Below are positions 1 to 64,000 of a stretch of 64,000 nt of DNA, piece after piece. Each line of letters starts with the position of its first letter. Positions within the stretch are counted from its first letter, which is position 1. The stretch comes from a virus. The DNA is taken from IMG/VR virus record IMGVR_UViG_3300017783_000001. One strand, 5' to 3'. A model generated the notes under the pieces. That model saw nothing but the letters and a program-made list of their open reading frames with translations. It was not told where the DNA came from and made no database searches. Made by a program: the position numbers and the translations under genes.

Positions 1-1942
1 CAGCAGGGTGCATTGTCTTTTTAAATGCGTCTCTCCATAAGTCAATTGTACGACCTACTTTAATTACATACGAGAAGTCCTGATAGTATAAACTATCTTG
101 TACTTTCATTGTTGTTTCTGATAAGTGACCATCTTCTGAAATATATTTACCTTCACTTGTAGAAGTACCTACAACTTCAACCGTTGCAGTTGCTAAATCT
201 GTTTTTGCCATTAGACCGGTAACACCTGAAATACTACCTGTCATTACTTCGTGTCCAACAAATGCACCTGTAATATCTTTTAATCTTAATAGACCTCTAC
301 TACTATCCCAAGATAAAACTACACCAGTATTACTTGATGTGCCACCAGTAATCGTTTCTCCTGCAACATAATTACCTGTATGACCTAATATAAGAATTGC
401 TTGTGGTAATTTAACCGTTGGTGGAGATGGACTTAAATCGTGTTTAAGACCAGATTCAATTGTAGTAATACCTAAAAGTTTTCCAATTTCAGTTCCATAT
501 GCGTATATCTCAGCAGATAAACCATTATCACTTGTAACCGTAACCGTAGGTAAACTTGTATAACCTGAACCACTTTTAATTAATCTAATATCTGTAATAT
601 CACCAAGACCACTTTCTAAAACTATTTTATCACCAGGGTTGATGTCATTCTTACTTGTTGCGTCTTCAAATACGATATGGTCATAACCACTACCACTCTC
701 ACCTGCTATCGCACCGTTAACTACAGCAACTTCTGCTACAGCACCAGCACCGTTTGTGTTTGCGTTATTGAAAACAAGTTGGTCTCCAATTTGATATTGT
801 GAACCGTTTGCATTAATATAAAATTCTGAAATACCACCTGCACCTATTTCACCAACTTGGCAGTTTGCACCACCACCGCCACCTACTAAATCAACTTGTT
901 CGTTATTTGTGAAAAGTGAACCATCATTAGTAATTGTAAATTTACCAGGTATACCGGTAACATCTGATTTAATATATAAGTCATCTGTATCACTTGCAGT
1001 ACCTCTAATAGTTTCACCAACTTGGAATGTGCCTGTAATACTTTCTTGGTTTAATAAAAATTCTGATACGACTTCACTTGATATTTGGAAACGAGATATG
1101 TTTTCTACAATTGCAGTTGCACCAGAAGTTATACCTGTAATTTGTCTACCAAGTAATTTACCTGTATCACCGATTGAGTTAATACATCTTAATATTGTGT
1201 TTGATGTAAACTCACCATCTGATACTCTAAGCATTTGTTCTTTAGGATAAAATGTTTCAGAAGCAATACCAAATAGTAATCTAAAAAATAATTCGTGTCC
1301 TTTTGCAGTACCTTTAGTACGATATAAAGATTTTACTCTTTTAATTAATTCTCTTTTGTTTAGACCATCTGTTAAATTTTCTGGTATAGTAGATAATACT
1401 TCATTTCTAAATTGTGATAAGAAGTGTGAGATAACTTTATCAGGATCTCTAAACGATAATAAGTCTTGTATTGTTTTTACTGGATTAGGTCTATACTTTC
1501 CTGATACACCAGACGCACCAGAAGAAACTCCAGTGACCGTTTCACCTTCTATAAATTTATCTTCTGCTGTAATGAATAATCTTCCGTTTATTAAATCTTC
1601 TGTAAGTATTACTGCTGTCGCATTAGAAGTTTCACCTTTAATAGTTTCACCAGTTGTGAATTTACCAAATGATGATTGTTCTTGTAAGATTTTAGAACCT
1701 GCGTCTATTTGAGTTGCTTCTGAACCAAGTCTACTTGCGTCTAATAATAAAGTATTAGATTGACCTGTTTCTGTTTCAAGTAATATACCATCTGTTGATT
1801 GAGAAGATGAAATAGAAAGCTCAGCGGCTTCCATTAATTGAAAATAAGTTTTTACAAACTCTAAAAATTTAGGATGCTCTTCAATTACAAAATCAGGTAC
1901 TTGACCTTGTAAAAGGTTTGTAATTTTTTTATTAAACTTCAT
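1..1942 (-). CDS. 7: Baseplate wedge initiator gp7-like (runs off the window edge)
   Basis: Not in the ORF track. ATG at 1942 reads MKFNKKITNLLQGQVPDFVIEEHPKFLEFVKTYFQLME; later LYRTKGT and QDSLYYQDFSYVIK...MHPA motifs typical of marine T4-like gp7; directly downstream of gp6. Confidence 0.8.
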   Translation of the reverse strand, partial: MKFNKKITNLLQGQVPDFVIEEHPKFLEFVKTYFQLMEAAELSISSSQSTDGILLETETGQSNTLLLDASRLGSEATQIDAGSKILQEQSSFGKFTTGETIKGETSNATAVILTEDLINGRLFITAEDKFIEGETVTGVSSGASGVSGKYRPNPVKTIQDLLSFRDPDKVISHFLSQFRNEVLSTIPENLTDGLNKRELIKRVKSLYRTKGTAKGHELFFRLLFGIASETFYPKEQMLRVSDGEFTSNTILRCINSIGDTGKLLGRQITGITSGATAIVENISRFQISSEVVSEFLLNQESITGTFQVGETIRGTASDTDDLYIKSDVTGIPGKFTITNDGSLFTNNEQVDLVGGGGGANCQVGEIGAGGISEFYINANGSQYQIGDQLVFNNANTNGAGAVAEVAVVNGAIAGESGSGYDHIVFEDATSKNDINPGDKIVLESGLGDITDIRLIKSGSGYTSLPTVTVTSDNGLSAEIYAYGTEIGKLLGITTIESGLKHDLSPSPPTVKLPQAILILGHTGNYVAGETITGGTSSNTGVVLSWDSSRGLLRLKDITGAFVGHEVMTGSISGVTGLMAKTDLATATVEVVGTSTSEGKYISEDGHLSETTMKVQDSLYYQDFSYVIKVGRTIDLWRDAFKKTMHPA

Positions 1943-1946
1943 TTAA

Positions 1947-3803
1947 TTAATATGCTGAAGTAGTAGTATAACCAACACCGGCATCCGAGCTTCCGCCAAC
2001 AAAGGAATCCTTCTCAACCAAAATTGTTGAATTAGGAATATCTAACTCTAAAATTTGGTCTCTAACAGGAACAATGTCATTTGAAGCAGGTTGCACGGTC
2101 AGTTCTATTACCGTTGAAGCACTCCCTCTTATATTTGAAATTTCTGTAATCTGTAGTGAATTAATTGTAATTTCACCATTCGTGTAATTAATCGTACCTT
2201 GCGTTGAGTTAGTATAAACTCTAGTTGCACCTGATAGATAATATCTTCTTATGTTACCATTACCGTCATCATCTAAAAATTGTTCGTTAGTGATAGAACC
2301 TTGTACTTTAAAACCAGATGATGTAACCACACCACCAGCAGTTGAGTTATGACCAGTATGTGGATTGTAAACAGCGTTTCTAAAGAATACACTATACTTC
2401 AAAGATGAATTTAAAGTAGGTATGAATGATTTTCTTATTTTTAATGTTGTTATGTTAGATAGTATACTATTGTCTGTATCGTCAATTAATTTAACGACTT
2501 TAGAATGTCTAAACATACTATCAAATTTTTGTAGTGTAGATACATTGTAAGTACCTAATGTATTAATAATATCTGCTTTAATTGTATTGGCGTCTTTTGT
2601 TGTTGCTCTTTCATCATACTTTGCAGTTGAATTTATAACTATACTTGTAATTTCAGGATCCACAATAACAGGTGAAACTGAAGCTACATTATATTCTTTT
2701 AATTGTTTTACAATATCTGCTTTAGTTTGTGTTGTTAATGAAGAACCGCTCATAGGTTTGATTGCAATTTTTACAATACCATAAACAGGTGTCTCATCAT
2801 CTTCACCACCCCAAGCACTAACTGATTGTGTATTAGGATAAATTGACATTACTTTTGTTTCGTAATCAGAAGTAGTAACCGCTCTGTCTTGTGCTGTATA
2901 TTGTAAAGGTGCATTGAAACGAATACTCTCTTTTGTTTCAGGTAGTGAACCACCTTGTGCTTCTGATACGGTCGTAACCGTTATGTTAGAGAAACCACCA
3001 ATGTTACCTGCAGGATTAAATAAGTTTGCACCATTTGCTTCTAATTTATTGGTTACAATATAATCCATAATAATAATATTACCGTGTTCTAATTTCTTAC
3101 CAATAATACCGTCACCAAATTTAACTTCAAACTTACCTGTATCTGTTTCTGATAAGAAGTATATTTGACTTTCGTTATTTAAATTTAATAATCCAGAAAC
3201 GCTTGTGTATGTTTCAGAAGTTGTATCTGTTAAACTTTTTTGTACTTTGATTTGTAATGTAGTAGTATCAGCGTCAATACTAGGTATTAAATATTTTTGG
3301 TCTGGGTCTAGTGTGTCAACCGTATATCTAAAGGTTACAGGTGTACCTTCTGAAATTGGTACACTAGAAAATTTGTAAATACCATCAACAGGTGAAGTTG
3401 TTGTATCTGTATTAGTAATAAAGTTATAAGTTGTTCCGTCTACAGAAGAAGTAAATACAGAACCTTTGTTCATAGTTAGTGTTGTACCTTTTGCGTCATT
3501 AACTACAATGTCAATTGAAGCAGTTGGTGCTTTTGCACTAGAAGGTGTGTAACCTAACATCTTTGCTAATGAAACAATGTTTGCTCTAACATCAGCAGAA
3601 TCCAAATACATTTCGTTTGCTAACATATTAGCATTGAAACCTAGATAGTGTGTATTGTAAGCAAGTAAATCTAATAATACAGCAAAACCACTACCTTCAA
3701 AGTTGTAGTCTGAAAATTCAGGTTGTGATTGTAAGAATACTTTTAAATTTGTTTTTATCTGGTCAAAATCCAGTTCCGTAATATCTAGTTTGGTACTTGC
3801 CAT
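1947..3803 (-). CDS. 6: Baseplate wedge subunit gp6
   Basis: ELDFDQIK..LK, LLDLLAYNTHY, FGDG, QDRAVT..DY, AWGGED motifs; follows gp25. Confidence 0.93.
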   Translation of the reverse strand: MASTKLDITELDFDQIKTNLKVFLQSQPEFSDYNFEGSGFAVLLDLLAYNTHYLGFNANMLANEMYLDSADVRANIVSLAKMLGYTPSSAKAPTASIDIVVNDAKGTTLTMNKGSVFTSSVDGTTYNFITNTDTTTSPVDGIYKFSSVPISEGTPVTFRYTVDTLDPDQKYLIPSIDADTTTLQIKVQKSLTDTTSETYTSVSGLLNLNNESQIYFLSETDTGKFEVKFGDGIIGKKLEHGNIIIMDYIVTNKLEANGANLFNPAGNIGGFSNITVTTVSEAQGGSLPETKESIRFNAPLQYTAQDRAVTTSDYETKVMSIYPNTQSVSAWGGEDDETPVYGIVKIAIKPMSGSSLTTQTKADIVKQLKEYNVASVSPVIVDPEITSIVINSTAKYDERATTKDANTIKADIINTLGTYNVSTLQKFDSMFRHSKVVKLIDDTDNSILSNITTLKIRKSFIPTLNSSLKYSVFFRNAVYNPHTGHNSTAGGVVTSSGFKVQGSITNEQFLDDDGNGNIRRYYLSGATRVYTNSTQGTINYTNGEITINSLQITEISNIRGSASTVIELTVQPASNDIVPVRDQILELDIPNSTILVEKDSFVGGSSDAGVGYTTTSAY

Positions 3804-3813
3804 TTTTTATTTC

Positions 3814-4050
3814 CTATTGTGCGTCATAGTAAGTTTTTGATAACTCACCACGCTCTATTGTTTCGCCTGCTTTTCTACATCTGATATAAACTTGTACGGT
3901 ATCACTCGTACCTGGTTTAGTATATGTTCTAATTCCATTTGCGATTACTGAATTAGCACCGTCTGCTGAATTAGGATATGTGTTTGCAGCCGTAGCAGTA
4001 TTTTCATATTGCCATATTGAATTACTTCCTGGTACCGTTACCCAAGCCAT
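3814..4050 (-). CDS. Small hypothetical protein in the baseplate operon
   Basis: 78 aa, TAATG-coupled to gp25. Confidence 0.7.
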   Translation of the reverse strand: MAWVTVPGSNSIWQYENTATAANTYPNSADGANSVIANGIRTYTKPGTSDTVQVYIRCRKAGETIERGELSKTYYDAQ

Positions 4051-4475
4051 TATCTTAACCTCTGTAAAAATGTTTCTACAATAATTGGTGATTGAATACC
4101 AACAACATAAAAACTGATTTGTAAATGGTATCTATTTGCGTCAATATCTGGAGCCGCAACGATACTTTCTATACTTGCTCTTGGTTCAAAATTAACTAGA
4201 ACCTCAGCAACTTTTCTTTCTAAATTAAGAGCAGTCAAAGGTGTCATATTTTCAAACAACAATGCTCTTACATCACTACCTATTTCAGGATGAAAAGGTC
4301 TCTCATAATGATTTGTCTGTATTAAATTCTTTACACTTCTTTTAACAGCGTCTACATCAACAAGTTTAACCACATCTCCTGTAACCGGATTTCTTGTGAA
4401 ATCAAGGTCTAAATCAGAATAAATCCTGTTTACTCTTTTCTTACTTGTACTTGCTTTTGAATCGTAGAATGCCAT
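4050..4475 (-). CDS. 25: Baseplate wedge/sheath initiator gp25
   Basis: YSDLDLDF, AVKRSVKNLIQT..ERPFHPEIGS, FEPR motifs. Confidence 0.93.
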   Translation of the reverse strand: MAFYDSKASTSKKRVNRIYSDLDLDFTRNPVTGDVVKLVDVDAVKRSVKNLIQTNHYERPFHPEIGSDVRALLFENMTPLTALNLERKVAEVLVNFEPRASIESIVAAPDIDANRYHLQISFYVVGIQSPIIVETFLQRLR

Positions 4476-4494
4476 AGTCTTTCCTTTGTACTAA

Positions 4495-4502
4495 TATTTA
4501 TA
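4495..4502 (-). promoter_or_regulatory. T4-type late promoter TATAAATA
   Basis: Exact consensus 20 nt upstream of gp25. Confidence 0.85.
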
Positions 4503-4504
4503 CA

Positions 4505-4792
4505 CTAACCGGCAAAGACATTTGGACTTCCTGCTGCTACACTCGTACAACCTGAAATACCGTCACCGACACGACCACAACCTTTACCATTTATAAAGAC
4601 CGTACTTGAACCAGTTGCAATAGGGGCAGCGTGTGCTGGGCAAGGTACACCTGGTAGTAAGTGAGTTGTATTAACATCTCCTTGTCTACTTACTGGTATC
4701 CCGTTTGCATTAACATTTGGACTACCAACTGCTCTTGTCATTCCTGAACAATGAGCAACATCAGCGTCTCCTATCCTCGTAACCGCAGGCAT
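4505..4792 (-). CDS. PAAR spike-tip protein (gp5.4-like)
   Basis: MPAVTRIGD, GSPNV, RQGD, RVGD repeats with His/Cys metal ligands. Confidence 0.92.
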   Translation of the reverse strand: MPAVTRIGDADVAHCSGMTRAVGSPNVNANGIPVSRQGDVNTTHLLPGVPCPAHAAPIATGSSTVFINGKGCGRVGDGISGCTSVAAGSPNVFAG

Positions 4793-4980
4793 TCTCTCTC
4801 CATTAATAGTTTTAATTTGTCGTTAAAGGTTTCTATGTAATTATGTTGTTCTTCTGTATGTGGTGGACTAGGATAATTAGGCTCAAAAGATATAACCGCA
4901 CCTATCTCATTAGGAATTTCATCATATTGAGTATAGATGTGAAGTTTATTGTTAATTTTTACAACAAATTTACCTTCCAC
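4771..4980 (-). CDS. Hypothetical protein upstream of PAAR
   Basis: 69 aa, GTG start, PSPPHTEEQH motif; overlaps PAAR start. Confidence 0.7.
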   Translation of the reverse strand: MEGKFVVKINNKLHIYTQYDEIPNEIGAVISFEPNYPSPPHTEEQHNYIETFNDKLKLLMERECLRLRG

Positions 4981-5129
4981 TATTTTCCTTGACCTTTATA
5001 TGCTTTCCAACTTCTTTTTCTACTTTTATTCATTGATGATTTCTTAATCATCTTTTTTCTAACCCCTTGGGAAGACTTTTTTCCCTTAGGTTTATTGTAA
5101 CCACTCGCACCCTGCTTCTGTAATGCCAT
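4980..5129 (-). CDS. Small highly basic protein (49 aa)
   Basis: Not in track. MALQKQGASGYNKPKGKKSSQGVRKKMIKKSSMNKSRKRSWKAYKGQGK with AAGGA SD. Confidence 0.75.
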   Translation of the reverse strand: MALQKQGASGYNKPKGKKSSQGVRKKMIKKSSMNKSRKRSWKAYKGQGK

Positions 5130-5162
5130 AAAATCCTTTTGTTAACTATATTTAGTTGGTTT

Positions 5163-5417
5163 TTAAAAAGGACACTCAATATTGCCCGCTCTTACTTCAA
5201 TATTTTCGTTATTTCGCACTCCGTTTTCAATTGATTCGCCAATTTTTTCGTAATCGGGTTGAAATTTACATTTTTCTAATTGAATTGAGCAATTTGTAAG
5301 AACAAAAAGCGAACAAATTAAAAAAAAGTAAGAAAAATGTGGTTTTTTTGCAATTTTGCTCATTTTTTGCTTGACATTGATTAATGATTGATGTATTATG
5401 TATGTATAAGTTAACAA
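5163..5417 (-). CDS. Putative small lipoprotein, start uncertain
   Basis: Hydrophobic stretch ending VLTNC; 5' part overlaps the divergent promoter region. Confidence 0.4.
   Translation of the reverse strand: MLTYTYIIHQSLINVKQKMSKIAKKPHFSYFFLICSLFVLTNCSIQLEKCKFQPDYEKIGESIENGVRNNENIEVRAGNIECPF
5300..5314. promoter_or_regulatory. Alphaproteobacterial LexA-like box (GAAC-N7-GAAC)
   Basis: gaac aaaaagc gaac, about 57 nt upstream of the sigma70 promoter at 5371. Confidence 0.5.
5371..5399 (+). promoter_or_regulatory. Sigma70-type early promoter
   Basis: TTGACA-N17-TATTAT with TG extension, preceded by GCTCATTTTTTGC and T-tracts. Confidence 0.85.
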
Positions 5418-5437
5418 AAACGAGAGGAAAAAACACT

Positions 5438-5614
5438 ATGAGTACTTTTTTTGCAATGATAACGATACTTTCTGCTGTAATGGCAGTTGGTTCAATTGAA
5501 GATTGTGGAGGACATTGTCTAGGACAAGAAAACTGGAAAATGTTTTTTATTTGCTTGACAACAATGATAATATCTGGTATAATAACTCTATTAACACAAA
5601 AAGAAGGACAATAA
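5438..5614 (+). CDS. Small two-helix membrane protein
   Basis: GAGG SD before ATG 5438 (preferred to the track start); two hydrophobic helices around CGGHC. Confidence 0.7.
   Translation: MSTFFAMITILSAVMAVGSIEDCGGHCLGQENWKMFFICLTTMIISGIITLLTQKEGQ
5555..5583 (+). promoter_or_regulatory. Sigma70-type early promoter
   Basis: TTGACA-N17-TATAAT with TG extension. Confidence 0.85.
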
Positions 5615-5615
5615 T

Positions 5616-5978
5616 ATGACTATGATTACTAAAACTGCCGAAACACTACAAGACGGTATTACAAATATGATGGCTGCTGCCAAAGAAGACTACTTTAGTT
5701 GGTCATCTACTGGTAAAGAAAGTATCTCTTCTTATTCTCAACAACAACTTGAAGAGTGGGATTCTAAAATTAAAGTTAAAGAAGGACAAAAGTACATTAA
5801 GATTGTACGAGATAATTCTGTCTTTGCTTTTATCTGTAAAACAGATTTTAAACATTTTAAAAAAGGTGATGTATTGAAACCTGCTGGTTACAATGCACCT
5901 GCTTTAAATCAACCTAGAGGTAATGTTCTTTCTGGAAACTTTCCAATTAGATGGACAGGACCTTTATATTTAAAATAA
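5616..5978 (+). CDS. Phage early hypothetical protein
   Basis: KKGDVLKPAGYNAPA...RGNV...WTGPLYL, a motif I recall from aquatic phage proteins; AAGGA SD. Confidence 0.8.
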   Translation: MTMITKTAETLQDGITNMMAAAKEDYFSWSSTGKESISSYSQQQLEEWDSKIKVKEGQKYIKIVRDNSVFAFICKTDFKHFKKGDVLKPAGYNAPALNQPRGNVLSGNFPIRWTGPLYLK

Positions 5979-5996
5979 CCAATAGGAGACTATATT

Positions 5997-6275
5997 ATGA
6001 CAGCATTGAAATTTAACGATATGAATAAGGTACTTGAATGGATACGAGAACCTTCTCATAAAGAACATCTATACATCTTGGAGGCTGCGATTGCAAAAGC
6101 AAATCAGGTATCTTTAGACCAATTTAGTATAGGTACAAAAGTTGTGTTTGGTCGTCCACGAGGTGCAAAGCACTTTGGTGTGATTGTTAAATGCAATCCG
6201 AAGAAAGCAGTTGTTATGGAAGAAGGTCGTGGTAAATGGACCGTGCCTTATTCTCTAATGAAACTTGCTTCTTAA
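5997..6275 (+). CDS. Hypothetical protein with SH3/KOW-like C-terminus
   Basis: AGGAG SD; IGTKVVF...GVIVKCNPKKAVV...WTVP. Confidence 0.7.
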   Translation: MTALKFNDMNKVLEWIREPSHKEHLYILEAAIAKANQVSLDQFSIGTKVVFGRPRGAKHFGVIVKCNPKKAVVMEEGRGKWTVPYSLMKLAS

Positions 6276-6391
6276 TATTAACCTTAATTGAAAGAGATAG
6301 GATGTTTACTTTTCTTATCGTGTACACAGCAGTTGCCTTATTTGGCTGTGCTGTGTCAGAAGACTTGACCTGTATACCAGGTATTTTCTAA

Positions 6392-6688
6392 TTATGCAAA
6401 TGGTGTGTAACCTTGTTCGGCAGCTGTAGTATCATCTTCTGATATTATAGTTTTAACTTCTGGACAATAATGTTTCATCATACTTTCAACTCCTTGTTTT
6501 AAAGTAAGTTGAGACATTGCACACCCAGCACAACTTCCTGCCATTAATAACTTTAATGTGCCATCTTCATCAAACGAAATAAACTCAATCTTACCATTGT
6601 GAGCTGCAACACTAGGTGCTACTTTATCATCTAAATGAAATTTAATTTTTCTAATTGTTTCTTCGTGTGTTTCAGTTGTAGTTGTCAT
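6392..6688 (-). CDS. NifU-C/NfuA-type Fe-S cluster carrier
   Basis: VAPSVAAHNGKIE...GSCAGCAMSQLTLKQGVE, the NifU C-terminal CxxC signature. Confidence 0.9.
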   Translation of the reverse strand: MTTTTETHEETIRKIKFHLDDKVAPSVAAHNGKIEFISFDEDGTLKLLMAGSCAGCAMSQLTLKQGVESMMKHYCPEVKTIISEDDTTAAEQGYTPFA

Positions 6689-6873
6689 AAAAATTTTCCT
6701 ATAAATCTTAAAAAATACATTATTGGTATAACCATAAGTGCTGGTCCTATACCTTGGTCAAAAAACATTAAGACAACAGCACCTGCTGTAAATAGATAAA
6801 ATGCAATAGTCTTCCAATGAAATATTATTGCAAGTAAACCAAGACCTATAATTTTTAGATATTCTTTTATCAT
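6685..6873 (-). CDS. Small membrane protein
   Basis: 62 aa hydrophobic; ATGA overlaps on both sides. Confidence 0.65.
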   Translation of the reverse strand: MIKEYLKIIGLGLLAIIFHWKTIAFYLFTAGAVVLMFFDQGIGPALMVIPIMYFLRFIGKFL

Positions 6874-7667
6874 TGAGTTGGGTCTTTCATCATCATATCT
6901 GGTATCTTATCATCTTGTAAATCTAATTTAACAGGATTGATATTTGCTTGTGGTTGATTATGTTCTAGTACATAGTTACCACTTATACTAATTCTTTCGT
7001 ATTGTTTCCAATAAGGTGCTACTTGATGTTCTAATGCAGCTGGGAAAACAAACATCAAACCTTTATATGGTTTAACAGCAAAACTATTCATTTGTAATTG
7101 AGTTATCTTTTCACCATAATGAAATACTAGTTGACCTGCTGAATTGGCGTTAGTTGTAGGTACGCCTTCTGTAAATATCTTATCATCTATATCACCAAAC
7201 ACAACAAAACTAAAAAGACCACCGTGGTCGTGTAAAGGATTAAAATCACCTGCTTGTTGAAAGTTAATCCATAGTTGTTGTAATCGTAATGCACCCATAC
7301 CACCAGATTGTCCCATCATCATTTTTGATATGTTAGGCCAACCTTCACCATAGTTAGATTGTAGTATTTCAAAAAATTCAAATACTTTTTGTACGATTGC
7401 TTGGTCTGCTTGATTTCTAATTTTGTTATTACCGTTATTAAACGGATAAAGAACGCTAGTTCCTTGCTTCATATTGCCAGCAAGTTGATGTCTATGGTCT
7501 AATTTTTTATCGTCTCTTGTACGCTGACCTTCTTCAATCAACATATCAACAATCTTTTCGTCTAGTTCACAACGATAGACTGGTGGACCAAATGGATATA
7601 ATACTTCGCCATTAATAGACGAGTGAACCATTTGTGGTAATACGGTTTTATCTCTATACTTTGTCAT
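6870..7667 (-). CDS. 2OG-Fe(II) oxygenase family protein
   Basis: WIN...FNPLHDH (HxH), FPAALEHQV, RISISGN; start moved to SD-preceded ATG 7667; sigma70 promoter at 7688-7716. Confidence 0.85.
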   Translation of the reverse strand: MTKYRDKTVLPQMVHSSINGEVLYPFGPPVYRCELDEKIVDMLIEEGQRTRDDKKLDHRHQLAGNMKQGTSVLYPFNNGNNKIRNQADQAIVQKVFEFFEILQSNYGEGWPNISKMMMGQSGGMGALRLQQLWINFQQAGDFNPLHDHGGLFSFVVFGDIDDKIFTEGVPTTNANSAGQLVFHYGEKITQLQMNSFAVKPYKGLMFVFPAALEHQVAPYWKQYERISISGNYVLEHNQPQANINPVKLDLQDDKIPDMMMKDPTQ

Positions 7668-7701
7668 TCTGTTTTCCTTACACACTTATTATACAATAAG
7701 T

Positions 7702-7974
7702 TTAATCTAGTGTCAATATGCTGTGTTCTTTTAATGTGTGTAAAAGAAACTCATTTTTTAATTGTAATAATTTATTTTGTTTTTCTAATATTGCAATCTT
7801 CTTATCTAAATCACTTGTTCCTCTTTCATCATCTAATATCATTTGTAATTGTTTCTTTAACAACTCCATTTGATACTGATAATCTTTACTTTCAGGAACA
7901 CGATTATAGAGGTCTGTTTCTTGTTCTACTCTATCATAATTCATTTTATACTCCAAAACTTTCTCCACAACCAC
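7702..7974 (-). CDS. Coiled-coil hypothetical protein
   Basis: Leu/Lys/Glu heptads; true start probably the second Met. Confidence 0.6.
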   Translation of the reverse strand: MVVEKVLEYKMNYDRVEQETDLYNRVPESKDYQYQMELLKKQLQMILDDERGTSDLDKKIAILEKQNKLLQLKNEFLLHTLKEHSILTLD

Positions 7975-8272
7975 AACTACTTGTTGCGTTGGGATTTTTT
8001 AATTCTAAAAATGACCCAAATATCTCCTTACGATATTCTATAGTCATACCTGCTAACATTAATATGCTAGACTTATCAACTAATAATGTAAAGTTATCGT
8101 GTAAGATAACCTCATCATTGTTGTCTGCTTCATCTTCAAACTTCCAGTCGTACTTAAAACCAGCACAACCACCACCTTTAACTTCTAAACGAACATATTT
8201 TTTGCTATGTTCTTTTGCTAAAGATTGTAAATGTGTTATTGCGTTATCTGTTAAGTTTATTAAATTACTCAT
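7946..8272 (-). CDS. iscA: A-type Fe-S carrier (IscA/SufA/HesB family)
   Basis: GGGCAGFKY and NPNATSSCGCGESF signatures. Confidence 0.95.
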   Translation of the reverse strand: MSNLINLTDNAITHLQSLAKEHSKKYVRLEVKGGGCAGFKYDWKFEDEADNNDEVILHDNFTLLVDKSSILMLAGMTIEYRKEIFGSFLELKNPNATSSCGCGESFGV

Positions 8273-8283
8273 ATTATTATTTA

Positions 8284-8301
8284 GGGGAGATTTAACTCCC
8301 C
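8284..8301 (-). terminator. GC-rich hairpin, possible terminator or processing site
   Basis: GGGGAG-6 nt-CTCCCC between 8309..8503 and iscA; no clear U tract. Confidence 0.45.
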
Positions 8302-8308
8302 CAAACTA

Positions 8309-8503
8309 TTACCAATTATCGGTAGATTTTATTACTTTATGTCCAAGTACTTTGCCTTTGTTAACACCATTGTTGATAGTGTAACCAGAAGTACCTTTAC
8401 CATTTATATCCACTTCTATACGAGAAGACGCAAGAGCCTTTTCTTTTCGCTCTATGTCTTTCTTCTTTCTATAAGTGGAGAGTAAATAAGTATGTCTATT
8501 CAT
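8309..8503 (-). CDS. Small basic protein downstream of the glutamine riboswitch
   Basis: 64 aa, AAGGAGG SD just 3' of the riboswitch. Confidence 0.8.
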   Translation of the reverse strand: MNRHTYLLSTYRKKKDIERKEKALASSRIEVDINGKGTSGYTINNGVNKGKVLGHKVIKSTDNW

Positions 8504-8526
8504 AACACCCTCCTTGATTAAAGTTA

Positions 8527-8579
8527 GGTGCGTTCCTTCAGGCGATTGCCTTACTTCCGACCATTGTTGGTTGAACGAA
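8527..8579 (-). ncRNA. Glutamine riboswitch (glnA RNA motif)
   Basis: UUCGUUCA-ACCAACAAUGGU-CGGAAGUA-AGGCAAUCGCCU-GAAGGAACGCACC: P1 CGUUC/GAACG, P2, E-loop and P3 of the glnA consensus. Confidence 0.88.
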
Positions 8580-8585
8580 TACTAA

Positions 8586-8593
8586 TATTTATA
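8586..8593 (-). promoter_or_regulatory. T4-type late promoter driving the riboswitch transcript
   Basis: Exact TATAAATA about 6 nt upstream of the riboswitch. Confidence 0.85.
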
Positions 8594-8696
8594 CAAGAGA
8601 CTTACATAAAACTAAACAAAGAGATAACATAGAGATTCGCCCCTATAACTCCGATACAAAGAGTCGCCCTCTCCCTGGTAAGATTAGTCTATGAGT

Positions 8697-8711
8697 GTTC
8701 TCTAAATGTTC
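8697..8711. promoter_or_regulatory. LexA-like box (GTTC-N7-GTTC)
   Basis: gttc tctaaat gttc in a non-coding region about 100 nt upstream of the promoter at 8815. Confidence 0.5.
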
Positions 8712-8814
8712 TCTATGTTTTTAAATGTGTCGCCACGCTGACTCTATAGCATTCTCTGGAGTTTTCACACACTTATGTATAAGATTGTCAAACGCTAGCG
8801 TAAAAAGAAAGTGC

Positions 8815-8843
8815 TTGACAAGTATCCGACAATGTAGTACAAT
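8815..8843 (+). promoter_or_regulatory. Sigma70-type promoter
   Basis: GTGC-TTGACA-N17-TACAAT. Confidence 0.8.
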
Positions 8844-8879
8844 AGACTTATAATAACCAATGAAAGGAAATACAACACT

Positions 8880-9071
8880 ATGGCGTATTATAATAATGAT
8901 GATGTAATGCAGAAGTTAGATGAAATCGCTAACGACATAATGAACCTATCTATAAGAGTGAATAAGATAGACGACTCTATCCCGAAAAAAAACTCCGAAA
9001 AAAATTCACAAAGTCAAAGCCTAGATAAATCACTAGGATCCACAGAAGACCCTTTGCTAGTTGAAATGTAA
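8880..9071 (+). CDS. Small hypothetical protein, counter-strand
   Basis: AAAGGA SD, own promoter, N-terminal coiled coil. Confidence 0.65.
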   Translation: MAYYNNDDVMQKLDEIANDIMNLSIRVNKIDDSIPKKNSEKNSQSQSLDKSLGSTEDPLLVEM

Positions 9072-9258
9072 AGAACAACCACCATACAGACTTAATAAGT
9101 TCTTTGTATGAGCGTCCTCCTGAAGTCGGCCGTTTCTTATATAGGTTAAATATCATAAAATATATTTAGTATAGTCTATTGCATTTATAGATTAAGAGCC
9201 AAGACCTGGATATAATAGGCCCTTTTAGCTACAGGTTTTTGAGAAGTCGGTAGGCCTT

Positions 9259-10317
9259 TTAGTTTAGATTGATTGTCTTGCCGGTCTTTGTGTTATCGCC
9301 TGTTACCGTTTCTGTACGAGTACCTGCGATTGTTTCACTATGCGAACCATCTACACTTAGCGTATAGTTACCACCTACTTTGAGGTTGTAATCACCACCT
9401 GCATTGACATTGACTTTACCTACTCTGGTCACTACATTGACATCGCCAGTATCTACTTGTATATTAAGGCTTGCATTAGCACCTACTTGTATATCATAGT
9501 GGTTGTTTAATGTAGCAGACTTGTTAATGTATATCTTATGGCGTCCGTCTATTGTTATATCACTATTGCCTTCTATGTAAGTCTTATCTGAACCAACGGC
9601 CATTCTATATGAGTGGCCTTTTATTATATTAATCTGATTACCGTCTGCTGTCCACTCTAGTGATGTACCTACCTTATGGCGAAAGTGTATTCGCTCAGCG
9701 GCCGGCGTATCGTCAAACTCTTGTATATGTCCACTTTCCGTTTCAGTTACCTTATTATATGGATACTGAGCAGCGTATGCAAGAGTCGGTTGTGACCAAG
9801 TATCTCCGTCAGACGCCGCCATTACACTATTGTCCGCATTGGTTCTGCTGTTAAAGTCAGCAGTCGCCACATCTTTTATTTCTGTATCTGTACGAATTAA
9901 GTTGACAAGAGACGGATTATCTGTTATACTAGACGCTAGCCTATTTGTATCTGTTTCATTAATATACTTAGGATAGATACCCGAGCCATCATAGCCTGCC
10001 TTTGAGTAATACCTTGAAGAATACTCGGTAGGCCTTCCTGGGAGTACGCCAAGAACAACTGGTTGTTGCGCCTGCTCTCCATCTCTAAAGAATCCGTGTA
10101 CCCAAGTTCCTTTTACCAAAAAGGTTGGCGACTGACCCAGGCCTGATATGCCTCCGGCAGTCGTAGGTAAAGCGCATTGTGCCCACGGCAAGTCTGCTGT
10201 AGGTAATGTGTAAATGTTATCACTATGGTAACCTAAACACCGTACTCGCACACGGCCAACCTTGTGTGGGTCTTGCCTGTCTTCAACTATTCCTGTAAAA
10301 TGTATATACTTGCTCAT
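9259..10317 (-). CDS. 5: Baseplate central spike gp5, no lysozyme domain
   Basis: GIVEDRQDP..GRVRVRC.G.H OB fold; YPYNKVTETESGHIQEFDDT; C-terminal V-x-G beta-helix repeats. Confidence 0.92.
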   Translation of the reverse strand: MSKYIHFTGIVEDRQDPHKVGRVRVRCLGYHSDNIYTLPTADLPWAQCALPTTAGGISGLGQSPTFLVKGTWVHGFFRDGEQAQQPVVLGVLPGRPTEYSSRYYSKAGYDGSGIYPKYINETDTNRLASSITDNPSLVNLIRTDTEIKDVATADFNSRTNADNSVMAASDGDTWSQPTLAYAAQYPYNKVTETESGHIQEFDDTPAAERIHFRHKVGTSLEWTADGNQINIIKGHSYRMAVGSDKTYIEGNSDITIDGRHKIYINKSATLNNHYDIQVGANASLNIQVDTGDVNVVTRVGKVNVNAGGDYNLKVGGNYTLSVDGSHSETIAGTRTETVTGDNTKTGKTINLN

Positions 10318-10351
10318 AATTTCTTCCGATACTTGTACCTTTTAGATAACA

Positions 10352-10603
10352 CTAGATTATATTATTCTTTCTATTTATTCTAAACCTACGCAAATGACAC
10401 GCTAGTGGCATATCTTTGATTAGTTTTGTATATATTGCTATGCGTATGGTCATTCTCTCTAGTACGCCGACTTTATGATTGAGTTCGTCAAATGCGTATG
10501 TACCTTTGAAAAACCTTTGTAAATGACTTCTATACAGAGCATCCTCGTAGGTGTTGCGTATGGTTTCTAATGTGTTGCGTAAAGGGTTGTTTAATTGTTT
10601 CAT
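10352..10603 (-). CDS. Hypothetical basic protein
   Basis: 83 aa ORF between gp27-like and gp5; weak SD. Confidence 0.45.
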   Translation of the reverse strand: MKQLNNPLRNTLETIRNTYEDALYRSHLQRFFKGTYAFDELNHKVGVLERMTIRIAIYTKLIKDMPLACHLRRFRINRKNNII

Positions 10604-10624
10604 ATCTCTTTTTCTATGTGTTTT

Positions 10625-10649
10625 GTTCTCATTCTGTTCTCATTTGTTC
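10625..10649. promoter_or_regulatory. LexA-like box GTTC-N7-GTTC plus a third GTTC half-site
   Basis: gttc tcattct gttc tcattt gttc, 22 nt upstream of ORF 10352..10603. Confidence 0.5.
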
Positions 10650-10780
10650 TGGTCTGATTGTCAGCGTATAGAGTGGAGAGTGCTTTGAGAACCCCTAATG
10701 TATGCCCTTTAGACCTCTTGGAGGGGCGTTTCGGAGGGCGATTCTCTATGTTTCTCTCTAGTAGTTGTCAAATGAATAAA

Positions 10781-12232
10781 CTACGATAATATCCCAAAGA
10801 TACCTTCATCTAATTTCTCTTGTTCAAATACTTTGCCTTTTTCAGTCTTACCTTCTTCTACTTTAATTGTTTCATTATAGTATGGCGTCTTCACGCTATC
10901 TTTCATACATTCAACCGTCATTGAGTGGTAACTTCTACCAGGCATTACTTTATGAATAATACTACTTACTAGGTATCTGCCACTTAATGCTTGGTCTTGG
11001 TCTTTATCACCAACACTTATACTTTCATATCTAGGTATCTCTAGTCCTATCATTTCTCCTACTGATAATCCTGTGTAACCAGGTACTTCTATTCTTACCT
11101 TAAATGATTCTAATGCTACTTCTTGTGCTATTCTATTTTGCATTGCGTTTTCTGGCGATACGGATTCATATCCATCATACTGCATACTTGTTTCAGAAGA
11201 GTTAAAAAATGTTCCGTCTGCAAATGCTGTTAATGGTTTGTTATCTCTAAATGGATAATCAGGTAATATCTTCTTATCGCCTTGTCTCTGGCCATTACCA
11301 TCGTGTTCAGTATGGTGAGATTTACTATAATTTTCTTCGTAATCAAAGTCGGAAGTTGAAAATGTTTTATTAAACAAGTCTGTCTTTAATACTCTACTTG
11401 CGACACCACCCATACCTAATAGTTGCATAAGATTAAATTGTTCTATGACTTCATAATGAGAAATAGTCTGCATTTCGTGGGTAACATCACGGTCACCTTT
11501 GTTTCTTGTTGTACCTGCCATTGTAGGTTTAAAGTAACCATTGTTTGGTCTTGTACTATCTATTCCAACTGCCATCATATTTTCATAACTACGACAATGA
11601 AATCCATCTGCTGTCTCGTACCATTTAAATCCTGTGTTATTAAATGTAGCAGATTCTGCTTGAGCACATAAAAATTCTATTGCCTTAAATGGTCTAAATC
11701 TTGGCACAATTAACTTACGACTACTCTTTGTTCCTTCTATTATAATGTCTTTACTTGTTCCTAATTCAGACAATGCAATAGAGGATATCATATCAGATAT
11801 TGCACCAGCAAATGGTCTCTCTACCTTACAGGTTTGATTTGTAATTTGTTCTTTACTACAGAAATATAGTACATAGAATTGTGACCTAGGATTATGTGGT
11901 TGTTTACTACCTATCTTATAGATAACCATAGGATGTTTTTCAAAGTCGTAATAACGAGTTGAACCTGGTGTACCTAGTTTAAATGATAAGAGTTCATTGC
12001 CAGTTAATGGCATATGATTAGGAAGACCTGTACTATCAGATATAACTAACTGACCAGATAAGTTCTTCTCGTTTATATCTTCGTAAATATTAATTTCTGC
12101 GACAAGACTTGTGATGTCCGTCTTCTTTGCTTTACTTGAACCATCAAAAGACTTTCTACTATGCACTACTATTTCAGATAGTGTATAGTCACCGGCCTTT
12201 TTCAAGTCATCGGTTTTTAATTTGCTGTACAT
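10781..12232 (-). CDS. Baseplate hub protein (gp27/late control D-like)
   Basis: INIYEDI...LSG.L.I.D, WYETADGFH, LSGRYLVSSIIH motifs; lies between gp53 and gp5. Confidence 0.72.
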   Translation of the reverse strand: MYSKLKTDDLKKAGDYTLSEIVVHSRKSFDGSSKAKKTDITSLVAEINIYEDINEKNLSGQLVISDSTGLPNHMPLTGNELLSFKLGTPGSTRYYDFEKHPMVIYKIGSKQPHNPRSQFYVLYFCSKEQITNQTCKVERPFAGAISDMISSIALSELGTSKDIIIEGTKSSRKLIVPRFRPFKAIEFLCAQAESATFNNTGFKWYETADGFHCRSYENMMAVGIDSTRPNNGYFKPTMAGTTRNKGDRDVTHEMQTISHYEVIEQFNLMQLLGMGGVASRVLKTDLFNKTFSTSDFDYEENYSKSHHTEHDGNGQRQGDKKILPDYPFRDNKPLTAFADGTFFNSSETSMQYDGYESVSPENAMQNRIAQEVALESFKVRIEVPGYTGLSVGEMIGLEIPRYESISVGDKDQDQALSGRYLVSSIIHKVMPGRSYHSMTVECMKDSVKTPYYNETIKVEEGKTEKGKVFEQEKLDEGIFGILS

Positions 12233-12741
12233 TATTCACCTATCAGTTTATCAAACTCATCTAAAAATGTTGATAGATATCCTTGGTCTAACAACTTAAT
12301 TTCGCTTATATCGTTTTGTATTCTTTGTTCGTACTCTCTATTTGATACAGATACAGCACCTACATCTGTACTCATACATTCTATATGGACATCTGTAGGT
12401 CCACTTGTTTGTTTCTTTTCGTAATGATGTATTGCTTCTGAATTTGTATACTTGTCTTTGATAAAGGTTTCAAATTCATTATAGTTCATAGGCCAACCAT
12501 AGTATGCGTCTGATATACCATTTGTCAACAATATAATCCAGTGATATTCTGATTTACCAAAGTGGTTAAATGCTACATCTTCTGGTCTCTCACCTGGTTG
12601 TACAAAGTATTTTTGATACAGCATAGCTGCGTCTAATACTTTCTCTCTTACCTTTACTCTTTTGATTATGTTAGTTGCCAGTTTTGATTTCTGGTCACCT
12701 TTCATATCATATAGTATAAGTGGAAAACTTGAAAAATACAT
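12232..12741 (-). CDS. 53: Baseplate wedge subunit gp53
   Basis: YFSSFP, GERPEDVA..FG....HWIILLTN...WP. Confidence 0.92.
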   Translation of the reverse strand: MYFSSFPLILYDMKGDQKSKLATNIIKRVKVREKVLDAAMLYQKYFVQPGERPEDVAFNHFGKSEYHWIILLTNGISDAYYGWPMNYNEFETFIKDKYTNSEAIHHYEKKQTSGPTDVHIECMSTDVGAVSVSNREYEQRIQNDISEIKLLDQGYLSTFLDEFDKLIGE

Positions 12742-12744
12742 CTA

Positions 12745-13929
12745 TTAATATCCTTTAGCGATTGTTTCTTTAGTCATAATTTCTGTTTCTGCAAATGTAC
12801 AAGTCATTGTTGTTGTAATAGGTGCAGCTCCTCTATCATCTTCTCTAAATGTATGGAATGTTCCTTCTGTTGCATAGTCTACATCCATACCTGTCATTAC
12901 ACAACGAGAAATCTGTGGTATATAATCGTTTGACTTACCACGATAGTAATAAGTTATTTGAAATTCAGATGGCGATAAAAATGCTGATTTAGTTTTATTA
13001 CTAAATTCAGGTAACATATGAAATTTAAATAACTTGATAATCTTTTCTACATTTAACATTTCTTTTTGGTTCTTTGGTGCAAATGTAAATGGAAAACTAA
13101 ACTCTCTAAATGGTACACTTCTAAACACTTGTTCGTTAAATGGATTTAATGCTCTACCCATTGACTTGTCTATTGCACCTCTTACATCACCAACACCAGG
13201 CAATGCACTTGCAATCTCGGTTACTGCACCTCCTAATACTCTTTCTATCATAGCACCACCACCGTCAATCATTGCTTCTTTGAAAGACATATCTTTACCT
13301 GCTTCCATACTAGACGCCATAAGACCGGCAAGACCAGTTGCTAAGTTTTCATAGTTTGCTTTGTATGAGAATTTTGCAGCTTCGGCAGGTGTATATAAAC
13401 ACACCGTATCACTAATTCTTGTATGTGTATGTGAACCACCTTGACCAATACCAGAAGACATTTCTCTTGCCTTTCTAGTTGTCGTTGTCTTTGGAGCAGG
13501 TGCTGAATCTGCTGTTGCAAAAGCATTACGATTTGCTTCTGCGTCATCATCTGCTGGTACTTCTATTATTCTCTTCATATTACTACCATAAGATGTTTTT
13601 CTGTTTTCAATAATATCAAATATAACATAATGACCTTCATCTAACATACCTGTTTCTTCTGGATAATATATCTGCCCCCAACTAATTCTGGAACGGACTC
13701 TACCTTGCATTGCGTCACCTGAACCTATCTCTAGTGGTGATTGGTTTAAAATCTGTCGTGCTTTTGCTTTTGTCGCTTCTGTATTTTCTGCACCAGTAAA
13801 CTGATTGCTGAAGTTGTCTATTTGTGATGTTATATCGCCTGCAAGACCATCAACAAAACCTTTTACAGCATTTGTTCCTGAATTAATACGACCTTTGATA
13901 ACAGAGCTTATTTTGTTTGTATATCCCAT
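12745..13929 (-). CDS. 48: Baseplate tail-tube cap gp48
   Basis: NPFNEQVFRSVPFREFSFPFTFAPKN..E; C-terminal FAETEIMTKE. Confidence 0.85.
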   Translation of the reverse strand: MGYTNKISSVIKGRINSGTNAVKGFVDGLAGDITSQIDNFSNQFTGAENTEATKAKARQILNQSPLEIGSGDAMQGRVRSRISWGQIYYPEETGMLDEGHYVIFDIIENRKTSYGSNMKRIIEVPADDDAEANRNAFATADSAPAPKTTTTRKAREMSSGIGQGGSHTHTRISDTVCLYTPAEAAKFSYKANYENLATGLAGLMASSMEAGKDMSFKEAMIDGGGAMIERVLGGAVTEIASALPGVGDVRGAIDKSMGRALNPFNEQVFRSVPFREFSFPFTFAPKNQKEMLNVEKIIKLFKFHMLPEFSNKTKSAFLSPSEFQITYYYRGKSNDYIPQISRCVMTGMDVDYATEGTFHTFREDDRGAAPITTTMTCTFAETEIMTKETIAKGY

Positions 13930-13930
13930 A

Positions 13931-13965
13931 TATAAATATCCTTATGAATTATACTAATATTTATA
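13931..13965. promoter_or_regulatory. Pair of opposed T4 late promoters
   Basis: TATAAATA on + at 13931-13938 (for gp4) and on - at 13958-13965 (for gp48). Confidence 0.85.
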
Positions 13966-13977
13966 CAGGAAATAGTA

Positions 13978-14409
13978 ATGGCAACAGCAAGTTATAAAGG
14001 TAGATACAAACCTCAAAACAAAGACAAATATCTAGGTAATCCTGATAAAGTCGTCTATCGTTCTAATTGGGAGAGAAGATTTATGGTTTACTGCGACCGT
14101 AATGAAGGTATCACACATTGGGGTAGTGAAGAGATTGCTATTCGTTATCGTAATCCTGTGACCAAGAAATTACATAATTACTTTCCTGATTTCTTCATAG
14201 TTACCAACAAAGGTAAGTATATAATTGAAATCAAACCTAAGGCCTTCACAAAGAAACCTAAACCTAGAGCTCGTAAGACTAGAGCATATATCAATGAGAG
14301 TTTAGCATATATTAAAAATAGAGCTAAATGGGGTGCCGCTGTTCGTTATTGCGAAATGCAAGGTTGGGAGTTTAAAATATTTACAGAAGACGATTTAGGT
14401 AAATTTTAA
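13978..14409 (+). CDS. 4: Head completion nuclease gp4 (TnsA-like)
   Basis: KY.G.P..VVYRS.WE, WGSEE, YFPDF, IEIKP, FKIFTE. Confidence 0.93.
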   Translation: MATASYKGRYKPQNKDKYLGNPDKVVYRSNWERRFMVYCDRNEGITHWGSEEIAIRYRNPVTKKLHNYFPDFFIVTNKGKYIIEIKPKAFTKKPKPRARKTRAYINESLAYIKNRAKWGAAVRYCEMQGWEFKIFTEDDLGKF

Positions 14410-15962
14410 GTTGTTGCTGTTAGTCTTTCCCATTTAGACGCTGGGTCTGGATTTCTATTACCACTACCTACAAATTGTGATTCTGCATTGTTTGTGGTTA
14501 TAATTTGTTTGTTGTCTTGTGTTATACCAACATTGTTAGATGAGTTTGCTGTATTTGTATCACCTGCTTCTTTTAGTGCTTTTGCATTACCTGTTTGGTC
14601 TGCCTTATCTGTGCCACTAAAGTATTTCTTTTTCTCTTCAGGTATTTCTGCTTTTTGTGCTTCACCTTCTATACTTTTAGGTTCTGTCATTGTTGCCTTA
14701 TCACTTGACAATGCAACTTTTTCCATACCTATATACTTACCAAACTTATCTACGAAACCATTATAGATTCTTTTAAATATGTCTGATATATAATCACCGA
14801 TACTACCAAATGCACTTTTAATACTATCCCATATTCTACTTCCTAGAGTACTTACATAATCAACCATATCAGATATACCTTGTGTAAAGTTATCCCACTT
14901 CTCCATTAATGAATCTTTTAGTCCACCTATATAACCTACAAACGCATTCCATTTCTCCATTAAGTATTCACCAAACTTTCTAAAGACATCTCCTAGATAG
15001 TTATATGCGTCTATGATAGCGTCTTTGATTGCGTGAAATTTAAATATTGCAATTGCAATTACAGCAATCAATGCTAATATACCAAGTGCCCATAACAACA
15101 TAGGTACAACTGAAATCATAAGACTTGCACCAAATAGTTTTAATGATTTGATTGGTGTCTTCATTGCTTTACCGAAGTTCATAAATGAAGTACCCATTCT
15201 TTTTGCCATATCGCCAAGTTCTACAAATGGTCCTGTAATACTATCTTTGATACCCATAAAGGTATCAGATATACCAGCAAACATACCTCGTGGGTCTATC
15301 ATATCACCACCTTGACCACCAAAGTTATCAGAAGTATCGCCACCAAGTGCTTCTCTTTTTGCGTCTAAATCTTCTCGTTCTTTTGTTAGTAGTACTGACT
15401 TCTCTTTGATAAGCGTTTCTTCTTTTTGTCTACTAGTTTCATCTAGTTTGTGTAAATTCTTTGTTTTCTTTAATAGTTCTTGTTCGTTTGATACTATTCT
15501 CTTTTCAGATTGTACAAGTTTTTCTTGTTCCATCTGCAATTGTTTTGTTGATAGTACAACTGCCTTTGCACCATCTTCGGTCATCTTTACTTGTACTGCT
15601 ACACCTTGTTTTCTTAATTCACTTGCTTCTTTTTCTGCAACAACAATCATCTGTTCTCTATTACGCAATGCGTCTTGTAGAGATTTCATATCTTCTGATA
15701 TGTCTGCCTTTTCCATACCTCTTGTCAAGTCTTCAACAGAATAGTTTAATTCACCCATTCTATTAACAAGTTTATTCATCACATCATTTACACTTCTAGG
15801 TGTATCTCTAAATGCGTCAATAGTTTCTGCAACAAGTTTGTTTAATTTAGGCTGAGTTGACTTAACTAGTCCATCAACTGATTGGATAGACTTCTTTGAT
15901 ATTACTTTGAATATGGAAAGTAGTTCGTCTTGTGTAGCGTTTGAAAGTGTAGTGGCAGCCAT
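14406..15962 (-). CDS. Tape measure-like protein (gp29 position)
   Basis: Long coiled coil, hydrophobic segment, then W/F-periodic amphipathic repeats (EKWNAFVGY/EKWDNFTQG); downstream of gp26/51. Confidence 0.7.
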   Translation of the reverse strand: MAATTLSNATQDELLSIFKVISKKSIQSVDGLVKSTQPKLNKLVAETIDAFRDTPRSVNDVMNKLVNRMGELNYSVEDLTRGMEKADISEDMKSLQDALRNREQMIVVAEKEASELRKQGVAVQVKMTEDGAKAVVLSTKQLQMEQEKLVQSEKRIVSNEQELLKKTKNLHKLDETSRQKEETLIKEKSVLLTKEREDLDAKREALGGDTSDNFGGQGGDMIDPRGMFAGISDTFMGIKDSITGPFVELGDMAKRMGTSFMNFGKAMKTPIKSLKLFGASLMISVVPMLLWALGILALIAVIAIAIFKFHAIKDAIIDAYNYLGDVFRKFGEYLMEKWNAFVGYIGGLKDSLMEKWDNFTQGISDMVDYVSTLGSRIWDSIKSAFGSIGDYISDIFKRIYNGFVDKFGKYIGMEKVALSSDKATMTEPKSIEGEAQKAEIPEEKKKYFSGTDKADQTGNAKALKEAGDTNTANSSNNVGITQDNKQIITTNNAESQFVGSGNRNPDPASKWERLTATT

Positions 15963-15972
15963 TTCTTATTTC

Positions 15973-16296
15973 CTATTTCTTATTTTTACTTGAACCAGTA
16001 TATAGACCAAACCAAGCTGCACCAGCACCAACAACGATACTGATTAACCCACTTTGTTCCATAGTAGGTGCCTGTAAGTCCATATACCAAATTACACATT
16101 TGTATAATAAAACAATATAAACGGTCAAAAACAATCTTGGAAATATTCTCCAAGCGTCAACTGCTCTTGCCATATGAATTATCTTTGCATATGGATTAAT
16201 ACCTAGGTCTTTGATTGAAGTATCTACTTCTAAATCAACTTGTATTTTCTGTTTAGGTTCTGCAACCTTAACTTCTTTTTTTATCTCTTCAGCCAT
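15973..16296 (-). CDS. Two-helix membrane protein, holin candidate
   Basis: DAWRIFPRL...EQSGLISIVVGAGAAWFGLY with basic C-terminus. Confidence 0.55.
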   Translation of the reverse strand: MAEEIKKEVKVAEPKQKIQVDLEVDTSIKDLGINPYAKIIHMARAVDAWRIFPRLFLTVYIVLLYKCVIWYMDLQAPTMEQSGLISIVVGAGAAWFGLYTGSSKNKK

Positions 16297-16311
16297 TTTT
16301 AACTCCTACGA

Positions 16312-16767
16312 TTATTCGTAAACTTTTTTTCTAATATATGCTTGTTCGTGTCTGCCTGTAATCTCTAATATCTTCCAAGAGCCGTCTGTTTGTACTTCTA
16401 CTTTTGCGTTAACTTTATCGCAAGTCATATTAAATACACCACCTGATTTGTCTTTTTTCTCTCTATAATCTTTTTCTGCTTGTCTTTTATTCTTCAAGCA
16501 GTCCATTAAATTATCACTTGCTCTGTGGTCAATTAGTTTTCTTTCACCTGTAGCTTCATCTATTTCAAAAATACATACTGCGAATACGACACCTTCTTCA
16601 GGAGTTGATGATGAAGTTTTATGTTCTTCTGTCATCACCGTAATATGTGTATGTTTCTTTTCAATAGGACAAACTTGGTGTCCGTCATCACCACAACCTG
16701 TGCAATCAGCATATGCTGGGGCGTACATCATCAAAAATAAAAATGCTATTGTTAATAGTTTGTTCAT
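16312..16767 (-). CDS. Secreted Cys-containing protein
   Basis: Signal peptide (AYA/D); DCLKNKRQAE...FNMTC. Confidence 0.7.
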   Translation of the reverse strand: MNKLLTIAFLFLMMYAPAYADCTGCGDDGHQVCPIEKKHTHITVMTEEHKTSSSTPEEGVVFAVCIFEIDEATGERKLIDHRASDNLMDCLKNKRQAEKDYREKKDKSGGVFNMTCDKVNAKVEVQTDGSWKILEITGRHEQAYIRKKVYE

Positions 16768-16774
16768 AAATCCT

Positions 16775-17080
16775 TTAGTCTAAAATTTTAAGTAATCTTA
16801 TTCCGTATTTTGCTTGTTTATCTTCTTGTAATAATGCTTTTACTAGTCTACATTCAAATATAACTCTTTCGCCACCTACTTCTCTAGCCGCTACTCTTTT
16901 AGATTTTAAGCATTGACCTATATTTTCTTTGTAAACCCATTCTATTAACTTACCGTTTAGAGTAAGTGTTAACGCAACAACTTTATCTTGTTCGTATTTC
17001 TCACCGCCAGTATATAACTTGGCTGCATACACACTAGGTACAAGTAAGACAACAAATATTATTGCTAAAATGTTTTTCAT
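16775..17080 (-). CDS. Secreted Cys-containing protein, probable paralog of 16312..16767
   Basis: Signal peptide (VYA/A); QCLKSKRVAA...IFEC. Confidence 0.7.
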   Translation of the reverse strand: MKNILAIIFVVLLVPSVYAAKLYTGGEKYEQDKVVALTLTLNGKLIEWVYKENIGQCLKSKRVAAREVGGERVIFECRLVKALLQEDKQAKYGIRLLKILD

Positions 17081-17541
17081 TATTCCTTCTTACCGTTTCC
17101 ATTTTGATAGATAATACTTCTATTACTATCTTTTAATTTTTCTACATCTTCTCTAAGGATTTTTACATCCTCTTGTAGTCTTGTTATATTAACACCATTG
17201 TTCAACATTTTATTCATTCTCTCATCTAGTTCATCTAATTGTCCAGCAATGTGTTCAATAAGCATATATTGTTCGGAATCAGCAGGTGGTGAACCTAATT
17301 CACCTCTTGGCCACTTAATTCTAAACTCACTATTCTTATTTAATTCTGTCTCTATTCGTAATGTACTTCCTTCAAGGTCTTTTCTTAATAACTCTTCGTT
17401 AGTTTCTATACGATTTAATCTTTCTAATACTCCAAAGTATGCCCAAACACCAACTGAAACTGCTGCTATTATAGCTAACAAGTTCCTCATAGGCATACTG
17501 ATAGCAGTATTATCTGATACTCTTAATTCATCTTTGCTCAT
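17080..17541 (-). CDS. Membrane-anchored coiled-coil protein
   Basis: N-terminal TM helix, FRIKWPRG motif, C-terminal heptads. Confidence 0.75.
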   Translation of the reverse strand: MSKDELRVSDNTAISMPMRNLLAIIAAVSVGVWAYFGVLERLNRIETNEELLRKDLEGSTLRIETELNKNSEFRIKWPRGELGSPPADSEQYMLIEHIAGQLDELDERMNKMLNNGVNITRLQEDVKILREDVEKLKDSNRSIIYQNGNGKKE

Positions 17542-17569
17542 AAATCCTTTTGTTATAACTCACCTGCTA

Positions 17570-17716
17570 TTATTTAGTACCAGGTTTGCCCATATTATCT
17601 CTTCTTGCTTTTTCTTTTTCTTCTTTAATGTGTTTAACCAGTAAAGAAACATAAACCTCTTTTTCCCAAGGAAATAGAGAATCCAATTCTGTTAGACTAT
17701 ACTTATGATGTTGCAT
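17570..17716 (-). CDS. 51: gp51-like baseplate hub assembly segment, probably made as a -1 frameshift extension of gp26
   Basis: Not in track. MQHHKYSLTELDSLFPWE; the frame stays open upstream (HNNLEAYFETNFAL) to the slippery site; no SD before ATG 17716. Confidence 0.8.
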   Translation of the reverse strand: MQHHKYSLTELDSLFPWEKEVYVSLLVKHIKEEKEKARRDNMGKPGTK

Positions 17717-17738
17717 TAATGCAAAGTTAGTCTCAAAG

Positions 17739-17779
17739 TACGCCTCTAGGTTGTTGTGGGAGAGGCAGATACGAAAAAA
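17739..17779 (-). promoter_or_regulatory. Programmed -1 ribosomal frameshift signal
   Basis: U_UUU_UUC at 17779-17773, 6-nt spacer, GCCUCU/AGAGGC stem with 13-nt loop. Confidence 0.75.
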
Positions 17780-18480
17780 TCAGATAGTCCTTGGAGTGTA
17801 ACCACACTCTCTTTCTTTGTTTTAGGATTTATAACCTTGACTTCGTGCCTTAACTTCGGCATTGTGTCAAAGAATTTTCTGATTAGTTTAAATTGATTGG
17901 TATTTAAATTATTGAAAAAATCAATTAGTTCAGCCTTTGTACTATCTTTCGCTTTATGCACTTGTTCCCCCTCATAGATGTAGTCAATACATTCAACAAT
18001 TGTTTTAAAAATTGCTTCTGTATTCATATCTTCATCTACGCCCAATGGAATAGTGTCAATGTTAGGATAGTTCATACTAATACCAAGATTTCTTTCTTCG
18101 TCTAATACTATCTTATTTGTGTGTTCGTCATCAACCTGTACCTCAACCTTTGTTAAGTCTACATCAACAGGTATAAGTGTAACCTTATCTTCTGGACAGA
18201 AAACTTTAAAAGACGCAATCTCACCTACTGACTTTGCACGAATATTTAAAAACAAATATTCTATGTCAAATAGTGGTAGTTTGGTTACTTCTAATTTTCC
18301 GAAAGTACAAGAGTTAATTAAATCTCTAACGGCGGCTTTCATTTGAGCGTCATTCTTCTCTTCCATCGCTAGCATTAATATCTTCTCTTCTTTGACCAGA
18401 AATGGTCTAAACTCTACTACCGTGTCTTCACTTGGTAGAGTTAACTTATATGTTGGGACTTCAATTTTTGGTAAAGCCAT
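17746..18480 (-). CDS. 26: Baseplate hub assembly protein gp26
   Basis: MALPKI..P.Y.L.LPS, FRPFLVKEEKILM, FDIEYLFLNIRAKSVGE, FFDTMPKL, GL.DFF. Confidence 0.93.
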   Translation of the reverse strand: MALPKIEVPTYKLTLPSEDTVVEFRPFLVKEEKILMLAMEEKNDAQMKAAVRDLINSCTFGKLEVTKLPLFDIEYLFLNIRAKSVGEIASFKVFCPEDKVTLIPVDVDLTKVEVQVDDEHTNKIVLDEERNLGISMNYPNIDTIPLGVDEDMNTEAIFKTIVECIDYIYEGEQVHKAKDSTKAELIDFFNNLNTNQFKLIRKFFDTMPKLRHEVKVINPKTKKESVVTLQGLSDFFVSASPTTT

Positions 18481-18508
18481 ATTGTTATCATCTCCTTATT
18501 ATTTACTA

Positions 18509-19468
18509 TTATATATTTAGGGGTCCGAATTTAAACGGAGGCATAACTCTTCCACCAGTAATCTTACCGATTGGAAACGACCTCTTCAAGTTATTCAGTA
18601 CACCTTCACCTGCTCTTCTCAATTCAGGTGGTAATTTACTTAAAAATCCACTATCGCCTTCTTTAACGATAGGATTATTAAATTGCGATTGACCAATCTG
18701 AAATTTGTTTTGTTGGTCTATTGCAAAGTTTAACCAGTATCTATATTTAAATTGTACCGTAAATGTCTGTACTTCATTTGAACCGGCAGCATACGATACA
18801 TCACCTACTGAAACTGGATATGCTTCCCACAATCTAACACCATATGTTGCACCGTCTCGTTCTTGTGCTCCTGGGTCAGAACCTAATTGTAATATATTAA
18901 TTGGTGCTACATACTCATCATAGTACGCATAGTTGTGAGTTATATTTGAAAAGGCAGTCTTTTGCCACAATTCAAAAAATATTCTTTCTCTCATATATTT
19001 GTCTGTGTAAAATGTCATTGATACATCAGCCATTTCATAATCATAAACAATGTGTCTTGGTGGACCATTGTGTTTTACTGATTTAGTCTTCATTGTTCTA
19101 GCAGGCATATTCACTTCTGATACAAACGCTTGTACTCTTCTTTGTAAGTTTGCTTCATTAGCGTATCTTCTTATTTCACTACCGTGTACCATACCATCAC
19201 CACCAGGTACTGCACCACCAAAATCAAAACCACCTGCCATCTTACCACCTGTTGGTAGTTCAAAGACAACATAGTATCTAGCCTTACGAGCAAAACCTTC
19301 TGATTCATTTACATAGGATTGAAATCTACCCATTGTAGTTTCAGGATTTGCACCTGCTTTTGCTCTGAACCTTGGGTCTCGGTTGATATTATCCATAGAA
19401 CGGTCTCTAGGAATACCAATTCTGATATCCATACCACCTATTCTTTTACCGCCTCGTAATATTGCCAT
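18509..19468 (-). CDS. Tail-tube initiator/baseplate-tube junction protein (gp54/gp19 fold)
   Basis: VNMPARTM, SMTFYTD, LWEAYPVSVGDVSY...TFTVQFKYRYW; upstream of gp26. Confidence 0.75.
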   Translation of the reverse strand: MAILRGGKRIGGMDIRIGIPRDRSMDNINRDPRFRAKAGANPETTMGRFQSYVNESEGFARKARYYVVFELPTGGKMAGGFDFGGAVPGGDGMVHGSEIRRYANEANLQRRVQAFVSEVNMPARTMKTKSVKHNGPPRHIVYDYEMADVSMTFYTDKYMRERIFFELWQKTAFSNITHNYAYYDEYVAPINILQLGSDPGAQERDGATYGVRLWEAYPVSVGDVSYAAGSNEVQTFTVQFKYRYWLNFAIDQQNKFQIGQSQFNNPIVKEGDSGFLSKLPPELRRAGEGVLNNLKRSFPIGKITGGRVMPPFKFGPLNI

Positions 19469-19845
19469 TAGTTATCCTTACTTTTATAATTTTCTATCGC
19501 TGCCTTTATTGCGTCTTCAGCCAACACACTACAATGTATCTTAACTGGTGGTAACGCAAGTTCTTCAGCAATGTCTGTATTCTTAATCTCTACTGCACTA
19601 TCTAAAGTTCTACCTTTTACCCATTCTGTTAACAATGATGATGAGGCAATTGCACTACCACAACCAAATGTTTTAAAACAAGCGTCTGTAATAGTATTAT
19701 CTTTAACTTCAATCTGCAACTTCATAACATCACCACAAGCAGGTGCCCCTACTAGACCTGTACCAACATTAGGACTATCTTTGTCCATCGTGCCTACATT
19801 ACGAGGGTTTTCGTAATGGTCAATTACTTTATCTGAATAAGCCAT
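19468..19845 (-). CDS. iscU: Fe-S cluster scaffold IscU
   Basis: YSDKVIDHYENPRNVG, GAPACGDVM, FGCGSAIASSS, LPPVKIHCS. Confidence 0.97.
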   Translation of the reverse strand: MAYSDKVIDHYENPRNVGTMDKDSPNVGTGLVGAPACGDVMKLQIEVKDNTITDACFKTFGCGSAIASSSLLTEWVKGRTLDSAVEIKNTDIAEELALPPVKIHCSVLAEDAIKAAIENYKSKDN

Positions 19846-19859
19846 AATCTACTCCTGAT

Positions 19860-20012
19860 TTAATGTTTATCTTTCCAATGTCTACTTCTTCTCATTCCTA
19901 AATAGTGTTCACCTGGTTCATAATTCCATTTGTGTCCGTGATGTCCTCTTATATCACAATACCACATTCTTAATTTGACGATTGCAACTCGCCATAAACT
20001 TCTTCTTGCCAT
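19860..20012 (-). CDS. Small His/Arg-rich protein (50 aa)
   Basis: Not in track. MARRSLWRVAIVKLRMWYCDIRGHHGHKWNYEPGEHYLGMRRSRHWKDKH fills the gp2-iscU gap. Confidence 0.6.
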   Translation of the reverse strand: MARRSLWRVAIVKLRMWYCDIRGHHGHKWNYEPGEHYLGMRRSRHWKDKH

Positions 20013-20049
20013 TTACCTTATTACTCTTACTCATCATAAAAGTCCTCTG

Positions 20050-20601
20050 TTATCTTGTGCTTCTACGCCAAACGGTAGTCGCTGGTTGTTTTCTAAATTG
20101 TTGTACTGGCAAGTATACTGCAACCGCAGCTTCAGACGCATTGATACGCAAAAACTGACTTCTCACATTACTATAAAGATATTTATGAAGAGTTGGTTTA
20201 ACCATAGGTATATTCTTCACACTATCATAAGATACTTGGTATTTCGTATTAGGTCTTATCATATCGCCAGACAGAAATTTATCCATTCTTGCTAGTAAGG
20301 TAAATCTCATTGCAGGTGGTAAGTAATGGAAATTCATTCCAATAAATCCTCCTGGGATTGGTTCTAATGGTAATACTAAAGGGAATGTGTCGTAATAAGG
20401 TAGTGTTTTCTTAAATTTCGGGTCATAAAAAAATAGATTTAATCGTCCTTGAGAAGGTCTACTGATTAAGTTACCTGCTCTCATTAATGCTCTTGCCTGT
20501 GTTTTGTCAGCTATACTGCCGACAGCCTTACGATACCACGCACCGGATTTTCGGGTGTTGCCTTGTTTTTGTACTAATGGGTCTAATATAGATATTGCCA
20601 T
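20050..20601 (-). CDS. 2: DNA end protector gp2
   Basis: FFYDPK.K.TLPYYDTFPLV, G.NFHYLPP, ..HKYL; late promoter at 20610-20617. Confidence 0.92.
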   Translation of the reverse strand: MAISILDPLVQKQGNTRKSGAWYRKAVGSIADKTQARALMRAGNLISRPSQGRLNLFFYDPKFKKTLPYYDTFPLVLPLEPIPGGFIGMNFHYLPPAMRFTLLARMDKFLSGDMIRPNTKYQVSYDSVKNIPMVKPTLHKYLYSNVRSQFLRINASEAAVAVYLPVQQFRKQPATTVWRRSTR

Positions 20602-20624
20602 AACATCTATATTTATACGATTTG

Positions 20625-21194
20625 TTAATCGCTTTTTGGTTTAGGTATCGGTAATATAAAATCTTCTGGTGGCATTTTAAGTGTAGATTTTTTGCCATTG
20701 TAGATGTTAGCGTCTGGATTATCTTCAAGGTAATCTTTCTTCATTTCATCCCACATAGTTTTATCTGATTTTGTTCTTTCAGGTCGTGCTCTTAAACCTT
20801 TACAATGTTTTTCTACCGTTGCAAATTGTGGTGGTAGAGGTCTGTCTGCATATCTTTGACAAACTTTAAGCATTTCTAGTTCTTGTCTTAAATTTTCATT
20901 CTCTAATAATATTTTGTTTTGTTCATCACACATCTTTTTAGATACACCGAGATACTTACGAAAGGTTAATGATAATCTATTATTTTCTTGTTCATAATCA
21001 CTATCGCCATAAATGTAATCAGTATCACCTCTATCTGTTTCTATACGAACATCCACATCGCCGTATCTACAACTATTAGAATAAGAGTTTAGGTATTCAT
21101 TTCTTGCTTGTGCTGGTTTCATAAACACAGCCATAAGCGTTAATAGGGCAAGAAGTAAAAAAGTGAACCGTAAGTCCATCCTCAGCACTTCCAT
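20625..21194 (-). CDS. Secreted Cys-containing protein
   Basis: Signal peptide AQA/RNEYLN; four Cys. Confidence 0.7.
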   Translation of the reverse strand: MEVLRMDLRFTFLLLALLTLMAVFMKPAQARNEYLNSYSNSCRYGDVDVRIETDRGDTDYIYGDSDYEQENNRLSLTFRKYLGVSKKMCDEQNKILLENENLRQELEMLKVCQRYADRPLPPQFATVEKHCKGLRARPERTKSDKTMWDEMKKDYLEDNPDANIYNGKKSTLKMPPEDFILPIPKPKSD

Positions 21195-21195
21195 A

Positions 21196-21510
21196 TTAGT
21201 TACCGTTCACATCACGGTTAAGGTCTTTGATGTCCCACGCCTGGTCTCTAACTTTTTCTGCTAGTTCTCTATATAGATTTTCTGCCATCTCCCAAGTACC
21301 TTCTGCTCTGGATAGACGCTGTTTTAAATCTGTATTTGAGTCCTTAACAACTTTTAAGTCTCTTTGTAAGTTAGTTAATGCTGATGAATTTGCGTTTATA
21401 GTATCTGTAAGATTAATTACATATTTGATACCTGTAAATGACCCAACTAATATTGAGGCAACGACTGGTATCATTACTATGTTCTTTTTGAGTAAATCTG
21501 TTAATTGCAT
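21196..21510 (-). CDS. Membrane-anchored coiled-coil protein
   Basis: N-terminal TM helix then heptads; late promoter at 21571-21578. Confidence 0.72.
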   Translation of the reverse strand: MQLTDLLKKNIVMIPVVASILVGSFTGIKYVINLTDTINANSSALTNLQRDLKVVKDSNTDLKQRLSRAEGTWEMAENLYRELAEKVRDQAWDIKDLNRDVNGN

Positions 21511-21582
21511 AAGTTCCTTTTAATGCAATTCAATATGTGATGTAGAATAATGTAGTGGTTTGTTTAGAAGTATTTATAAGAA

Positions 21583-21605
21583 CAAAGGGGTCCAGAAAGG
21601 ACCCC
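21583..21605 (-). terminator. Intrinsic terminator after gp32
   Basis: GGGGUCC-UUUCU-GGACCCC followed by UUUGUU. Confidence 0.85.
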
Positions 21606-21637
21606 AATGCCATTAAAGTAATGTGGAAAGAGAGAGA

Positions 21638-22540
21638 TTATTCGTCTTCAGCGAGTTTTGAAAAGTAAGATAATGTATCATCATCTTCAACGCTAGACGC
21701 CTCATTACTTTGAACCGAAGCAGCTGCTGTTGCAGGTGCTCTACTAGTAGTAGGTGGGAGGTCTATCTCACTAGCAGTCTCGGTATTCTTTGAACCAGCA
21801 ACCACACGATTAAACTTCTCTTTAAGTTCATCATAAGATTTAAAATTTGCTGCTTCTAGGAATGGTTTAAGAGGATATTGTTTATTCCAGATACCTTTGA
21901 TGACTTCATCATCTGTAGTAATTGGACTAACAGCCTCAAATTCCGATTTATCGTAATTCCAGAAACCATCAACTTTTCTGATTTTCAGTTTAAAGTTTGC
22001 ACCTGTCCAGAAATCAAATGGGTTAATTGGTTTTTCATCTTCAAACGCTGGCTGCATTGCTTCTGTAATCTTATCAAAAATCTTTTTACCGAATTTAAAT
22101 AAGAAAACTTTGCCTTCGTTTTCAGGATGCTTAGGATCACTCACAACATAGATGTTTGAGTAGTATGATAATTTTCTTTTTCTCTTACGAGCAATTTCTT
22201 TATCACTATCTACACCTGTGTTCCATAATATAGTATTCTCTTCTGACACAGGGTCTTTCTGACCTAATGTAGTTAGAGAGTTTTCAATATACCATCCGCC
22301 AGGTCCTTGAAAAGCGTGAGACCATACTCTTGCCCACGGCATTTCTTCTTTTTGAGGTGCTGGTAAAAATCTTAACACAGCATAACCATTACCAGTTTTA
22401 TCTAGTTCAGGTTTCCACAATCTGTCGTCTTGGTATTTGTTTTTAGTTTTAGCATTGTCCTCAGGATTGAGGTTTGCTTCTATTTGTTTCGTCAATTTGT
22501 CAAAATTACTTTGACTATTTTTTAGATTTTCAAAATCCAT
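21638..22540 (-). CDS. 32: Single-stranded DNA-binding protein gp32
   Basis: DDRLWKP.LDKTGNGYAVLRFLP, HAFQGPGGWYIEN, NPFDFW.GANFKLKI, acidic tail. Confidence 0.97.
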   Translation of the reverse strand: MDFENLKNSQSNFDKLTKQIEANLNPEDNAKTKNKYQDDRLWKPELDKTGNGYAVLRFLPAPQKEEMPWARVWSHAFQGPGGWYIENSLTTLGQKDPVSEENTILWNTGVDSDKEIARKRKRKLSYYSNIYVVSDPKHPENEGKVFLFKFGKKIFDKITEAMQPAFEDEKPINPFDFWTGANFKLKIRKVDGFWNYDKSEFEAVSPITTDDEVIKGIWNKQYPLKPFLEAANFKSYDELKEKFNRVVAGSKNTETASEIDLPPTTSRAPATAAASVQSNEASSVEDDDTLSYFSKLAEDE

Positions 22541-22610
22541 AGTTTATTCTCCTTGTATGTATTTCGTATTTGTATTGTTGTATATTTGTATGTATAATAA
22601 TATATGTTAT
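22541..22610 (-). promoter_or_regulatory. Unstructured AUAC-repeat leader of gene 32, likely autoregulatory operator
   Basis: AUACAUACAAAUAUACAACAAUACAAAUACGAAAUACAUAC runs into the AAGGAG SD. Confidence 0.6.
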
Positions 22611-22759
22611 TATTTATGCTTCTTTTTCCACTCATTATAACCTTTTGCCCAATTTTCTCTACATTGTTTAGGAAGTCTTCTTTCCCTATAACAAGTTCGT
22701 AAAGTTTCAGCAGTTTTTACAATAGTATCTAAAATACCATAAACAATTTTATCAAACAT
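22610..22759 (-). CDS. Small protein, probably leaderless (49 aa)
   Basis: Not in track. MFDKIVYGILDTIVKTAETLRTCYRERRLPKQCRENWAKGYNEWKKKHK; TTGACA-N17-TATAAT at 22767-22795. Confidence 0.65.
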   Translation of the reverse strand: MFDKIVYGILDTIVKTAETLRTCYRERRLPKQCRENWAKGYNEWKKKHK

Positions 22760-22791
22760 AAGTCTCATTATACACTTTCTTTATCCTTTTG

Positions 22792-23109
22792 TCAAGCACC
22801 TGTATAGGAATTTATCATACCCATAGCAAATATCACAGCCGCAACTGCATTTAACATAATTAATGCTCTATCGTGCCATAGCATACCTACTATGAACCAA
22901 CCTACAACACCTAAAAAGTGAAATACGAGGTTCAAAGGGTGTATATTAGTTGCCGTTAGAACCATTCCAGTGAGAATAATAACACTAGAAATCCATTTAA
23001 TGTACCACGATAAATCACCTTTTGGTGTTATCTTTTTAAATACTCTGGTACTATTTAATTCTTTAATCTTATCATCAAGTTTCTTCTTGTATACTTCTGT
23101 CATACTCAA
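22792..23109 (-). CDS. Small three-helix membrane protein
   Basis: WYIKW.SS...HPLNL...GWFIVGMLWHDRALI; resembles 40131..40373. Confidence 0.75.
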   Translation of the reverse strand: MSMTEVYKKKLDDKIKELNSTRVFKKITPKGDLSWYIKWISSVIILTGMVLTATNIHPLNLVFHFLGVVGWFIVGMLWHDRALIMLNAVAAVIFAMGMINSYTGA

Positions 23110-23711
23110 TTAAATATCTCTTTCATAATCAGTTTTGTTTCTGTTCTATTGTACCGTAAGAACGGTGCAAATTTCTTTAGTCGTTTAGCATAGATAGGCC
23201 AAACTACTTTTTCCTCAATTTCTTTATTCCATTTTCTAGTGAATCCCAATAACTCTTCAAAGACCACAAAAGTTTCATAACATATTTGTTTAGATAGTAG
23301 AAGTTTGAAAAAGATTGGATGTTGACCTCCATTAACCACAAAAAGGTCATCAAAAGACAAGCGCTTATTATCCATATTATTCCTAATACTATTACACTCA
23401 TTCCTAAACTGATAAGTAAAACTATCTTTACGCTTCTTGTAATCAAAGTATATATCGTGGCCATCAGACTTAGCAAGATTGCCAATCCAGGCTTTATCTT
23501 GGTGTAGAAAGTTTGACACAAAGAAGTCAACTGCTTCTTCTGCGTTATATTTTTTAGAAAGTTTGTGAAAGAAGTATTTGTCATTTCGTTTTGTAAATGT
23601 TTCTAATTTGCAATTGACTTTACCTCCATATGTGATATAGTCATATGTTTCGGTAGTAAAGTGAAGTTTAATACCCAACCAAATTTTAAATACATCAAAT
23701 CCTCCATACAT
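23106..23711 (-). CDS. 59: Helicase loader gp59
   Basis: KLHFT...YDY..Y.GK, F.KRNDKYFF.KLS, GQHP; next to gp33 and gp32. Confidence 0.9.
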   Translation of the reverse strand: MYGGFDVFKIWLGIKLHFTTETYDYITYGGKVNCKLETFTKRNDKYFFHKLSKKYNAEEAVDFFVSNFLHQDKAWIGNLAKSDGHDIYFDYKKRKDSFTYQFRNECNSIRNNMDNKRLSFDDLFVVNGGQHPIFFKLLLSKQICYETFVVFEELLGFTRKWNKEIEEKVVWPIYAKRLKKFAPFLRYNRTETKLIMKEIFN

Positions 23712-23920
23712 TATACAGGTAGTTCGCTTGTTTTAGGTAACAGATTTAACTTCTGACACTCTAAAGCAACCTTCTCTTTTAATGCTTTGTTAATTAATGG
23801 ACCGACCGTAGCTGTGTCAATCTCTCTTTCTTCGCAATAAAGAACGATAGCATCCATATAAGATGTTTTCTTCTCTTTTTTGAAGGCTTCTATTTCTAAA
23901 CTAAATTGTTTACTATTCAT
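23711..23920 (-). CDS. 33: Late transcription co-activator gp33
   Basis: FSLEIE, SYMDAIVLYCEE, LKEKV..E...LNLL......LPV. Confidence 0.9.
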   Translation of the reverse strand: MNSKQFSLEIEAFKKEKKTSYMDAIVLYCEEREIDTATVGPLINKALKEKVALECQKLNLLPKTSELPV

Positions 23921-23926
23921 ATTCTC

Positions 23927-23955
23927 ACTATACTATAACTAAAGGGGTTTGTCAA
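23927..23955 (-). promoter_or_regulatory. Sigma70 promoter predicted to give a leaderless gp33 mRNA
   Basis: TTGACA-N17-TATAGT; ATG lies 7 nt after the -10 hexamer. Confidence 0.8.
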
Positions 23956-24224
23956 GCACCAATACCAGGTTTAATTTCATATTCTTCCATAAAATCTTTT
24001 GCGTCTTCTTCAGGCATTTCAGCACAACCTATGTTGATTACCTGTGAAGTATCACCTTCTTCTCTTAATTTGTACATAAGACCACCATATAAACCATTAT
24101 GATTTTGATTAACAAAACTCATACATTCTGGTAGACTATCAAACTTATAAGCAGCGTGATGTCTAGGAAAAGTTTCTCCTTCTGCGTTCAGCAGAATTGC
24201 TACAATTAAAAATACCGTTTTCAT
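23952..24224 (-). CDS. Small secreted protein with two Cys
   Basis: Hydrophobic N-terminus, AGGAG SD, FDSLPEC...IGC. Confidence 0.7.
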   Translation of the reverse strand: MKTVFLIVAILLNAEGETFPRHHAAYKFDSLPECMSFVNQNHNGLYGGLMYKLREEGDTSQVINIGCAEMPEEDAKDFMEEYEIKPGIGA

Positions 24225-24237
24225 TTATCTCTCCTTT

Positions 24238-24536
24238 GAAAACGAGAAGTTTCTGTTGCCAAGTACCTCTCAAACTCCGTTACCTATTAACTAGGCAGCA
24301 AGGGCAAAATTTGCTTCGCCATTTAAAATTGCGTTTGAGTTCGCCAACTATTAATCTCCAATGGGTCATCTGCGTCTGTCAATCCTAACACACCCCCCAT
24401 AAAAACACTAGCGATACTTACGCCACAGATATAACCAATACTTTAACATAGCAGTTCTCCTTCTACTAGTGTGTTTATGGTGGAGGTGTCGGGAGTTGCA
24501 CCCGAGTCCAGTCCGGTTCTTACACCACCATCAACA
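24238..24536 (-). ncRNA. ssrA: Circularly permuted two-piece tmRNA, alphaproteobacterial type
   Basis: Acceptor piece ends GGAC-UCGGG-UGCAACU-CCCGA-CACCUCC-ACCA (24478); coding piece starts GGGGGUG (24397) giving G3:U70; tag GEANFALAA* at 24320-24291 after UAAAU. Outer ends approximate. Confidence 0.93.
24408..24449 (-). CDS. Putative 13-aa peptide MLKYWLYLWRKYR in the tmRNA intervening segment
   Basis: AAGGAG SD, 7-nt spacer, ATG...TAG inside the intervening stem-loop. Confidence 0.5.
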   Translation of the reverse strand: MLKYWLYLWRKYR

Positions 24537-24537
24537 A

Positions 24538-24732
24538 TTAATCCTTTTTAATCTTATCGCAAGTATTCTCGTCAGCATAAAGACCAGTCTCTTTGTCGTA
24601 TAACCAAACATATGAGTATGCAATGCTATTGCCTTTCTCTATACATTTCTTACCGAAAGAAACTCTTGGTTCCTTTATACTACAAGCACTTATTAAACTT
24701 GCAATAAAAATAATACTAATCAGTTTGTACAT
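24538..24732 (-). CDS. Small lipoprotein
   Basis: Lipobox ISAC; two further Cys. Confidence 0.7.
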   Translation of the reverse strand: MYKLISIIFIASLISACSIKEPRVSFGKKCIEKGNSIAYSYVWLYDKETGLYADENTCDKIKKD

Positions 24733-25069
24733 TTACTTCCTTATAATTAAATATTCCGTACACTATGCACTTTTCTCCTTGTGCTGGTGTCTCAATAATG
24801 GCCATTAACTGACCATCTTCGTTTATCCAATGAGATATAGCATAAACTATATCACCATCTTTAGTGCCACCATTTCTTCCAAACCCAACACTATGTGGTT
24901 TCATTTTATTTGCGTCTAAAAACTCATTCATTTGAACGGCAGTAGTACACAACATAGGTGCTTGGCTGTTATAGAATATATTGTTATCGGCACTTACATA
25001 ATTACTTGTCATCAAAAACATAATAACGAGTAATAATTTTTTCATTGTTTCCTTTTGTTTTAGAAACAA
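24716..25069 (-). CDS. Secreted hypothetical protein
   Basis: Signal peptide from MKKLLL; two Cys. Confidence 0.7.
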   Translation of the reverse strand: MFLKQKETMKKLLLVIMFLMTSNYVSADNNIFYNSQAPMLCTTAVQMNEFLDANKMKPHSVGFGRNGGTKDGDIVYAISHWINEDGQLMAIIETPAQGEKCIVYGIFNYKEVNVQTD

Positions 25070-25079
25070 TTAATGTAAT

Positions 25080-25769
25080 TTATTTCGCTGTCTCTAACTT
25101 TTTGTTCTCGTAATATTTATAAAAGTTTTCAATTGATTCTTTCAATTGTGGTTTGTAATCTTCTGGTTTCTTAATCCACTCTTGCATAGAACCATCTTCT
25201 CCTGCGATTAATATGACGATTTGTTCTATCGGTGTACCGAATATCTCTTCATACATAATTGCATAGGCAGTTGTCTGTAAAAAGTAATTATCAATCCACT
25301 CTTCAATCTTTTCTTTGTTGGCAGTTTTGAAATCAATTACTGAAAGTTTGTCTCTATATTGAGCGATACAATCAACTTGACCTGCAAGTGTTAACTCTTT
25401 AGAGTACATAATCTCTTCAATCAAGTGTACATCACCAATGTTCTCTAGGTAGGGTCTCATTAACCTGAATAGACCAAGAGGTAGTACACCTCTTTCACTA
25501 GGTGTTTCACCTTTGATATAGTTCTCTACTAGATTGTGAGTTGCTTTACCACGATTTGCGGCTCTTCGCATTTCAAAGTTGGCGACATCTTCACCGATAC
25601 TTTCTCGCCACTTCTTTAGACCTTCTGTTTTTCTGATACCTAAAATAGAGGTTACAGAAGGATAATTCTGTCCGTCAACTTCGTAAAAACGAACACCGTT
25701 TTGTCTACGACCTTTTGTCTTTGGTAGTAGGTCTTTGTTCAAATCAACAAACTTAAATTCTTTAGCCAT
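25080..25769 (-). CDS. PD-(D/E)XK exonuclease
   Basis: YPSVTSIL, RGKATH, AGQVDCIA, IDFKT, YFLQ..AYA; sigma70 promoter at 25803-25831. Confidence 0.9.
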   Translation of the reverse strand: MAKEFKFVDLNKDLLPKTKGRRQNGVRFYEVDGQNYPSVTSILGIRKTEGLKKWRESIGEDVANFEMRRAANRGKATHNLVENYIKGETPSERGVLPLGLFRLMRPYLENIGDVHLIEEIMYSKELTLAGQVDCIAQYRDKLSVIDFKTANKEKIEEWIDNYFLQTTAYAIMYEEIFGTPIEQIVILIAGEDGSMQEWIKKPEDYKPQLKESIENFYKYYENKKLETAK

Positions 25770-25892
25770 TATATTAATCCTTATCTTATTTAATTATCAC
25801 TTATTATATCATCACACGATACATTTGTCAAGCACCTAACCTTTTTTAGCGTACATATTAATTATATCGTCTTTAGAAAACTCACCAAGCGC

Positions 25893-26363
25893 TCAAGCAG
25901 GTTTGTATTCTTCGTATTGTGTCTTACCTTGGTCGTTTCTAAATGCTCTTAAAGTCTGTTTTCTATTGTCTGTAGTAGACTTATATGAGCAATGAATCCA
26001 ACCGCTGTTAGGTTCGTCTGTCTTATGGTACTCCAATATCAATTGGTCAAAATCTAAATTTTCAGATATCCATTTTGCTAGTTCAGCATTCGGTACCCCA
26101 AAAATTTCAAAATCGGCCGCTTGACCTTTGGCGTGCTGTGAGTTAACACTACTTCCAATAGATACACATAATTCCTCACTTCGGAATCCACTTGATACCG
26201 TTACCGGTGTAGCGTAATGGTCTCTTACTGGTTGTAAGATGTTTTCACATAACTTTTGCATAGCAGTAATTTGGTCGTCATTAGGATTGTTATTAATACC
26301 TTTCCGTTCCGCTGTTTGCGAAGCAGTTAGTTCCTTCAGACTAAAATTCTTACTTAATTTCAT
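25893..26363 (-). CDS. Peptidase M15 (endolysin candidate)
   Basis: LSKNFSLKE, SSGFRS, SQHAKGQAAD, WIHCS. Confidence 0.9.
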   Translation of the reverse strand: MKLSKNFSLKELTASQTAERKGINNNPNDDQITAMQKLCENILQPVRDHYATPVTVSSGFRSEELCVSIGSSVNSQHAKGQAADFEIFGVPNAELAKWISENLDFDQLILEYHKTDEPNSGWIHCSYKSTTDNRKQTLRAFRNDQGKTQYEEYKPA

Positions 26364-26505
26364 TTAATTTTTCCTTTGCCTTTAATTTAAGTTTCTTACC
26401 TTCTTTGAGTTGTTTCCAAGTCTCAAAACTTCTATCATTATTTCTTACTTGTTCTAATACATTCACTTCCTTTTTCAGTTCTTTGTGTGCCATTTTACTG
26501 GACAT
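26350..26505 (-). CDS. Small coiled-coil protein, YdcH/DUF465-like (51 aa)
   Basis: Not in track. HKELKKEV...LKEGKKLKLKAKEKL. Confidence 0.6.
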   Translation of the reverse strand: MSSKMAHKELKKEVNVLEQVRNNDRSFETWKQLKEGKKLKLKAKEKLNEIK

Positions 26506-26508
26506 AAA

Positions 26509-26931
26509 TTACCCCCTTGTTAGTTTTAGTATCTTCTCAATCTGTGCCTTAATAATTGGTCCTCTATTTGGCCAATGAATATAAGGTTCCTCCGTTTTAG
26601 ATAAGTTGTATAGAAAAGGTAAAACGATTTTCTCTAAATCTTTAAATCTCTTCGCAACATCTTCATCTGTTAGTTCTTTTGTTATAGTATCTTTTTCAGC
26701 AACTATCTGCATAATTTCATTCATCGCTGACTTTATAGATGATACATCATTTTTAATATTAGATAGTTCAGCAGATTGACTATCTATTTTCTTTGGGTCA
26801 ATGCCTGGTTCAGATTTAGGTACTTCTGCAACAGCAGGTCCTACACCCCAACTCTCGTCATTTAAATCAAACCCTCGCATATAATCTGGTATGTCTTTAG
26901 TCATCAAGGTCCTCCTTTTTACTCTCTTCAA
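26509..26931 (-). CDS. Hypothetical protein
   Basis: LEKIVLPFLYNL.K...YIHWPNR; likely start at MTKDIP. Confidence 0.75.
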   Translation of the reverse strand: MKRVKRRTLMTKDIPDYMRGFDLNDESWGVGPAVAEVPKSEPGIDPKKIDSQSAELSNIKNDVSSIKSAMNEIMQIVAEKDTITKELTDEDVAKRFKDLEKIVLPFLYNLSKTEEPYIHWPNRGPIIKAQIEKILKLTRG

Positions 26932-27127
26932 GTTTTATTAAAGCGTGTTCTCTAATGTTCTTGTCTGTTGTCGCCATAACACCCAAGTCAAAAGCACTAT
27001 ACGCCATACTTGCACTATTCTTACTTGCAACTGCACTAGTCATACCACCTACCGTAAACAAACTTGATAGGTTTGCACTACAACCAGTAGTAAGGACGAA
27101 TAGCAATATTAGTAATAACTTGTTCAT
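26897..27127 (-). CDS. Small lipoprotein
   Basis: Lipobox TTGC. Confidence 0.7.
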   Translation of the reverse strand: MNKLLLILLFVLTTGCSANLSSLFTVGGMTSAVASKNSASMAYSAFDLGVMATTDKNIREHALIKLEESKKEDLDD

Positions 27128-27436
27128 TTAATCTTTCGGTAATATTTTATGTTTTTGTAATACTTGTCTCGTCTTTATTTCTTTGATAGACCTTTTGCCG
27201 TGTTCGGCTGAGAAGTTGGTACCAGGATTTCTTTCTGCAATCTTTGATTGAAGTTCTTTCCATCCACTATCGTTTTTAAGTCTACTACTATATCCTGTTC
27301 CACTAATGATATTTATAGAAGTGACCATCTGCTGAATATGTTTATTCTTCTTTAGGTACTTCTCTTTTTCAGAAATACCCATTAATTCAGTAAATTCTTC
27401 ACCTGTTTTTGTGTTTTTAAACGAATATGTTGGCAT
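27128..27436 (-). CDS. FmdB-like protein lacking the Cys ligands
   Basis: MPTYSFKNTKTGEEF N-terminus typical of T4-like FmdB-type proteins. Confidence 0.7.
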   Translation of the reverse strand: MPTYSFKNTKTGEEFTELMGISEKEKYLKKNKHIQQMVTSINIISGTGYSSRLKNDSGWKELQSKIAERNPGTNFSAEHGKRSIKEIKTRQVLQKHKILPKD

Positions 27437-27442
27437 TATGTT

Positions 27443-27829
27443 CTACTTCAATGTCAAGTGAAATTGTACTTGTGATACTGCTTCTGCCATATCTTCAAGT
27501 ATAGAAAGTAAATCTTCGTACTGGTTTAATTCATTCTTTTGCGATAAGTCATAAGACGCTTTCGCTAAATCTTGTCCGTATTGTACGATTTCAGATACCG
27601 TATGGTCACACGATTGATAATTTTGTAATGTGTGTTGACCGCTTTCAATGTGTATTCTTGTATTTGCATTACCTTGGTATGTTTCTACAAGTCTATCGTT
27701 TAGAGTATTTAATTTTGTATAGTATTCACCAAGTCCTTCGTGTTCACTATAACTTTTTGTTTGCCAATGGCTCAATTGTATATTATTTAAATGTACAATT
27801 GTTTTTCCTACTAATGTTTCTATCATCAT
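27443..27829 (-). CDS. Ferritin/Dps-like helical bundle protein
   Basis: HWQT.SYSEH..LGEYY......DRLVETYQG; late promoter at 27852-27859. Confidence 0.75.
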   Translation of the reverse strand: MMIETLVGKTIVHLNNIQLSHWQTKSYSEHEGLGEYYTKLNTLNDRLVETYQGNANTRIHIESGQHTLQNYQSCDHTVSEIVQYGQDLAKASYDLSQKNELNQYEDLLSILEDMAEAVSQVQFHLTLK

Positions 27830-27843
27830 AATTGTTCCTTATT

Positions 27844-28062
27844 CTATTTTTTATTTATAATATCTTTATGATATTGTGTTAAAGCGTTATCTTCATCTGT
27901 TGCTTTCTTTGGTTTGTATGTCGCAACAAGAAAGGCTATAAAGAAACCTACAATCGTAACCGTCATACCGATTACAAAAAAGAGTAAACCATACTCAACT
28001 TGCATTAGCAACTCCTTCTGTAAACCATTCAGGTGCTTTACCAGGATGTGACCATCTAGCAA
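27844..28062 (-). CDS. Small single-TM protein
   Basis: TM helix; likely start at MQVEY. Confidence 0.5.
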   Translation of the reverse strand: MLDGHILVKHLNGLQKELLMQVEYGLLFFVIGMTVTIVGFFIAFLVATYKPKKATDEDNALTQYHKDIINKK

Positions 28063-28585
28063 AGTCTACTTTTTTCATAATATAATATTTACGGTAACTT
28101 GCAACTACATCAATAACACCTTCATTGAAGACTTTACATTCTTCAGGCATAGCAGGTGTTGGTAGTGTTGCAATTTTGTTTAGTGTTGCATTAAGAGGTG
28201 GTTCTTTTAGAATATCACCTAGCAACTGAAAAGACTTATGACCTAATGGTTTGTTTTTAGGAAATCTTTCCATAAATTCTTCGTTCAATGCTTTGAAGTG
28301 TCTGTACAACCAAGTATAATTGTAAGCAGATTCCATTACCCATTTAGTACTAGGGTGACCTAACCAACCTGCCTTGTAGATAATTGCCTCTTCGTTAGAA
28401 TTAGGTAGTCGCCATCTTTTGATGTCTCTACCGTTCTTTGTTTTTGCAATATACAATTCACCGTCTGCAACTCTTTTTGCTGTACATAGCATTTGAGCGC
28501 TTTCTAGTATCATCTTTACAATATGTTTATCACAACTCATCTTGGCTGCAATTACAGGGTCTTTATCTAATACAAATATATTCAC
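27995..28585 (-). CDS. Pyrimidine dimer DNA glycosylase-family protein
   Basis: MNIFVLD.DP..AA...CDKHIVKMILESAQML, HPS..W, AMP, YRKYY. Confidence 0.85.
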   Translation of the reverse strand: MNIFVLDKDPVIAAKMSCDKHIVKMILESAQMLCTAKRVADGELYIAKTKNGRDIKRWRLPNSNEEAIIYKAGWLGHPSTKWVMESAYNYTWLYRHFKALNEEFMERFPKNKPLGHKSFQLLGDILKEPPLNATLNKIATLPTPAMPEECKVFNEGVIDVVASYRKYYIMKKVDFARWSHPGKAPEWFTEGVANAS

Positions 28586-28725
28586 TAGTTAACCTTTCCG
28601 AATTTAATACACAATTGTTTCCAGACGCCAGTCCAGAACATAGTTGCCCATTTATTGGTAGCATTGTTCATCATTTTAGCTGCATTTGCGACAAGTTCTT
28701 CTTGTCTCTTTTTTGTGTAAATCAT
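28585..28725 (-). CDS. Small protein, probably leaderless (46 aa)
   Basis: Not in track. MIYTKKRQEELVANAAKMMNNATNKWATMFWTGVWKQLCIKFGKVN; promoter at 28732-28760. Confidence 0.65.
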   Translation of the reverse strand: MIYTKKRQEELVANAAKMMNNATNKWATMFWTGVWKQLCIKFGKVN

Positions 28726-28743
28726 AGTCATATTATATCACTC

Positions 28744-29811
28744 CTAGTTATCTTTGTCAAGCATTGATTTCACTAATGTTTTGTCGTTTTTTGAAGGCAT
28801 TTCCTTTACTTCGGTAGCATTCCAGTCTAATACTTGGTCCATTTTAATACGAATCTCATCAGGATCCAGACCCATTTCTCTTAATTCTTTATGACCTAGT
28901 ATCTTAAAAAACTTCTCATAGTCTTCATTTGATAATTGTTTACCTGCTAACTTCGTAAAGAAGTCTTTATAGTTGTCAATCTGTTTCTTTGCTTCTTTAT
29001 GTTTAGCATTCTCTTTTGCAAGTTTCAAATCAAGTTGTCTCAATGATATGTCTTTTTTCTTCTTTCTACCTGAAGACCATTGTGCTAGAGATATGTTGGC
29101 TGCAATCAATAGTAATACTGCAAGAGGGTCAAATACAAATATCAATACAATGATTACCCACCTTACGGCTTCATCAAAGTGGTCTTTTGCATTGTCTCCA
29201 TATATCAGTTCAGCAATATATTTTAGAGGACCTACTTCTGCTTCTATTTTTGATTGTTCTAATTCAAATGTATTCTTCTCTAACATATATTTGTCTATGT
29301 TAGTCATCGCTGTATCTATTGTAAGTTTAAGTTCGTTTCTTTCTTCTTCTTGTTTTCTTCGTTCTCTTAAACCTCTTGTCGCATAGTCATTCTTTAGATA
29401 TACTTCAATAGATTTATCTAACTGCAATAAGGTATTTTCTGCTCGTTCTATTATTCGTTCTTCTTGTAGTATTCGTTTATCAATCAATTCAACTTTCGCT
29501 GTATTAGATGAAGTAGGTACAACCTGGTCTAGGTGTGCCTTTGATAGATAACCGAATATACCCATAGAGGTAACAAACACTAACACAACTACAGAAGTTG
29601 TCAAGTAGTATTTAATTGTTATAGGTAAGTCTTTGTTCTTCCAGTTTTGATATAACCAAGAGGCGGTAACAAGTTTACCTACCTCTAACACACCACCCAT
29701 AATCATAATAGGTATCTTTGCACCACTAAAAATGGCTGCAAGTCCTAATATACTATACAAAGCAGCTACGCTTGATATACTAATCGCTGATAAAAATGCT
29801 AATATACCCAT
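28744..29811 (-). CDS. Multi-pass membrane protein with long coiled coil
   Basis: LEVGKLV, TSMGIFGYLSKAH, EVGPLKYIAE, IFVFDPLAVLLL. Confidence 0.8.
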   Translation of the reverse strand: MGILAFLSAISISSVAALYSILGLAAIFSGAKIPIMIMGGVLEVGKLVTASWLYQNWKNKDLPITIKYYLTTSVVVLVFVTSMGIFGYLSKAHLDQVVPTSSNTAKVELIDKRILQEERIIERAENTLLQLDKSIEVYLKNDYATRGLRERRKQEEERNELKLTIDTAMTNIDKYMLEKNTFELEQSKIEAEVGPLKYIAELIYGDNAKDHFDEAVRWVIIVLIFVFDPLAVLLLIAANISLAQWSSGRKKKKDISLRQLDLKLAKENAKHKEAKKQIDNYKDFFTKLAGKQLSNEDYEKFFKILGHKELREMGLDPDEIRIKMDQVLDWNATEVKEMPSKNDKTLVKSMLDKDN

Positions 29812-29812
29812 A

Positions 29813-30124
29813 TTACTTTCTCTTTACTATATATTCAAAGCCTTCTACATACTCTAACTTCTTTTGAAAGAATTGTAGGTCACTTCTGTTTAATGCTACT
29901 TGCATTTTCTTAAATATTTTATTTGATTGCCTACCAGGAAAACAACGCATTACATCTGCTGCCCAGAAACCTGTGAAGTAGACTTTTGCTTTACCTTTCT
30001 GCAATGTATCAAAAATTTTAAATGCTTTCTCAATCATATCTTTCAGATACGGATCCATATACGGTCTGTTATCTTCTTTGATATTATTATAACTTTCGTC
30101 TTCCCAATTGTTTGGTCGTGCCAT
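29813..30124 (-). CDS. Hypothetical protein
   Basis: 103 aa, translationally coupled in operon. Confidence 0.7.
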   Translation of the reverse strand: MARPNNWEDESYNNIKEDNRPYMDPYLKDMIEKAFKIFDTLQKGKAKVYFTGFWAADVMRCFPGRQSNKIFKKMQVALNRSDLQFFQKKLEYVEGFEYIVKRK

Positions 30125-30813
30125 TATTTACTCTCCTCTAATTTTCTCACTTTTTTAATAATACTGATTACACGAGCTGCATAATCAGGCGTTGTGCTAA
30201 ATTTATCCAATGTCTTAATTAACTCTATTGGATCCATTTCGCCGTCTTCTGCAAGTTGTTTTAGTCTCAACTTACGGAATTTCTCATAGGCTGGGTGTTC
30301 ATTCATCAACCTAACATATTCTTTTACACTTTCACACTTCGTAGCAAATATTCTTACACCCCAACCTTTCCACTTTGGCATACCTAATGGTAACATATGT
30401 GGATAGTCTTTGTTGAATACTCTAATACCAAATAGATTATTACCATCAACTGCAAATCTACTTGTACCCCAACCACTCTCTAAAGCAGCCTGTGCTGTTA
30501 TCATTTCGTATGGTACTCTAAACACATCTGGTTGTGAGAAGTTTAAGAAGTCAATACATTTATGAGTTGCCCTAACAAATTGTATATCATTTTTGTATGT
30601 AAATTCTGGTTCTCTTAAATCTAACTCTTTTAGTCGTTCTAGGTATTTTGTTTCGTATTCTTTTGCTAATTTGTTTGTAGAGTGTGTATTAGGATTAAAT
30701 GTACCTATTACATATGTTATTAAGAATAACATTGATACACCTAATACTCTTTTAATCCATAATTTAGTTATACGGATTTTCTCTTTGTAGTCTATTTTCA
30801 CTTTTCTCACCAT
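30124..30813 (-). CDS. Membrane-anchored GH73 glucosaminidase (Bax/FlgJ-like)
   Basis: AQAALESGWGTSRFA..GNNLFGI; N-terminal TM helix. Confidence 0.9.
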   Translation of the reverse strand: MVRKVKIDYKEKIRITKLWIKRVLGVSMLFLITYVIGTFNPNTHSTNKLAKEYETKYLERLKELDLREPEFTYKNDIQFVRATHKCIDFLNFSQPDVFRVPYEMITAQAALESGWGTSRFAVDGNNLFGIRVFNKDYPHMLPLGMPKWKGWGVRIFATKCESVKEYVRLMNEHPAYEKFRKLRLKQLAEDGEMDPIELIKTLDKFSTTPDYAARVISIIKKVRKLEESK

Positions 30814-30827
30814 AATGTTATATTAGT

Positions 30828-31253
30828 TTAAATCATATCTATGCCTGCTCTACTCATTGGTTTCTTAAATGAATAGAATAGAGCATTATGATTACCACTA
30901 TCTCCTGCGTTTCTCATTTGATACAAATGGACCATTTCGTGTGCCAATGTACTAATGAATTCTTTTTTATTCTTATACTTGTCTGCCATTTCTAAATGAA
31001 ACGATTGTGTACCTTTTCTTTTCCACTCCCATTGTGTAACCTGACCAAAACATTTTATCGGTCTCAAATCTCGTATCGTTATCTCATTAAACGGTGCAAG
31101 TTTGGCGTCAAAGACTGCCTCATTTATCCATTGAAAGACTTTCTTAATGTCTTTATAGGTAGTCTTGTATTGTCTAGTATGCTCATATTCTGCCTTTACT
31201 CTCTTCTTTAAAGTTGCATACCTAACTGATTTAGGTTTAGTTTCTTTCGGCAC
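30828..31253 (-). CDS. SprT-like zinc metalloprotease
   Basis: INEAVF, TLAHEMVHLYQ, downstream H...F. Confidence 0.85.
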   Translation of the reverse strand: MPKETKPKSVRYATLKKRVKAEYEHTRQYKTTYKDIKKVFQWINEAVFDAKLAPFNEITIRDLRPIKCFGQVTQWEWKRKGTQSFHLEMADKYKNKKEFISTLAHEMVHLYQMRNAGDSGNHNALFYSFKKPMSRAGIDMI

Positions 31254-31268
31254 TGGTGTTTGTTCTCC

Positions 31269-31430
31269 CTATCTTTTGATTTTTTCGTCTCTTTGTCTTT
31301 TTCTATCACTATACTCCATAATCAAAAATGATGTTATACCACCAAGTATAATCACCCATAGTTCAATCGGCGCCAAGGTCTTCATAAGAGAAACCAAGTC
31401 AGCCATTGAGTAAATTAAGTTTTCTAACAT
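31269..31430 (-). CDS. Small membrane protein (53 aa)
   Basis: Not in track. MLENLIYS...LWVIILGGITSFLI; AGGAG SD. Confidence 0.6.
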   Translation of the reverse strand: MLENLIYSMADLVSLMKTLAPIELWVIILGGITSFLIMEYSDRKRQRDEKIKR

Positions 31431-31431
31431 A

Positions 31432-31755
31432 CTACTCCTTTGTTTGACTTTCTTTGTACACTTTATCTATACCGTTAACTCTAATATCAGAAGCAATGCT
31501 CTCTAATATATTTGGTAAATGCTTCTGTAATACAAAAGTCATTTCTATTGCCATTGAGTGTGTTAATCTTTCAAGTTCAGACTTCAACACAGCACTATGG
31601 TCAATGTTACCGTTAACCGTTTCTTTTATGATGTGGGCACTAGTCGCCACAACATAGTCATCTGCCTTTGCTTTCTGCATAGTTAAGTGTAATGCTACAC
31701 CAGACAAATACAAAAATGCAAGTACATATACTATCGTTTTTATCAAGCTTTTCAT
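31432..31755 (-). CDS. Secreted hypothetical protein
   Basis: Signal peptide AKA/D; sigma70 promoter at 31787-31815. Confidence 0.7.
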   Translation of the reverse strand: MKSLIKTIVYVLAFLYLSGVALHLTMQKAKADDYVVATSAHIIKETVNGNIDHSAVLKSELERLTHSMAIEMTFVLQKHLPNILESIASDIRVNGIDKVYKESQTKE

Positions 31756-31887
31756 TATATACCTTTCTCAATCATTAATATTATTTATTCTATCACTTCC
31801 TAGGTACATTGTCAAGCAAAAAATGAGCTTATTTTGGGGAAATATGGGTATTTTTAGTATGGAAAATACCCTAAAACCGTTGTATTG

Positions 31888-32388
31888 TTATGCTTCTAGC
31901 TTAACAAAATCGTCATTCCACCCAAACGCTTCTTTTACAAGATTAGCCGTTAGACCTTTGTACATATTATTTAACTTCTTCTCTTTTACAGCAATAAGCA
32001 ATTCTGCTTCTGTTTGATGTAAACCTTCTAAAATTTGAATAAACAAAGTTTCTTTTTTTACTTTGGATAGATTTTGGTCTGCACCTTTTACGAAATGCCA
32101 AAGTCTCTTTGCTTCGGAATCAAGGAAAGTGTGTTCAGTACCTACAGGCGCTTCATTTGGAAGATATGGTGGGTTACCTTTTGGTAAGTCCCATTGTATT
32201 TTCGGGTCAAATGCACCTTTTAGTATTTGTCTCAAAGAGACACTATCATACTGGCGTAGGATTTCTGTCTTCTTTGCCTTGTCTTTTGCATTGTTAACTT
32301 TAGTTAGGATTTCGTGGTAAGTGAGAGCCATAGATGAAGAAGACATTGCTGCCATTTTCATACTTTGATTTATATTTTCATTTGCCAT
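31888..32388 (-). CDS. T4-like conserved hypothetical protein following rnh
   Basis: AFDP.I.W.LP.G.PPY, E.LFIQILEGLH..EAELL. Confidence 0.8.
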   Translation of the reverse strand: MANENINQSMKMAAMSSSSMALTYHEILTKVNNAKDKAKKTEILRQYDSVSLRQILKGAFDPKIQWDLPKGNPPYLPNEAPVGTEHTFLDSEAKRLWHFVKGADQNLSKVKKETLFIQILEGLHQTEAELLIAVKEKKLNNMYKGLTANLVKEAFGWNDDFVKLEA

Positions 32389-32414
32389 TTCATTTTCCTC
32401 TTAATATTGCAATA

Positions 32415-33278
32415 TTAAAAATCATTAATGTGTTCAATCAACGATTTCAGTTTATTATCTATAAAGTAAGGTAGTAGTTTGGACCTACTTGGTACTTCAT
32501 AGTCGTTATAGCTATTTATAATAGATTCTACCATAGCGTTAGGTATCTGGTCTAGGTCTATCAACTTCTTATTCCTATTGTAATATTTCTTTGTTTCTGA
32601 ACCTAGTGGTATATCGTCAATCTGCGACCACTCTTCTAGTTTCTTCTTTGTAATAGGACTTTGTTTTGTCTTTGTAATAAAGACATCATCTGCTGATAGG
32701 ATATTAGGTATTCCGTCTGACCTATCGCCTTTGATAATCTGTTCGTGTAAGTATCTAGTTGGATTATCTTCAACAACCATATGTTTCTGTATTGGACTAT
32801 ATTGACTTACATTACTATACTTCTGTAATTGTTTGAAGTCTTTATCGCCTGATATAATTAGATACTTGTCTTCTGTCTGCATTTTAACAATGGTAGCGAT
32901 AATATCATCTGCTTCTGCATTGTCAATAGCGATTACTTTGTAAGGAAAGTTCTCTTTTAATTCTTCTTTGATTTCCCATATGAGATTAAATAGGTTATCC
33001 CAATCGTTTGTACTCTCTTCTCTACTTGTCTTACGACTTGCTTTGTATTGAGGAAAGAAGTCTCGTCTCCAAGGATTACCACTATCACAAGCAAGTACTA
33101 AATCTTTTCCGTATTCACTACTAAACTTTCTAATGTATCCTTTAATTGAATTACATACCATATATCTAACCATTTCTTTGTTGGCAATACCTTGTTGATT
33201 GCCTTTCTGGTAAGATACTCTACTCATTTGTGCCATCAGATTACTAATAAGCACTTGGTGTAAATCAACTATAATCAT
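32415..33278 (-). CDS. rnh: T4-type RNase H / 5'-3' exonuclease
   Basis: WRRDFFPQYKASR, EADDIIA, ISGDKDF.QL, GDRSDGIPNILS. Confidence 0.95.
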   Translation of the reverse strand: MIIVDLHQVLISNLMAQMSRVSYQKGNQQGIANKEMVRYMVCNSIKGYIRKFSSEYGKDLVLACDSGNPWRRDFFPQYKASRKTSREESTNDWDNLFNLIWEIKEELKENFPYKVIAIDNAEADDIIATIVKMQTEDKYLIISGDKDFKQLQKYSNVSQYSPIQKHMVVEDNPTRYLHEQIIKGDRSDGIPNILSADDVFITKTKQSPITKKKLEEWSQIDDIPLGSETKKYYNRNKKLIDLDQIPNAMVESIINSYNDYEVPSRSKLLPYFIDNKLKSLIEHINDF

Positions 33279-33544
33279 TATGCACTTCTTCTACTTGCTT
33301 CTAATTTTGCTTTTGCAGCTGCTCTCTTCTTTTCTATTTTAAGAGCTTGTCTTACTTTTCTACCAATAGGTATCATAATACTATGACACATTTCTTTACC
33401 TTTTTTACTGATATATTCAACACTTATCATTCTGTCTTTGAAGTCGTTTTGAACAGACATAGTTGCCTTCTTCAAACTCATTGCTTCTTTTTCTTTTTCG
33501 TCACCTGCTTCATTCCAAAACTTAAATATTCTCATTTTTGCCAT
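33278..33544 (-). CDS. Small basic protein
   Basis: 88 aa, coupled to rnh. Confidence 0.7.
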   Translation of the reverse strand: MAKMRIFKFWNEAGDEKEKEAMSLKKATMSVQNDFKDRMISVEYISKKGKEMCHSIMIPIGRKVRQALKIEKKRAAAKAKLEASRRSA

Positions 33545-33748
33545 TTATATATCCGTCCTTACTATATGTTTTCTCAATTCTTTTACAAAAAATTCTACCT
33601 TGTCAATGTATTCAATTAATGTTTTATCTGTTATGTAATGCTGTTTCTCTTTTAGTTTATCATATTCTTTTAATGGTATCTGCACCATAGGACTAGGTGC
33701 TGGTACTTCATTCTCAAAAGATTTGTCAACTGAATTATCGTCTGTCAT
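33545..33748 (-). CDS. Hypothetical protein
   Basis: 67 aa, AAGGA SD. Confidence 0.7.
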   Translation of the reverse strand: MTDDNSVDKSFENEVPAPSPMVQIPLKEYDKLKEKQHYITDKTLIEYIDKVEFFVKELRKHIVRTDI

Positions 33749-33769
33749 ATATTCCTTTTTAAGTTAAAA

Positions 33770-33852
33770 TGTGGAGGCGAGTTCCACTCTCGCTTTCCTC
33801 GCCTCACACAACTCTATGTAAGCATCCCGCTAGGTAATCTTACTATTGAGTT
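33770..33852 (-). ncRNA. Structured intergenic RNA element (two hairpins)
   Basis: AACUC..GUAAG/CUUAC..GAGUU, then GAGGCGAG-GAAA-GC-GAGA-GU-GGAA-CUCGCCUC. Confidence 0.5.
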
Positions 33853-33854
33853 CA

Positions 33855-34157
33855 TTATGCTGTGTAAGCGACTTGTTTGCCGAATACAGCATTGATACCA
33901 GCAGCGATTACTGCTTTTGATGGTGTACCAACTCTATATGAAACGCCTTTAGATGACCTATTTTCATAAATCATTAAACCTTCGTTTCTTAATTTACCAA
34001 CCATTGCAGCCGGTGATTTAAGGTCGTATGTGTTTCTCAATTGTTTCCAAGAAACATCTGAACCTTTGTTGAAAAGATTTCTAATCTTTTCTGTTTTTGA
34101 TAGCTTAGTTCTAGCCATAGTTTTATCTCCTTTAGATAATTTAAAAATGTTAAACAT
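33855..34157 (-). CDS. Small winged-helix DNA-binding protein with two possible starts
   Basis: LSKTEKIRNL...VGKLRNEG..IY.N......YRVGTPS; SD-led ATGs at 34157 and 34118; promoter at 34267-34295. Confidence 0.75.
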   Translation of the reverse strand: MFNIFKLSKGDKTMARTKLSKTEKIRNLFNKGSDVSWKQLRNTYDLKSPAAMVGKLRNEGLMIYENRSSKGVSYRVGTPSKAVIAAGINAVFGKQVAYTA

Positions 34158-34307
34158 AATTGTTTAACCTCCTTTTCAAGTTTGATTTTAATGTCTTGTC
34201 TGACAACTTGCTATGGTCTATCGCATTATAATGGTATTCCATAGACAAATTCCTTATTAAGTACTCATTATACACTAACTCGTATAGCTTGTCAAGCACT
34301 AAATTCA

Positions 34308-34901
34308 TTACTTCTGTGGTCCTTCAGGATCCGGGTCTGGAAAATCGCCGTGTAAATCGTCATCATCTTCCGGTCCTTCTTGTCCTGGGTAATCTGGTGT
34401 AAAATCAAAATTTTCTGTAAACTGGAACATACCATTGTTCCTATCGTTTAGTTCATCTGATACATCTTTGTTTAGAGGTCTGGTAGTCATTGTTATCTCA
34501 TCTGACATATTCGCATATTCAATACGAGCAGTAACCACACCTTTCTTATTCATCTTCAATTTAACAGCATAGTCTACTACCTTTTGAATAGGGTGTGCTA
34601 TATTAAATTGTCTGTACAAGAGACCTCGTACAGCGTCCATTGACATTGCAAGGTCTTTTGTAAATACATCTTGTTTAGTATCTAATCCCATTTGTACAAA
34701 TCTTCTTATCAAATCTAATCCGATTTCATCTGTCGCTGTTTCTACAAACTTTGCAGCTTGATAGTCTCGCATTTTCTCTTGTGCCTTTGGGTCAACATCA
34801 ACACGCTTCTTTGCCATCTTATTTTCTGGAAATAAAATTACATTCTCATAATCATTCTTTTTATCATCACTCACTAATCTTATTCCCTTTGAAGTCAACA
34901 A
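34308..34901 (-). CDS. Hypothetical protein with acidic tail
   Basis: ENVILFP, RGLLYRQ....HPIQ. Confidence 0.7.
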   Translation of the reverse strand: MLTSKGIRLVSDDKKNDYENVILFPENKMAKKRVDVDPKAQEKMRDYQAAKFVETATDEIGLDLIRRFVQMGLDTKQDVFTKDLAMSMDAVRGLLYRQFNIAHPIQKVVDYAVKLKMNKKGVVTARIEYANMSDEITMTTRPLNKDVSDELNDRNNGMFQFTENFDFTPDYPGQEGPEDDDDLHGDFPDPDPEGPQK

Positions 34902-35175
34902 GTCCTTGCTTGTTATAATGTTCTATCAACTGATTATAACCGCCAACTAACTCGTCATTGATTTTAATTTGAGGCATTGACCTAACATTTTTACCTATGT
35001 CTTTTATCATTGCCTCAGGACTTTCAAACTCTTTCAAGTTTTTTTCTTCATATTTGAAACCAAGGCCTTTAATTAAGGCCTTAGCTTTAACACAAAATGG
35101 ACAATTGTCTTTTGTGTAGACAACTATACTATTCGCTTTTGCCATCTTTTTTTGCCTTTGCTGTGTCTTCAACAC
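34867..35175 (-). CDS. nrdC: Glutaredoxin
   Basis: CPFC, SMPQI, VGGY; likely start MAKANS. Confidence 0.9.
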   Translation of the reverse strand: MLKTQQRQKKMAKANSIVVYTKDNCPFCVKAKALIKGLGFKYEEKNLKEFESPEAMIKDIGKNVRSMPQIKINDELVGGYNQLIEHYNKQGLVDFKGNKISE

Positions 35176-35779
35176 TTTTGAAGGCTTCAGCAGCTTTTAG
35201 TTTAAGTTTATGACTATCAACAATTTCTGCAATTGTGTAATCGTACATTTTATTAAACTCACCAAGTGGTAGTCTTAAACCTATCCACGCTCTATAGTAA
35301 CCGTTCTTTGTTCTAGTTACCTCTTGTGCAAAGATTTCATATCCTCTCACTGGTGTATTCGCAATGACATTTACCATCGCTGTTTCTACTTCTGTAACCA
35401 CGGTCTTAACATTTGTTTTACCTATTTCGGTTACAAAGATTTTCGCCTTCTTGTTCATTTCACCTGCAACAATATCAGCCATTTCTGCTTTCGCAATCAA
35501 CTTCGCTTTCTCAATCGCAAGTTCTAATGATGGTGATACACTAGTACCAACTCCGAAGATACAAGTCTTCTCATCATCATCTGTTTTGACAATGCCATTG
35601 TTTGCCCACATAGATATGTCGCAATGTTTAGCATTATCAAAGTCCGCCATATACCAAGACGGCACTTCGTTAACTAACTTGTCTGTCTCTTGCTTAATTT
35701 TATAAGTCTTTGACGAACAAGCATTTAGGCCAATTATTAGAACGCCTAAAAGTCCTATCTTCATTATGTTTTTATACAT
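35129..35779 (-). CDS. LPP20-like lipoprotein
   Basis: Lipobox LNAC; VPSWY, GVGTS.S..LELAIEKA...AKAEMA; promoter at 35802-35830. Confidence 0.78.
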   Translation of the reverse strand: MYKNIMKIGLLGVLIIGLNACSSKTYKIKQETDKLVNEVPSWYMADFDNAKHCDISMWANNGIVKTDDDEKTCIFGVGTSVSPSLELAIEKAKLIAKAEMADIVAGEMNKKAKIFVTEIGKTNVKTVVTEVETAMVNVIANTPVRGYEIFAQEVTRTKNGYYRAWIGLRLPLGEFNKMYDYTIAEIVDSHKLKLKAAEAFKSVEDTAKAKKDGKSE

Positions 35780-35926
35780 TGTTTTTCACACTCCTAACTA
35801 CATTATATAACATTTCACTCAACTTGTCAATAAGCTGGTTTTCCTCAACATATGCAACAACATCCGTTGTAGACATACCTGTTATTAACATAAAAAGGAG
35901 GCCTAATATGATTATATTTTTAATCA

Positions 35927-36511
35927 TTATCTTCTCTCCCAATTACCCTCATTTGTTAAACACGCTCTTCCGAAGGATTTGAAGGCGTGTGAAGGTTGAG
36001 AATACAACCTACAATATTCTGGAGCATTCATATCTTTATAATAGAAAGCTGCAAATAGTTCCCAATAACCAGGTTTCTTTGCTTTCTCTAACTCTATCAT
36101 TTTCTCCAGTTCTTTAATTCTTTCTTTGTCTGTTCTACCGTGTTCAGTATCAGCACATTCCATAATTTCTTCTTTTACAATAGTCTTATCGTCTAATTCT
36201 CTTATAACAATCTTAATGAAACACCATTGACCGTCTCTTTCAAATCTATCTAAAACTTTTGAAGAAAGTATACCATTGTCTTCATTGTGTTTCCATTCTT
36301 TTAATTTCTGTTCTACCTTTTCGTGTGTATCAGATATATATACTTTGTCTACAGGAGCACTATTTACTTGGCTCTCTTCTTTGTAAGTAATAGGTTTAGG
36401 TAAGATTTCTTTAACAAACAAATCTTCATCTACTGCATATGCAATGTTTGTAAAAAATACAACTAATGCAATCATAGTCATATATAAAGTTATTCTCAAA
36501 GGTGTCATCAT
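35927..36511 (-). CDS. Secreted protein with 17-kDa-antigen-like C-terminus
   Basis: Signal peptide; YCR.Y...GRACL...G.W. Confidence 0.7.
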   Translation of the reverse strand: MMTPLRITLYMTMIALVVFFTNIAYAVDEDLFVKEILPKPITYKEESQVNSAPVDKVYISDTHEKVEQKLKEWKHNEDNGILSSKVLDRFERDGQWCFIKIVIRELDDKTIVKEEIMECADTEHGRTDKERIKELEKMIELEKAKKPGYWELFAAFYYKDMNAPEYCRLYSQPSHAFKSFGRACLTNEGNWERR

Positions 36512-36738
36512 TTTATACTCTTTCTCATTTCTGTTTGATTGTTTACAAATACTCTAATAAGCCTTGATACATCTACTTCGTATGGTTTAAAACTTTTAGG
36601 GTCTGTAAATTTGACTTTCAAATCATTAACAGGTCTTATTATTGTTCCGTGTTCATCAACAACAACGGCGTCATCTGTATTTTTTCTCCAGTCGTGTGAA
36701 GAATAAACTTGCTTTGCCATTATCGTTTCTCCACCCAT
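36508..36738 (-). CDS. Hypothetical protein
   Basis: Likely start MAKQVY after GGAG. Confidence 0.65.
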   Translation of the reverse strand: MGGETIMAKQVYSSHDWRKNTDDAVVVDEHGTIIRPVNDLKVKFTDPKSFKPYEVDVSRLIRVFVNNQTEMRKSIK

Positions 36739-37298
36739 CTACCATCAGGCATTTGGCATACAACTCCAAACCTTGTATCAATATCATTGTTTGCGATACC
36801 AACAACAGGCCAAGAGTTCTTAATATTAAAACTACTTTCGTACTCTTTACAGATAATAGGACCTTGTGCATAACTTCTGTTAATCTTTATAGTACCATTA
36901 CTACCTGTTTTACTATTTAACCAATTACTATAACTTGCACTACCAGGACCATTGTTTAAATGGTCTACAAATACTGCATTGTGTAAATCATAATCACTAT
37001 CATATAGTAATTCAGCACCGGCAAATGCACCTACTACAGCACACGCAGCCGCCACATAAGGGTCTTGTGATAAAAGTTCTACACAAGTCATAGCACCTGT
37101 AGTACCACCGACTACTGCACCTAAATGACTTCTGTTAAAATTAAATCCTTTAGTGTTGTTCACATCTTGGTGTTTTGTACTACAGGCACCAAGTGTAAAA
37201 CTAATTACTAAAATCAAAATTATTTTTTCTAATTTCATCACATACCTTTCTTTGGTTTTTACTATCAATAATACAGAAGTCTTGTGCCGTATTATCAA
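36720..37298 (-). CDS. Glycine-zipper lipoprotein, Rickettsia 17-kDa surface antigen-like
   Basis: Lipobox LGAC (start MKLEK); GAVVGG..GA/GAFAG; W.N..TG..G; CKEY; CQMPDGRW. Confidence 0.82.
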   Translation of the reverse strand: MIIRHKTSVLLIVKTKERYVMKLEKIILILVISFTLGACSTKHQDVNNTKGFNFNRSHLGAVVGGTTGAMTCVELLSQDPYVAAACAVVGAFAGAELLYDSDYDLHNAVFVDHLNNGPGSASYSNWLNSKTGSNGTIKINRSYAQGPIICKEYESSFNIKNSWPVVGIANNDIDTRFGVVCQMPDGRWVEKR

Positions 37299-37512
37299 CT
37301 ACATATTTTTTTCTCATATCATTATCTTTCCACCAGACCTCAGCTCTCGCTGTTATAGGTCTGATTAAGAAAGTGCCGTCATTGGCAGAAGTTAGATGAA
37401 AATCCATCTGACTACTTAACTCCAAACAACGATTTAAGTTGTGCCCAATTTTGAGCAGTTTGCTGTTTTGCATTTGCCCAACTTTCAGCTTGATATTCTT
37501 TTGTCTTCTCAA
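37201..37512 (-). CDS. Hypothetical protein
   Basis: Likely true start at MDFHLT near 37407. Confidence 0.55.
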   Translation of the reverse strand: MRRQKNIKLKVGQMQNSKLLKIGHNLNRCLELSSQMDFHLTSANDGTFLIRPITARAEVWWKDNDMRKKYVVDNTAQDFCIIDSKNQRKVCDEIRKNNFDFSN

Positions 37513-37657
37513 CTTCGTTAGTTAAGAAAACGACTACTTTGCCTGGCATTTCAACTACTGCATTACCAAACTCTTGTGGTGTTATAGTCTTTGTCTCATT
37601 CGCATTGGCACTTGATATGCCAAATACGATTACGCATAATATAAGTATCTTGTTCAT
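37412..37657 (-). CDS. Secreted small protein
   Basis: Signal peptide ANA/N. Confidence 0.7.
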   Translation of the reverse strand: MNKILILCVIVFGISSANANETKTITPQEFGNAVVEMPGKVVVFLTNEVEKTKEYQAESWANAKQQTAQNWAQLKSLFGVK

Positions 37658-38022
37658 ACTTTCCTTCCCATTGTTTTAATATCAGCAATGTCTACAACTT
37701 GGTAGTTACCTTTGTTGTATGCAATACTAATTGTTTTTCCTGCAGGTAATTTAGGTTTCAATACCTCTCTCTTCGTAGCACCTGCAATAATATTATTACT
37801 ACAAGGTATTGAAGGTCTTACTGAATAGTCAGGAAAAGGATAACCTTTAAACTCGTTAATCACTCTACCTTGACTATCTAACTTAACTCCGATAGACTTC
37901 AACCATTTCAAATGTTTTGTTCTTGCTATCTGGTTTCGCATATCTTTAGTTAAGTAAGTCGCTTTTGTCTTTGCCATATTGTTTACTCTCAAATGCTTTT
38001 TGTTCTGCATAAGTTTTACCAA
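37654..38022 (-). CDS. Basic hypothetical protein
   Basis: C-terminal IAYNKGNYQVV; likely start MAKTK. Confidence 0.7.
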   Translation of the reverse strand: MVKLMQNKKHLRVNNMAKTKATYLTKDMRNQIARTKHLKWLKSIGVKLDSQGRVINEFKGYPFPDYSVRPSIPCSNNIIAGATKREVLKPKLPAGKTISIAYNKGNYQVVDIADIKTMGRKV

Positions 38023-38260
38023 ACACTTTTAAATAGAAGTGGTCTCTAGGATTAGGTGCCTGATATGCAAGTATCAAATTATCAAATTGTGTTTGTTTGA
38101 TACCTATATTTCTCATAGAAGAAGGATGTTCTTTCTTCAATGATTTCATTTCTTTTAAGAAAGCAATACGATTGTCGTATTTCTCTTTCTTACCTTTTTG
38201 GTCTTTGATTGTCGCCGTCTTAAATTCACTAAACATCATTTCTTTTGTGTATGTAAACAT
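37946..38260 (-). CDS. Early hypothetical protein
   Basis: GGAGG SD; promoter TTGACA-N17-TACTAT at 38294-38322. Confidence 0.75.
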   Translation of the reverse strand: MFTYTKEMMFSEFKTATIKDQKGKKEKYDNRIAFLKEMKSLKKEHPSSMRNIGIKQTQFDNLILAYQAPNPRDHFYLKVFGKTYAEQKAFESKQYGKDKSDLLN

Positions 38261-38431
38261 AATTAAGTCCTCCCATTTTCATTAATTGATATAATAGTAT
38301 CACAAACCTGATTAGTTGTCAAGCTGCCAATAAACCCACATTTTACACTATTTTTAGGAAAAACGAGGGGCCTAGAGGGCGCTGTAGAGGGTTTGGGATA
38401 GTCCCGTGTATGATTGCTCATTGGGATTTTA

Positions 38432-38671
38432 CTACTTTTTTGCACTTTTCTTCTTCTTTCTTTTTCCAGTCAAGTAATGTACTTGCTGTTTCTTTTTAAA
38501 TTTAAGAGGTAATTCCATCTGACTATTCTTTTCAGATTTTCTAATATAACTCTTAATATTCTTCATTAAGTTATTACATATCTTTCTACAAGATGATAAC
38601 TCAATGAGCATATAAACCATACCGCCTCCTACAATAGAAAGTAATATGATTGTAAACATAGCGTCTTGCAT
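38432..38671 (-). CDS. Small TM protein with basic tail
   Basis: AGGAG SD; N-terminal TM helix. Confidence 0.65.
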   Translation of the reverse strand: MQDAMFTIILLSIVGGGMVYMLIELSSCRKICNNLMKNIKSYIRKSEKNSQMELPLKFKKKQQVHYLTGKRKKKKSAKK

Positions 38672-38680
38672 ATTGTCTCC

Positions 38681-38893
38681 TTATCTTATATCGTCAAAAG
38701 GATCATTTGCTAAATCTCCTAATGGCATTTTGTTAGTGTCTTTTGGTGCATATTCAGCTTCAAAGTCTGCGACTTCTTTTTCTCTATATGCAATACCTTC
38801 ATCAACCTTCTTAATGGCCATTGGTACATTGCCACTTTGAAGTTGGTCTTTGATTTCTTTTAGTTCTTCAATGACCGTCATTACATCAATCAT
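38681..38893 (-). CDS. Hypothetical protein
   Basis: 70 aa in early operon. Confidence 0.65.
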   Translation of the reverse strand: MIDVMTVIEELKEIKDQLQSGNVPMAIKKVDEGIAYREKEVADFEAEYAPKDTNKMPLGDLANDPFDDIR

Positions 38894-38898
38894 TTTTT

Positions 38899-39189
38899 CT
38901 ACTTACCCTCTTTGCTATCGTTTTCTAAATTGATACTAATATCTATATCACTCTTATTCTTCTCGGTCAGGTTGTCTTCAATCTGACTAAAATAACACCA
39001 GTGTGTTCCTGTCTCTCCTGAATAGGTAACAGCACCTGTATAGTTTAAATCTGTATCATATGTTTGGGCATTCAAACTTGTGTCGTTCTCAGCCGCAATA
39101 TCAGTTTTTTCTGTTGCGATACCGATATTAATTATCTCGCCAGTTCTTCCGTGATTACCTAAAATTGTATCTCCTACATTAATTATCAT
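38899..39189 (-). CDS. Hypothetical acidic protein
   Basis: AGGAGG SD; 96 aa. Confidence 0.7.
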   Translation of the reverse strand: MIINVGDTILGNHGRTGEIINIGIATEKTDIAAENDTSLNAQTYDTDLNYTGAVTYSGETGTHWCYFSQIEDNLTEKNKSDIDISINLENDSKEGK

Positions 39190-39610
39190 TCTTATATCCT
39201 CCTACTAGTTTATTCAAATGTTTGTGTTCATATTGTTGTGTTAACATTGGTGCAAAATCGTATTTAAAGAATTGTCTACCATTCCATAGTTGACCATAAT
39301 CGTTAAATAAAGCGTTGTCTTTATCTATAACAACATCTTCACCAAATACATCTTCGTAAGTTTCATAATACTTGTCGCCGTGTATCATTTCAACTTTACT
39401 ACTACCTGTAGCGTTTACAGCACTTTCTGTATAGTGTTTGTCGCAATAGGTTTTAATTCTTTTTTGAAATTCTTTGTCGTTTAGTCTATTCAACTGACTT
39501 AAAGGAACATTTCTAAAGATAGTGTGATAGATGTGGAAGTATTCCATATCTTCTTCATCATAGTATTCAATACCGTAAACTAAATTTAAACTAGAACCTT
39601 TTGTCATCAT
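39179..39610 (-). CDS. Hypothetical protein
   Basis: GAAAGG SD; 143 aa. Confidence 0.7.
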   Translation of the reverse strand: MMTKGSSLNLVYGIEYYDEEDMEYFHIYHTIFRNVPLSQLNRLNDKEFQKRIKTYCDKHYTESAVNATGSSKVEMIHGDKYYETYEDVFGEDVVIDKDNALFNDYGQLWNGRQFFKYDFAPMLTQQYEHKHLNKLVGGYKNDN

Positions 39611-39823
39611 TATGATAGTACCTTTCTCAATAGTATTATTATAGTCATCATTGTAAACATCATTATAAAAAAACTAGTAATCATTAAGTCAACCTCACCA
39701 AGATTATTACTTGTAAAACTAAAATTGCAATCGGTATGATAGTTCTAATAAATTCCATAGTGTGATTGTATTCGTCTAGTTTTCTCTCAAATTTATTTCT
39801 TTTTTTATCTTTATAATTTTTCA

Positions 39824-40030
39824 TTAAGCGAATAAACCTGAATTGTTTTCAGCAGTTTCTATTACTTCATCAACATTGTACTCATCAATTGACATCAAGT
39901 CAATACCATCTGTTTTTAAGATTTCAGATTTACATTTGTTGTAGTCAATATCACCTTTAGTATATTTCTCTAAAAGTTTGTCTACTGCTTTTTCAGCTTC
40001 GTCCCAATAGTATTGCATTACTTTACTCAT
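39824..40030 (-). CDS. Early small acidic protein
   Basis: AGGAG SD; promoter at 40083-40111. Confidence 0.75.
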   Translation of the reverse strand: MSKVMQYYWDEAEKAVDKLLEKYTKGDIDYNKCKSEILKTDGIDLMSIDEYNVDEVIETAENNSGLFA

Positions 40031-40130
40031 AGTGTGGTTCTCCTTTGTTATTTAATTGTTCTTTTGTCTTATTCATACTCATATAATACATCATTTCGCA
40101 ATCATTGTCAAGCAAAAAACGAGCATATTA

Positions 40131-40373
40131 TTAAAATAAATACCCTAATTTATAACATATTCCAACGATTGAAACGATAGAAAGTGTCAAATTTGTGATT
40201 ATTAAGGATAGTTCTTTCCACATAATACCTACGATACACCATATCAACCCTCCTAGCACCATTACTAGAGGGCCTAAAGGGTATATTCCAAGTGAATTAA
40301 TACCTGTTCCAAGTATCAAAGTGAAGGTTCCTAACCATTTTAGTGTGTTTTGTATAGTGTGTTTTTTCATCAT
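40131..40373 (-). CDS. Three-helix membrane protein, probably leaderless
   Basis: Start moved to ATG 40373, 7 nt after the -10 of promoter 40380-40408; LKWLGT...YPLG...WCIVGIMWKE.SLI. Confidence 0.7.
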   Translation of the reverse strand: MMKKHTIQNTLKWLGTFTLILGTGINSLGIYPLGPLVMVLGGLIWCIVGIMWKELSLIITNLTLSIVSIVGICYKLGYLF

Positions 40374-40457
40374 ATATACATAATACCATACTTTTAATAG
40401 TATGTCAAGCACTTTTTTGGTTATTTTTGAAGTTTTTTTGTTGATTTTACTGACTTT

Positions 40458-40703
40458 TTAGATAAGCCAGTTGTACATTGCTCTCATAGATAGTAGTAAA
40501 TACATCAATTCCATCAATGCTCTAGGATAATCTTTATCTCTATATCCAAACCAGACCCACATCATACACGCTATAATTGATAAAAACCAACCTAGCCATT
40601 GTGTGTCTACATTTGCTTCTGATAAGATGAATACGGAAGAAACTGCGATTGCAAGTCCTATCCACCTGTCTTTATTTTTTATCTTTTTCCATATACTGGT
40701 CAT
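40458..40703 (-). CDS. Three-helix membrane protein
   Basis: 81 aa hydrophobic. Confidence 0.7.
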   Translation of the reverse strand: MTSIWKKIKNKDRWIGLAIAVSSVFILSEANVDTQWLGWFLSIIACMMWVWFGYRDKDYPRALMELMYLLLSMRAMYNWLI

Positions 40704-41250
40704 AGCCGCCCCTCACTATAAAATAACTATCTACTATGTCGGTAACAGGATTTTTGAGAGTTTGTTGGTCTAAATGTTCCATAAGATTTACACCTGTTTC
40801 CTCGTAAAACTTATCGTACATTTTCTCTTTGTCTGCGTTTCCTTTACCTGTAGCAAGTTTCTTTACTACGCTAGGCACTACGGTATCAAACTTGATACCT
40901 TTCTTGTATAACTTATGTTTTAATAAACCAGTATTTTCTGCAAGGTTAAATACTCTACCTTTACTACCAAATGAGTAATCTTCAATAAACACTCTAGGAT
41001 TTATTGTATGTCCTACACTCTTACTGAATACCCAATCACTAATTTTATCGTGTCGTTCTTGTTCAGTATTCCATTCAGGCATAAGATTTCCTACTATCTT
41101 ACCATCTAAAAATACACCTTCATATTTCTTAACGGTTGTTAAGTAGTAAAACTTACAATTCTGTAATGGGTCGTCTACTAATGGTCGTTCATCAACAACA
41201 CATACAGCAGGACAAGTTAATGAGTAATCAATTCCAATTATCTTCGTCAT
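40672..41250 (-). CDS. RuvC-like nuclease/resolvase
   Basis: IIGIDYS, FIEDY, KKLATGKGNADK, DIVDS acidic tetrad. Confidence 0.8.
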   Translation of the reverse strand: MTKIIGIDYSLTCPAVCVVDERPLVDDPLQNCKFYYLTTVKKYEGVFLDGKIVGNLMPEWNTEQERHDKISDWVFSKSVGHTINPRVFIEDYSFGSKGRVFNLAENTGLLKHKLYKKGIKFDTVVPSVVKKLATGKGNADKEKMYDKFYEETGVNLMEHLDQQTLKNPVTDIVDSYFIVRGGYDQYMEKDKK

Positions 41251-41398
41251 CTGTGGTATCCTCTGTTAAAACATCATCTTCAGGTTCGTCTATTGAGCCT
41301 CCACAAAACGGACAAGTTATTGGTTCCAGTTCGTCATTTTTCCACGATATTGTAAACTCCTCTTCGCAATGAGGACATTCGTATTTTGCTTTTTCCAT
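41228..41398 (-). CDS. Zinc-ribbon protein with acidic tail (56 aa)
   Basis: Not in track. CPHC...CPFC; TAATG-coupled to nrdB. Confidence 0.75.
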   Translation of the reverse strand: MEKAKYECPHCEEEFTISWKNDELEPITCPFCGGSIDEPEDDVLTEDTTDDEDNWN

Positions 41399-42501
41399 TA
41401 TAATTTAAATTTCTTAAACTGGTCTTTTTCAACATCTTGTTTGATACCACCGATAACATAACTTTCTATTTCTGTCTCTTGTGGTGCGTTTTGTAAACTT
41501 CTGCTGTTAAACCAATGTTCAGTCCACGGTAAAGGATTAGCATTACCTTGTTCATAGATTGGTTTAATACCAATTGCTTTCATTCTTTTGTTTGCTGTCC
41601 ATTCTACATAATTGTGTAATAACTTTTCAGAAAGTCCTACCATAGAACCTTTTGAGAATAGATATGTTGCCCAACGCTTCTCTTCTTCTACTGCGTCTTT
41701 GTACATTTGTTCAACAAACTTTTCATTATTTTTTATAACCTTATTCATAACCTTATCGTTTTCAGGACCACGATAGTTATTAATAATTCTTTGTGATACG
41801 GCAAGGTGTTGTGATTCGTCTCTAGCAATAAAAGAGATAATCTTTGCACTACCTTCCATAAGTTTTAGTTCACCAAATGCAAAACTACAAGCAAAAGAAA
41901 CATAAAATCTTAAACCTTCTAATATGTTTACGGTTACAAGTGTTCTCCATAGTTTTTCTTTTAAATCATACTCATCAACTTTATTACCTAATTGATGTTT
42001 CATACCTGTAGTGATAAAGTCATCATAGGCATTGGTTACTGATTTACTTCTTCGTTCAATCTTTTCATCTGTTATAATAGTATCAAATATTTCTGCTGGG
42101 TCTGAATACAAGTTCTTAATAATGTATGTATAACTTCTACTATGAATTGTTTCCATAAAGTCCCAGGTTACAATACAGCCTTCTAGTTCTGGTAATGATA
42201 CGAAAGGTAAAAACGCAAGACACGGACCTCTACCTTGTACACTATCTAACATAGTTTGATATTTTAGATTAGATGTAAAGATAAACTTCTGTTCTGGTCT
42301 TAATGCTGACCAATCAGACCTGTCTTTCTGCAAAGATACTTCTTCAGGTCTCCAGAAAAAACCTAATTGTTGTTGTGTAAGTTTATCAAAGATAGGATAT
42401 TTCATATTATCGTATCTTTGAACCTGTAGTTCCTCACCAAAAAACATAGGTTGTTTAGTGTAGTCTATTGATTTTCCTTTATTGAATACCGTATTGCTCA
42501 A
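41398..42501 (-). CDS. nrdB: Class Ia ribonucleotide reductase beta subunit
   Basis: FFWRPEEV, DSVQGR, ETIHSRSY, LEGLRFY, RDESQH, APQETE; uninterrupted. Confidence 0.97.
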   Translation of the reverse strand: MSNTVFNKGKSIDYTKQPMFFGEELQVQRYDNMKYPIFDKLTQQQLGFFWRPEEVSLQKDRSDWSALRPEQKFIFTSNLKYQTMLDSVQGRGPCLAFLPFVSLPELEGCIVTWDFMETIHSRSYTYIIKNLYSDPAEIFDTIITDEKIERRSKSVTNAYDDFITTGMKHQLGNKVDEYDLKEKLWRTLVTVNILEGLRFYVSFACSFAFGELKLMEGSAKIISFIARDESQHLAVSQRIINNYRGPENDKVMNKVIKNNEKFVEQMYKDAVEEEKRWATYLFSKGSMVGLSEKLLHNYVEWTANKRMKAIGIKPIYEQGNANPLPWTEHWFNSRSLQNAPQETEIESYVIGGIKQDVEKDQFKKFKL

Positions 42502-42520
42502 TTTTATTTCCTCTTATTCT

Positions 42521-44887
42521 TTAAATATTACAAGCTTCACATTCACCGTCATCTTCTACGACAGGAACCGAAACTTCTGTTTGTGTGTCTTGTAAGACAT
42601 TCTTGTTTTGCTCTGGTTGAAGATTAACACTACCTACGATTTGTTCATCATAAGTCATAGGGTGCATAGGTTCATCTTCTTTCTTACCGTCATAAGTGTT
42701 TTGATAGTAAGATGTTTTCCAACCATACTTATATGTATTTAACAAGTCTTGTGCCATTGTAGATACAGGAACTTGGTTTTCTTCAAAAAGTTCTGGATTG
42801 TATGACCAGTTACCTGATATACCTTGGTCAAAATACTTCTGCATTACTGCAACGATATTTATATAACCTTCATTACTCTTCATATCCCATAATAAAGTAT
42901 AGTTATTCTTTAGTCTTGCATAGTCAGGTACAACTTGTTTCAATGTACCTTTCTTACTCTTCTTAACTGATAGATAATCTCTAGGTGGTTCAATGCCGTT
43001 TGTAGCATTGGAAACCACGCTAGATGATTCAGAAGGCATTTGAGCGGAGAGAGTGCTGTGTCTTAGCCCATATTGCATAATATCTTTTCTTAATGCTTCC
43101 CAATCAAAGCTGAGTTTACGATTTACAATCTCATCAACTTCTTTTTTGTAAGTATCAATAGGTAAGATACCATCTGAATATTTTGTCCTGTCAAAGTAAT
43201 CACACTTTGTTTTTTCTTTTGCAATTTCATTACTTGCTTTCAACAGGTAGTATTGGAAACTTTCTGTTAGTTTATCAACTTCTTTCCACGCCAGCTTTTG
43301 GTCATAATTAAAACCTTTCTTCGCTAGATAATGTGCAAGTCCGATATAACCAATACCTAAACTTCTTCGTGCCTTTGTAGAGATTTCAGCAGCTCTTACT
43401 GGATACTTCTGATGGTCTATAATCTCTTCTAATGCTCTTACTGATAAGTCGCATAAACTTTCTAACTCATCTAAATTCTTTAATAGTCCTACATTGATTG
43501 CACTTAAAATACATAATGCGATTTCACCATCACCATCTATATGTTCAATAGGGTCTGTAGGTAATGTAATTTCTTGGCATAGATTAGACATATTAACTTT
43601 GTCTTTAAAAGAAGAGTGAGAGTTAGCGTGGTCAATATTCATAATGTACATACGACCTGTTTCTGCTCTTTCTTTTAATAAGTCCATAAACAATTTTTGT
43701 GTACTTACTTTCTTTCTAAAAATCTTTGTATCTTTCTCATACTTCTTGTACAACTCATCAAACTCTGGTGTACCGAAAGCGTCATAAAGACCTGGTGTTT
43801 CGTGTGGAGAAAATAATGTCATTTCTTCATCATTAATAAATCTCTCGTAAAATAGTTTTGATAATTGAATTGAGTAATCTAATTTTCTAACTCTATTATC
43901 TTCACTACCTTTGTTATTCTTTAGAACAATAATGTCTTCTATTTCTTTATGCCAGATAGGAAAGTGTACCGTAGCACAACCACCTCTTACACCGTTTTGT
44001 GTACAAGATTTTACGGTTGCTTCAAACTTCTTTAAGAAAGGAACAACACCTGTATGTGCAACTTCACCACCTCTAATTCTACTATTGATACCTCTAATAC
44101 GACCTGCATTGATACCTATACCTGCTCTTTGTGCTGTGTAATAACCAATCGCTGTATCACTGCTAAAGATACTAGGAAGACTATCTGCAACATCTACAAG
44201 TACACAACTAGCATATTGTTTCATAGGGGTTCTAACACCCGCCATAACAGGCGTAGGAATGTTTATCTTAAATTGTGAGATAGCATTGTAATACTTTTTA
44301 ATATATGATAATCTTTTGTTTTTTGGATACTTCGCAAAGATTGTAGCCGCAATCATCATATACATAAATTGTGGTGTCTCAAAGATTGTACCACTACTTC
44401 TGTCTTGTACAAGATACTTATCCATAACTTGTCTTAATCCAGCATATGTAAAATTATAATCTCTATCGTGGTCAATCATAGTATTCATTCTATCAAAGTC
44501 ACCTTCATCATATTGTACTAAAATGTCTTCGTCATAGACACCTAACTTTACACACTTCTTTGTGTGAGCAAACAAATGAGGATGGTCCCATAGTTTACCA
44601 TTGATACTTTTTCTTAAACTATAAAGAAGAAGTCTACTTGCAACATATTGATAGTTTGGATATTCTAATGAGATTAAGTCTGAAGCAGACCTAATTAAAA
44701 TCTGTTGTATTTGGTCTGTAGGAATATTATCATAAAATTGTAAACCACTATTCATTTCAACTTGACTTGATGAAACACCTTTTATATCTTCACAAGCATA
44801 TTCTACCATATCGTGTATCTTGTCAATATTCAAAGGCTCTTGTCCACGCCCATTTCTTTTTATAACATTAATTTGTTTTTCAGTCAT
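42521..44887 (-). CDS. nrdA: Class Ia ribonucleotide reductase alpha subunit
   Basis: ATP cone, PTPVMAG, SCVL, SNLCQEI, KTSYY, C-terminal CEAC; uninterrupted. Confidence 0.97.
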   Translation of the reverse strand: MTEKQINVIKRNGRGQEPLNIDKIHDMVEYACEDIKGVSSSQVEMNSGLQFYDNIPTDQIQQILIRSASDLISLEYPNYQYVASRLLLYSLRKSINGKLWDHPHLFAHTKKCVKLGVYDEDILVQYDEGDFDRMNTMIDHDRDYNFTYAGLRQVMDKYLVQDRSSGTIFETPQFMYMMIAATIFAKYPKNKRLSYIKKYYNAISQFKINIPTPVMAGVRTPMKQYASCVLVDVADSLPSIFSSDTAIGYYTAQRAGIGINAGRIRGINSRIRGGEVAHTGVVPFLKKFEATVKSCTQNGVRGGCATVHFPIWHKEIEDIIVLKNNKGSEDNRVRKLDYSIQLSKLFYERFINDEEMTLFSPHETPGLYDAFGTPEFDELYKKYEKDTKIFRKKVSTQKLFMDLLKERAETGRMYIMNIDHANSHSSFKDKVNMSNLCQEITLPTDPIEHIDGDGEIALCILSAINVGLLKNLDELESLCDLSVRALEEIIDHQKYPVRAAEISTKARRSLGIGYIGLAHYLAKKGFNYDQKLAWKEVDKLTESFQYYLLKASNEIAKEKTKCDYFDRTKYSDGILPIDTYKKEVDEIVNRKLSFDWEALRKDIMQYGLRHSTLSAQMPSESSSVVSNATNGIEPPRDYLSVKKSKKGTLKQVVPDYARLKNNYTLLWDMKSNEGYINIVAVMQKYFDQGISGNWSYNPELFEENQVPVSTMAQDLLNTYKYGWKTSYYQNTYDGKKEDEPMHPMTYDEQIVGSVNLQPEQNKNVLQDTQTEVSVPVVEDDGECEACNI

Positions 44888-44899
44888 CTATTTCTCCTA

Positions 44900-45910
44900 C
44901 TATGCTTTTCTATAATTTGTTAAAACTTGTTTCGCTGATAATTTTGAATATGTGTTGATACTTATAATCTCTTGTAGTTGTACTTTAGATACACCTGTCA
45001 TAATTAAGTCATTAACATCTTTGAGTTGTATATCTTCTGGCCAAATAAAAATGTTGTAACCTAAATCAATTATCTTTTCCATTCGTTTAATTATTTCTTT
45101 GTTTCTCGGTTCGTTATCAAATATATATGTCACCTTTTCAGGATTATATTTACTATCTAGCGTCAAATCAGCGCCGCCGGCTGCAATACTATTTTCAATA
45201 AACAAACTATCAATAGGACCTTCTACAACATAAATGTGTTGTGCAAAGTTTACTCTTTCTAATCCGAATATCTTATCTTTGTCTTCGTCTAACTTAATGG
45301 TTACATACTTTGGTGTCTCTTTACCAAAGGCACGACCTTGATAGGCGAATATTTTACCGTCTGTATCATAGAACGGTATCACTAGTCTTGGATGGTCATA
45401 CTTACTAGTGTTGTATTTACGAGGTGCGATTTTGTGTGCCCACTCGTAAAACTTATGACATAAGAAAAGTTTGTCAAAATACTTTTCAGGTATCATTCTC
45501 TTCTCCACATACTCTCGTACTGGATGTTTGTCTTCTAAATTTGATATTGCCGTAAGTTCAGATATGTAGTCATTCTCTATCTTTAACTTCGGTTTAAAAT
45601 CAAACTTAAACTCTGGTTTTGGTGTCGCTGGTGCGTCCGACTTATATCTTTCTAATAGATATTTTTCATAGACTTTTGGGTCTATGTGTTTTAGAAAGTT
45701 AGCGAGGTTCTGACCCATACCACAATTGTGGCATTTGAAAAACATATCGTTTTTCTTACGGTAGAAATAACCTCTGGACTTTAGTTTGGACTTTTGACTA
45801 TCACCACAATGGGGACATCTAAAGTTAAATAGATAGTCACCTTTTTTCTTAAAATGACCTAGTCGGGCCGAGATTTCGTTGATGAATTTTAAATCTGTAT
45901 AACTTGACAT
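44900..45910 (-). CDS. 61: DNA primase gp61
   Basis: NFRCPHCGDS, CHNCG, QGRA, EGPIDSLF, DNEPRN, KDVND; promoter at 45939-45967. Confidence 0.95.
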   Translation of the reverse strand: MSSYTDLKFINEISARLGHFKKKGDYLFNFRCPHCGDSQKSKLKSRGYFYRKKNDMFFKCHNCGMGQNLANFLKHIDPKVYEKYLLERYKSDAPATPKPEFKFDFKPKLKIENDYISELTAISNLEDKHPVREYVEKRMIPEKYFDKLFLCHKFYEWAHKIAPRKYNTSKYDHPRLVIPFYDTDGKIFAYQGRAFGKETPKYVTIKLDEDKDKIFGLERVNFAQHIYVVEGPIDSLFIENSIAAGGADLTLDSKYNPEKVTYIFDNEPRNKEIIKRMEKIIDLGYNIFIWPEDIQLKDVNDLIMTGVSKVQLQEIISINTYSKLSAKQVLTNYRKA

Positions 45911-45971
45911 TTAGCACTCTTTAATTAATATAGTACACATCATACTATATCTTATGCTATTTGTCAAGCAC

Positions 45972-46448
45972 CTATGATACTTTCATTAATTCTACAACTA
46001 ATGGGAAATTTCTTGCTAAAATGAAACCTATTACTATAGAACCACCGATTATTAAGTACTTCCACTTCTCTAGCATATTTACCTTTTCTCCTAGAGAGTT
46101 CTTAATACTTCGTATTTCGTTCATAATACGCTTTTCAGTCATATCTATATTATCTTTTAGTTGTCTATATCTCGCTTCAGTATCTTCTTGTCTGTCCTTT
46201 AACTTTGAGAAGATAATCTCATCTAATTTTTCTGCTTGGTTTAACTTTTCTTCGTGTACAGCTAACATTGATTTAATACCACTACTGATATTAGTTAACT
46301 TGTCAATCGCTGTGTCTAGTCTTTTATGTACCATATTGCTCTGTTGAAGTTCCGATTTCAACACCTCTATACTCGTACGGTTATCGTACACTTCTTTAGA
46401 TAGTGAAGTTATGGTTGCCCTTGTTTCACCGTTTCCTGTTGTAGACAT
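45972..46448 (-). CDS. Coiled-coil protein with C-terminal TM helix
   Basis: MLAVHEEKL, LEKWKYLIIGG. Confidence 0.75.
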   Translation of the reverse strand: MSTTGNGETRATITSLSKEVYDNRTSIEVLKSELQQSNMVHKRLDTAIDKLTNISSGIKSMLAVHEEKLNQAEKLDEIIFSKLKDRQEDTEARYRQLKDNIDMTEKRIMNEIRSIKNSLGEKVNMLEKWKYLIIGGSIVIGFILARNFPLVVELMKVS

Positions 46449-46472
46449 AGCGACTTATTCTCCCAAAGTCAA

Positions 46473-46805
46473 TTAACCCGCTAGCGGATTTTTTGCTTTT
46501 AATTTAAGTTCTTGGATTTGTAGTTTTAAGACTTCAATTTCTTTCTCGTTTACTTTTGTTTGTGTTTTGTTCTTTTGTACACTACCAGAAATATCAGCAG
46601 GTATATTACCTTCTAATTCTGTAATCTTAATTTCTAATGCTTTAATTGATTCTTGTAGAGGTGCAATATTAACACCTTTTCTTTCTTCTAATGCGTTCAT
46701 TTTAGTAGTCAATTCTCCGTATTTAACGAATCCACCACCAATAGCAACTACGGCTGCGATTAAAGCTGCCACACTTGCCAAGTTATCTTTTAATTGTTTT
46801 ATCAT
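46473..46805 (-). CDS. Membrane-anchored coiled-coil protein
   Basis: N-terminal TM helix; C-terminal NPLA. Confidence 0.75.
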   Translation of the reverse strand: MIKQLKDNLASVAALIAAVVAIGGGFVKYGELTTKMNALEERKGVNIAPLQESIKALEIKITELEGNIPADISGSVQKNKTQTKVNEKEIEVLKLQIQELKLKAKNPLAG

Positions 46806-48589
46806 AGTTGTTTCCTTAATTGTTCTAGTTCAATTTTTAGTCTGTTTTCCTCAGTCTTAATTCTGTCTAACTCAATTCGTTGACTAGTCAGCGGGTCGTT
46901 ATCAGTATATTTTGCTAAGGTTACACCTTTATATATTTGTGTTTGTTCTATATTTAGTTGATTAAAGAAATCTACATTACCATCAGGAAGTTGAGTAGAA
47001 GAGTAAAAGGACTGATTTTTATATGAAGACATATCAGGAGCGTTATCACTCATTGCCTTTAGTGTTATAAATTGTACTGCTTTTACTTTCTGGTCTACCG
47101 TCATTAATGTATTCTCTAATTTCTTAATAATCTTTTCTACTTTGGCACTTATGCTGCTTGCGATATTCTTCTCATCTCCGCTATCAACATCTGTTTCCTT
47201 TGTTGTGCCAGTCTCATCTGCATCCAATTTTTCTTCATTTGTCTTCTCCGTCTCCTCTCCTTCTGCTTTCTTATCTTCGTCCATAGAAGATTCAGTTGAC
47301 TTCTCTTCTGTGTTCTCACTTGCCTCAGGTTCACTCTCACTACTTGTCTCATCTTCTTTAGTAGTCTCGGTGTTATTAGGTTTTGGTTCAGTTGAATTTG
47401 AATTACTTGCATTTGATTCCTCTTGTTTAGGTTCGTTTTCTATTTTAGGTTCACCTGATTGTTTAGGTTCCTCTTTGATAGTCTCTTCTTCTAAATTAGA
47501 TTTCTTTGCTACAACATTATTTTCCTCCATTTTAGGTTCTTTTACTTTAGGTTCTGGAGCAACATTAAGTTCCTCCTTCATCATATTACCTACTTCTTCA
47601 AAAAATTGTTCTTCTGTTATATTCTCTTCAACGAGAGCAGTATTAAATTCTTGTACTAAATTTTCCTTTACGATTATCTGTTTAAATTGTTCAATTACCA
47701 TAGTTTCTAGTTGCTTCATTTCTATAGCAGGTGCTTTAAATTCTTCTATTTTAATTTCTTCTCTTTGTATTCTAGGAGGTGCAATTTGTACATTAACTTC
47801 AGGTGTAAATAGTTGTACCTCTTTAAATACTTCTGTCAATGCTGTTTGTGATTCTTCTATCTGCGTATTTGCTGATGATATATTAGTTGTTTGTTCTTCT
47901 GTTAATTGTTGAAAATTTATATCTGTTAGAGTAGCAGTTAGACTTGCACCTAATAAGTTAGGTCCTACTGAAGCAGTTGCACTAGAGTTGTTACCATCTA
48001 TACCTTGCCATTTCCAATCCCAATTTCTTGCACCTGTTCCGTTGTGAGTAATTGTATCGCTATATGTATATGAGTTAGAACCGTAACCGGCGTCATTGTT
48101 TCTAGTTATAGAAGTAGTCGCAAGTACATTGTTGTTGGCGTCTAGTATTTTTAATGTTGTTGAAAAACTATCTTGTCCGTTAGTTGCTGAACCACAACGA
48201 CTACTAGAACCTATCCATTCGCAATTCTGCACTTCTGTAAGTGAATTAAGTGATAGACCACCATCTAAACTATCAGCAGTTATATTAAACTGACCACCGT
48301 TTTGTTTTTCTGTAGTTATACCAACTAGTGAACCATTGGCAGTAATATTACCAGTTCCTTTTGCTTCTAGTTCGTTTTGAAATGCTTGTATACCACTATC
48401 AATGGTAAAACCTGAACCACTACCTACCTTATCAGGTGTGTGAGAGTCTTGTGTATTCTGATAACTAGATTGTCCATCGCCTGCGTTAGGTAATAGATTA
48501 CCAGTTGTTGCTGTTTCTGCCTTAATCTCGTTTACGGAAATTATAAGGATTAAGGTCGTCAGCAAGTTTATCACATTTAAACCACGCAT
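46802..48589 (-). CDS. Large secreted protein: beta-rich domain, Glu-rich linker, helical C-terminus
   Basis: Signal peptide, TTGNLLPN, low-complexity E/K/S/T stretch. Confidence 0.75.
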   Translation of the reverse strand: MRGLNVINLLTTLILIISVNEIKAETATTGNLLPNAGDGQSSYQNTQDSHTPDKVGSGSGFTIDSGIQAFQNELEAKGTGNITANGSLVGITTEKQNGGQFNITADSLDGGLSLNSLTEVQNCEWIGSSSRCGSATNGQDSFSTTLKILDANNNVLATTSITRNNDAGYGSNSYTYSDTITHNGTGARNWDWKWQGIDGNNSSATASVGPNLLGASLTATLTDINFQQLTEEQTTNISSANTQIEESQTALTEVFKEVQLFTPEVNVQIAPPRIQREEIKIEEFKAPAIEMKQLETMVIEQFKQIIVKENLVQEFNTALVEENITEEQFFEEVGNMMKEELNVAPEPKVKEPKMEENNVVAKKSNLEEETIKEEPKQSGEPKIENEPKQEESNASNSNSTEPKPNNTETTKEDETSSESEPEASENTEEKSTESSMDEDKKAEGEETEKTNEEKLDADETGTTKETDVDSGDEKNIASSISAKVEKIIKKLENTLMTVDQKVKAVQFITLKAMSDNAPDMSSYKNQSFYSSTQLPDGNVDFFNQLNIEQTQIYKGVTLAKYTDNDPLTSQRIELDRIKTEENRLKIELEQLRKQL

Positions 48590-48644
48590 ATACTATTACT
48601 CCTGTATAAATTGTTAACCATATTAATGTTTCCATAGTGTGTCC

Positions 48645-49424
48645 TTATTTTGATTTATTTACTTTCTTTTCAAGTTTCTCAACTTTCTTTTCAAGTTTAT
48701 CTGCGTATGCGTCTAACTTCTTATTTTCTTTTCTTATCTCATTAGCGATAGCAGTTTGTTCAGTTAATTGGTAATTTAAAGACTTGTCTTTTTCACTAGT
48801 CTTTGTTAATTCTTTTTCTTTGTTCTCTATGACTTTTAGTTTCTCAACATATAAATCATAGTCTGGTCTTAACTTATCGTATTTGTTCCATTGTGCTTGT
48901 GCTTCTGAACCAATCTTACCTTGATATGGGCAAGGTGTTCCGGAATGTATCATTGCTTCAAACACTCTAGGATCCTGACACAATATAGAAACAGCAGCGA
49001 CCTTCATACCTAGGTCATTTAAGACTTTACTTAATTTAATTCGTTCACAATTTTCGTCTCTTATGTGAGCACCAAGTGATAATCCGATACCAGGATATTG
49101 TAACCCACCAGACATACCCATAACGCAAACATCTTGCGACATAGCACTCATAGAGGGCGCTGAGGCAGTATTCTGTTGGTCTCTTATGTTTGAGTTGTTG
49201 TTTGTGGTTGCGTTAGTCGTACTTGTGGTATTACTAGACGAACCATCTTGGTAAGTAGTTGTTTCTTCCTGTGAATATCCACCTGTGATTGTAGTATTAC
49301 TTCCCGTAGAATTTGAGAGAGTATTTGTAGTCGCTCCAGATGATGTCGTATCAGACCAAACAGGACTTGTAGTGAGTCCTAGCATAATGAAACATACTAT
49401 AAAAAGATTAAATAATCTATCCAT
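48645..49424 (-). CDS. Secreted Cys-rich protein
   Basis: TASAPS...DVC, DENCERIKL, GMKVAAVSILCQDPRVF, GTPCP; late promoter at 49456-49463. Confidence 0.78.
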   Translation of the reverse strand: MDRLFNLFIVCFIMLGLTTSPVWSDTTSSGATTNTLSNSTGSNTTITGGYSQEETTTYQDGSSSNTTSTTNATTNNNSNIRDQQNTASAPSMSAMSQDVCVMGMSGGLQYPGIGLSLGAHIRDENCERIKLSKVLNDLGMKVAAVSILCQDPRVFEAMIHSGTPCPYQGKIGSEAQAQWNKYDKLRPDYDLYVEKLKVIENKEKELTKTSEKDKSLNYQLTEQTAIANEIRKENKKLDAYADKLEKKVEKLEKKVNKSK

Positions 49425-49531
49425 TGTGTGTGTCCTTGAGTATGTTCTATATTATTATTTATAGAGAAGGCACATTCTAAATGGTTGTTTTCGTGGGAAA
49501 AATTTGACACAGGGAGGTGTCAGTTATTTGA

Positions 49532-50011
49532 CTAGAGTTTTCCTTGACTAATTGCTAACCATATCAAACCACCTATTGTGGCTGCGACTAGAAGTATTAG
49601 TAAAGTGATGGCGATACCATCTAATATGTTGCGTTGCAACTCCTTTTGTGCATAGATTTCCTTTTCTCTTTGAGCTCTTATCTTTCTACGCATATCCGTA
49701 AGTTCTTTCCAGGTATTAGGACCAAACCTGAAGTTTAAAAGAGTTCTCAACTCTTTCTCTTGTTCCATTATTTTCTTTTCGTGTAATAGTAATTGTAGAG
49801 ATTCTTCTTCTACAGAACCTGCCTGAAATAACTTTTTGAATATAGGAGGTTTCTTATTGTGTTCTTGTGCTTTGCGTATATCTGCTACAGCAGTATACCA
49901 CTTTCCCATTTGTTTGAAAGTATGTTCAGCTTCTTGGCCTAATGCGACTGCTCTGGTTACTGCTTTGTATGCTGATGTTGCCATTGCTATGGCAGAAATA
50001 GGGTCTATCAA
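49532..50011 (-). CDS. Helical protein with C-terminal TM helix
   Basis: MIDPISAIAMA..., follows the spanin pair. Confidence 0.72.
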   Translation of the reverse strand: MIDPISAIAMATSAYKAVTRAVALGQEAEHTFKQMGKWYTAVADIRKAQEHNKKPPIFKKLFQAGSVEEESLQLLLHEKKIMEQEKELRTLLNFRFGPNTWKELTDMRRKIRAQREKEIYAQKELQRNILDGIAITLLILLVAATIGGLIWLAISQGKL

Positions 50012-50071
50012 TGTCCTTATACCTTATGCTAAAGTTTTATAGTCATAAAGTACAATTCAATTCAGATACTA

Positions 50072-50437
50072 CTATTTATCTTTTTTCTCTTCAGGTTCGT
50101 AATATTTTTTATACTCATCTAATAATCTATTAGTCTTTACCATATGATTTCTAATCTGAGCAAAGTTCTTTGCAATGAGTTGATAGTCAGCGTCTGTTAA
50201 ACCAAACAACACAGGGTCTATACCTGCTTCTTCTAACTTCTTAAATACTTCTTCTGCATTTTCAGAAGTAATAATAATCCACTTAATCTGTTCTAGTTCA
50301 GGTGGTGTTGGTTTATCTAAATTTAGTTTTGCTCTTTCTACTTCTGTTTTAAAGATGTCTAACTTCTTAACAGAAGAACAACCACTAACTGCGATTGCAA
50401 GTATTAAAACTAAAAGTATATTTTTAATATTGTACAT
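50072..50437 (-). CDS. o-spanin (Rz1-like lipoprotein)
   Basis: Lipobox VSGC; start overlaps the upstream i-spanin. Confidence 0.72.
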   Translation of the reverse strand: MYNIKNILLVLILAIAVSGCSSVKKLDIFKTEVERAKLNLDKPTPPELEQIKWIIITSENAEEVFKKLEEAGIDPVLFGLTDADYQLIAKNFAQIRNHMVKTNRLLDEYKKYYEPEEKKDK

Positions 50438-50897
50438 AATTTGGATTCGCTATTGATGGACATTCAGAATTAATTTCACTCTTTTTAGTTGCTTTAATTT
50501 CCTTGTCTGTAAGAGGAGAACCCATAGCGATTTCAATACATCTAGTAGCATTTGCACTACCTTTGTTAACTATTCTCTCTATTACTTTTGTTTTCTCTAC
50601 AGCAAGTTTACCAATGTCTCGTTGTTTTTTATTAAACCTTTTGTCAAGGTCGGTTAAGTCTTTCTTTAGGGCACTCACCAGAACATTCATTTGTTTGTTC
50701 GCTTCTAGTATTTTACCAAAGTCTTCTTTTTGTTGTTTGATTACAGCCTTTTGGTCGTTAACTGCTTCTTCTAACTTGATTTGATTTGCTTTCAATATCT
50801 CATTGTCTGCTTTCAACTTATAAACATAAGCTGCACCACCGGCTAGTCCTGCAATCAATATACCTGCCATAATCATTTTTGCACCACCGAATATCAT
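50424..50897 (-). CDS. i-spanin (Rz-like)
   Basis: N-terminal TM helix, long coiled coil, C-terminal Cys pair. Confidence 0.72.
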   Translation of the reverse strand: MIFGGAKMIMAGILIAGLAGGAAYVYKLKADNEILKANQIKLEEAVNDQKAVIKQQKEDFGKILEANKQMNVLVSALKKDLTDLDKRFNKKQRDIGKLAVEKTKVIERIVNKGSANATRCIEIAMGSPLTDKEIKATKKSEINSECPSIANPNYVQY

Positions 50898-51008
50898 ATT
50901 ATTATCTCCAGAATTTTAATTTACTTGTTAATTCTGCTAGGTCTTCAAACTTTTCGTTTACATACCAACCTAAAACAAAACCAACTATAAGTCCTATTGT
51001 TAAAAACA

Positions 51009-51341
51009 TTATTTTTTACCTCTTAATTTTACTTGTTCTACTTTCACTTTTGCTATTTCATCTTCTAGTTTATTAATTTTCTTTACTAACATAGGAAACT
51101 TTTGTATTAGTTTCTCTTCTTTAGAAAGAACATCTAAATCGTATCTCTTGGCTGCCCAACTATAACACTTATCTACTTTCTTGTAAAACCAGATACCCAT
51201 TTTAGTTTTCTTAAACCAGGCATTAGTAGATTGTCCTACTATGGCACCCATAGCAGATTTTATTAAAAAGAACCACATATTATTTTTTCGCCTGTGGTTT
51301 TGCACCTCGTGGAGCGCTTGAGTTGATTGCCCAACGACCAA
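51009..51341 (-). CDS. Hypothetical protein
   Basis: Likely start MWFFLIK. Confidence 0.6.
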   Translation of the reverse strand: MVVGQSTQALHEVQNHRRKNNMWFFLIKSAMGAIVGQSTNAWFKKTKMGIWFYKKVDKCYSWAAKRYDLDVLSKEEKLIQKFPMLVKKINKLEDEIAKVKVEQVKLRGKK

Positions 51342-51783
51342 ACATTCTCACACTATAGTAAGCAGATTTAATTTTCCACTTAGGAACTGAAGGTTCTGAA
51401 TTTTCCATACCTTGTCTGAATATCTTATCTGCTATACTTCTATATAGTTCTCTTTGTTTCTTTGTAGATATGATACCTTCTTTAAATGCACCGTTAATTT
51501 TTTCGTATAAAATGTCGTGTATTACAGCTGCTCTTGCAACATCAAATGGAGCAATAAATGCCCAACATATTCTTGGTACACTTGCAAGGTCTGTTATATA
51601 ATTTTTTGGTACCGTAATTGTTGCTGTATTTTTTCCATTATCAATAACATCTACGCTACATTCTTTCAACATTTCTACTTCTGTATTATCTAAATCATCT
51701 GATTTAAACCTTAGCGCTTTATTTAATACCCAGTTTCTTGGTGGTAAAAATATTGCGTCTAATAATCCGTTAAAACTACTCAT
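51280..51783 (-). CDS. DUF1353-family protein
   Basis: ITVP..YITDLASVPR, AAVIHDILY, ADKIF, VRMFG. Confidence 0.85.
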   Translation of the reverse strand: MSSFNGLLDAIFLPPRNWVLNKALRFKSDDLDNTEVEMLKECSVDVIDNGKNTATITVPKNYITDLASVPRICWAFIAPFDVARAAVIHDILYEKINGAFKEGIISTKKQRELYRSIADKIFRQGMENSEPSVPKWKIKSAYYSVRMFGRWAINSSAPRGAKPQAKK

Positions 51784-52366
51784 TGTTATCCTCTCGTTTA
51801 ACTATTTTTAAGTTCTTTGTTTTCTTATCTTGTTTTATTCCGTGTCTAGGATCCTTGTTGGCTTGTAAACCAATCTTCCTGCTAGGTCGTGTTGCACTAA
51901 CTGGAGGAGTATCTCCTAAACTTGGTATTGGGTTAAGTGAACCATAAGAACCTTGACCGATACTACCAAAGGCACTATCAGTTAATTTTGCTTTTTCTAA
52001 AATTGATTTTTTTTGTTCACCTACGACAAACTCTGGTTCGTTTTTACCGTATGTTAATTCGTCTACAATAACATCTAGTCTATCTAATTGGTCTAATACA
52101 CTATTCAGTACAGCGTTATTGTTATCTTTGTTCTCTTTAATCTTTGTACCAAGTCTAGTTAGAACATCTTTCTTTTTTTTCTTATCTTGTACAGCGTCAG
52201 GTGGCATAGATACTCCACCGTGTGCAACTGCATTAGCAGGCGCTTCTTCTGGAACACAATTAGGTACAACTCGGTCACCTTTCTTTTTAGTGCCGACTTG
52301 TTTGTAACCTGTCCAACAAGCTTCCCATACATCTTTAAATTCTTTTAATTTTTTATCTTCGCTCAT
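51776..52366 (-). CDS. Probable head-internal protein
   Basis: KLKEFKDVWE/ACWTGYKQVG.KKKG...VPNCVPEE/APANA. Confidence 0.65.
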   Translation of the reverse strand: MSEDKKLKEFKDVWEACWTGYKQVGTKKKGDRVVPNCVPEEAPANAVAHGGVSMPPDAVQDKKKKKDVLTRLGTKIKENKDNNNAVLNSVLDQLDRLDVIVDELTYGKNEPEFVVGEQKKSILEKAKLTDSAFGSIGQGSYGSLNPIPSLGDTPPVSATRPSRKIGLQANKDPRHGIKQDKKTKNLKIVKREDNNE

Positions 52367-52946
52367 CTAAATAGTCTCCAGGAACATATATTTCTTGCAT
52401 ATCTTTACCGTACTTCATCTTATATATATCTAAACCTAACACCGTGGAATCAGGTGTAAGTTCTTCTAAAGTAAAGACATCTGTACCTTTAGGTAAAAAT
52501 TCTTCGCCAGTAAATAGTTCTTCTTTTAATTGATAACTTCCAACTTTTAAAGTTGAATCTGTAAAGTACTCTTCATTAAGAGACATAGAATAAACTAATT
52601 CGTTCTTCTCTTTTAATATCTTAACAAGTGTACTCTCTATGTTCTTACCTTGGTCTAAAGCAAACTCTTTATCTTCTTTTAGTAATAAACCTAATGCAAC
52701 AGCAAATGAACCTATCTTACCACCTAATCCTACTCTACCTAGTATTCTTTTTAAGTTGAATACAAATCTATGTAGCATTGTGTAAGATGATTTTTCTGCA
52801 CCTGTTTTTAATAGTCTATATGGTTTAAGTACTTTACCATCTGCGTCTATAATACCTGTTTTAAACGCTGCTTGGTTCTTAAACGGAGTAACCAATAATT
52901 TAATTACTCTATAAGCTATTAATAAATCTACTGCTCTACTTGCCAT
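52353..52946 (-). CDS. T4-like conserved hypothetical protein
   Basis: YRVIKLLVTPF....AFKTGIID.DG, YTMLHRFVFNLKR. Confidence 0.8.
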   Translation of the reverse strand: MASRAVDLLIAYRVIKLLVTPFKNQAAFKTGIIDADGKVLKPYRLLKTGAEKSSYTMLHRFVFNLKRILGRVGLGGKIGSFAVALGLLLKEDKEFALDQGKNIESTLVKILKEKNELVYSMSLNEEYFTDSTLKVGSYQLKEELFTGEEFLPKGTDVFTLEELTPDSTVLGLDIYKMKYGKDMQEIYVPGDYLDERR

Positions 52947-53308
52947 TATAGTTTCTCTAACTCCTGTTTAACATATTCGTCTTCTGTCAGTTCATTTAGT
53001 TCCGACGGATACAAATAGTTTAGGTATTTAAAAACAGACTTTAGGATTGGCCAATACTTCGTATCATTTTTATATAACAATAAAGTTATACAGGCATCCG
53101 TACCGAAAACATTTTGTAGTACGATAATATGATTTGTTACCAACCTAATTTTTAATAGGCTCGTAGTTTCATATTTCCGAAACAATCTTTTGAGATATTT
53201 AAATCTCTTTATATCATCCCAAAATTCTTTTTCAGTTTCAAATGTCGGATTATCATAATGCTTTTGTGCATATAATAACCAATTCTTATCGGTTATCTGT
53301 TTGAACAT
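52946..53308 (-). CDS. T4-like conserved hypothetical protein
   Basis: YAQKHYDNP, EF.DD.KRFKYLKRL, NHIIVL.NVFG. Confidence 0.8.
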   Translation of the reverse strand: MFKQITDKNWLLYAQKHYDNPTFETEKEFWDDIKRFKYLKRLFRKYETTSLLKIRLVTNHIIVLQNVFGTDACITLLLYKNDTKYWPILKSVFKYLNYLYPSELNELTEDEYVKQELEKL

Positions 53309-53318
53309 TAACTTACGC

Positions 53319-53741
53319 CTATTTTAATTTAGCGTAAACCTTTGATGAACCGTTAGACAATGTTTCGTACTTAACTTCTAATTTTAAGTTATCAATACCA
53401 GGACCATTATCTACTACTACATCTTCAGGTTTCGTTTCAGTTGTTTTACCGTATGTACCACCGAATTGTTTTACTTCACCAGATACCGTTCCAGCGTCAC
53501 CTTCTAATTTCATAGGTGAAATGTCTAAACCAATTCTCATTAACTTTTCTCTTAATGAATCAACTGCTTGTTGTGGTTTGATATATTCCATATCTGCAAC
53601 CGAACCAACAAATGCGTTAACTCTTTTAAGTACATTAGGGTCTTTCAAATTTGCTGTACCGATATTACTATCTTCAGCAGCATTTGATGTAGCTGTTCCG
53701 ACCATCTTGTCTTCTTTTATGTGTTCTTTAAAAGTTTTCAT
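53319..53741 (-). CDS. Probable head-internal protein
   Basis: N-terminus MKTFKEHIKE resembles the T4 capsid-targeting sequence. Confidence 0.7.
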   Translation of the reverse strand: MKTFKEHIKEDKMVGTATSNAAEDSNIGTANLKDPNVLKRVNAFVGSVADMEYIKPQQAVDSLREKLMRIGLDISPMKLEGDAGTVSGEVKQFGGTYGKTTETKPEDVVVDNGPGIDNLKLEVKYETLSNGSSKVYAKLK

Positions 53742-53891
53742 TTATTCCTCTTTTTCTTTTTTATTATCTTTTTTAGTACCAGGTACTAAATCTTCTTCAA
53801 ATTCATTAAGGTCATTTTCAGTATTAACCTCGTTTGGGTTAACCGTTAAAATCTCTTGTAAAGTATTTGACTTTTCAGTTATTTTATCCAT
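53742..53891 (-). CDS. Small acidic protein (49 aa)
   Basis: Not in track. MDKITEKSNTLQEIL...; GAGGA SD. Confidence 0.55.
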   Translation of the reverse strand: MDKITEKSNTLQEILTVNPNEVNTENDLNEFEEDLVPGTKKDNKKEKEE

Positions 53892-54126
53892 TTGGTTGTT
53901 CCTCTACAGCGGGTGTTAACTCTTTTTCTGCTTCTCTTAATGTCAAATCGCTATCTGCTTTTCGCATTAACTTTTCTAGTACTTGTACTGCACCGTGCAA
54001 AGCATTTAAACGAGACTTTGTACTTGCTAGTTCATTCTCTAGTTTGTTAACACTTTCAGTTAGTGTTTCTCTTTCTTTAAATAGTTGATTATATTCTTTC
54101 TCAACTACGCCAAGTGATATAGCCAT
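53884..54126 (-). CDS. Small coiled-coil protein
   Basis: GAGGAG SD; LNALHGAVQ. Confidence 0.72.
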   Translation of the reverse strand: MAISLGVVEKEYNQLFKERETLTESVNKLENELASTKSRLNALHGAVQVLEKLMRKADSDLTLREAEKELTPAVEEQPNG

Positions 54127-54153
54127 AATTATTTCTCCTCAAATTAATTAATA

Positions 54154-54603
54154 TTATGCGAGTGTAGCACCATTATGTGCAATTACATTCCATTTAGAAT
54201 TTTTAAATAAACAAGTTACCGTTTCACCTTCACCATCTAAAGAGATAGTTGAATATCCTCTTAAATTATCTGGTGTAATAGTGATGGCGTTACCACCAGT
54301 ACCTACTGCAATAATTGTTTTAATCATTCCGTTAGTACCATCTGCCATTGAAAGTGCTGTTGCACCGCCAGATTGGTCTACTTCTGTAATTGCTGATGTT
54401 GTGTTAATCGCTGTACTAGTAGAAGTTAATGCTTCACTAGTTGATGTCAATCCGATAAAAGTTGGGATGTTATTAAAAACATCTTTCGCTGTTACCTTTT
54501 TATTAATTGGTGTATTTGAAGGGTCATCAACAATATGGAATAAATCCTCTACTGCCAATGATGTGCCTAGGTTATCTAGGGCTGTAATTTTCTTGTCTGC
54601 CAT
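54154..54603 (-). CDS. Virion structural/decoration protein
   Basis: MADKKITAL N-terminus; late promoter at 54672-54679. Confidence 0.72.
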   Translation of the reverse strand: MADKKITALDNLGTSLAVEDLFHIVDDPSNTPINKKVTAKDVFNNIPTFIGLTSTSEALTSTSTAINTTSAITEVDQSGGATALSMADGTNGMIKTIIAVGTGGNAITITPDNLRGYSTISLDGEGETVTCLFKNSKWNVIAHNGATLA

Positions 54604-54684
54604 TTTTGTTCTCCTATAATTCCACTAATTGTGGTAAACTACTGCGTACATCATATACGCACCATTAATACTATTTATACAAAT

Positions 54685-54710
54685 AAAAAAGGGGACCACA
54701 AAGGATCCCC
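54685..54710 (-). terminator. Intrinsic terminator
   Basis: GGGGAUCC-UUUGU-GGUCCCC followed by UUUUUU. Confidence 0.85.
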
Positions 54711-54743
54711 TAATATTGTTAATTTTATTGTTCTTATTATCTA

Positions 54744-55322
54744 TTACGCAACAGCAGTAATTGTTCCTGCGCCAGAACCAGCAGCAGCTGATATAGCGAC
54801 AGCAGCAGCACTTGAAGCAACCGTATCAGTAATAGTTCCACCTGCTAAAGCGACATTCTGAGCCGCAATAGATAGTACATCATCTGCACTAATAGTTGAA
54901 CCACCTGCACCTACAACTAATGTAAATGTTACCGTGTTAGCAGTTGCAGCCGATTTCGTCAATGTTAATGACGCAGCTGAACCACCACCTGCTTGTGAGT
55001 TGGTTACTGCGATTGTAGGCGAACCTGCAACCGTTATTTGTTCGTTATAGTTTACCGTTACCGATAAAGTACCACCAGCAGATACATCAAATTCTGATAT
55101 ATCCCATTCAGTTGATGAAATTGTAGCGGCAGCTAATGCTGTTGCTAATCCACCAATTGCGACTAGTACTTCAGGAGTAGCGGAAGTATTTCCGTTTCCA
55201 GTTCTAGCAGACCCTGCTCTTACAACCCAACCTTTTTCATTAGCAAAAACTTCTGCTTTTTCAGTTGTAGTAAGATTTTTAGGTTTACTTTCATCACTGG
55301 AGCTTGATCCCCATAAACTCAT
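54744..55322 (-). CDS. Virion structural protein, Ala/Thr/Ser-rich Ig-like
   Basis: MSLWG..., GWV, EVLVAI; own late promoter (55370-55377) and terminator. Confidence 0.72.
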   Translation of the reverse strand: MSLWGSSSSDESKPKNLTTTEKAEVFANEKGWVVRAGSARTGNGNTSATPEVLVAIGGLATALAAATISSTEWDISEFDVSAGGTLSVTVNYNEQITVAGSPTIAVTNSQAGGGSAASLTLTKSAATANTVTFTLVVGAGGSTISADDVLSIAAQNVALAGGTITDTVASSAAAVAISAAAGSGAGTITAVA

Positions 55323-55384
55323 AGTATCTCTCCTTATTAATTTAAGTTAACTTAATGATTAATCGTTTATATTTATAAGATTGA

Positions 55385-55981
55385 CTATTTAAAACCAAGT
55401 TTCTTCAATTCAGAAATCGTTTTAGCAGTACTAGTATGATGAATACCTATACCACCTCTTGCTCTAAACTGATTGATGTTTTTAATATAGTCGTCAATTA
55501 GAATTGTTGGCATACCACCAACTTTAGCAAAATTCTGTTTTTCTCTTCGTTTTACTAAATTCACTTTACTACCGGACATACCTAATTTTGTTCTAGCCCA
55601 TTTTGATTTGCCAGGAATACAACTAGGATCCGAAGTCTGTTCTACATAAGCAGATAAGATATGTGGGTCATACTTTGATATGAAAGACCAAAGTCTTTGA
55701 CCACCTGGATTCCAAGGTAATGTAGACCAGAAATTTTTAGTCTGCATTATTGGTTGCCACTTATCTCTTATTGTTTTAAATTTCTTTCTAGGTTCTAATG
55801 CCCATTGTGATAGAGGCATTTTAACTGCCTTTTGTGCAGCTTGTTCAAAATTACATAGGACTCCGTCCATATCACAATAGATACGAGGCAACTTCTTATT
55901 GTCTTGTCTAAATGCTTCGTTTTTTAATGATAGTTTTTTGACTTGATGTACAACATCACTTCGGAGTTCTTTGAATTTCAT
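55385..55981 (-). CDS. HAD-family 5'(3')-deoxyribonucleotidase-like protein
   Basis: IYCDMDGVLCNF, ILS, LIDD, GGIGIHH; sigma70 promoter at 56013-56041. Confidence 0.85.
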   Translation of the reverse strand: MKFKELRSDVVHQVKKLSLKNEAFRQDNKKLPRIYCDMDGVLCNFEQAAQKAVKMPLSQWALEPRKKFKTIRDKWQPIMQTKNFWSTLPWNPGGQRLWSFISKYDPHILSAYVEQTSDPSCIPGKSKWARTKLGMSGSKVNLVKRREKQNFAKVGGMPTILIDDYIKNINQFRARGGIGIHHTSTAKTISELKKLGFK

Positions 55982-56066
55982 AGTGTTTTATATCCTTTTT
56001 TCATTATGCTTTATATTAACACATTTCTATAGCTTTGTCAAGCACAAAATGAGCAAAAAGATGTAA

Positions 56067-56387
56067 TTATGTTGTATAATCTATCTTAGGATTAACATCA
56101 ATCTTGTCTGATTTACTTGCGTTTAATGTAGTTTTCTTTTCAGGTTCTTTTGACTTGATGTTCATAGGGTCTTTAGGTTCTTGTGATTTAGGTAGAACCG
56201 TATCTCCGGACATATCTTTATTTGTGTTATCTTCTTTCTTTGCTCTTAATTTTGCAAGGTCAGAACCATCAATCTTACCGTTATTGTTCTTATCTAATTT
56301 TTGTTGTTTCGGAGATAACTTCTCTTGCATTACTGCAGCTGTTATCGCTTCTTCAACTGAACCAGGTTTACTTTTTAAATATGACAT
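56067..56387 (-). CDS. Small protein with EF-hand-like motif
   Basis: VMQE/KLSPKQQKLDKNNNGKIDGSDL. Confidence 0.7.
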   Translation of the reverse strand: MSYLKSKPGSVEEAITAAVMQEKLSPKQQKLDKNNNGKIDGSDLAKLRAKKEDNTNKDMSGDTVLPKSQEPKDPMNIKSKEPEKKTTLNASKSDKIDVNPKIDYTT

Positions 56388-56388
56388 A

Positions 56389-58353
56389 TTAGCTTCCTTT
56401 TACTTTAGCGGCAAGGTCTTTGTCTGCCCCACCCCAAGTTCCACTTGATTTAGTTATAAATGAATTTACTCTAGCAAACGCCCATTGGTGTTGACTAGCC
56501 CCAGGTCTATGTCCACCTTTCCAGGCAGCCATTCCTCTATCGTATACTTTCTTTAGAATACCATATGGCATTCCAGATTTTTCTGCTTTGTTTTTTAATC
56601 CTTCAATTGCTTCATACATTTCTTTTGCAGGATGATTTTTGTTTTCAATGTTAAGTTTCTTCTTAACCATATTAGTAGCAGTTCCGTATCTAACACTATC
56701 GCCTTTCTTACCGTAAGCGTCTTTAAATTTCTTCTTCGGTAATTCATCAGCCATTTTATGTACTTGTTTGATTTGACCTTTAGTCATATCAGTATCTTCT
56801 TTTTTCTCTTTATTCTTTGGTTCTTTATATCCATTTGCGAAAGCAGCTTTTCTTTGTGCGTCTGAAGCAAAGCCTTCGTTAGTTCTTTGTAATACTTTTT
56901 GAACATCTGGATGGTCAGATAAACCTTTTGCGATTTTTTCAATTGCCTTAATGGCACCTGTCATATCGCCACCTTTATATCTCTTATCGTTTGCAACGCC
57001 ATATGCCATTTTGATTTGTTGTGAAGTAAATGTAGCTTCTGAAATAACTTCTTCTTTTACATTTTTCTTTTGTTTATCTCTTAATATCTTTTGTGCTAAT
57101 CCAACTTGTAATGGAACTTCTCCTGTATCAGGATTTGGTTCTGGTTTGATTGCTTTATTCTTTTCGTTTTCTAATTTTGTTTTTAACATATGTATCTGGT
57201 CTTTAAGAGCGTCTACATCAACTTTAGGTTCATCTTTCTTCTCTTTCTTCAAGTCTTTAAACTTAATCTTACCAGATTCAACTTCACCATTTTCTGTTTC
57301 TTCTGTAAACTTAACTGGTGCTAATACCGTACCGTGTGTTTTTGGGTCTAGTACTACCATCATTTCTTGTCCTGGTGTAGTCTTCTTATAATCTTTATTA
57401 ATCTTTTTGAAATTTGCTTTACTGATTTCAACAGGACCTTTACCAGTATATTTGTAATCTCTACCAGCAAGTACTGCCTCTTCAATTTTACTTTCAGTCT
57501 TTAAGTGAGACCTAGTTGCTAATTGCATATCTAAAATTTTTCTCATATTACCTTTTAGTTCAATACCACCAGGTACATCTGATACTTTTAATCCGTGTTG
57601 TTTTGCAAGTGAAACCATATTTGATTTCTCTTTTTCATTTGTGAAACCTTTAATAGTTCCTGTACCTTCGTTTAATTCGTCTTCTTCTTTAGTTAGTATT
57701 CTAGTGTCTGGGAAGTTATCCATTACTTTTTTATGGATTGCTTCTACATCTTTTGCACTATCAATTCTAACTTCTGAACCAGATTTAGAAATTTCTCCAC
57801 CACCTGTTTTACCTTTAAACATATTTGCAATCTTACTTGCTTCACCACCGTTCTTTGCCATATACTCTACATAATCAGTATATTCTAAAATAACTTGGTC
57901 CCAAGATTTGTTTTCAAATGCTGAAAGTTTTACACCTTTAGGTACTTTGATACCTTTTTGTATCATACGACTAACTGCCATTGCTGAAATAAAAGGAATG
58001 TCTGCTTTGAAGAGTTTAGGAAGTTGTGCGTCTGCAATTTTGTCAAAGATGTTTCTTAACTGATTTGCTCTTGCGATAGATATTCTCTTACCTGCAAGAC
58101 TAGCATATTCTGCTTTTAACTTTTTGATTTGTTGGTCTGTAAATTCAACCAGTTGTTCTTCCTTGATGTCTTCTTCACCTAGAATAGTTTTAACGGTTGC
58201 AACAGGCAACTTCATTTGTTTTGCAATGTCTTCAGCTGATTTACCTTGGTCAAAAAGAGTAGCAATAGTCTTCATCTTGCCTTCGTCAATCTGAATATCG
58301 TTTGCCCACACCTCTTCTAGTGCTTCTCTCATTGTTTGTGTATATCTTGTCAT
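56389..58353 (-). CDS. Modular head-internal polyprotein candidate
   Basis: Short domains separated by (I/L/V)xE linkers; C-terminal VYDRGMAAW..GHRPG...QWAFARVNSF domain. Confidence 0.7.
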   Translation of the reverse strand: MTRYTQTMREALEEVWANDIQIDEGKMKTIATLFDQGKSAEDIAKQMKLPVATVKTILGEEDIKEEQLVEFTDQQIKKLKAEYASLAGKRISIARANQLRNIFDKIADAQLPKLFKADIPFISAMAVSRMIQKGIKVPKGVKLSAFENKSWDQVILEYTDYVEYMAKNGGEASKIANMFKGKTGGGEISKSGSEVRIDSAKDVEAIHKKVMDNFPDTRILTKEEDELNEGTGTIKGFTNEKEKSNMVSLAKQHGLKVSDVPGGIELKGNMRKILDMQLATRSHLKTESKIEEAVLAGRDYKYTGKGPVEISKANFKKINKDYKKTTPGQEMMVVLDPKTHGTVLAPVKFTEETENGEVESGKIKFKDLKKEKKDEPKVDVDALKDQIHMLKTKLENEKNKAIKPEPNPDTGEVPLQVGLAQKILRDKQKKNVKEEVISEATFTSQQIKMAYGVANDKRYKGGDMTGAIKAIEKIAKGLSDHPDVQKVLQRTNEGFASDAQRKAAFANGYKEPKNKEKKEDTDMTKGQIKQVHKMADELPKKKFKDAYGKKGDSVRYGTATNMVKKKLNIENKNHPAKEMYEAIEGLKNKAEKSGMPYGILKKVYDRGMAAWKGGHRPGASQHQWAFARVNSFITKSSGTWGGADKDLAAKVKGS

Positions 58354-58367
58354 CTTATATTTCTCTC

Positions 58368-58649
58368 CTAAAATTCCTTTATTTCTATAATTAGTCTACC
58401 TTCACCTTTGTGTACTCTATGAAATGTTTCCTTTGGTATATCAAAAACATCTCCTACTTTCATAATGACTGGGAGTTTATTATCCATTTGTAATTTCCAA
58501 TTAACTCCTGCAATAATTCTTATCGTTCTATTTCGTCTATCTCGGTGCCAAACTAAATTCTCTTCTTTGGCGTCTTGTCCGAAACTCCGTTGAAAGAAAT
58601 CGTCCGTTTTTGTTTCGTCCGGTCTTTCATCATAAAATTCCATTGTCAA
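58368..58649 (-). CDS. Cupin-fold protein
   Basis: WHRD...IPKETFHRVHKG. Confidence 0.75.
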   Translation of the reverse strand: MTMEFYDERPDETKTDDFFQRSFGQDAKEENLVWHRDRRNRTIRIIAGVNWKLQMDNKLPVIMKVGDVFDIPKETFHRVHKGEGRLIIEIKEF

Positions 58650-58652
58650 CTC

Positions 58653-59192
58653 CTACCAGTAAAAGTTACCCCCACCCGATAGTCCTAATGACTTCGCATA
58701 ACGAGGTAAGTTGCAAGCCCAATAGGCAGCACTTGTTTTATCTTTTTGTTGGTCGCACTTATGACGAGCAGCAAAAGATTTTCTGGCTTGTTTGTCGTTT
58801 AACTTAACTCTTAAACCAGTAGTGTCTCCCCAAGTAACCTTCTTAATCTTATCTCCGTCCTTTACAAAAACATAAAACTTTTTAGGTCCACCTTTTTTTG
58901 GTTTATTTAAAGGCGGATTCTTTTCGTCTTCTTCTTGTATCGGACAATCTAAAGGTACTTTCATACCTTCATATTCAGCAAATTCTCCAATGTCTGTTTC
59001 TAATAAAGTTCTATCCCATTCACTTTCGCATTGTAATAGACCTTCATTAAACATATGTCTTGCTTCTCTAAACAAGGCATAAAACTCTTCGCTATGTACT
59101 CTATATATGTTCTCAGCAAGAGGTATGCTATTCTCAATATGATAGTTTAACGAGACCGTTATCTTATCTGCATAATCACTAAATCTTAACAT
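58653..59192 (-). CDS. Two-domain phage protein, head-internal candidate
   Basis: PIQEE linker then KKFYVFVK...RKSFAARHKC...YWAC. Confidence 0.72.
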   Translation of the reverse strand: MLRFSDYADKITVSLNYHIENSIPLAENIYRVHSEEFYALFREARHMFNEGLLQCESEWDRTLLETDIGEFAEYEGMKVPLDCPIQEEDEKNPPLNKPKKGGPKKFYVFVKDGDKIKKVTWGDTTGLRVKLNDKQARKSFAARHKCDQQKDKTSAAYWACNLPRYAKSLGLSGGGNFYW

Positions 59193-62103
59193 ATTCTTTA
59201 AAAGATTGTACTTTCAATCTCTCCTCCATTTTTTTCACAGCGTCATTCAATTCTACTTGATATTCTTCTCCGTATCGTTTCTTATATTTATCAATAGTCT
59301 CACTTGAAGAAGCCCATTTCTGTATATCTTCTTGGTTTATTGTCTCTGGACTCGTTTCTGCACGCTGTCCTGGGGTTACTCTTTTAGTATGGTCTGCATA
59401 ATCTTTACCTATCTCGTAAGATTCTTTACCATACATTTGTTGATATTTCTTTGTATGTACACTAGTAGTTGTCTTTGCGTCTTTATCTCCTGGTGCAGCT
59501 TTGTAATCTTTATCATTATCTGATTTATTATATTTTTGTTTAGAAAAGTGTTTTGCTCTTTTTTCTTTTTCACCTTTCTTCATATCTTTGTAATACTTTT
59601 TAGGTTGTGTACCTTTTTTAGATTTTACATCTTTATCTTGTGGTAATTTCTTACCATATTCTTCATTCATTTTGACTTCCGTTTCTGATACTGCTTCAAA
59701 ACCATAGTCTACATTTAAATTAATTTCGTGTAATTTAGTTTCATCTATGTTAGTCTGTGGAATACAATTCCATATCCAACATTTATGTAAGTTAGAATTA
59801 TTGTCTTCTAATACAACATAGTTTGTACTTCTACGAATTACTTTACCTGTAATCTCTTGTTCTTGGTCTTCAACACTATCGTTTATGTTAAATAGTTGTT
59901 CACGGATATACAAGTCTCTTAAATGCCATTTAGTAAAGCTTTCAACACTAGCGATAGGTTGATATGTTCCGATACCTGGTCCAGTATAACCTGCAGCCAA
60001 GTTCATTCCTTTTCTAATTAATCCAAATAGTTTATCTTTATCTCTAAAAGATGTAGGTAGACCTTGTTTAAAAGATTTAAGGTCATTAGATTGAGCCGCA
60101 GCTCTCATTTTACTTGCTGACATTCCCATAGCGCCTTCAGCGTCTGGGTCTCTTTCGCCAGCAGATACGATATTGATTTTATCAAACTCGTAATTTGTTC
60201 CTCTTGCTTGTACACCGTTGTACTTGTTTAGTAGTGTTTCAAATTCTCTTACTCTATCTGAACCAACTACCATTGTTATTTCGTTTGCTTTGCCATTTAA
60301 TTTATTAACAACTTCAATTGCTGTTCTAGCACCAGTAATTTGTTTTATCTTACTTGCGTGTCTAGGAAACATAGATTTCATAACTCTAATCTTGTCGTTA
60401 ACTTTTAATGGATTTTTCTTTGGGTCTTGCGAACCACTTGGCACAATGAGATAATCATTAGCACCTACAGACGCCACTTTGTTAATTAACTTTTCGTGGC
60501 CTATCGTTGGTGGATTAAATCTACCAAATGTAAATGCGATATGTTTTTTAGGTGTGCCTACTGCTTCAGTTTTTAGACTATCAATTTCTTTATCGGTAAC
60601 TATACCGTCATCTAAAATCTTCTTGCACTTCTTAAAGAAAGTAATGTAATGATATTTCTCTAACATCTTATAGATTACATTTTTAGGTAATCTGTTTTTA
60701 ATACTATACTTTCTGATTTCGTCTGGCGACATATCTGTATCAAACGCACTTCTTCTTTCTGCGTCAACACCGTCACCAATCTTTATTATGTCCTCTATAT
60801 CAGTTTCTATTTCTTCTAACTTACTCTCTACTCTTGCTTGTAAGTTTTCTATATCGTCAGGACTTAATTCTTTTAATTCGTCATAGTCAACAATGTCTCT
60901 TTTTAGTTCACCTTTGACTACATCTATTTCTTGTACTTTCTTATTGAAGTCAGCAATATAATCATCAACATTAAAAGTAAAATCTTCAGGTCTTTTAACA
61001 AATACATTTCTTGTAATTGAAAATACTGCGTCTGCTTTTTTCTCTTGGTCTTTATATGTTGCTTCATCGGTTACAAAATAATAGTTAATAGGATGTTTTG
61101 TACCAGGTATTAATTTACCTTGTATGTTATTTGGATTCTTTGATGAAAGATATTGTAAAGATAGTCTTTCTCTTTCTGCAACTCTTTCACTTTCAGGTAC
61201 ATCAAATAATACATTGATGTCTAGGTCTGCGTCATTTCTATATCTATGTGTTAGAATAGAACCAATCAAACCATACTTAATAACTGGAAATTCTTTTTCA
61301 AATACTTTGATTTGGTCTTGTATTTGTTTTACTACACTTGCTTTTATTTTAGGATTATTTGTATCTGCATTATCAAATACAGCAGGTGCATATGTTTTTC
61401 TAGGAATGTCAATAATACTTTCCTGAATATCTACCATATTGATTAACTTATCTGCAATCTTTACAGACATTGTATGGTCAGATGGATAGTGCCAACCTGC
61501 AACAACTCTACCATAACCACATTCATCAGCAAGTTCTATTAGATTATCTTTATGTTTAGGATATAATTTACCATAGTATTCTGCAATTAGTCTACTTTGT
61601 AAACTATGACCAGATGGATATGCTGGTGTCTTCATACTATCAGAAATTAATTCCATACTATCAAAATCCATATTCATTTCTTTTGCAAGTTCATATGGTC
61701 TTGGTCTTTGAAATTTGTTTTTGTAATGTCTAACTACACCACTACCTGCTTTCTTTAATTCAGATATATCTTTCTTATCATATTCTAAATTATATTTCAT
61801 TAGGTATGCTTCAATACCATAAAATGTTTCTTGGTCGTGGTTCTTTACGCTTTCTACAACTGCACTATTTCTTTGTTTAAATAGTTCAGTCATCATTTCT
61901 AATTCTCTTTTAGTTTCAGGACTATCATTTTCAGAAGGTGCTTTAACATCTATTTTTTTCCAGTCACCAACAATATTCTGTACAGGTTTGTTGTCAACTT
62001 TAGGGTGTGTTAAATCATTCAAGTCTTCTGCTACAGACTTGCACTTCTTTAATAGTTCTTTAACATAGTCCATTCTATGTTTCTTTTGAAAATTATCTGG
62101 CAT
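59179..62103 (-). CDS. Multi-enzyme protein: PAP2 phosphatase, Pol-beta-like nucleotidyltransferase, HIGH-class cytidylyltransferase
   Basis: K..FQRPRP/YPSGHS/R...GWHYPSD; IGS...DADLD; FGRFNPPTIGH...MSASKMR. Confidence 0.85.
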   Translation of the reverse strand: MPDNFQKKHRMDYVKELLKKCKSVAEDLNDLTHPKVDNKPVQNIVGDWKKIDVKAPSENDSPETKRELEMMTELFKQRNSAVVESVKNHDQETFYGIEAYLMKYNLEYDKKDISELKKAGSGVVRHYKNKFQRPRPYELAKEMNMDFDSMELISDSMKTPAYPSGHSLQSRLIAEYYGKLYPKHKDNLIELADECGYGRVVAGWHYPSDHTMSVKIADKLINMVDIQESIIDIPRKTYAPAVFDNADTNNPKIKASVVKQIQDQIKVFEKEFPVIKYGLIGSILTHRYRNDADLDINVLFDVPESERVAERERLSLQYLSSKNPNNIQGKLIPGTKHPINYYFVTDEATYKDQEKKADAVFSITRNVFVKRPEDFTFNVDDYIADFNKKVQEIDVVKGELKRDIVDYDELKELSPDDIENLQARVESKLEEIETDIEDIIKIGDGVDAERRSAFDTDMSPDEIRKYSIKNRLPKNVIYKMLEKYHYITFFKKCKKILDDGIVTDKEIDSLKTEAVGTPKKHIAFTFGRFNPPTIGHEKLINKVASVGANDYLIVPSGSQDPKKNPLKVNDKIRVMKSMFPRHASKIKQITGARTAIEVVNKLNGKANEITMVVGSDRVREFETLLNKYNGVQARGTNYEFDKINIVSAGERDPDAEGAMGMSASKMRAAAQSNDLKSFKQGLPTSFRDKDKLFGLIRKGMNLAAGYTGPGIGTYQPIASVESFTKWHLRDLYIREQLFNINDSVEDQEQEITGKVIRRSTNYVVLEDNNSNLHKCWIWNCIPQTNIDETKLHEINLNVDYGFEAVSETEVKMNEEYGKKLPQDKDVKSKKGTQPKKYYKDMKKGEKEKRAKHFSKQKYNKSDNDKDYKAAPGDKDAKTTTSVHTKKYQQMYGKESYEIGKDYADHTKRVTPGQRAETSPETINQEDIQKWASSSETIDKYKKRYGEEYQVELNDAVKKMEERLKVQSFKEYVKI

Positions 62104-62767
62104 TTCTTTTCTTCGCTAGTTCTTGTTCTATCCATTTCTTTGCGACATAATTTTGAACAGGTTTTCTAACGAGTCCTCTAATTCGTGTGTAAACTTTGTT
62201 AAGTGTATCTTCACTTGCATTATTATTATCAACTACAATCATACTACCAGTACCAAATAGATTTTGAAATCTACCTATATTACTTTGTACAACATTCCAA
62301 CTCTTCGTTGCAATATTTACAGGCACGGTTCTAGTTCTAACTTTGTTTCTTTGTAATGCAACTTCTAAACTTGTATTTACAAACATCATATAAGTATCGT
62401 AACCTAACATTCTTAACATACTTCTTTGTTTATTAATAATATCATAGTCTCTACCTGTGGCGTCAATGACAAGACCTAATCTATTTCTAATATATAAGTC
62501 CATCTGGTCGCCTGTAATTTGTTTTGCTCTCGCTCTTAATGGGTCTCTTTGACCTGCTTCTTTATCTGGCATTTTTAATGAGAGACCTGCCTTCTTTAAA
62601 TACATTTCAAATCTGACATCTGAATTAACTAATTTTAAACCCATACCAGCAGTTGTTCTATTGGTAACATATGACTTACCAGAACCAGGACCACCTGCTA
62701 AAAAGAACGCTTTGAATATACCTGGGTCGTAAACGCCTTCTTGTATTATGTGTTTAAAAGTTTTCAT
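62093..62767 (-). CDS. P-loop kinase (zeta-toxin/AAA_33-like)
   Basis: LAGGPGSGKS, LVIDATG, SLEVALQRN..R.R. Confidence 0.85.
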   Translation of the reverse strand: MKTFKHIIQEGVYDPGIFKAFFLAGGPGSGKSYVTNRTTAGMGLKLVNSDVRFEMYLKKAGLSLKMPDKEAGQRDPLRARAKQITGDQMDLYIRNRLGLVIDATGRDYDIINKQRSMLRMLGYDTYMMFVNTSLEVALQRNKVRTRTVPVNIATKSWNVVQSNIGRFQNLFGTGSMIVVDNNNASEDTLNKVYTRIRGLVRKPVQNYVAKKWIEQELAKKRNAR

Positions 62768-63060
62768 ACTTTGTATAGAGTATACTTTAAAGTTAACTCT
62801 TCTCCTTCTTTTATATCTTCTAGTGTTTGTACATAATATTTTCCATCAACTTCTATCTTTTGACAATTAGGTTTATCACTATGATTTAAAAAACCACCAA
62901 GTGGTGTTCTATAAATTTCTCTACCCATAGTCAAATGAGAGATACCTAAATCTGTCATCTTATCAATTGTTGCTGTTGCAAATAAACCAAAACCTTCTAT
63001 TGGCGATAACTTTATTGTTATATTATCAGGTAAAGGTCTATACTTATCTGTCATCTCCAC
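62764..63060 (-). CDS. Minimal SET-domain protein
   Basis: SPIEGFGLFA, FLNHSDKPNC, DIKEGEELTLKY. Confidence 0.9.
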   Translation of the reverse strand: MEMTDKYRPLPDNITIKLSPIEGFGLFATATIDKMTDLGISHLTMGREIYRTPLGGFLNHSDKPNCQKIEVDGKYYVQTLEDIKEGEELTLKYTLYKV

Positions 63061-63361
63061 TACCTTGTATTTTGTTTCTTTCTTGTCTATCTTTTAATTT
63101 TTGTAAATTTAATTGTGCGATTGTATCTAAATCAATATCTAAATCTCTCGCAAGTGCTGATATGTACCATAACACATCACCTAATTCTTTTTTCATATCT
63201 TCTTTAAATGTAGGACTTGCACCGTCTCTAATATTCTTTTTAACTTTTTCTGCGACTTCACCTGCTTCACCACATAATCCTAATGCAGGATAAGTTACCT
63301 TACTTGCAAGTGGATAAATTGCTGTGTTTGCAGCTAGAGTTTGGTATTCATTAAATTGCAT
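63044..63361 (-). CDS. MazG-like nucleotide pyrophosphohydrolase
   Basis: LGLCGEAGEVAEKVKK, ELGDVLWY, GSGDDR. Confidence 0.9.
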   Translation of the reverse strand: MQFNEYQTLAANTAIYPLASKVTYPALGLCGEAGEVAEKVKKNIRDGASPTFKEDMKKELGDVLWYISALARDLDIDLDTIAQLNLQKLKDRQERNKIQGSGDDR

Positions 63362-63950
63362 TTTCTATCTCCTTAATAATGTCTTTCGCAATATCTCCAG
63401 GTTCTTTTCCTTCAGCTTTGATAGATATAAACCCAGGTCTTTTTTTGTAATGTTCAATGGCAGGTCCTGTTTCTTTTTTGTATAACTGGATTCTATCATT
63501 AATAATATCTGGCTTATCATCTTTTCTTCCTCTCTTTGTAAGTCTTCTAATAACTTCTTCATTACTCACATCAAGGAATACAACAACATCATAAGCGATA
63601 CCATTTTTTTCCATATCTCTTACTTGTTGCATATATCTAGGATAACCATCTAACACATAACCTTTTGAAGCGTCTTTCTCTTGTAATGCTTTCTTCACTA
63701 ATTTTAAAACTATATCGTTAGGTGCAAACTTACCTTGGTCTAATAAGTTCTTAATCTTTTGTCCTTCAGGACCACCTTTATCAATTTCTTTTCTTAATAA
63801 ACCACCTGGGTAAATATGTTTGATACCAAAGTGTCTTATAATGTATTCACTATAAGTTGATTTACCACTTCCTGGTCCACCCATTATAATAACTCTAGTT
63901 TGTTTTGCTTCGTTCAAAAAATTGAATAGATATTGTTTAAATGTATCCAT
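63351..63950 (-). CDS. adk: Adenylate kinase, short-lid type
   Basis: GGPGSGKST, GYVLDGYPR...Q, RGRKDD. Confidence 0.9.
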   Translation of the reverse strand: MDTFKQYLFNFLNEAKQTRVIIMGGPGSGKSTYSEYIIRHFGIKHIYPGGLLRKEIDKGGPEGQKIKNLLDQGKFAPNDIVLKLVKKALQEKDASKGYVLDGYPRYMQQVRDMEKNGIAYDVVVFLDVSNEEVIRRLTKRGRKDDKPDIINDRIQLYKKETGPAIEHYKKRPGFISIKAEGKEPGDIAKDIIKEIENAI

Positions 63951-63951
63951 A

Positions 63952-64000
63952 CTAACCTTTCACCCAATCTTTTGCAATCGTAAAGTTTGCTCTACTAAAT
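63952..64000 (-). CDS. C-terminal end of a T4-like conserved protein
   Basis: ...FSRANFTIAKDWVKG*. Confidence 0.6.
   Translation of the reverse strand, partial: FSRANFTIAKDWVKG

What the first reader, a model, noticed from the sequence alone, without database searches (positions are those of the whole stretch)
8309..8593. Glutamine riboswitch transcribed from a phage late promoter and controlling a small basic protein
Seen: TATAAATA (8593-8586), then a complete glnA-type three-way junction (8579-8527), then CCUAACUUUAAUC-AAGGAGG-N5-ATG of a 64-aa Lys/Arg-rich ORF, followed by iscA and, further on, a 2OG-Fe(II) oxygenase and nfuA-like gene. Established: glnA-motif RNAs bind L-glutamine and in cyanobacteria switch on the glutamine synthetase inactivating factor IF17. 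Inference: the phage reads host nitrogen status late in infection; the protein could be a glutamine synthetase regulator or a lysis-timing factor in a non-cyanobacterial host.
Basis: partly seen in the sequence, partly recalled or inferred. Interest (0 to 1): 0.8.

Follow-up and report, generated by a model that had tools for sequence, protein, structure and literature searches.

The report
Phage late-gene glutamine riboswitch cassette
A marine T4-like phage carries a genuine glutamine-sensing RNA switch at the very start of a late transcript, most likely letting a 64-residue basic protein of unknown function be made only when host glutamine is high; such switches were already reported in related phages, but what they control was not worked out.

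Summary
Rfam's glutamine riboswitch model (RF01739) matches window 8527-8579(-) at 55.7 bits against a cut-off of 35. TATAAATA lies at 8593-8586, and AAGGAGG-N5-ATG starts a conserved 64-aa ORF (8309-8503). iscA, a 2OG-Fe(II) oxygenase and a NifU-like gene follow.

The phage is an uncultured relative of the SAR11 phages Mosig and HTVC008M. It encodes a gp33-like late coactivator.

The bases just after P1 (G8531, the linchpin C8530, then ACCU) pair with the Shine-Dalgarno region. This helix covaries across 99 phage leaders and has the same design as the cyanobacterial gifB switch. Glutamine therefore most likely turns translation on.

The cassette is widespread. At least 120 IMG/VR stretches carry the aptamer core, nearly always about 25 nt before a strong SD and a 16-65 aa basic ORF. 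These ORFs fall into several unrelated families, including IF17-like DUF4278. A late-promoter TAAATA motif lies 5-11 nt upstream in 67 of 110 leaders.

The window's protein (phrog_32989) has no detectable link to IF7/IF17, and its function is unknown. In other phages it is fused to, or lies directly after, SAM decarboxylase.

Glutamine riboswitches in pelagimyophages were published in 2022, but assigned to tmRNA control. Here the tmRNA is 16 kb away, and in Melnitz the aptamer precedes an unannotated 32-aa ORF.

The parts
8586..8593 (-). T4-type late promoter element TATAAATA. The predicted transcript start is about 6 nt downstream (near 8580), one base before the aptamer.
   Evidence: Sequence read. 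TAAATA ends 5-11 nt upstream of the aptamer in 67 of 110 unique phage leaders, against 2-4 in control windows. The window encodes a gp33-like late coactivator at 23714-23920(-). Homology of related RNA-library contigs stops exactly at 8593.
8527..8579 (-). Type-1 glutamine riboswitch aptamer (glnA motif). P1 pairs 8577-8573 with 8535-8531. The first hairpin spans 8571-8560 and the second 8550-8541. The conserved cores are CGGAAGUA and GAAGGAACGC.
   Evidence: RF01739 at 55.7 bits (cut-off 35), model positions 1-53 of 53. Both hairpin stems covary among 62 aligned phage leaders.
8505..8531 (-). Expression platform: a hairpin in which G8531, linchpin C8530 and ACCU (8529-8526) pair with GGGUGU (8510-8505), and CUU (8523-8521) pairs with AAG (8515-8513). 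It encloses the Shine-Dalgarno AAGGAGG (8515-8509).
   Evidence: MFE hairpin of -9.9 kcal/mol, z = -3.2. Blocking G8531 and C8530 weakens it from -9.4 to -5.5 kcal/mol. Compensatory tail/SD variants occur across 99 leaders, and 0 of 2000 permutations fold as well.
8309..8503 (-). Gene for a 64-aa basic protein (phrog_32989, called 'family A' here). It has a confident N-terminal helix (residues 3-27) followed by a Gly/Asn-rich tail with the conserved motif N-G-x-G-T-S-G-Y.
   Evidence: phrog_32989 at E 1.6e-10. 83 cluster representatives in 1.84 billion proteins. 356 viral stretches encode a relative. Substitutions by codon position are 625/532/1404. AlphaFold2 model.
8284..8302 (-). G+C-rich hairpin (GGGGAG, 6-nt loop, CUCCCC) 7 nt after the stop codon, with no U-tract. 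It is probably an RNA-stabilising or weak termination element that closes the cassette. Its 3' arm overlaps a CTAAATA motif (8284-8278) 5 nt before the iscA ATG.
   Evidence: Sequence read. The terminator scan did not call it because there is no T-run.

Best explanation
Window 8284-8593(-) is a self-contained late-gene cassette of a T4-like marine phage that probably infects SAR11 or another streamlined heterotroph. It works as follows.

1. The phage late transcription machinery starts an mRNA at about 8580, from TATAAATA. The mRNA therefore begins directly with a type-1 glutamine aptamer.
2. Without glutamine, the bases just 3' of P1 (G8531, linchpin C8530, ACCU) form a hairpin of about -9.5 kcal/mol with the Shine-Dalgarno region, and the AAGGAGG site is masked.
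3. With glutamine, P1 closes and the linchpin C is captured in a long-range pair with the conserved G of the CGGAAGUA core. This removes the two closing pairs of the hairpin and reorients the helix. The ribosome can then load, and the 64-aa basic protein is translated.

Step 1 is inferred from motif position. The competing hairpin in step 2 is shown by covariation. Step 3 is inferred from the cyanobacterial gifB riboswitch, which has the same design and is a proven glutamine ON switch.

The protein is a phage-specific micro-protein made of a helix plus a flexible tail. My best guess (about 30%) is that it is a small regulator acting on host nitrogen or polyamine metabolism. That would make it analogous to, but not homologous with, the IF7/IF17 factors that occupy the same slot in cyanobacteria and in other phage cassettes.
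For: - **Aptamer:** RF01739 at 55.7 bits with all conserved bases present. It is conserved directly upstream of the ORF in 8 of 8 close relatives and in 59-62 of the 79 best family-A loci that have at least 100 nt of upstream sequence.
- **Late promoter:** positional enrichment in 67 of 110 leaders, against 2-4 in controls. A gp33 homologue lies in the window.
- **Anti-SD helix:** hairpin of -9.9 kcal/mol, z = -3.2. 68 of 99 unique leaders pair 5/5. Compensatory variants include CACCU:GGGUG, CACUU:GAGUG, CACUU:AAGUG, CAUCU:AGAUG, CACUC:GAGUG, CUCUU:AGGAG and CGCCU:AGGUG. Native duplex energy is -4.78 against -3.69 +/- 0.10 for permuted tails, with 0 of 2000 permutations as low. Cyanobacterial gifB-type leaders show the equivalent GCCUC...GAGGC pairing.
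- **Precedent:** the gifB riboswitch raises translation with glutamine. Klahn et al. propose that the linchpin C and its neighbours mask the ribosome binding site until glutamine melts that helix (PMC6212724, sections 17 and 20).
- **Real gene:** third-codon-position excess, 83 representatives and 356 viral loci.
- **IF17-like ORFs in the same slot:** phage ORFs with the YRG motif match DUF4278 at 26-30 bits, against a cut-off of 25.3.
Against: - No experiment shows glutamine binding or regulation for this RNA.
- Nearest-neighbour folding still predicts the SD to be mostly paired after G8531 and C8530 are removed from the hairpin (-5.5 kcal/mol). Release must therefore depend on tertiary effects or on competition with the ribosome.
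- No transcript start could be shown. One oligo-dT RNA-library contig runs across the promoter (8417-8702).
- The host is not identified.
- The protein has no detectable similarity to IF7/IF17 or to any Pfam or NCBIfam family.
- About 17 of 79 relatives lack the aptamer, so the protein is not tied to glutamine control everywhere.
- Genomic contexts differ between phage types (iscA, speD, capsid genes, lysis genes) and point to no single function.
Confidence: 0.75

Rival explanations
1. The switch controls the whole downstream block (iscA, a 90-aa ORF, the 2OG-Fe(II) oxygenase, a 62-aa membrane ORF and the NifU-like gene), not only the 64-aa ORF. On this reading glutamine gates phage Fe-S and oxygenase auxiliary genes, through polarity, mRNA stability or coupled translation.
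For: All of these genes lie on the same strand with short gaps. The gene order famA-iscA-orf90-2OG-nfu is conserved in all close relatives. The hairpin after the ORF has no U-tract, so read-through is plausible. iscA neighbours family A in 26 of 112 loci.
Against: The platform is a translational SD mask specific to the small ORF. In more distant myophages iscA lies upstream of the aptamer, so the pairing with iscA is not directional. The same cassette occurs next to quite different genes (speD, capsid genes). A CTAAATA late-type motif sits directly before iscA.
Confidence: 0.15
2. The RNA is a glutamine OFF switch or is not regulatory. On this reading the hairpin forms in both states (or is stabilised by stacking on a closed P1), and the ORF is translated at a low constitutive level or is repressed by glutamine.
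For: Folding with P1 enforced and C8530 blocked still leaves the SD paired. The related glutamine-II class has its ribosome binding site inside the ligand-stabilised pseudoknot. That point comes from my recollection of PMC6698751, which appeared only in the hit list and was not read.
Against: The hairpin uses the last base of P1 and the linchpin C, so it cannot fully coexist with the bound fold. The same design in gifB is experimentally an ON switch. Strong conservation of every ligand-pocket consensus base argues against a decayed element.
Confidence: 0.08
3. The 64-aa protein works with S-adenosylmethionine decarboxylase (SpeD) in polyamine synthesis, rather than on glutamine synthetase.
For: Family A is fused to the C-terminus of an AdoMet_dc domain in three protein clusters, one of them seen on 9 contigs. 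A speD gene ends 40-150 nt before the aptamer in about 16 loci, and there the small ORF belongs to family A, B, C or D.
Against: No speD gene lies in this 64-kb window. Unrelated ORF families occupy the same slot after speD, which fits an insertion hot-spot as well as a functional link. Most family-A loci have no speD nearby (10 of 113).
Confidence: 0.15
4. As published for phage Melnitz, the riboswitch regulates the phage two-piece tmRNA (ssrA).
For: Buchholz et al. 2022 report the aptamer in the 3' part of the Melnitz ssrA annotation. This window also carries a two-piece tmRNA.
Against: In this window the tmRNA (24242-24585) is 16 kb from the aptamer. In Melnitz the aptamer (46398-46446) lies 3' of the tmRNA. 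It is followed by the same CACUU/GAGUG linker, an SD, and an unannotated 32-aa basic ORF that has homologues behind other phage aptamers. In Mosig the aptamer precedes the 51-aa gene Mosig_00116.
Confidence: 0.02

Closest known systems
Type-1 glutamine riboswitch of cyanobacterial gifB (IF17) leaders (Klahn et al. 2018, PMC6212724; structure by Ren et al. 2015)
   Same: It has the same aptamer family (RF01739) and the same conserved cores. It has the same platform logic: the linchpin C and the bases after P1 pair with the ribosome binding site. The target is a small basic regulatory protein, and the expected direction is glutamine ON.
   Different: The promoter is a phage late promoter, not an NtcA-controlled one. 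The host is probably not a cyanobacterium. The regulated protein has no DUF4278 domain and no detectable homology to IF17 or IF7.
Glutamine riboswitches reported in Melnitz (OM43 phage), Mosig (SAR11 phage) and pelagimyophage MAGs (Buchholz et al. 2022, PMC9004378)
   Same: It belongs to the same phage group, and the genome also carries a two-piece tmRNA and gp33. Presence of RF01739 in this group is therefore already known.
   Different: That paper assigns the switch to ssrA control and to speculative lysis timing. Here the target is a small ORF 25 nt downstream. In Melnitz and Mosig the aptamer likewise precedes small basic ORFs, of other families.
glnA-motif RNAs of marine heterotrophs (Weinberg et al. 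2010, PMC2864571)
   Same: They have the same aptamer. It was found in 60 of 61 genomes of one family of 0.9-1.6 Mb marine Alphaproteobacteria, and in SAR116 and SAR86 records.
   Different: The cellular copies are usually tandem and precede ammonium transporter, glutamine synthetase or porin-like genes. The phage copy is single and precedes a micro-protein. Family A was not found in 116 genomes of that alphaproteobacterial family.
Cyanophage non-coding RNA elements, including the glutamine riboswitch in T4-like cyanophages (mentioned in PMC9602691 and PMC9964418)
   Same: It is a phage-borne metabolite sensor in a T4-like genome, preceded by a late-promoter-like CTAAATA or TATAAATA motif.
   Different: Those papers only list its presence. 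I found no description of the small-ORF targets, the late-promoter arrangement or the speD adjacency in the searchable literature.

Membership tests
Glutamine riboswitch type 1 (glnA RNA motif, Rfam RF01739) | Covariance-model score at or above the curated gathering threshold over the full model | tested here: met
   55.7 bits against 35, E 1.5e-9, model positions 1-53 of 53, not truncated.
Glutamine riboswitch type 1 (glnA RNA motif, Rfam RF01739) | Three-helix junction (P1 plus two hairpins) with the conserved CGGAAGUA and GAAGGAACGC cores | tested here: met
   All upper-case consensus bases are matched. These bases are invariant in 62 aligned phage leaders, while both hairpin stems vary with compensation.
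Glutamine riboswitch type 1 (glnA RNA motif, Rfam RF01739) | Linchpin C directly after P1, available for the long-range G-C pair and shared with an expression platform | tested here: met
   C8530 follows P1. It is invariant at that position in the 62 aligned leaders and pairs with a G of the SD-region arm in 96 of 99 leaders. The tertiary pair itself cannot be tested here.
Glutamine riboswitch type 1 (glnA RNA motif, Rfam RF01739) | Selective binding of L-glutamine and a ligand-dependent change in expression | not testable with these tools
   This needs in-line probing or ITC, and reporter assays.
T4-type late promoter | TATAAATA at -10, no -35 element, in a phage that encodes the gp33/gp55 late machinery, placed before a late-expressed gene | tested here: inconclusive
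   The motif is present at 8593-8586. Its position is conserved across phage leaders, and a gp33 homologue lies in the window. However, gp55 was not sought, the motif is not enriched in the window as a whole, and no 5' end was mapped.
GS inactivating factors IF17 / IF17-like (DUF4278, PF14105) and IF7 | Sequence membership in DUF4278 (YRG repeats), or similarity to the IF7-type C-terminal region | tested here: not met
   There is no Pfam hit for the window protein or for any of 34 relatives. hhalign probability against five IF7-like cyanobacterial ORFs is 0.2%. Other phage cassettes do carry DUF4278 ORFs.
GS inactivating factors IF17 / IF17-like (DUF4278, PF14105) and IF7 | Binds and inhibits glutamine synthetase | not tested
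   No host GS was identified. This needs a biochemical assay.
EF-hand-like calcium-binding loop | Helix followed by D-x-[DN]-x-[DN]-G-x-[ILV]-x-x-x-E | tested here: not met
   Only weak PDB profile hits to calmodulin-type proteins (E 0.09-0.9). Loop position 8 is Ser or Thr and position 12 is not Glu. The window protein has Lys at position 5.

The most novel reading that the evidence does not exclude
Marine phages of both cyanobacteria and streamlined heterotrophs may share an unrecognised class of cassette: a late promoter, a glutamine aptamer, and a glutamine-gated micro-protein. The micro-proteins fall into at least six unrelated families, one of them IF17-like. On this reading they reprogram host nitrogen or polyamine flow at the end of infection. 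Family A (this window) would then be the first functional analogue of a glutamine-synthetase inactivating factor, or a SpeD partner, outside cyanobacteria.
Probability: 0.2. Interest if true: 0.8.

Novelty: new variant of a known kind. Interest (0 to 1): 0.55.

Why it matters
Riboswitches are rare in phages, and this one gives the phage a direct read-out of host glutamine, the central nitrogen-status signal. If the cassette works as inferred, abundant ocean phages of SAR11-type hosts make a dedicated micro-protein only in nitrogen-replete cells late in infection. This opens a testable link between phage infection and marine nitrogen cycling. It would also correct the published assignment of these switches to tmRNA control. 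Finally, it points to several families of unannotated 16-65 aa phage genes that standard annotation misses.

Tried and rejected
- **Own genome:** the window's assembly is not held. The nearest virus record, G001 (26 kb), has no RF01739 match.
- **Phage isolate searches:** blastn of 7600-9300 against phage isolates found nothing. tblastn of the 64-aa protein found only Pelagibacter phage HTVC168P gp47, at 45% identity. That gene has no aptamer upstream at E < 0.1. tblastn with two other family-A members found nothing.
- **Family searches:** Pfam, NCBIfam and the ESM Atlas feature search gave no informative family. A PDB profile search gave only sub-threshold EF-hand hits.
- **Structure:** the AlphaFold2 model is confident only for helix 3-27 (mean pLDDT 72), so I ran no fold search.
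- **IF7 comparison:** hhalign against IF7-like ORFs gave probability 0.2%.
- **Complex prediction:** a prediction of SpeD (two copies) with family A from the same phage locus returned 'no answer' (score 0.09, mark 0.32). This is no evidence for or against binding.
- **Locus search:** The search for related loci with the broad alignment A3 failed for lack of a conserved block. The narrower A4 worked.
- **Cellular homologues:** family A was not found in 116 genomes of one alphaproteobacterial family. There was no positive control, so this shows little.
- **Metatranscriptomes:** only assembled contigs were available. They cover the cassette but cannot show a start, strand or expression level. One contig crosses the promoter.
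- **Host family:** the tools would not name the riboswitch-rich alphaproteobacterial family. Whether SAR11 proper carries the aptamer was therefore not tested here. One paper reports it in a Pelagibacter MAG island (PMC12379486).
- **Terminator:** the consensus scan did not call the hairpin at 8284-8302.

Full report
**1. What is in the sequence**

On the minus strand, the region reads in this order:
- TATAAATA at 8593-8586.
- Seven bases later, the aptamer at 8579-8527.
- A 26-nt linker that holds AAGGAGG (8515-8509).
- A 5-nt spacer, then ATG at 8503-8501.
- A 64-codon ORF ending at 8309.
- A GGGGAG/CUCCCC hairpin at 8302-8284.
- The iscA start codon at 8272.

Rfam's glutamine riboswitch model RF01739 matches 8527-8579 at 55.7 bits (gathering score 35, E 1.5e-9). 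The match covers the whole model, and every highly conserved consensus base is present.

The ORF product has pI 10.1, with 14 Lys+Arg against 6 Asp+Glu. Downstream on the same strand lie:
- iscA (PF01521).
- A 90-aa ORF.
- A 2OG-Fe(II) oxygenase (PF13759).
- A 62-aa hydrophobic ORF.
- A NifU-like gene (PF01106).

Upstream lies a gp5-type baseplate hub.

**2. What genome this is**

The gp5 protein is 54% identical to that of Pelagibacter phage Mosig and 37% identical to that of HTVC008M. The OM43 phage Melnitz is also related. The window also holds a two-piece tmRNA of the alphaproteobacterial type at 24242-24585. A homologue of the Melnitz gp33 late-transcription coactivator lies at 23714-23920.

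This is an uncultured T4-like marine myophage of the pelagimyophage/Melnitz group. The host is probably SAR11 or a similar streamlined heterotroph, but this is not shown. The exact stretch occurs in seawater and viral metagenomes from at least ten studies.

**3. The aptamer-ORF pair is conserved and the ORF is a real gene**

Nine IMG/VR loci encode close homologues (82-98% identity). All eight with enough upstream sequence carry RF01739 directly before the ORF.

A profile search of 1.84 billion representative proteins found 83 clusters, mostly 60-100 aa. IMG/VR holds 356 stretches that encode a relative.

Among 74 pairs of 64-codon homologues, differences fall 625, 532 and 1404 at codon positions 1, 2 and 3. 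This is the signature of a translated gene.

Of the 80 best loci, 59 match my relaxed aptamer pattern and three more keep the 3' aptamer core. About 17 lack the aptamer altogether. Instead they carry a sigma-70-like TGTTATAAT and a remnant GTTCACCTAA, which looks like an aptamer deletion.

The family is phrog_32989. It has no Pfam or NCBIfam match. AlphaFold2 gives a confident helix for residues 3-27 and a poorly ordered Gly/Asn-rich tail. That tail contains the nearly invariant V31, G37, T38, Y41, K44 and G46.

**4. The promoter**

TATAAATA alone is not above chance in this AT-rich window, with 14 matches against 11.8 expected, although 13 of the 14 lie on the coding strand. Its position is what matters.

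In 110 unique first-aptamer leaders from viral contigs, TAAATA ends 5-11 nt before the CGUUCA of P1 in 67. Control windows 30 and 50 nt further upstream hold it in only 2 and 4. The commonest forms are TATAAATA (27) and ACTAAATA (20). With T4 spacing, the transcript would begin at about 8580, one base before the aptamer.

Related contigs from RNA libraries lose similarity to the window exactly at 8593. This marks the upstream edge of the conserved cassette. Those contigs cannot show a transcript start.

**5. How the switch most likely works**

RNAfold places a hairpin just after P1:
- G8531, C8530, A8529, C8528, C8527 and U8526 pair with U8505, G8506, U8507, G8508, G8509 and G8510.
- C8523-U8521 pair with G8513-A8515.
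- Five of the seven SD bases are therefore paired.
- The hairpin energy is -9.9 kcal/mol, z = -3.2.

I collected 99 unique phage leaders. In 68 of them, the five bases that start at the linchpin C pair perfectly with a pentamer inside the 18 nt before the start codon. Many compensatory combinations occur:

| Tail:SD pairing | Leaders |
|---|---|
| CACCU:GGGUG | 26 |
| CACUU:GAGUG | 9 |
| CACUU:AAGUG | 7 |
| CAUCU:AGAUG | 5 |
| CACUC:GAGUG | 4 |
| CUCUU:AGGAG | 4 |
| CGCCU:AGGUG | 2 |

Native tail/SD duplex energy averages -4.78 kcal/mol. With tails permuted among leaders it averages -3.69 +/- 0.10, and none of 2000 permutations is as low. Cyanobacterial gifB-type leaders show the equivalent GCCUC...GAGGC.

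For gifB, glutamine raises translation. Klahn et al. propose that the linchpin C and its neighbours mask the ribosome binding site until ligand binding melts that helix.

In the window, the hairpin uses the last base of P1 and the linchpin C, so it cannot fully coexist with the bound fold. Taking those two bases away lowers its stability from -9.4 to -5.5 kcal/mol. A purely secondary-structure model still leaves the SD paired. Full release therefore has to come from tertiary reorientation or from competition with the ribosome. That step is inferred.

**6. The cassette is a general design in marine phages**

Nearly every true aptamer is followed, 20-35 nt later, by a strong SD and a 16-65 aa basic ORF. 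The ORFs fall into several unrelated families:
- Family A, as in this window.
- A 50-51 aa family ending in DPR[LM]Q[GK]I. This includes Mosig_00116, which lies directly behind the Mosig aptamer.
- A 32-aa family beginning MKTKNNWQL.
- Trp/Cys-containing 28-38 aa families.
- YRG-repeat ORFs that match DUF4278, the IF17 domain, at 26-30 bits against a cut-off of 25.3.

Some loci carry tandem aptamers.

In Melnitz, the aptamer (46398-46446) lies at the 3' edge of the ssrA annotation. It is followed by the CACUU/GAGUG linker, an SD and an unannotated 32-aa ORF. The published reading that the switch controls ssrA is therefore probably wrong. In this window the tmRNA is 16 kb away.

**7. Clues to the protein's function**

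None of these clues is decisive.

(a) *SAM decarboxylase.* Three protein clusters fuse family A to the C-terminus of an AdoMet_dc domain, one of them seen on nine contigs. In about 16 loci a speD gene ends 40-150 nt before the aptamer. This holds whichever ORF family follows, and for two different speD types. This window has no speD.

(b) *iscA.* iscA neighbours family A in 26 of 112 loci. It lies downstream in close relatives and upstream in distant ones.

(c) *Lysis genes.* In T7-like podoviruses, including HTVC168P, the aptamer-less homologue directly precedes a membrane protein (phrog_20984). In one metagenomic podovirus locus (L270) an endolysin lies a few hundred bases further downstream.

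(d) *EF-hand resemblance.* The helix plus D-x-N-G-N-G-T-S-G-Y loop faintly resembles an EF-hand. It fails positions 8 and 12 of that motif and scores only E 0.09-0.9.

(e) *IF7.* There is no similarity to IF7-like ORFs.

(f) *Cellular homologues.* Family A was not found in 116 genomes of a riboswitch-rich alphaproteobacterial family.

**8. Cellular context**

The same aptamer occurs in 60 of 61 sampled genomes of one family of 0.9-1.6 Mb marine Alphaproteobacteria. There it is usually tandem and precedes ammonium transporter and glutamine synthetase genes. It also occurs in SAR116 and SAR86 records. Glutamine sensing by this RNA is therefore native to streamlined marine heterotrophs, not only to cyanobacteria. 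This contrasts with the 2018 statement that it is exclusive to cyanobacterial genomes.

**9. Verdict**

The feature is real and well formed. The riboswitch class, its mechanism and its presence in this phage group are known. Three things appear to be new relative to the literature I could search:
- The target is a phage-specific micro-protein family unrelated to IF17.
- The switch sits at the 5' end of a late transcript.
- This arrangement is a widespread cassette with interchangeable small ORFs.

I rate it a new variant of a known kind, of moderate interest.

Noticed in passing
L345:999-1168 (Melnitz MZ577097.1, about 46398-46567): The Melnitz glutamine aptamer is followed by an SD and an unannotated 32-aa basic ORF on the plus strand. 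The record instead annotates a minus-strand ORF (gene 89) there. The published 'riboswitch controls ssrA' reading probably needs revising.
   Followed up: yes
L252:3001-3585; L265:2048-2692; L024, L110, L055, L074, L125 and others: SAM decarboxylase (speD, PF02675) is either fused to family A or ends 40-150 nt before a glutamine aptamer plus small ORF. This holds for four unrelated small-ORF families and two speD types.
   Followed up: partly
window 24242-24585(-) and 23714-23920(-): A two-piece (permuted) tmRNA of the alphaproteobacterial type is followed by a gp33-like late-transcription coactivator. Melnitz has the same order, but here there is no aptamer between the two.
   Followed up: partly
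window 8278-8284(-): A CTAAATA late-promoter-like motif overlaps the 3' arm of the post-ORF hairpin and ends 5 nt before the iscA ATG. iscA has no Shine-Dalgarno sequence. If the motif is used, the iscA mRNA would be nearly leaderless.
   Followed up: no
window 8594-9258: This roughly 660-nt stretch between gp5 and the cassette has no convincing gene. Its length varies among close relatives (about 800-1440 nt between gp5 and the small ORF), and related contigs diverge exactly at 8593.
   Followed up: partly
L304, L306, L317, L320, L332, L334, L335 (upstream of the match at 2501): These family-A genes lack the aptamer. They retain a GTTCACCTAA remnant and sit behind a TGTTATAAT extended -10-like element. 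This looks like an aptamer deletion that leaves constitutive or early expression.
   Followed up: partly
L145, L153, L163, L195 and genomes G002-G066: Tandem glutamine aptamers lie upstream of ammonium transporter and glutamine synthetase genes in small-genome marine Alphaproteobacteria (60 of 61 genomes of one family), and in SAR116. SAR86 and other marine gammaproteobacterial records carry single aptamers (tandem in one record) before a glutamine-synthetase-like ORF and porin-like genes.
   Followed up: partly
L001:2465-3024 (HTVC168P gp47-gp48); L270:938-2311: In T7-like pelagiphages the family-A gene overlaps or abuts a phrog_20984 membrane protein. In the metagenomic locus L270 an endolysin lies a few hundred bases further downstream.
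   Followed up: partly
L019, L023, L030, L044, L053: One leader class has a different platform. The linker GGCUAA can pair with the 3' strand of the second aptamer hairpin (UUAGCC), and the ORF is only 16-17 aa (M-x-E-V-T-L-V-Y-R-G-V-K-Y).
   Followed up: no

Follow-up and report, generated by a model that had tools for sequence, protein, structure and literature searches.

Several tail assembly chaperone genes, namely lambda gpG/gpGT, P2 E/E+E' and HK97 gp12/gp13, are expressed through a -1 frameshift, and Xu, Hendrix and Duda (2004) reportedly described this frameshift as a conserved property of tail assembly chaperone genes. In E. coli, the -1 cassette of dnaX comprises a Shine-Dalgarno (SD)-like element, the slippery heptamer A_AAA_AAG and a downstream hairpin. 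Genes 26 and 51 belong to the core gene set of the T4-like phages, a group that ranks among the most abundant marine viruses. In T4, both gp26 and gp51 are catalogued as hub assembly chaperones, with gp51 being required and yet absent from the virion (Leiman et al. 2010, PMC3004832). The gp51 of cyanophages has only ~20% of the length of its T4 counterpart, an observation that was left unexplained (Sullivan et al. 2010, PMC3037559). Genome records annotate gp51 as a stub of 44–55 aa (44 aa in Mosig, 53 aa in P-HM1, 55 aa in ValKK3) or omit it. A search of the literature outside subscription journals brought up no paper that connects gp26/gp51 with a frameshift.

Here we analysed a locus in a 64-kb stretch of DNA from a marine T4-like phage, referred to as the window. 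We consider it quite probable that positions 18480–17570 (minus strand) represent one baseplate-hub/tail assembly chaperone gene that is decoded in two ways, generating counterparts of both gp26 and gp51 with the likely help of stimulatory elements. Its products may have a chaperone role.

A gp26-type gene and its -1 frame

The following features of the window are relevant, all on the minus strand and listed in the direction of transcription:
18509..19468, minus: gp54-like tube-fold gene, the upstream neighbour (phrog_45 tail tube, E 9e-36)
18492..18497, minus: Shine-Dalgarno sequence AAGGAG of the gp26 start (anti-SD duplex of -9.3 kcal/mol)
17746..18480, minus: gp26-type ORF in the zero frame, corresponding to the short form of 244 aa (stop codon TAG at 17748-17746)
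17788..17792, minus: internal SD-like motif AAGGA, a candidate upstream stimulator 8 nt 5' of the heptamer
17773..17779, minus: slippery heptamer U_UUU_UUC, in X_XXY_YYZ phase with the gp26 ORF
17738..17772, minus: spacer of 6 nt followed by a hairpin (core stem 17766-17761 with 17747-17742)
17570..17773, minus: -1 extension encoding a gp51-like C-terminal domain (67 codons plus stop, counted from the C of the heptamer)
17714..17716, minus: ATG, the sole canonical start codon in the -1 ORF, located 20 codons into the conserved extension and lacking an SD sequence
14406..15962, minus: tape-measure-like gene of 518 aa, located downstream (several tape-measure PHROGs matched weakly, best E 8e-7)

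Profile searches assigned the gp26 ORF to PF12322 (T4_baseplate; profile positions 2-218 of 219, E 2e-64) and to phrog_150 (baseplate hub, E 3e-70), and its AF2 model reaches a pLDDT of 92.5. At its 3' end the ORF reads GAT TTT TTC GTA ... ACC TAG. A TGA located directly 5' of the T run opens the -1 frame, which extends from stop to stop over 17779..17570. Residues 1-236 of gp26 joined to the 67 residues of the extension give a predicted long form of 303 aa. The -1 piece matched phrog_634 (baseplate hub assembly catalyst; positions 58-115 of 121, E 1e-26) and had no match in the local Pfam copy. Apart from the ATG at 17716, which follows the heptamer at a distance of 63 nt, the -1 ORF contains no ATG, GTG or TTG, and the best anti-SD pairing at this ATG amounts to -2.7 kcal/mol as compared to -9.3 kcal/mol at the gp26 start. 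A preliminary description of this DNA had reported the same gp26 end with its in-phase heptamer, predicted products of 244 and 303 aa, and gp51-like sequence beginning ahead of an only ATG devoid of an SD sequence; all of this was reproduced here.

In the mechanism we propose, most ribosomes would translate the zero frame up to the TAG at 17746 and release the short form of 244 aa, which corresponds to T4 gp26. Some ribosomes would slip back by one base on U_UUU_UUC with two Phe-tRNAs positioned on it and translate the -1 frame as far as 17570, producing the 303-aa long form, the counterpart of T4 gp51. The predicted tryptic junction peptide of the long form ends with ESVVTLQGLSDFFR (...GLSDFFR), whereas that of the short form continues into VSASPTTT.

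Conservation of the probable slip site and possible origins of the split

In-phase T_TTT_TT(C/T) was found in 77/77 complete related IMG/VR loci, whose proteins share 46–92% identity, and is followed by the gp26 stop codon after 7, 10 or 31 nt. The heptamer is likewise in phase in Mosig, P-HM1, ACG-2014b, S-CAM1, ValKK3, AS-sw, phiM12, Cr30, pf16 and YB07. Heptamer, phase and -1 peptide are common to cyanophages, a pelagiphage, and KVP40-like and Aeromonas phages, and they are also kept in phages of Sinorhizobium, Caulobacter, Pseudomonas and Stenotrophomonas; seven distant isolate lineages carry the heptamer. Almost all of the best 150 cluster representatives (clustered at 50% identity) have their C-terminus at most a few residues away from the FF position. 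The Ackermannviridae and Vibrio phage K469 lack a canonical heptamer and still retain the -1 ORF.

Codon usage at the site is biased as well. All 70 unique junctions have a T as the last base of the codon preceding the run and TTT as their first Phe codon (~0.63 expected in each case), and the second Phe codon is TTC in 64 of the 70 as compared to 18% elsewhere. The C of this TTC is also the first base of a conserved Arg codon in the -1 frame. These non-random choices, together with T4 genes that lack a slippery run (GAG TTC TTT at the site in gene 26, GTG TTT AAG in gene 51, neither of them slippery), indicate that the heptamer is conserved beyond the demands of the protein sequence. In the -1 frame, third-position variability and codon periodicity set in immediately behind the slip site. 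Conservation of the -1 peptide starts with its very first residue, and the first ATG wanders among the related loci, occurring anywhere from +15 to +102 nt. Thus, a start codon cannot account for the conserved -1 peptide. The preliminary description had proposed a programmed -1 frameshift fusing gp26 to gp51; the comparison strongly supports this proposal, with a constant phase and no SD-led start upstream of the conserved region in this lineage, and we regard the frameshift as highly probable from the sequence comparisons. If correct, the conserved -1 frameshift would explain the stub gp51 and correct the annotation of hundreds of genomes.

The elements flanking the heptamer were also assessed. 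Anti-SD pairing of -4 kcal/mol or stronger at a spacing of 5–8 nt is found in 50–64% of the 70 unique junctions as compared to 3.4% in the background. The AAGGA motif overlaps a conserved Gly codon, which is GGR in 50/70 junctions and in 23% of cases elsewhere in the gene. Downstream, the hairpin consists of a GCCUCU/AGAGGC stem with a 13-nt loop and optional outer GUAU/GUAC pairs, and the gp26 stop codon sits at the border of the loop and the 3' arm. RNAfold predicts folding at -8.2 to -9.3 kcal/mol; among 200 synonymous recodings of the -1 frame, the mean was -3.8 as compared to -9.3 for the native sequence (z -2.6), and 1% reached the native value. The stem-loop noted in the preliminary description is confirmed at its place 6 nt after the heptamer. 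As for the suggested alignment of junctions, heptamer and phase turned out to be conserved, while a covarying stem did not emerge, the hairpin being lineage-specific: other clades form hairpins at the same place in different registers, and in the main (largest) cyanophage clade the hairpin is absent or insignificant. A single conserved covarying stem was consequently rejected, the one compensatory double change observed being that of locus L077 relative to L071. A search of positions 17450-17950 against Rfam (E up to 1) gave no family. Probably, AAGGA at 8 nt upstream and the hairpin at 6 nt downstream help slipping. This arrangement resembles E. coli dnaX, in which an SD-like motif lies ~8–10 nt upstream of an in-phase heptamer and a hairpin follows after ~6 nt. 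However, the two heptamers differ, the shift shortens the product in dnaX and lengthens it here, and the hairpin of the window is weak (~-9 kcal/mol) and lineage-specific.

The same two proteins could arise by transcriptional slippage, that is, by RNA polymerase adding one U on the T6 run. The slip site is a homopolymer, and it has 7 or 8 T in four of the related loci (L010, L020, L026 and L033), demonstrating a labile run length. Efficient polymerase slippage usually requires 8–9 or more U, which makes a run of six short, and an SD-like motif 8 nt upstream combined with a hairpin 6 nt downstream fits a ribosomal mechanism rather than this one. A strict X_XXY_YYZ phase would also be superfluous for a slipping polymerase, although the coding of FF fixes the phase anyway. 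We consider transcriptional slippage unlikely.

Marginally less likely still is a separate small gp51, independently initiated or made by re-initiation behind the gp26 stop and comprising 48 aa from the 17716 ATG (or more from a non-canonical start), without any fusion. This is how the Mosig, P-HM1 and ValKK3 records annotate the gene. In some lineages an ATG lies near or overlaps the gp26 stop codon: in ValKK3, Cr30, YB07 and the L071 group, it either follows the heptamer at 15 nt or overlaps the stop. The lack of a canonical heptamer in the Ackermannviridae and K469 also speaks for this explanation. In the window, however, the ATG has no SD sequence and is preceded by 20 codons of the conserved region, and initiation at the first ATG would remove half of the domain in the at least nine related loci where it is found at +102. 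Conservation with coding periodicity extends over the residues between heptamer and ATG, including the one encoded by the Arg codon; the nearest conceivable AUH codon is 17 nt away from the internal SD-like motif, a distance too large for initiation; and in T4 gp51 the domain works as the C-terminal extension of a gp26-like domain. Given the close ATGs or the absent canonical heptamer, a separately initiated small gp51 is possible in some phages.

A sequencing or assembly error, or a pseudogene, in place of a true single ORF of 303 aa is extremely improbable and refuted in practice: the break does coincide with a T6 run, a classic error site, but 52 contigs carry the identical 244-aa protein, nearly all of the 120 homologs listed out of 8000 scored have lengths of 238–248 aa, the same split recurs in 77/77 independent loci and in isolate genomes from several sequencing eras, and no in-frame fusion of ~300 aa occurs among the 150 listed cluster representatives.

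A candidate tail assembly chaperone pair

On the reading that a -1 frameshift yields both forms, the locus can be compared with lambda G/GT. In silico, two products again share their N-terminal part with a -1 extension on one of them, and the gene is again located between a tube-fold and a tape-measure-like gene. As a further likeness, assembly requires the T4 counterpart gp51, which is absent from the particle (PMC3004832). Differences concern the heptamer, which is G_GGA_AAG in lambda and U_UUU_UUC here, and protein size: lambda gpG is about half as long, the window protein having extra beta-rich and former zinc-ribbon parts. Moreover, unlike in lambda, no chaperone family was among the Pfam families listed for the window protein, and four small ORFs lie between 26/51 and the tape-measure-like gene.

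The neighbouring genes were characterised as follows. Phage_TTP_2 was the Pfam match of the gp54-like gene, below cut-off, and the Mosig homolog of this gene is annotated as baseplate tail tube initiator. In Cr30 and phiM12, the annotated tape measure occupies the place that the gene at 14406-15962 has in the window, and BLASTP of the 518-aa product of this gene against T4 gp29 and ValKK3 ORF318 gave nothing significant. From its position and the weak PHROG matches, we refer to it as tape-measure-like. The gene order named in the preliminary description (tube-fold gene, 26, 51, insert, tape measure) recurs with a tape-measure-like gene in ValKK3, AS-sw, phiM12, Cr30 and pf16. A complex prediction for the tape-measure-like protein with gp26 scored 0.00, which is no verdict and counts neither way.

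Structure comparison with known chaperones, as suggested earlier, revealed that the model of the gp26 N-terminal domain has its best structural matches with the solved proteins 2ob9, 3klu and 3fgx, all three of which are described as tail assembly chaperones (PMC9603447). These model-based matches point to an HK97 gp13-like chaperone fold in the part shared by both forms. Other searches gave the following results. Foldseek of the gp26 model against the PDB had no match at E <= 0.001, and against BFVD it retrieved only 'baseplate hub' proteins of large myoviruses, none of them named chaperone. For the T4-type gp51 model, a VIA-align wide search and a PDB structure search gave no chaperone match for the N-terminal domain; the matches obtained were generic helix-loop-helix ones for the C-terminal extension and C1QBP-like ones for the middle part. 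A sequence search of solved structures gave no match. In Pfam searches with the window protein and 66 aligned homologs, PF12322 was the only curated family that matched, and no tail-assembly-chaperone family was among the 25 most-matched of the 146 families found at E up to 10.

The preliminary description had suggested a G/GT-like chaperone pair. This idea is strengthened by synteny, by the N-terminal model matches and by the roles of the T4 proteins, and it stays an argument by analogy. By this analogy, both forms may be non-structural chaperones of the tape-measure protein and the central hub, as lambda G/GT and P2 E/E+E', and the extension of the long form may add a contact, e.g. to a tube or hub protein. 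We lean slightly towards a lambda G/GT-like action of both forms as a tape-measure chaperone pair. For the hub-assembly roles of T4 gp26 and gp51, this provides a testable hypothesis, namely that they act on the tape measure as a G/GT-like chaperone pair.

Relationship to gp26 and gp51 of T4

T4 gp26 (208 aa) and gp51 (249 aa) are paralogs that both match PF12322 end to end, as does the short form of the window, and the baseplate/tail gene context is also the same. T4 gp51 consists of a gp26-like domain plus a C-terminal extension and is collinear with the predicted fusion; past the FF position, the -1 peptide aligns with gp51 residues about 203-249. However, T4 has two divergently transcribed paralogous genes, whereas the window would use one gene and a -1 shift to obtain both forms. 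T4 carries two PF12322 genes, and Mosig, P-HM1 and ValKK3 have one each. Moreover, the CxxC pairs of the T4 and KVP40-type proteins are lost in the window protein. Phages may thereby provide a natural experiment, with recoding and gene duplication as two routes to the same short/long pair.

In an unrooted tree with long branches, T4 gp26 groups next to the gp51 clade. This placement is consistent with a duplication in the T4 lineage, although the long branches weaken this reading. The odds appear even to us that the universal tail assembly chaperone pair is represented in the T4 superfamily by gp26 and the gp26-51 fusion, with the frameshift form being ancestral and T4 26/51 representing a duplicated, 'resolved' G/GT pair. 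If true, practically all long-tailed phages would share a tape-measure chaperone system with a fixed short-to-long ratio, which would account for the 'catalytic' gp51 of T4 hub assembly as well as for the stub gp51 of marine T4-like phages.

In the T4-type gp51 model, the C-terminal extension is helical. Precomputed tables place a newer family, PF28602, on the C-terminus of T4-type gp51.

Predicted short and extended forms of gp26 in the window

The preliminary description had proposed that a programmed -1 frameshift, as in lambda G/GT, fuses gp26 to a gp51-like sequence, and analysis of the junction confirmed the sequence features on which this was based.

Features of the gp26/gp51-like gene (all minus strand)
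18480-17746: gp26 ORF, ATG to TAG, 244 aa
11 nt upstream of ATG 18480: Shine-Dalgarno (SD) sequence AAGGAG of gp26
17792-17788: SD-like AAGGA, candidate upstream stimulator, 3' end 8 nt ahead of the heptamer
17779-17773: slippery heptamer T_TTT_TTC, in phase with gp26
Heptamer to 17570: -1 ORF, read stop to stop
17766-17761 with 17747-17742: core stem of a hairpin beginning 6 nt past the heptamer

Two profiles match the gp26 protein: Pfam family PF12322 (T4_baseplate), at positions 2-218 of 219 (E 2e-64), and phrog_150 ('baseplate hub'). As the 3' end of gp26 reads GAT TTT TTC GTA, T_TTT_TTC is a slippery heptamer in the right phase, and a -1-frame TGA located immediately 5' of the T run means that the -1 ORF starts precisely at the heptamer. 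The -1 peptide (P0002; 67 residues, counted from the heptamer's last base) matches phrog_634, the 'baseplate hub assembly catalyst' gp51, over profile positions 58-115 of 121 (E 1e-26). This ORF contains a single ATG, at 17716, and no GTG or TTG. The ATG lies 20 codons inside the matched region and has no SD sequence (anti-SD pairing of -2.7 kcal/mol versus -9.3 kcal/mol for the gp26 start). As described before, gp51-like sequence precedes the sole ATG, and the products predicted from the ORF coordinates have 244 and 303 aa.

Programmed -1 ribosomal frameshifting, by which one gene at 18480-17570 would give rise to a short gp26-like and a long gp51-like form, is the best explanation and very probably the correct one. 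Transcriptional slippage on the T run could likewise generate the long form and is a minor alternative. A homopolymer sequencing error is excluded, because the identical 244-aa protein recurs on 52 contigs, homologs are nearly always 238-248 aa long (120 listed, of 8000 scored), and, of the 150 top representatives of clusters at 50% identity, nearly all stop no more than a few residues away from FF, with no in-frame fusion of ~300 aa among them.

Conservation of the slip site and candidate stimulators

Among 80 related IMG/VR loci (46-92% protein identity), 77 are complete across the junction, and each of these 77 has an in-phase T_TTT_TTC or T_TTT_TTT located 7, 10 or 31 nt ahead of the gp26 stop. 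Conservation of the -1 peptide starts at its first residue (approximate consensus R-I-A/S/G/C-L-S-H-x-S-L-E). The position of the first ATG varies (+15, +24, +33, +42, +60, +63 or +102 nt), and starting there would cost half the gp51-like domain in at least nine loci. In 70 unique junctions, nucleotide variability follows -1-frame coding periodicity from the slip site onward, including the 19 codons ahead of the commonest ATG (entropies at codon positions 1/2/3 of 0.70/0.48/1.10 and 0.40/0.34/0.82 in two classes). The T run is invariant in these junctions, although the flanking gp26 codons show a median identity of only 0.46 at their third positions. Without exception, the codon ahead of the run has T in its third position and TTT encodes the first Phe (expected at ~0.63 per sequence by codon usage), while TTC encodes the second in 64/70 junctions, compared to 18% elsewhere in the gene; the C of this TTC also opens the conserved -1-frame Arg codon. 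The binomial tails for these choices (1e-14 to 1e-40) are too strong, as the sequences are related; nevertheless, the direction of the bias is unambiguous. Loci L010, L020/L021, L026 and L033 have a longer T run (7 or 8 in place of 6; junctions near position 2200), and small compensating changes just 3' preserve the register of both the zero-frame tail and the -1 peptide.

Anti-SD pairing of -4 kcal/mol or stronger at 5-8 nt spacing occurs in 50-64% of junctions as compared to a background of 3.4%, and the conserved Gly codon at this site is GGA or GGG in 50/70 junctions (23% elsewhere). As in dnaX, upstream SD-like spacing of this kind suits -1 stimulation. The AAGGA of the window cannot serve initiation, since it is at least 17 nt from any possible -1-frame start. 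The stem previously described 6 nt past the heptamer exists in the window (-9.3 kcal/mol, against an average of -3.8 when the -1 frame was synonymously recoded 200 times; z -2.6). However, it is not the one conserved covarying stem that had been expected, because registers differ among lineages and the recoding/fold test across loci found no downstream hairpin in the largest cyanophage clade. Averaged across loci, z is -2.1 versus -0.8 in a control segment, with significance in 19/22 loci of the stop+31 class; L071 and its relatives have an 11-bp stem (z about -5) with one compensatory double change. A search of Rfam with 17450-17950 found no family (E up to 1).

Reach across phages and comparison with T4

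Comparison of 26/51 junctions revealed the in-phase run and, after it, a gp51-like -1 ORF in distant T4-like phages: Pelagibacter phage Mosig, Prochlorococcus phage P-HM1, Synechococcus phages ACG-2014b and S-CAM1, the Straboviridae Vibrio phage ValKK3 (KVP40-like) and Aeromonas phage AS-sw, Sinorhizobium phiM12, Caulobacter Cr30, Pseudomonas pf16 and Stenotrophomonas YB07. Several records annotate the gp51 piece from any available ATG (44-55 aa) or omit it. The canonical X_XXY_YYZ heptamer was not found in Klebsiella phage UPM 2146 (Ackermannviridae) and Vibrio phage K469, which keep the -1 ORF; these may use another recoding signal or have switched to separate gp51 initiation. The latter is possible in both lineages and perhaps also where an ATG lies 15 nt past the run.

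gp51-like -1 ORFs in phage loci
L083 (ACG-2014b), 1483-1695: absent from GenBank/RefSeq annotation
L084 (S-CAM1), 1483-1692: absent from GenBank/RefSeq annotation
L091 (AS-sw), 3181-3369: absent from GenBank/RefSeq annotation
L092 (UPM 2146), 3289-3465: without heptamer, unannotated, no obvious start
L093 (K469), 3208-3405: without heptamer, ATGs overlapping the stop

The puzzlingly short gp51 of cyanophages and marine vibriophages has been recorded and left unexplained (Sullivan et al. 2010, PMC3037559). No report of a slip at gp26/gp51 was found in the searchable literature, subscription papers being outside its scope.

T4 has separate, divergently transcribed neighbouring genes for gp26 (208 aa) and gp51 (249 aa), whereas the window has one gene and a predicted -1 shift. 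PF12322 spans each T4 protein end to end (E 9e-64 and 4e-52, respectively), which makes them paralogs; their identity is 20%. T4 gp26 terminates four residues past the conserved FF. T4 gp51 runs on in frame for ~48 residues, which match phrog_634 and align with the window -1 peptide; Y-S-L and P-x-E motifs are common to both. By this alignment, T4 gp51 corresponds to the predicted fusion but is encoded in one frame, and the joining point is the same. The T4 sites, where no shift is needed, are non-slippery (GAG TTC TTT in gene 26, GTG TTT AAG in gene 51). PF12322 genes number two in T4 and one each in Mosig, P-HM1 and ValKK3. An unrooted tree places T4 gp26 beside the gp51 clade, away from all one-gene forms, and would fit a duplication in the T4 lineage, weakly so because long-branch attraction was flagged.

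Cys pairs (CxxC-type) are present in T4 gp26, T4 gp51, ValKK3 and YB07, with weak zinc-ribbon-like Pfam matches in homologs; most are gone in the window protein (17746-18480), Mosig and P-HM1 (gp26 protein alignment A1). T4-type gp51 proteins (P0272-P0363) carry a second, newer Pfam family, PF28602, besides PF12322 in precomputed domain tables.

Gene neighbourhood and a possible chaperone role

The order tube-fold gene, 26/51, insert, tape measure noted earlier is found in the window, with a weak tape-measure match.

Neighbouring genes (all minus strand)
18509-19468: tube-fold gene, phrog_45
17080-17541: small ORF, phrog_20984, faint holin-like match
16775-17080: small ORF, phrog_24646
16312-16767: small ORF, phrog_24646
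15973-16296: small ORF, phrog_10198
14406-15962: tape-measure-like gene, weak tape-measure PHROG matches

ValKK3, AS-sw, phiM12, Cr30 and pf16 share the arrangement of tube-fold gene, 26/51 and tape measure, and in two of them the downstream gene is annotated as tape measure. For T4, gp26 and gp51 appear in the list of hub assembly chaperones; gp51 is needed, yet not in the particle (PMC3004832). By sequence, no chaperone family was among the 25 Pfam families most often matched by window gp26 and 66 aligned homologs (of 146 at E up to 10), and the AlphaFold2 model of window gp26 (pLDDT 92.5) gave no Foldseek match in the PDB at E 0.001 or better. For the N-terminal domain of the window protein, the modelled fold came closest to three solved tail assembly chaperones (2ob9, 3klu, 3fgx), a match that was not reproduced with the T4-type gp51 model (pLDDT 92.5; extension of three helices packed on the body), whose match lists were filled by other parts. 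On balance, we lean slightly towards a lambda G/GT-like role of gp26/gp26-51 as tape-measure chaperones.

Where the window has its four small ORFs (15973-17541), relatives carry between one and three. Two of the window ORFs are probably paralogs, as both belong to phrog_24646. A gene for an IscU/NifU_N-type iron-sulfur scaffold (19468-19845, minus strand; PF01592, E 9e-53) lies within the tail gene block, immediately upstream of the gp54-like tube gene.

Follow-up and report, generated by a model that had tools for sequence, protein, structure and literature searches.

A full-length small gene lies in the tmRNA spacer of close relatives of the phage studied here, at the same spot where this phage has a 13-codon open reading frame (ORF) led by a Shine-Dalgarno (SD) sequence; by this comparison, a throw-away segment would serve as a slot for small genes. 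In the joint reading that we consider fairly probable, the loop of the intervening segment (IVS) is a cargo slot, the 13-codon ORF is a truncated cargo allele, and its product is a relic. In two-piece tmRNAs the spacer is regarded as waste RNA without coding content; as a result, tmRNA finders and gene callers either mask the genes within it or annotate them with no regard to their location. The comparisons below show that marine T4-like phages, judged by their predicted genes, routinely park small genes as well as a tRNA in this spacer. The DNA analysed is a stretch of 64,000 nucleotides, hereafter the window, from the IMG/VR virus record IMGVR_UViG_3300017783_000001.

Results

The tmRNA gene and its setting in the phage

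The window represents a marine T4-like pelagimyophage with a GC content of ~34%, in which the minus strand holds nearly all genes. The tmRNA region is 80% identical to that of Pelagibacter phage Mosig EXVC030M (MT647606), where the match lies under the annotated SsrA, and the gene order PD-(D/E)XK nuclease, small ORFs, tmRNA, gp33, gp59 and gp32 is common to both phages. ARAGORN detected neither a tmRNA nor a tRNA in the window; the tmRNA was detected by Rfam instead, as a complete permuted gene on the minus strand (24542-24242), with the whole model matched by both RF04321 (73.8 bits, gathering threshold 47) and RF01849 (70.2 bits, gathering threshold 50). The acceptor piece (24478..24542, minus strand), located with these models and from the sequence, comprises the 3' half of the tRNA-like domain with the T-arm and terminates in ...CACCUCCACCA, its CCA end being at 24480-24478 and the final A at 24478. 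The coding piece (24242..24397, minus strand), also located by Rfam, starts at G1 = 24397 with the 5' half of the acceptor stem, which is followed by the mRNA-like region. The two pieces join in a 7-bp acceptor stem, formed by GGGGGUG (24397-24391) and the CACCUCC preceding ACCA and including a G3.U70 wobble, and the CCA-ended acceptor piece lies upstream of the GGGG... coding piece, which is the permuted order. Alignment to the Rfam consensus tag region predicts the tag frame GGC GAA GCA AAU UUU GCC CUU GCU GCC UAG (24291..24320, minus strand), encoding GEANFALAA, which ends in a hydrophobic ...ALAA and a stop as expected for a permuted tmRNA; the choice of the resume codon is a putative one. 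In Mosig the tag is GEDNFALAA, and the frame is kept with a synonymous change of GCU to GCA.

ORFs abut the tmRNA at both of its ends, and no sigma-70-like promoter was found directly upstream of it; from these two observations we infer that the tmRNA is cut from a polycistronic RNA, and it probably lies within a polycistronic transcript. The nearest promoter-like element upstream is a candidate T4-late-promoter-like sequence, TATAAATA, at 25114..25121 on the minus strand. The two small ORFs that immediately precede the tmRNA (24538-24732 and 24716-25069, both on the minus strand) have signal-peptide-like N-termini, and one of them contains a lipobox-like LISAC; the first ORF (24538-24732) has a stop that overlaps the initial bases of the tmRNA model. 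The window also carries a glutamine riboswitch (RF01739, 55.7 bits, 8527-8579, minus strand), which is 16 kb away from the tmRNA, whereas such a riboswitch adjoins the tmRNA in Methylophilales phage Melnitz (PMC9004378) and, in the same manner, lies directly downstream of the tmRNA in two of the relatives, L179 and L221.

Layout of the intervening segment in the window

As delimited by the sequence and Rfam, the IVS consists of the 80 nt between the CCA end and G1 of the coding piece (24398..24477, minus strand). It is closed by a stem of 13 positions, i.e. 12 pairs and one C.U mismatch, in which the 5' arm AUAAACACACUAG (24466..24478, minus strand) pairs with the 3' arm CUAGUGUUUUUAU (24399..24411, minus strand), the latter being recognized both by pairing and by comparison. 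The loop holds the SD AAGGAG (24457..24462, minus strand), which is unpaired in the centroid fold of the IVS, a 7-nt spacer, and the 13-codon ORF MLKYWLYLWRKYR plus TAG (24408..24449, minus strand), with its ATG at 24449-24447 and its stop at 24410-24408, within the 3' arm of the stem. The first-pass annotation had described the segment in these terms, and all the elements were found in place, including the length of the IVS, the stem, the SD and its spacing, the ATG, the 13 codons and the TAG in the 3' arm. The neighbouring bona fide genes have an AGGAG-type SD like that of the IVS ORF, and the same leader is found in the relative L285.

To obtain a chance expectation, the loop interior was shuffled 20,000 times, and the occurrences of an SD followed after 4-10 nt by an ATG were counted where the resulting ORF had 10 codons or more and ended in the IVS. 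Such an SD-led closed ORF arose in 0.5% of the shuffles when any 4-5-mer SD was accepted, in 0.08% when AGGAG was required, and in 0.015% when AAGGAG was required. The length of 13 codons alone is not unusual when compared with the shuffles (p=0.74), nor is the fold energy of the IVS (z=-1.33), and these two quantities argue neither for nor against coding. A weak, terminator-like 5-bp hairpin with a U-run (24425-24409) overlaps the 3' arm; a role as terminator was rejected, as the hairpin is weak and termination there would cut off the coding piece. A group I intron with a homing-endonuclease gene was rejected as well, as no intron family was matched in the window by Rfam and the insert separates the two permuted pieces, which are never rejoined. 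The tmRNA stretch is contained in six metatranscriptome runs. In RNA-library contigs from three studies (X15, X16 and X18) the IVS is contiguous with both tmRNA pieces, an observation of contiguity only, to which DNA carry-over might have contributed, and an RNA-library contig from a fourth study (X17) contains the long, L285-like form.

Contents of the intervening segment in relatives

Relatives were collected in two samples. The first was obtained with an 18-mer from the coding piece, and is thereby independent of the IVS; about 24 loci were resolved in it. A bare hairpin of 23-44 nt occupies the IVS in ~14 of the 24 loci, Mosig included, a tRNA-Arg(UCU) detected by ARAGORN lies in the loop in three, a 32-codon SD-led ORF is present in four, and the stub form of 79/80 nt was found in three, including the window. 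The check that had been proposed, whether SD, ATG and stop are kept in the loops of related tmRNAs, thus gave a divided answer, with ORFs in many loops, and bare hairpins or the tRNA in the others. The second sample, obtained with the acceptor end and the 5' arm as the query, yielded ~104 distinct IVSs of 12-267 nt.

A closing stem of 9-14 pairs is present in nearly all of ~90 distinct relatives, with the consensus UAAACACA.../...UGUGYUUAU, and extends from the acceptor stem. Its outer nine positions are conserved in sequence, and its inner positions covary, a pattern that supports the stem as a real structure. In the second sample, an ORF fills the loop in 25 of the 34 distinct IVSs of at least 95 nt, compared with 3.0 +/- 1.6 in shuffles, and these loop-filling ORFs extend from near the 5' arm to a stop that borders the 3' arm or lies in it. 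The cargo of the relatives includes ten or more small ORFs that are unrelated to one another, and five multi-member families of IVS ORFs show pN/pS values of 0.13-0.45, by which measure the IVS ORFs of the relatives are under purifying selection. Full tmRNA models of Rfam span the ORF in all of the 15 ORF-bearing loci tested, two of which are beta-type. Among the encoded products, a 63-codon ORF within a 223-nt IVS (L169:8744-8932) matches Pfam DUF6356 (E=4e-11, 43 bits, gathering threshold 24), which means that a curated protein family is encoded within a tmRNA spacer; searches of PHROGs and NCBIfam returned nothing usable for the IVS ORFs. The stop in ORF-bearing relatives is nearly always directly 5' of the UGUGYUUAU arm, 9-12 nt before G1, and in several of them the 5' arm is immediately followed by the SD; in our reading, the cargo has been compacted up to the stem.

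Several further forms were seen. A complete tRNA-Arg(UCU) takes the place of the ORF in the IVS loop at L124:4162-4238, L136:1261-1337 and L153:985-1062, and tRNA processing at these loci would alone separate both tmRNA pieces. In another type (L262:364-504, also in L268, L213, L174 and L253), a conserved ORF of 45-47 codons, MNWDWHWISWFKG..., reads through the 3' arm and has its stop 13-14 nt inside the mature coding piece. Following cleavage by RNase P, the excised IVS of this type would be a non-stop message, and non-stop messages are the natural substrate of tmRNA. Two viral contigs (L039:1163-1249 and L072:412-561) carry beta-type permuted tmRNAs (RF01850) with loop-filling ORFs, which encode a hydrophobic peptide of 29 aa and a basic protein of 50 aa; these beta-type loop ORFs take the habit beyond the alpha-type pelagimyophage clade. 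In the 167-nt IVS of L165 the 3' arm is duplicated (...GTGTGTTTATGTAAGCACATGTGTTTATGAT), as if recombination at the stem arms had left its trace there.

As a cellular control, alphaproteobacterial genomes were surveyed. A permuted tmRNA was found in 148 of 151 genomes (a tally that includes G043), and none of the 32 alphaproteobacterial IVSs that were parsed (3-120 nt, with 18 loci unparsed) contains an SD-led ORF closed in the IVS. A scan of the genome contigs with a 17-mer gave mostly chance matches and only two tmRNAs, one from Microvirga and one other, both of which have a GC-rich and structured IVS.

The micro-protein family and the deletion in the window

The ORF in the window is related to a family, here called family A, of micro-proteins of 30-46 aa; its 270 protein clusters cover lengths of 29-74 aa. 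The N-terminus of the family reads M-[ILF]-x-W-[LI]-x-x-L-F, and in the broader form M-[ILF]-x-[WY]-[LIFW]-x-x-[LI]-[FWL] this motif is present in the window ORF, and W, F, Y and L interchange at the aromatic positions of the family. The strongest conservation across the 270 clusters is that of the nearly invariant C-terminal motif DLSKHRLHTTKYEDLC; this motif, (G)DLSxHRxHT-x2-YEDLC-[MKQ], is absent from the window ORF. Among the best 80 viral loci of family A, 69 are free-standing without tmRNA flanks and eight are inside a tmRNA IVS. Three free-standing examples lie in operons with closely spaced genes, where Rfam detected no tmRNA, and in P0083 the gene lies inside a tmRNA IVS with the same synteny as in the window. 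As the family is mainly free-standing, the cargo is, by its distribution, a small phage gene of the ordinary kind that came to be captured by the spacer, not a peptide evolved for tmRNA. No Pfam, PHROG or NCBIfam family was matched by family A, and a feature search of the ESM Atlas gave no usable hit; an AlphaFold2 model consists of two helices with low confidence (pLDDT 61). Free-standing genes for the HRLHTTKYEDLC micro-protein are very common in diverse marine phage contigs (L450:1501-1617, L453:1501-1599, L456:1501-1596 and L468:701-796), and their neighbours include an SU10-type portal gene and a GTA-holin-like gene.

Outside the identical copies, the nearest relative of the tmRNA in the window is L285, whose acceptor piece is 97% and whose coding piece is 91% identical to that of the window. 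Its IVS has the leader TAAACACATTAGTATAAGGAGATATGCT, near-identical to that of the window, and the 35-codon ORF MLKYFLYLWKKNMCHINRDLSKHRLHTTKYEDLCM; the window IVS aligns with it with a single in-frame gap of 66 nt (22 codons), and MLKYWLYLW in the window aligns with MLKYFLYLW in L285 and with the family consensus MIKWLxxLF. The next nearest relative, L258, has a full-length gene too. Since both of the nearest relatives have the full-length gene, the short form in the window is by parsimony the derived one, arising by a 66-nt in-frame deletion. This deletion would have kept the SD, the ATG and ~11 N-terminal residues, removed the conserved C-terminal motif, and put in place the stem-paired TAG. 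Given the absent C-terminal motif and the 66-nt gap relative to L285, the window ORF is, on this alignment, a truncated allele and not a full member of family A. Both the missing motif and the nature of the ORF as a deletion stub had been overlooked in the first-pass annotation. Its proposal that the segment may act as a mini-mRNA for a cationic aromatic peptide holds in kind, as the SD-led ORFs of the relatives have the low pN/pS values given above, one of them matches DUF6356, and the SD, ATG and N-terminus in the window are inherited; the particular 13-aa ORF is a stub left by a deletion.

Alternative explanations and the fate of the stub

An accidental origin of the SD, ATG and stop in an AT-rich spacer would be in keeping with the ordinary fold energy and with a length of 13 codons that does not exceed that of the shuffles. 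Nevertheless, SD, spacing, ATG and closed ORF came together in at most 0.5% of the shuffles, and the leader and N-terminus are homologous to the 35-codon gene of the nearest relative and to a family of 270 clusters; chance is refuted by this homology to L285 and family A, and we give it hardly any credence. We also regard as very improbable that the ORF is a cis-acting leader, whose translation would melt the stem and tie maturation of the tmRNA to ribosome activity or to the supply of Trp/Tyr-tRNA, as had been suggested earlier. Such a leader would agree with the position of the stop: in nearly all ORF-bearing IVSs the stop borders the 3' arm or falls within it, 9-12 nt upstream of G1, and a ribosome terminating there would, given the known size of its footprint, occlude the arm together with the beginning of the acceptor stem. 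However, neither form of coupling is supported by the relatives, most of which have a bare hairpin, a tRNA or an unrelated ORF in the loop. Furthermore, the aromatic residues swap among W, F, Y and L without conservation of a particular amino acid, tandem regulatory codons are absent, the gene family is mostly free-standing away from tmRNA, and no alternative-structure switch was seen, the fold having z=-1.33 and the only terminator-like element being the weak 5-bp hairpin. Nor does the ORF match a leader-peptide attenuator of the trp/pheA type, as it is absent from most relatives, has interchanging W, Y and F, and contains no tandem identical codons; where the terminator/antiterminator structures of an attenuator were sought, only that hairpin with its U-run overlapping the 3' arm was present, and the fold is no stabler than those of the shuffles.

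The remaining alternative concerns the stub itself. The 13-aa peptide might be a functional minimal version, made from an IVS mini-mRNA and kept by selection, the active part being M-L-K-Y-W-L-Y-L-W plus RKYR, likely an amphipathic, membrane-seeking helix; we consider this unlikely. The SD, ATG and stop are intact, and the N-terminal motif is common to families with differing C-termini. In addition, the 80-nt stub IVS shows no differences from those of L125, L141 and L282, while the flanking genes of these three differ from the window by 5-8% and the coding piece of L282 differs by 3.8%; ~3-5 changes would be expected under neutrality. A possible reading of this identity is that the peptide or the RNA is constrained, or else that the tmRNA segment was exchanged recently. 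On the other hand, conservation is about equal in the IVS and in the mature tmRNA pieces, so constraint on the whole gene, or exchange by recombination, explains the identity as well. When variants of the stub interior were sought, just L125 and L282 came up, with the sequence of the window in each case; the stubs found form a single lineage, which holds no sequence variation on which selection at the codon level could be tested. C-terminally truncated forms do recur in IVS loops, as the L279 and L221 types, IVS-borne relatives of family A with 29 aa, are also without the C-terminal motif; N-terminal-only forms are thus recurrent, and they might be functional. What is missing from the stub, however, is the most strongly conserved part of the family, DLSKHRLHTTKYEDLC. 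With the conserved part missing and one stub lineage only, we hold with moderate confidence that the stub is most likely a relic without the original function of the family, and not a purpose-built regulator. It is rather doubtful that two-piece tmRNA genes double as expression cassettes in the full sense, in which RNase P and 3'-end processing would release a hairpin-clamped mini-mRNA whose cargo has here been pared to a still-functional, aromatic and cationic peptide of 13 residues that is kept by selection.

Discussion

A proposed course of events

In the cargo-slot reading, a conserved stem of 9-14 bp would close the slot, and different lineages would keep the loop empty, or with a tRNA or a small SD-led gene in it. 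The tmRNA gene would be transcribed within a polycistronic phage RNA, in which the IVS ORF would be one more cistron with a normal SD. Ribosomes may start at the exposed SD and AUG either before excision, on the precursor, or afterwards, on the IVS closed by its hairpin. A cut by RNase P before G24397 together with 3' trimming to A24478 would give rise to the two tmRNA pieces, and the IVS would be discarded; the excised IVS would retain both arms of the stem as well as the ORF with its SD and stop. With a terminating ribosome over the 3' arm and the start of the acceptor stem, translation and processing may compete.

If so, one transcript would be both the precursor of a stable RNA and a messenger. 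This raises the questions of whether translation and RNase P compete on one molecule, whether an excised spacer acts as a stable mini-mRNA, and what role the widespread HRLHTTKYEDLC micro-protein has in abundant ocean phages. For these questions the copy in the window is the least informative instance, being a truncated allele, and it marks how cargo decays or is minimised.

Comparison with known systems

Full-text searches of the literature returned no description of ORFs in tmRNA spacers. Two-piece tmRNAs have been reported in aquatic T4-like phages, i.e. Methylophilales phage Melnitz and Pelagibacter phage Mosig, in a study in which the IVS, or a gene within it, is not discussed (PMC9004378). 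The tmRNAs of both phages are like that of the window in being alpha-type and permuted, with the same synteny and a tag ending in ALAA; the IVS of Mosig, however, is a 43-nt hairpin without an SD-led ORF, whereas that of the window is 80 nt long and has one. A tmRNA database paper of 2025 described one tRNA-Ala in the IVS of a permuted tmRNA, which was called unique, and a repeat element in another, and mentioned no protein-coding IVS cargo (PMC11915505). The present case is like that of the tRNA-Ala in that the IVS houses another gene, here a tRNA-Arg(UCU) in close relatives, and unlike it in that protein genes are common in the IVS loops of the phages.

The nearest analogue is the 23S rRNA IVS of Coxiella burnetii with its S23p ORF (PMC4990558). 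In both, a stem-closed segment, optional and patchy in its occurrence, is excised from the precursor of a stable RNA and contains a small ORF. They differ in that the host RNA here is a tmRNA, and in that the cargo comprises a tRNA and a variety of small genes unrelated to each other, among which no S23p domain was detected with Pfam; the processing would also differ, probably by RNase P and 3' trimming here as opposed to RNase III there. As the host RNA is a tmRNA and family A has no Pfam hit, membership in the 23S rRNA IVS/S23p class was rejected and the resemblance is that of an analogue only.

Plastic regions of T4-type phages harbour morons and regulatory cassettes, in which small SD-led ORFs are gained, lost and swapped, often bracketed by stem-loops. 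The cargo described here differs from these morons in that it is bracketed by the stem that closes the IVS of a tmRNA precursor, and so lies inside the gene of a stable RNA.
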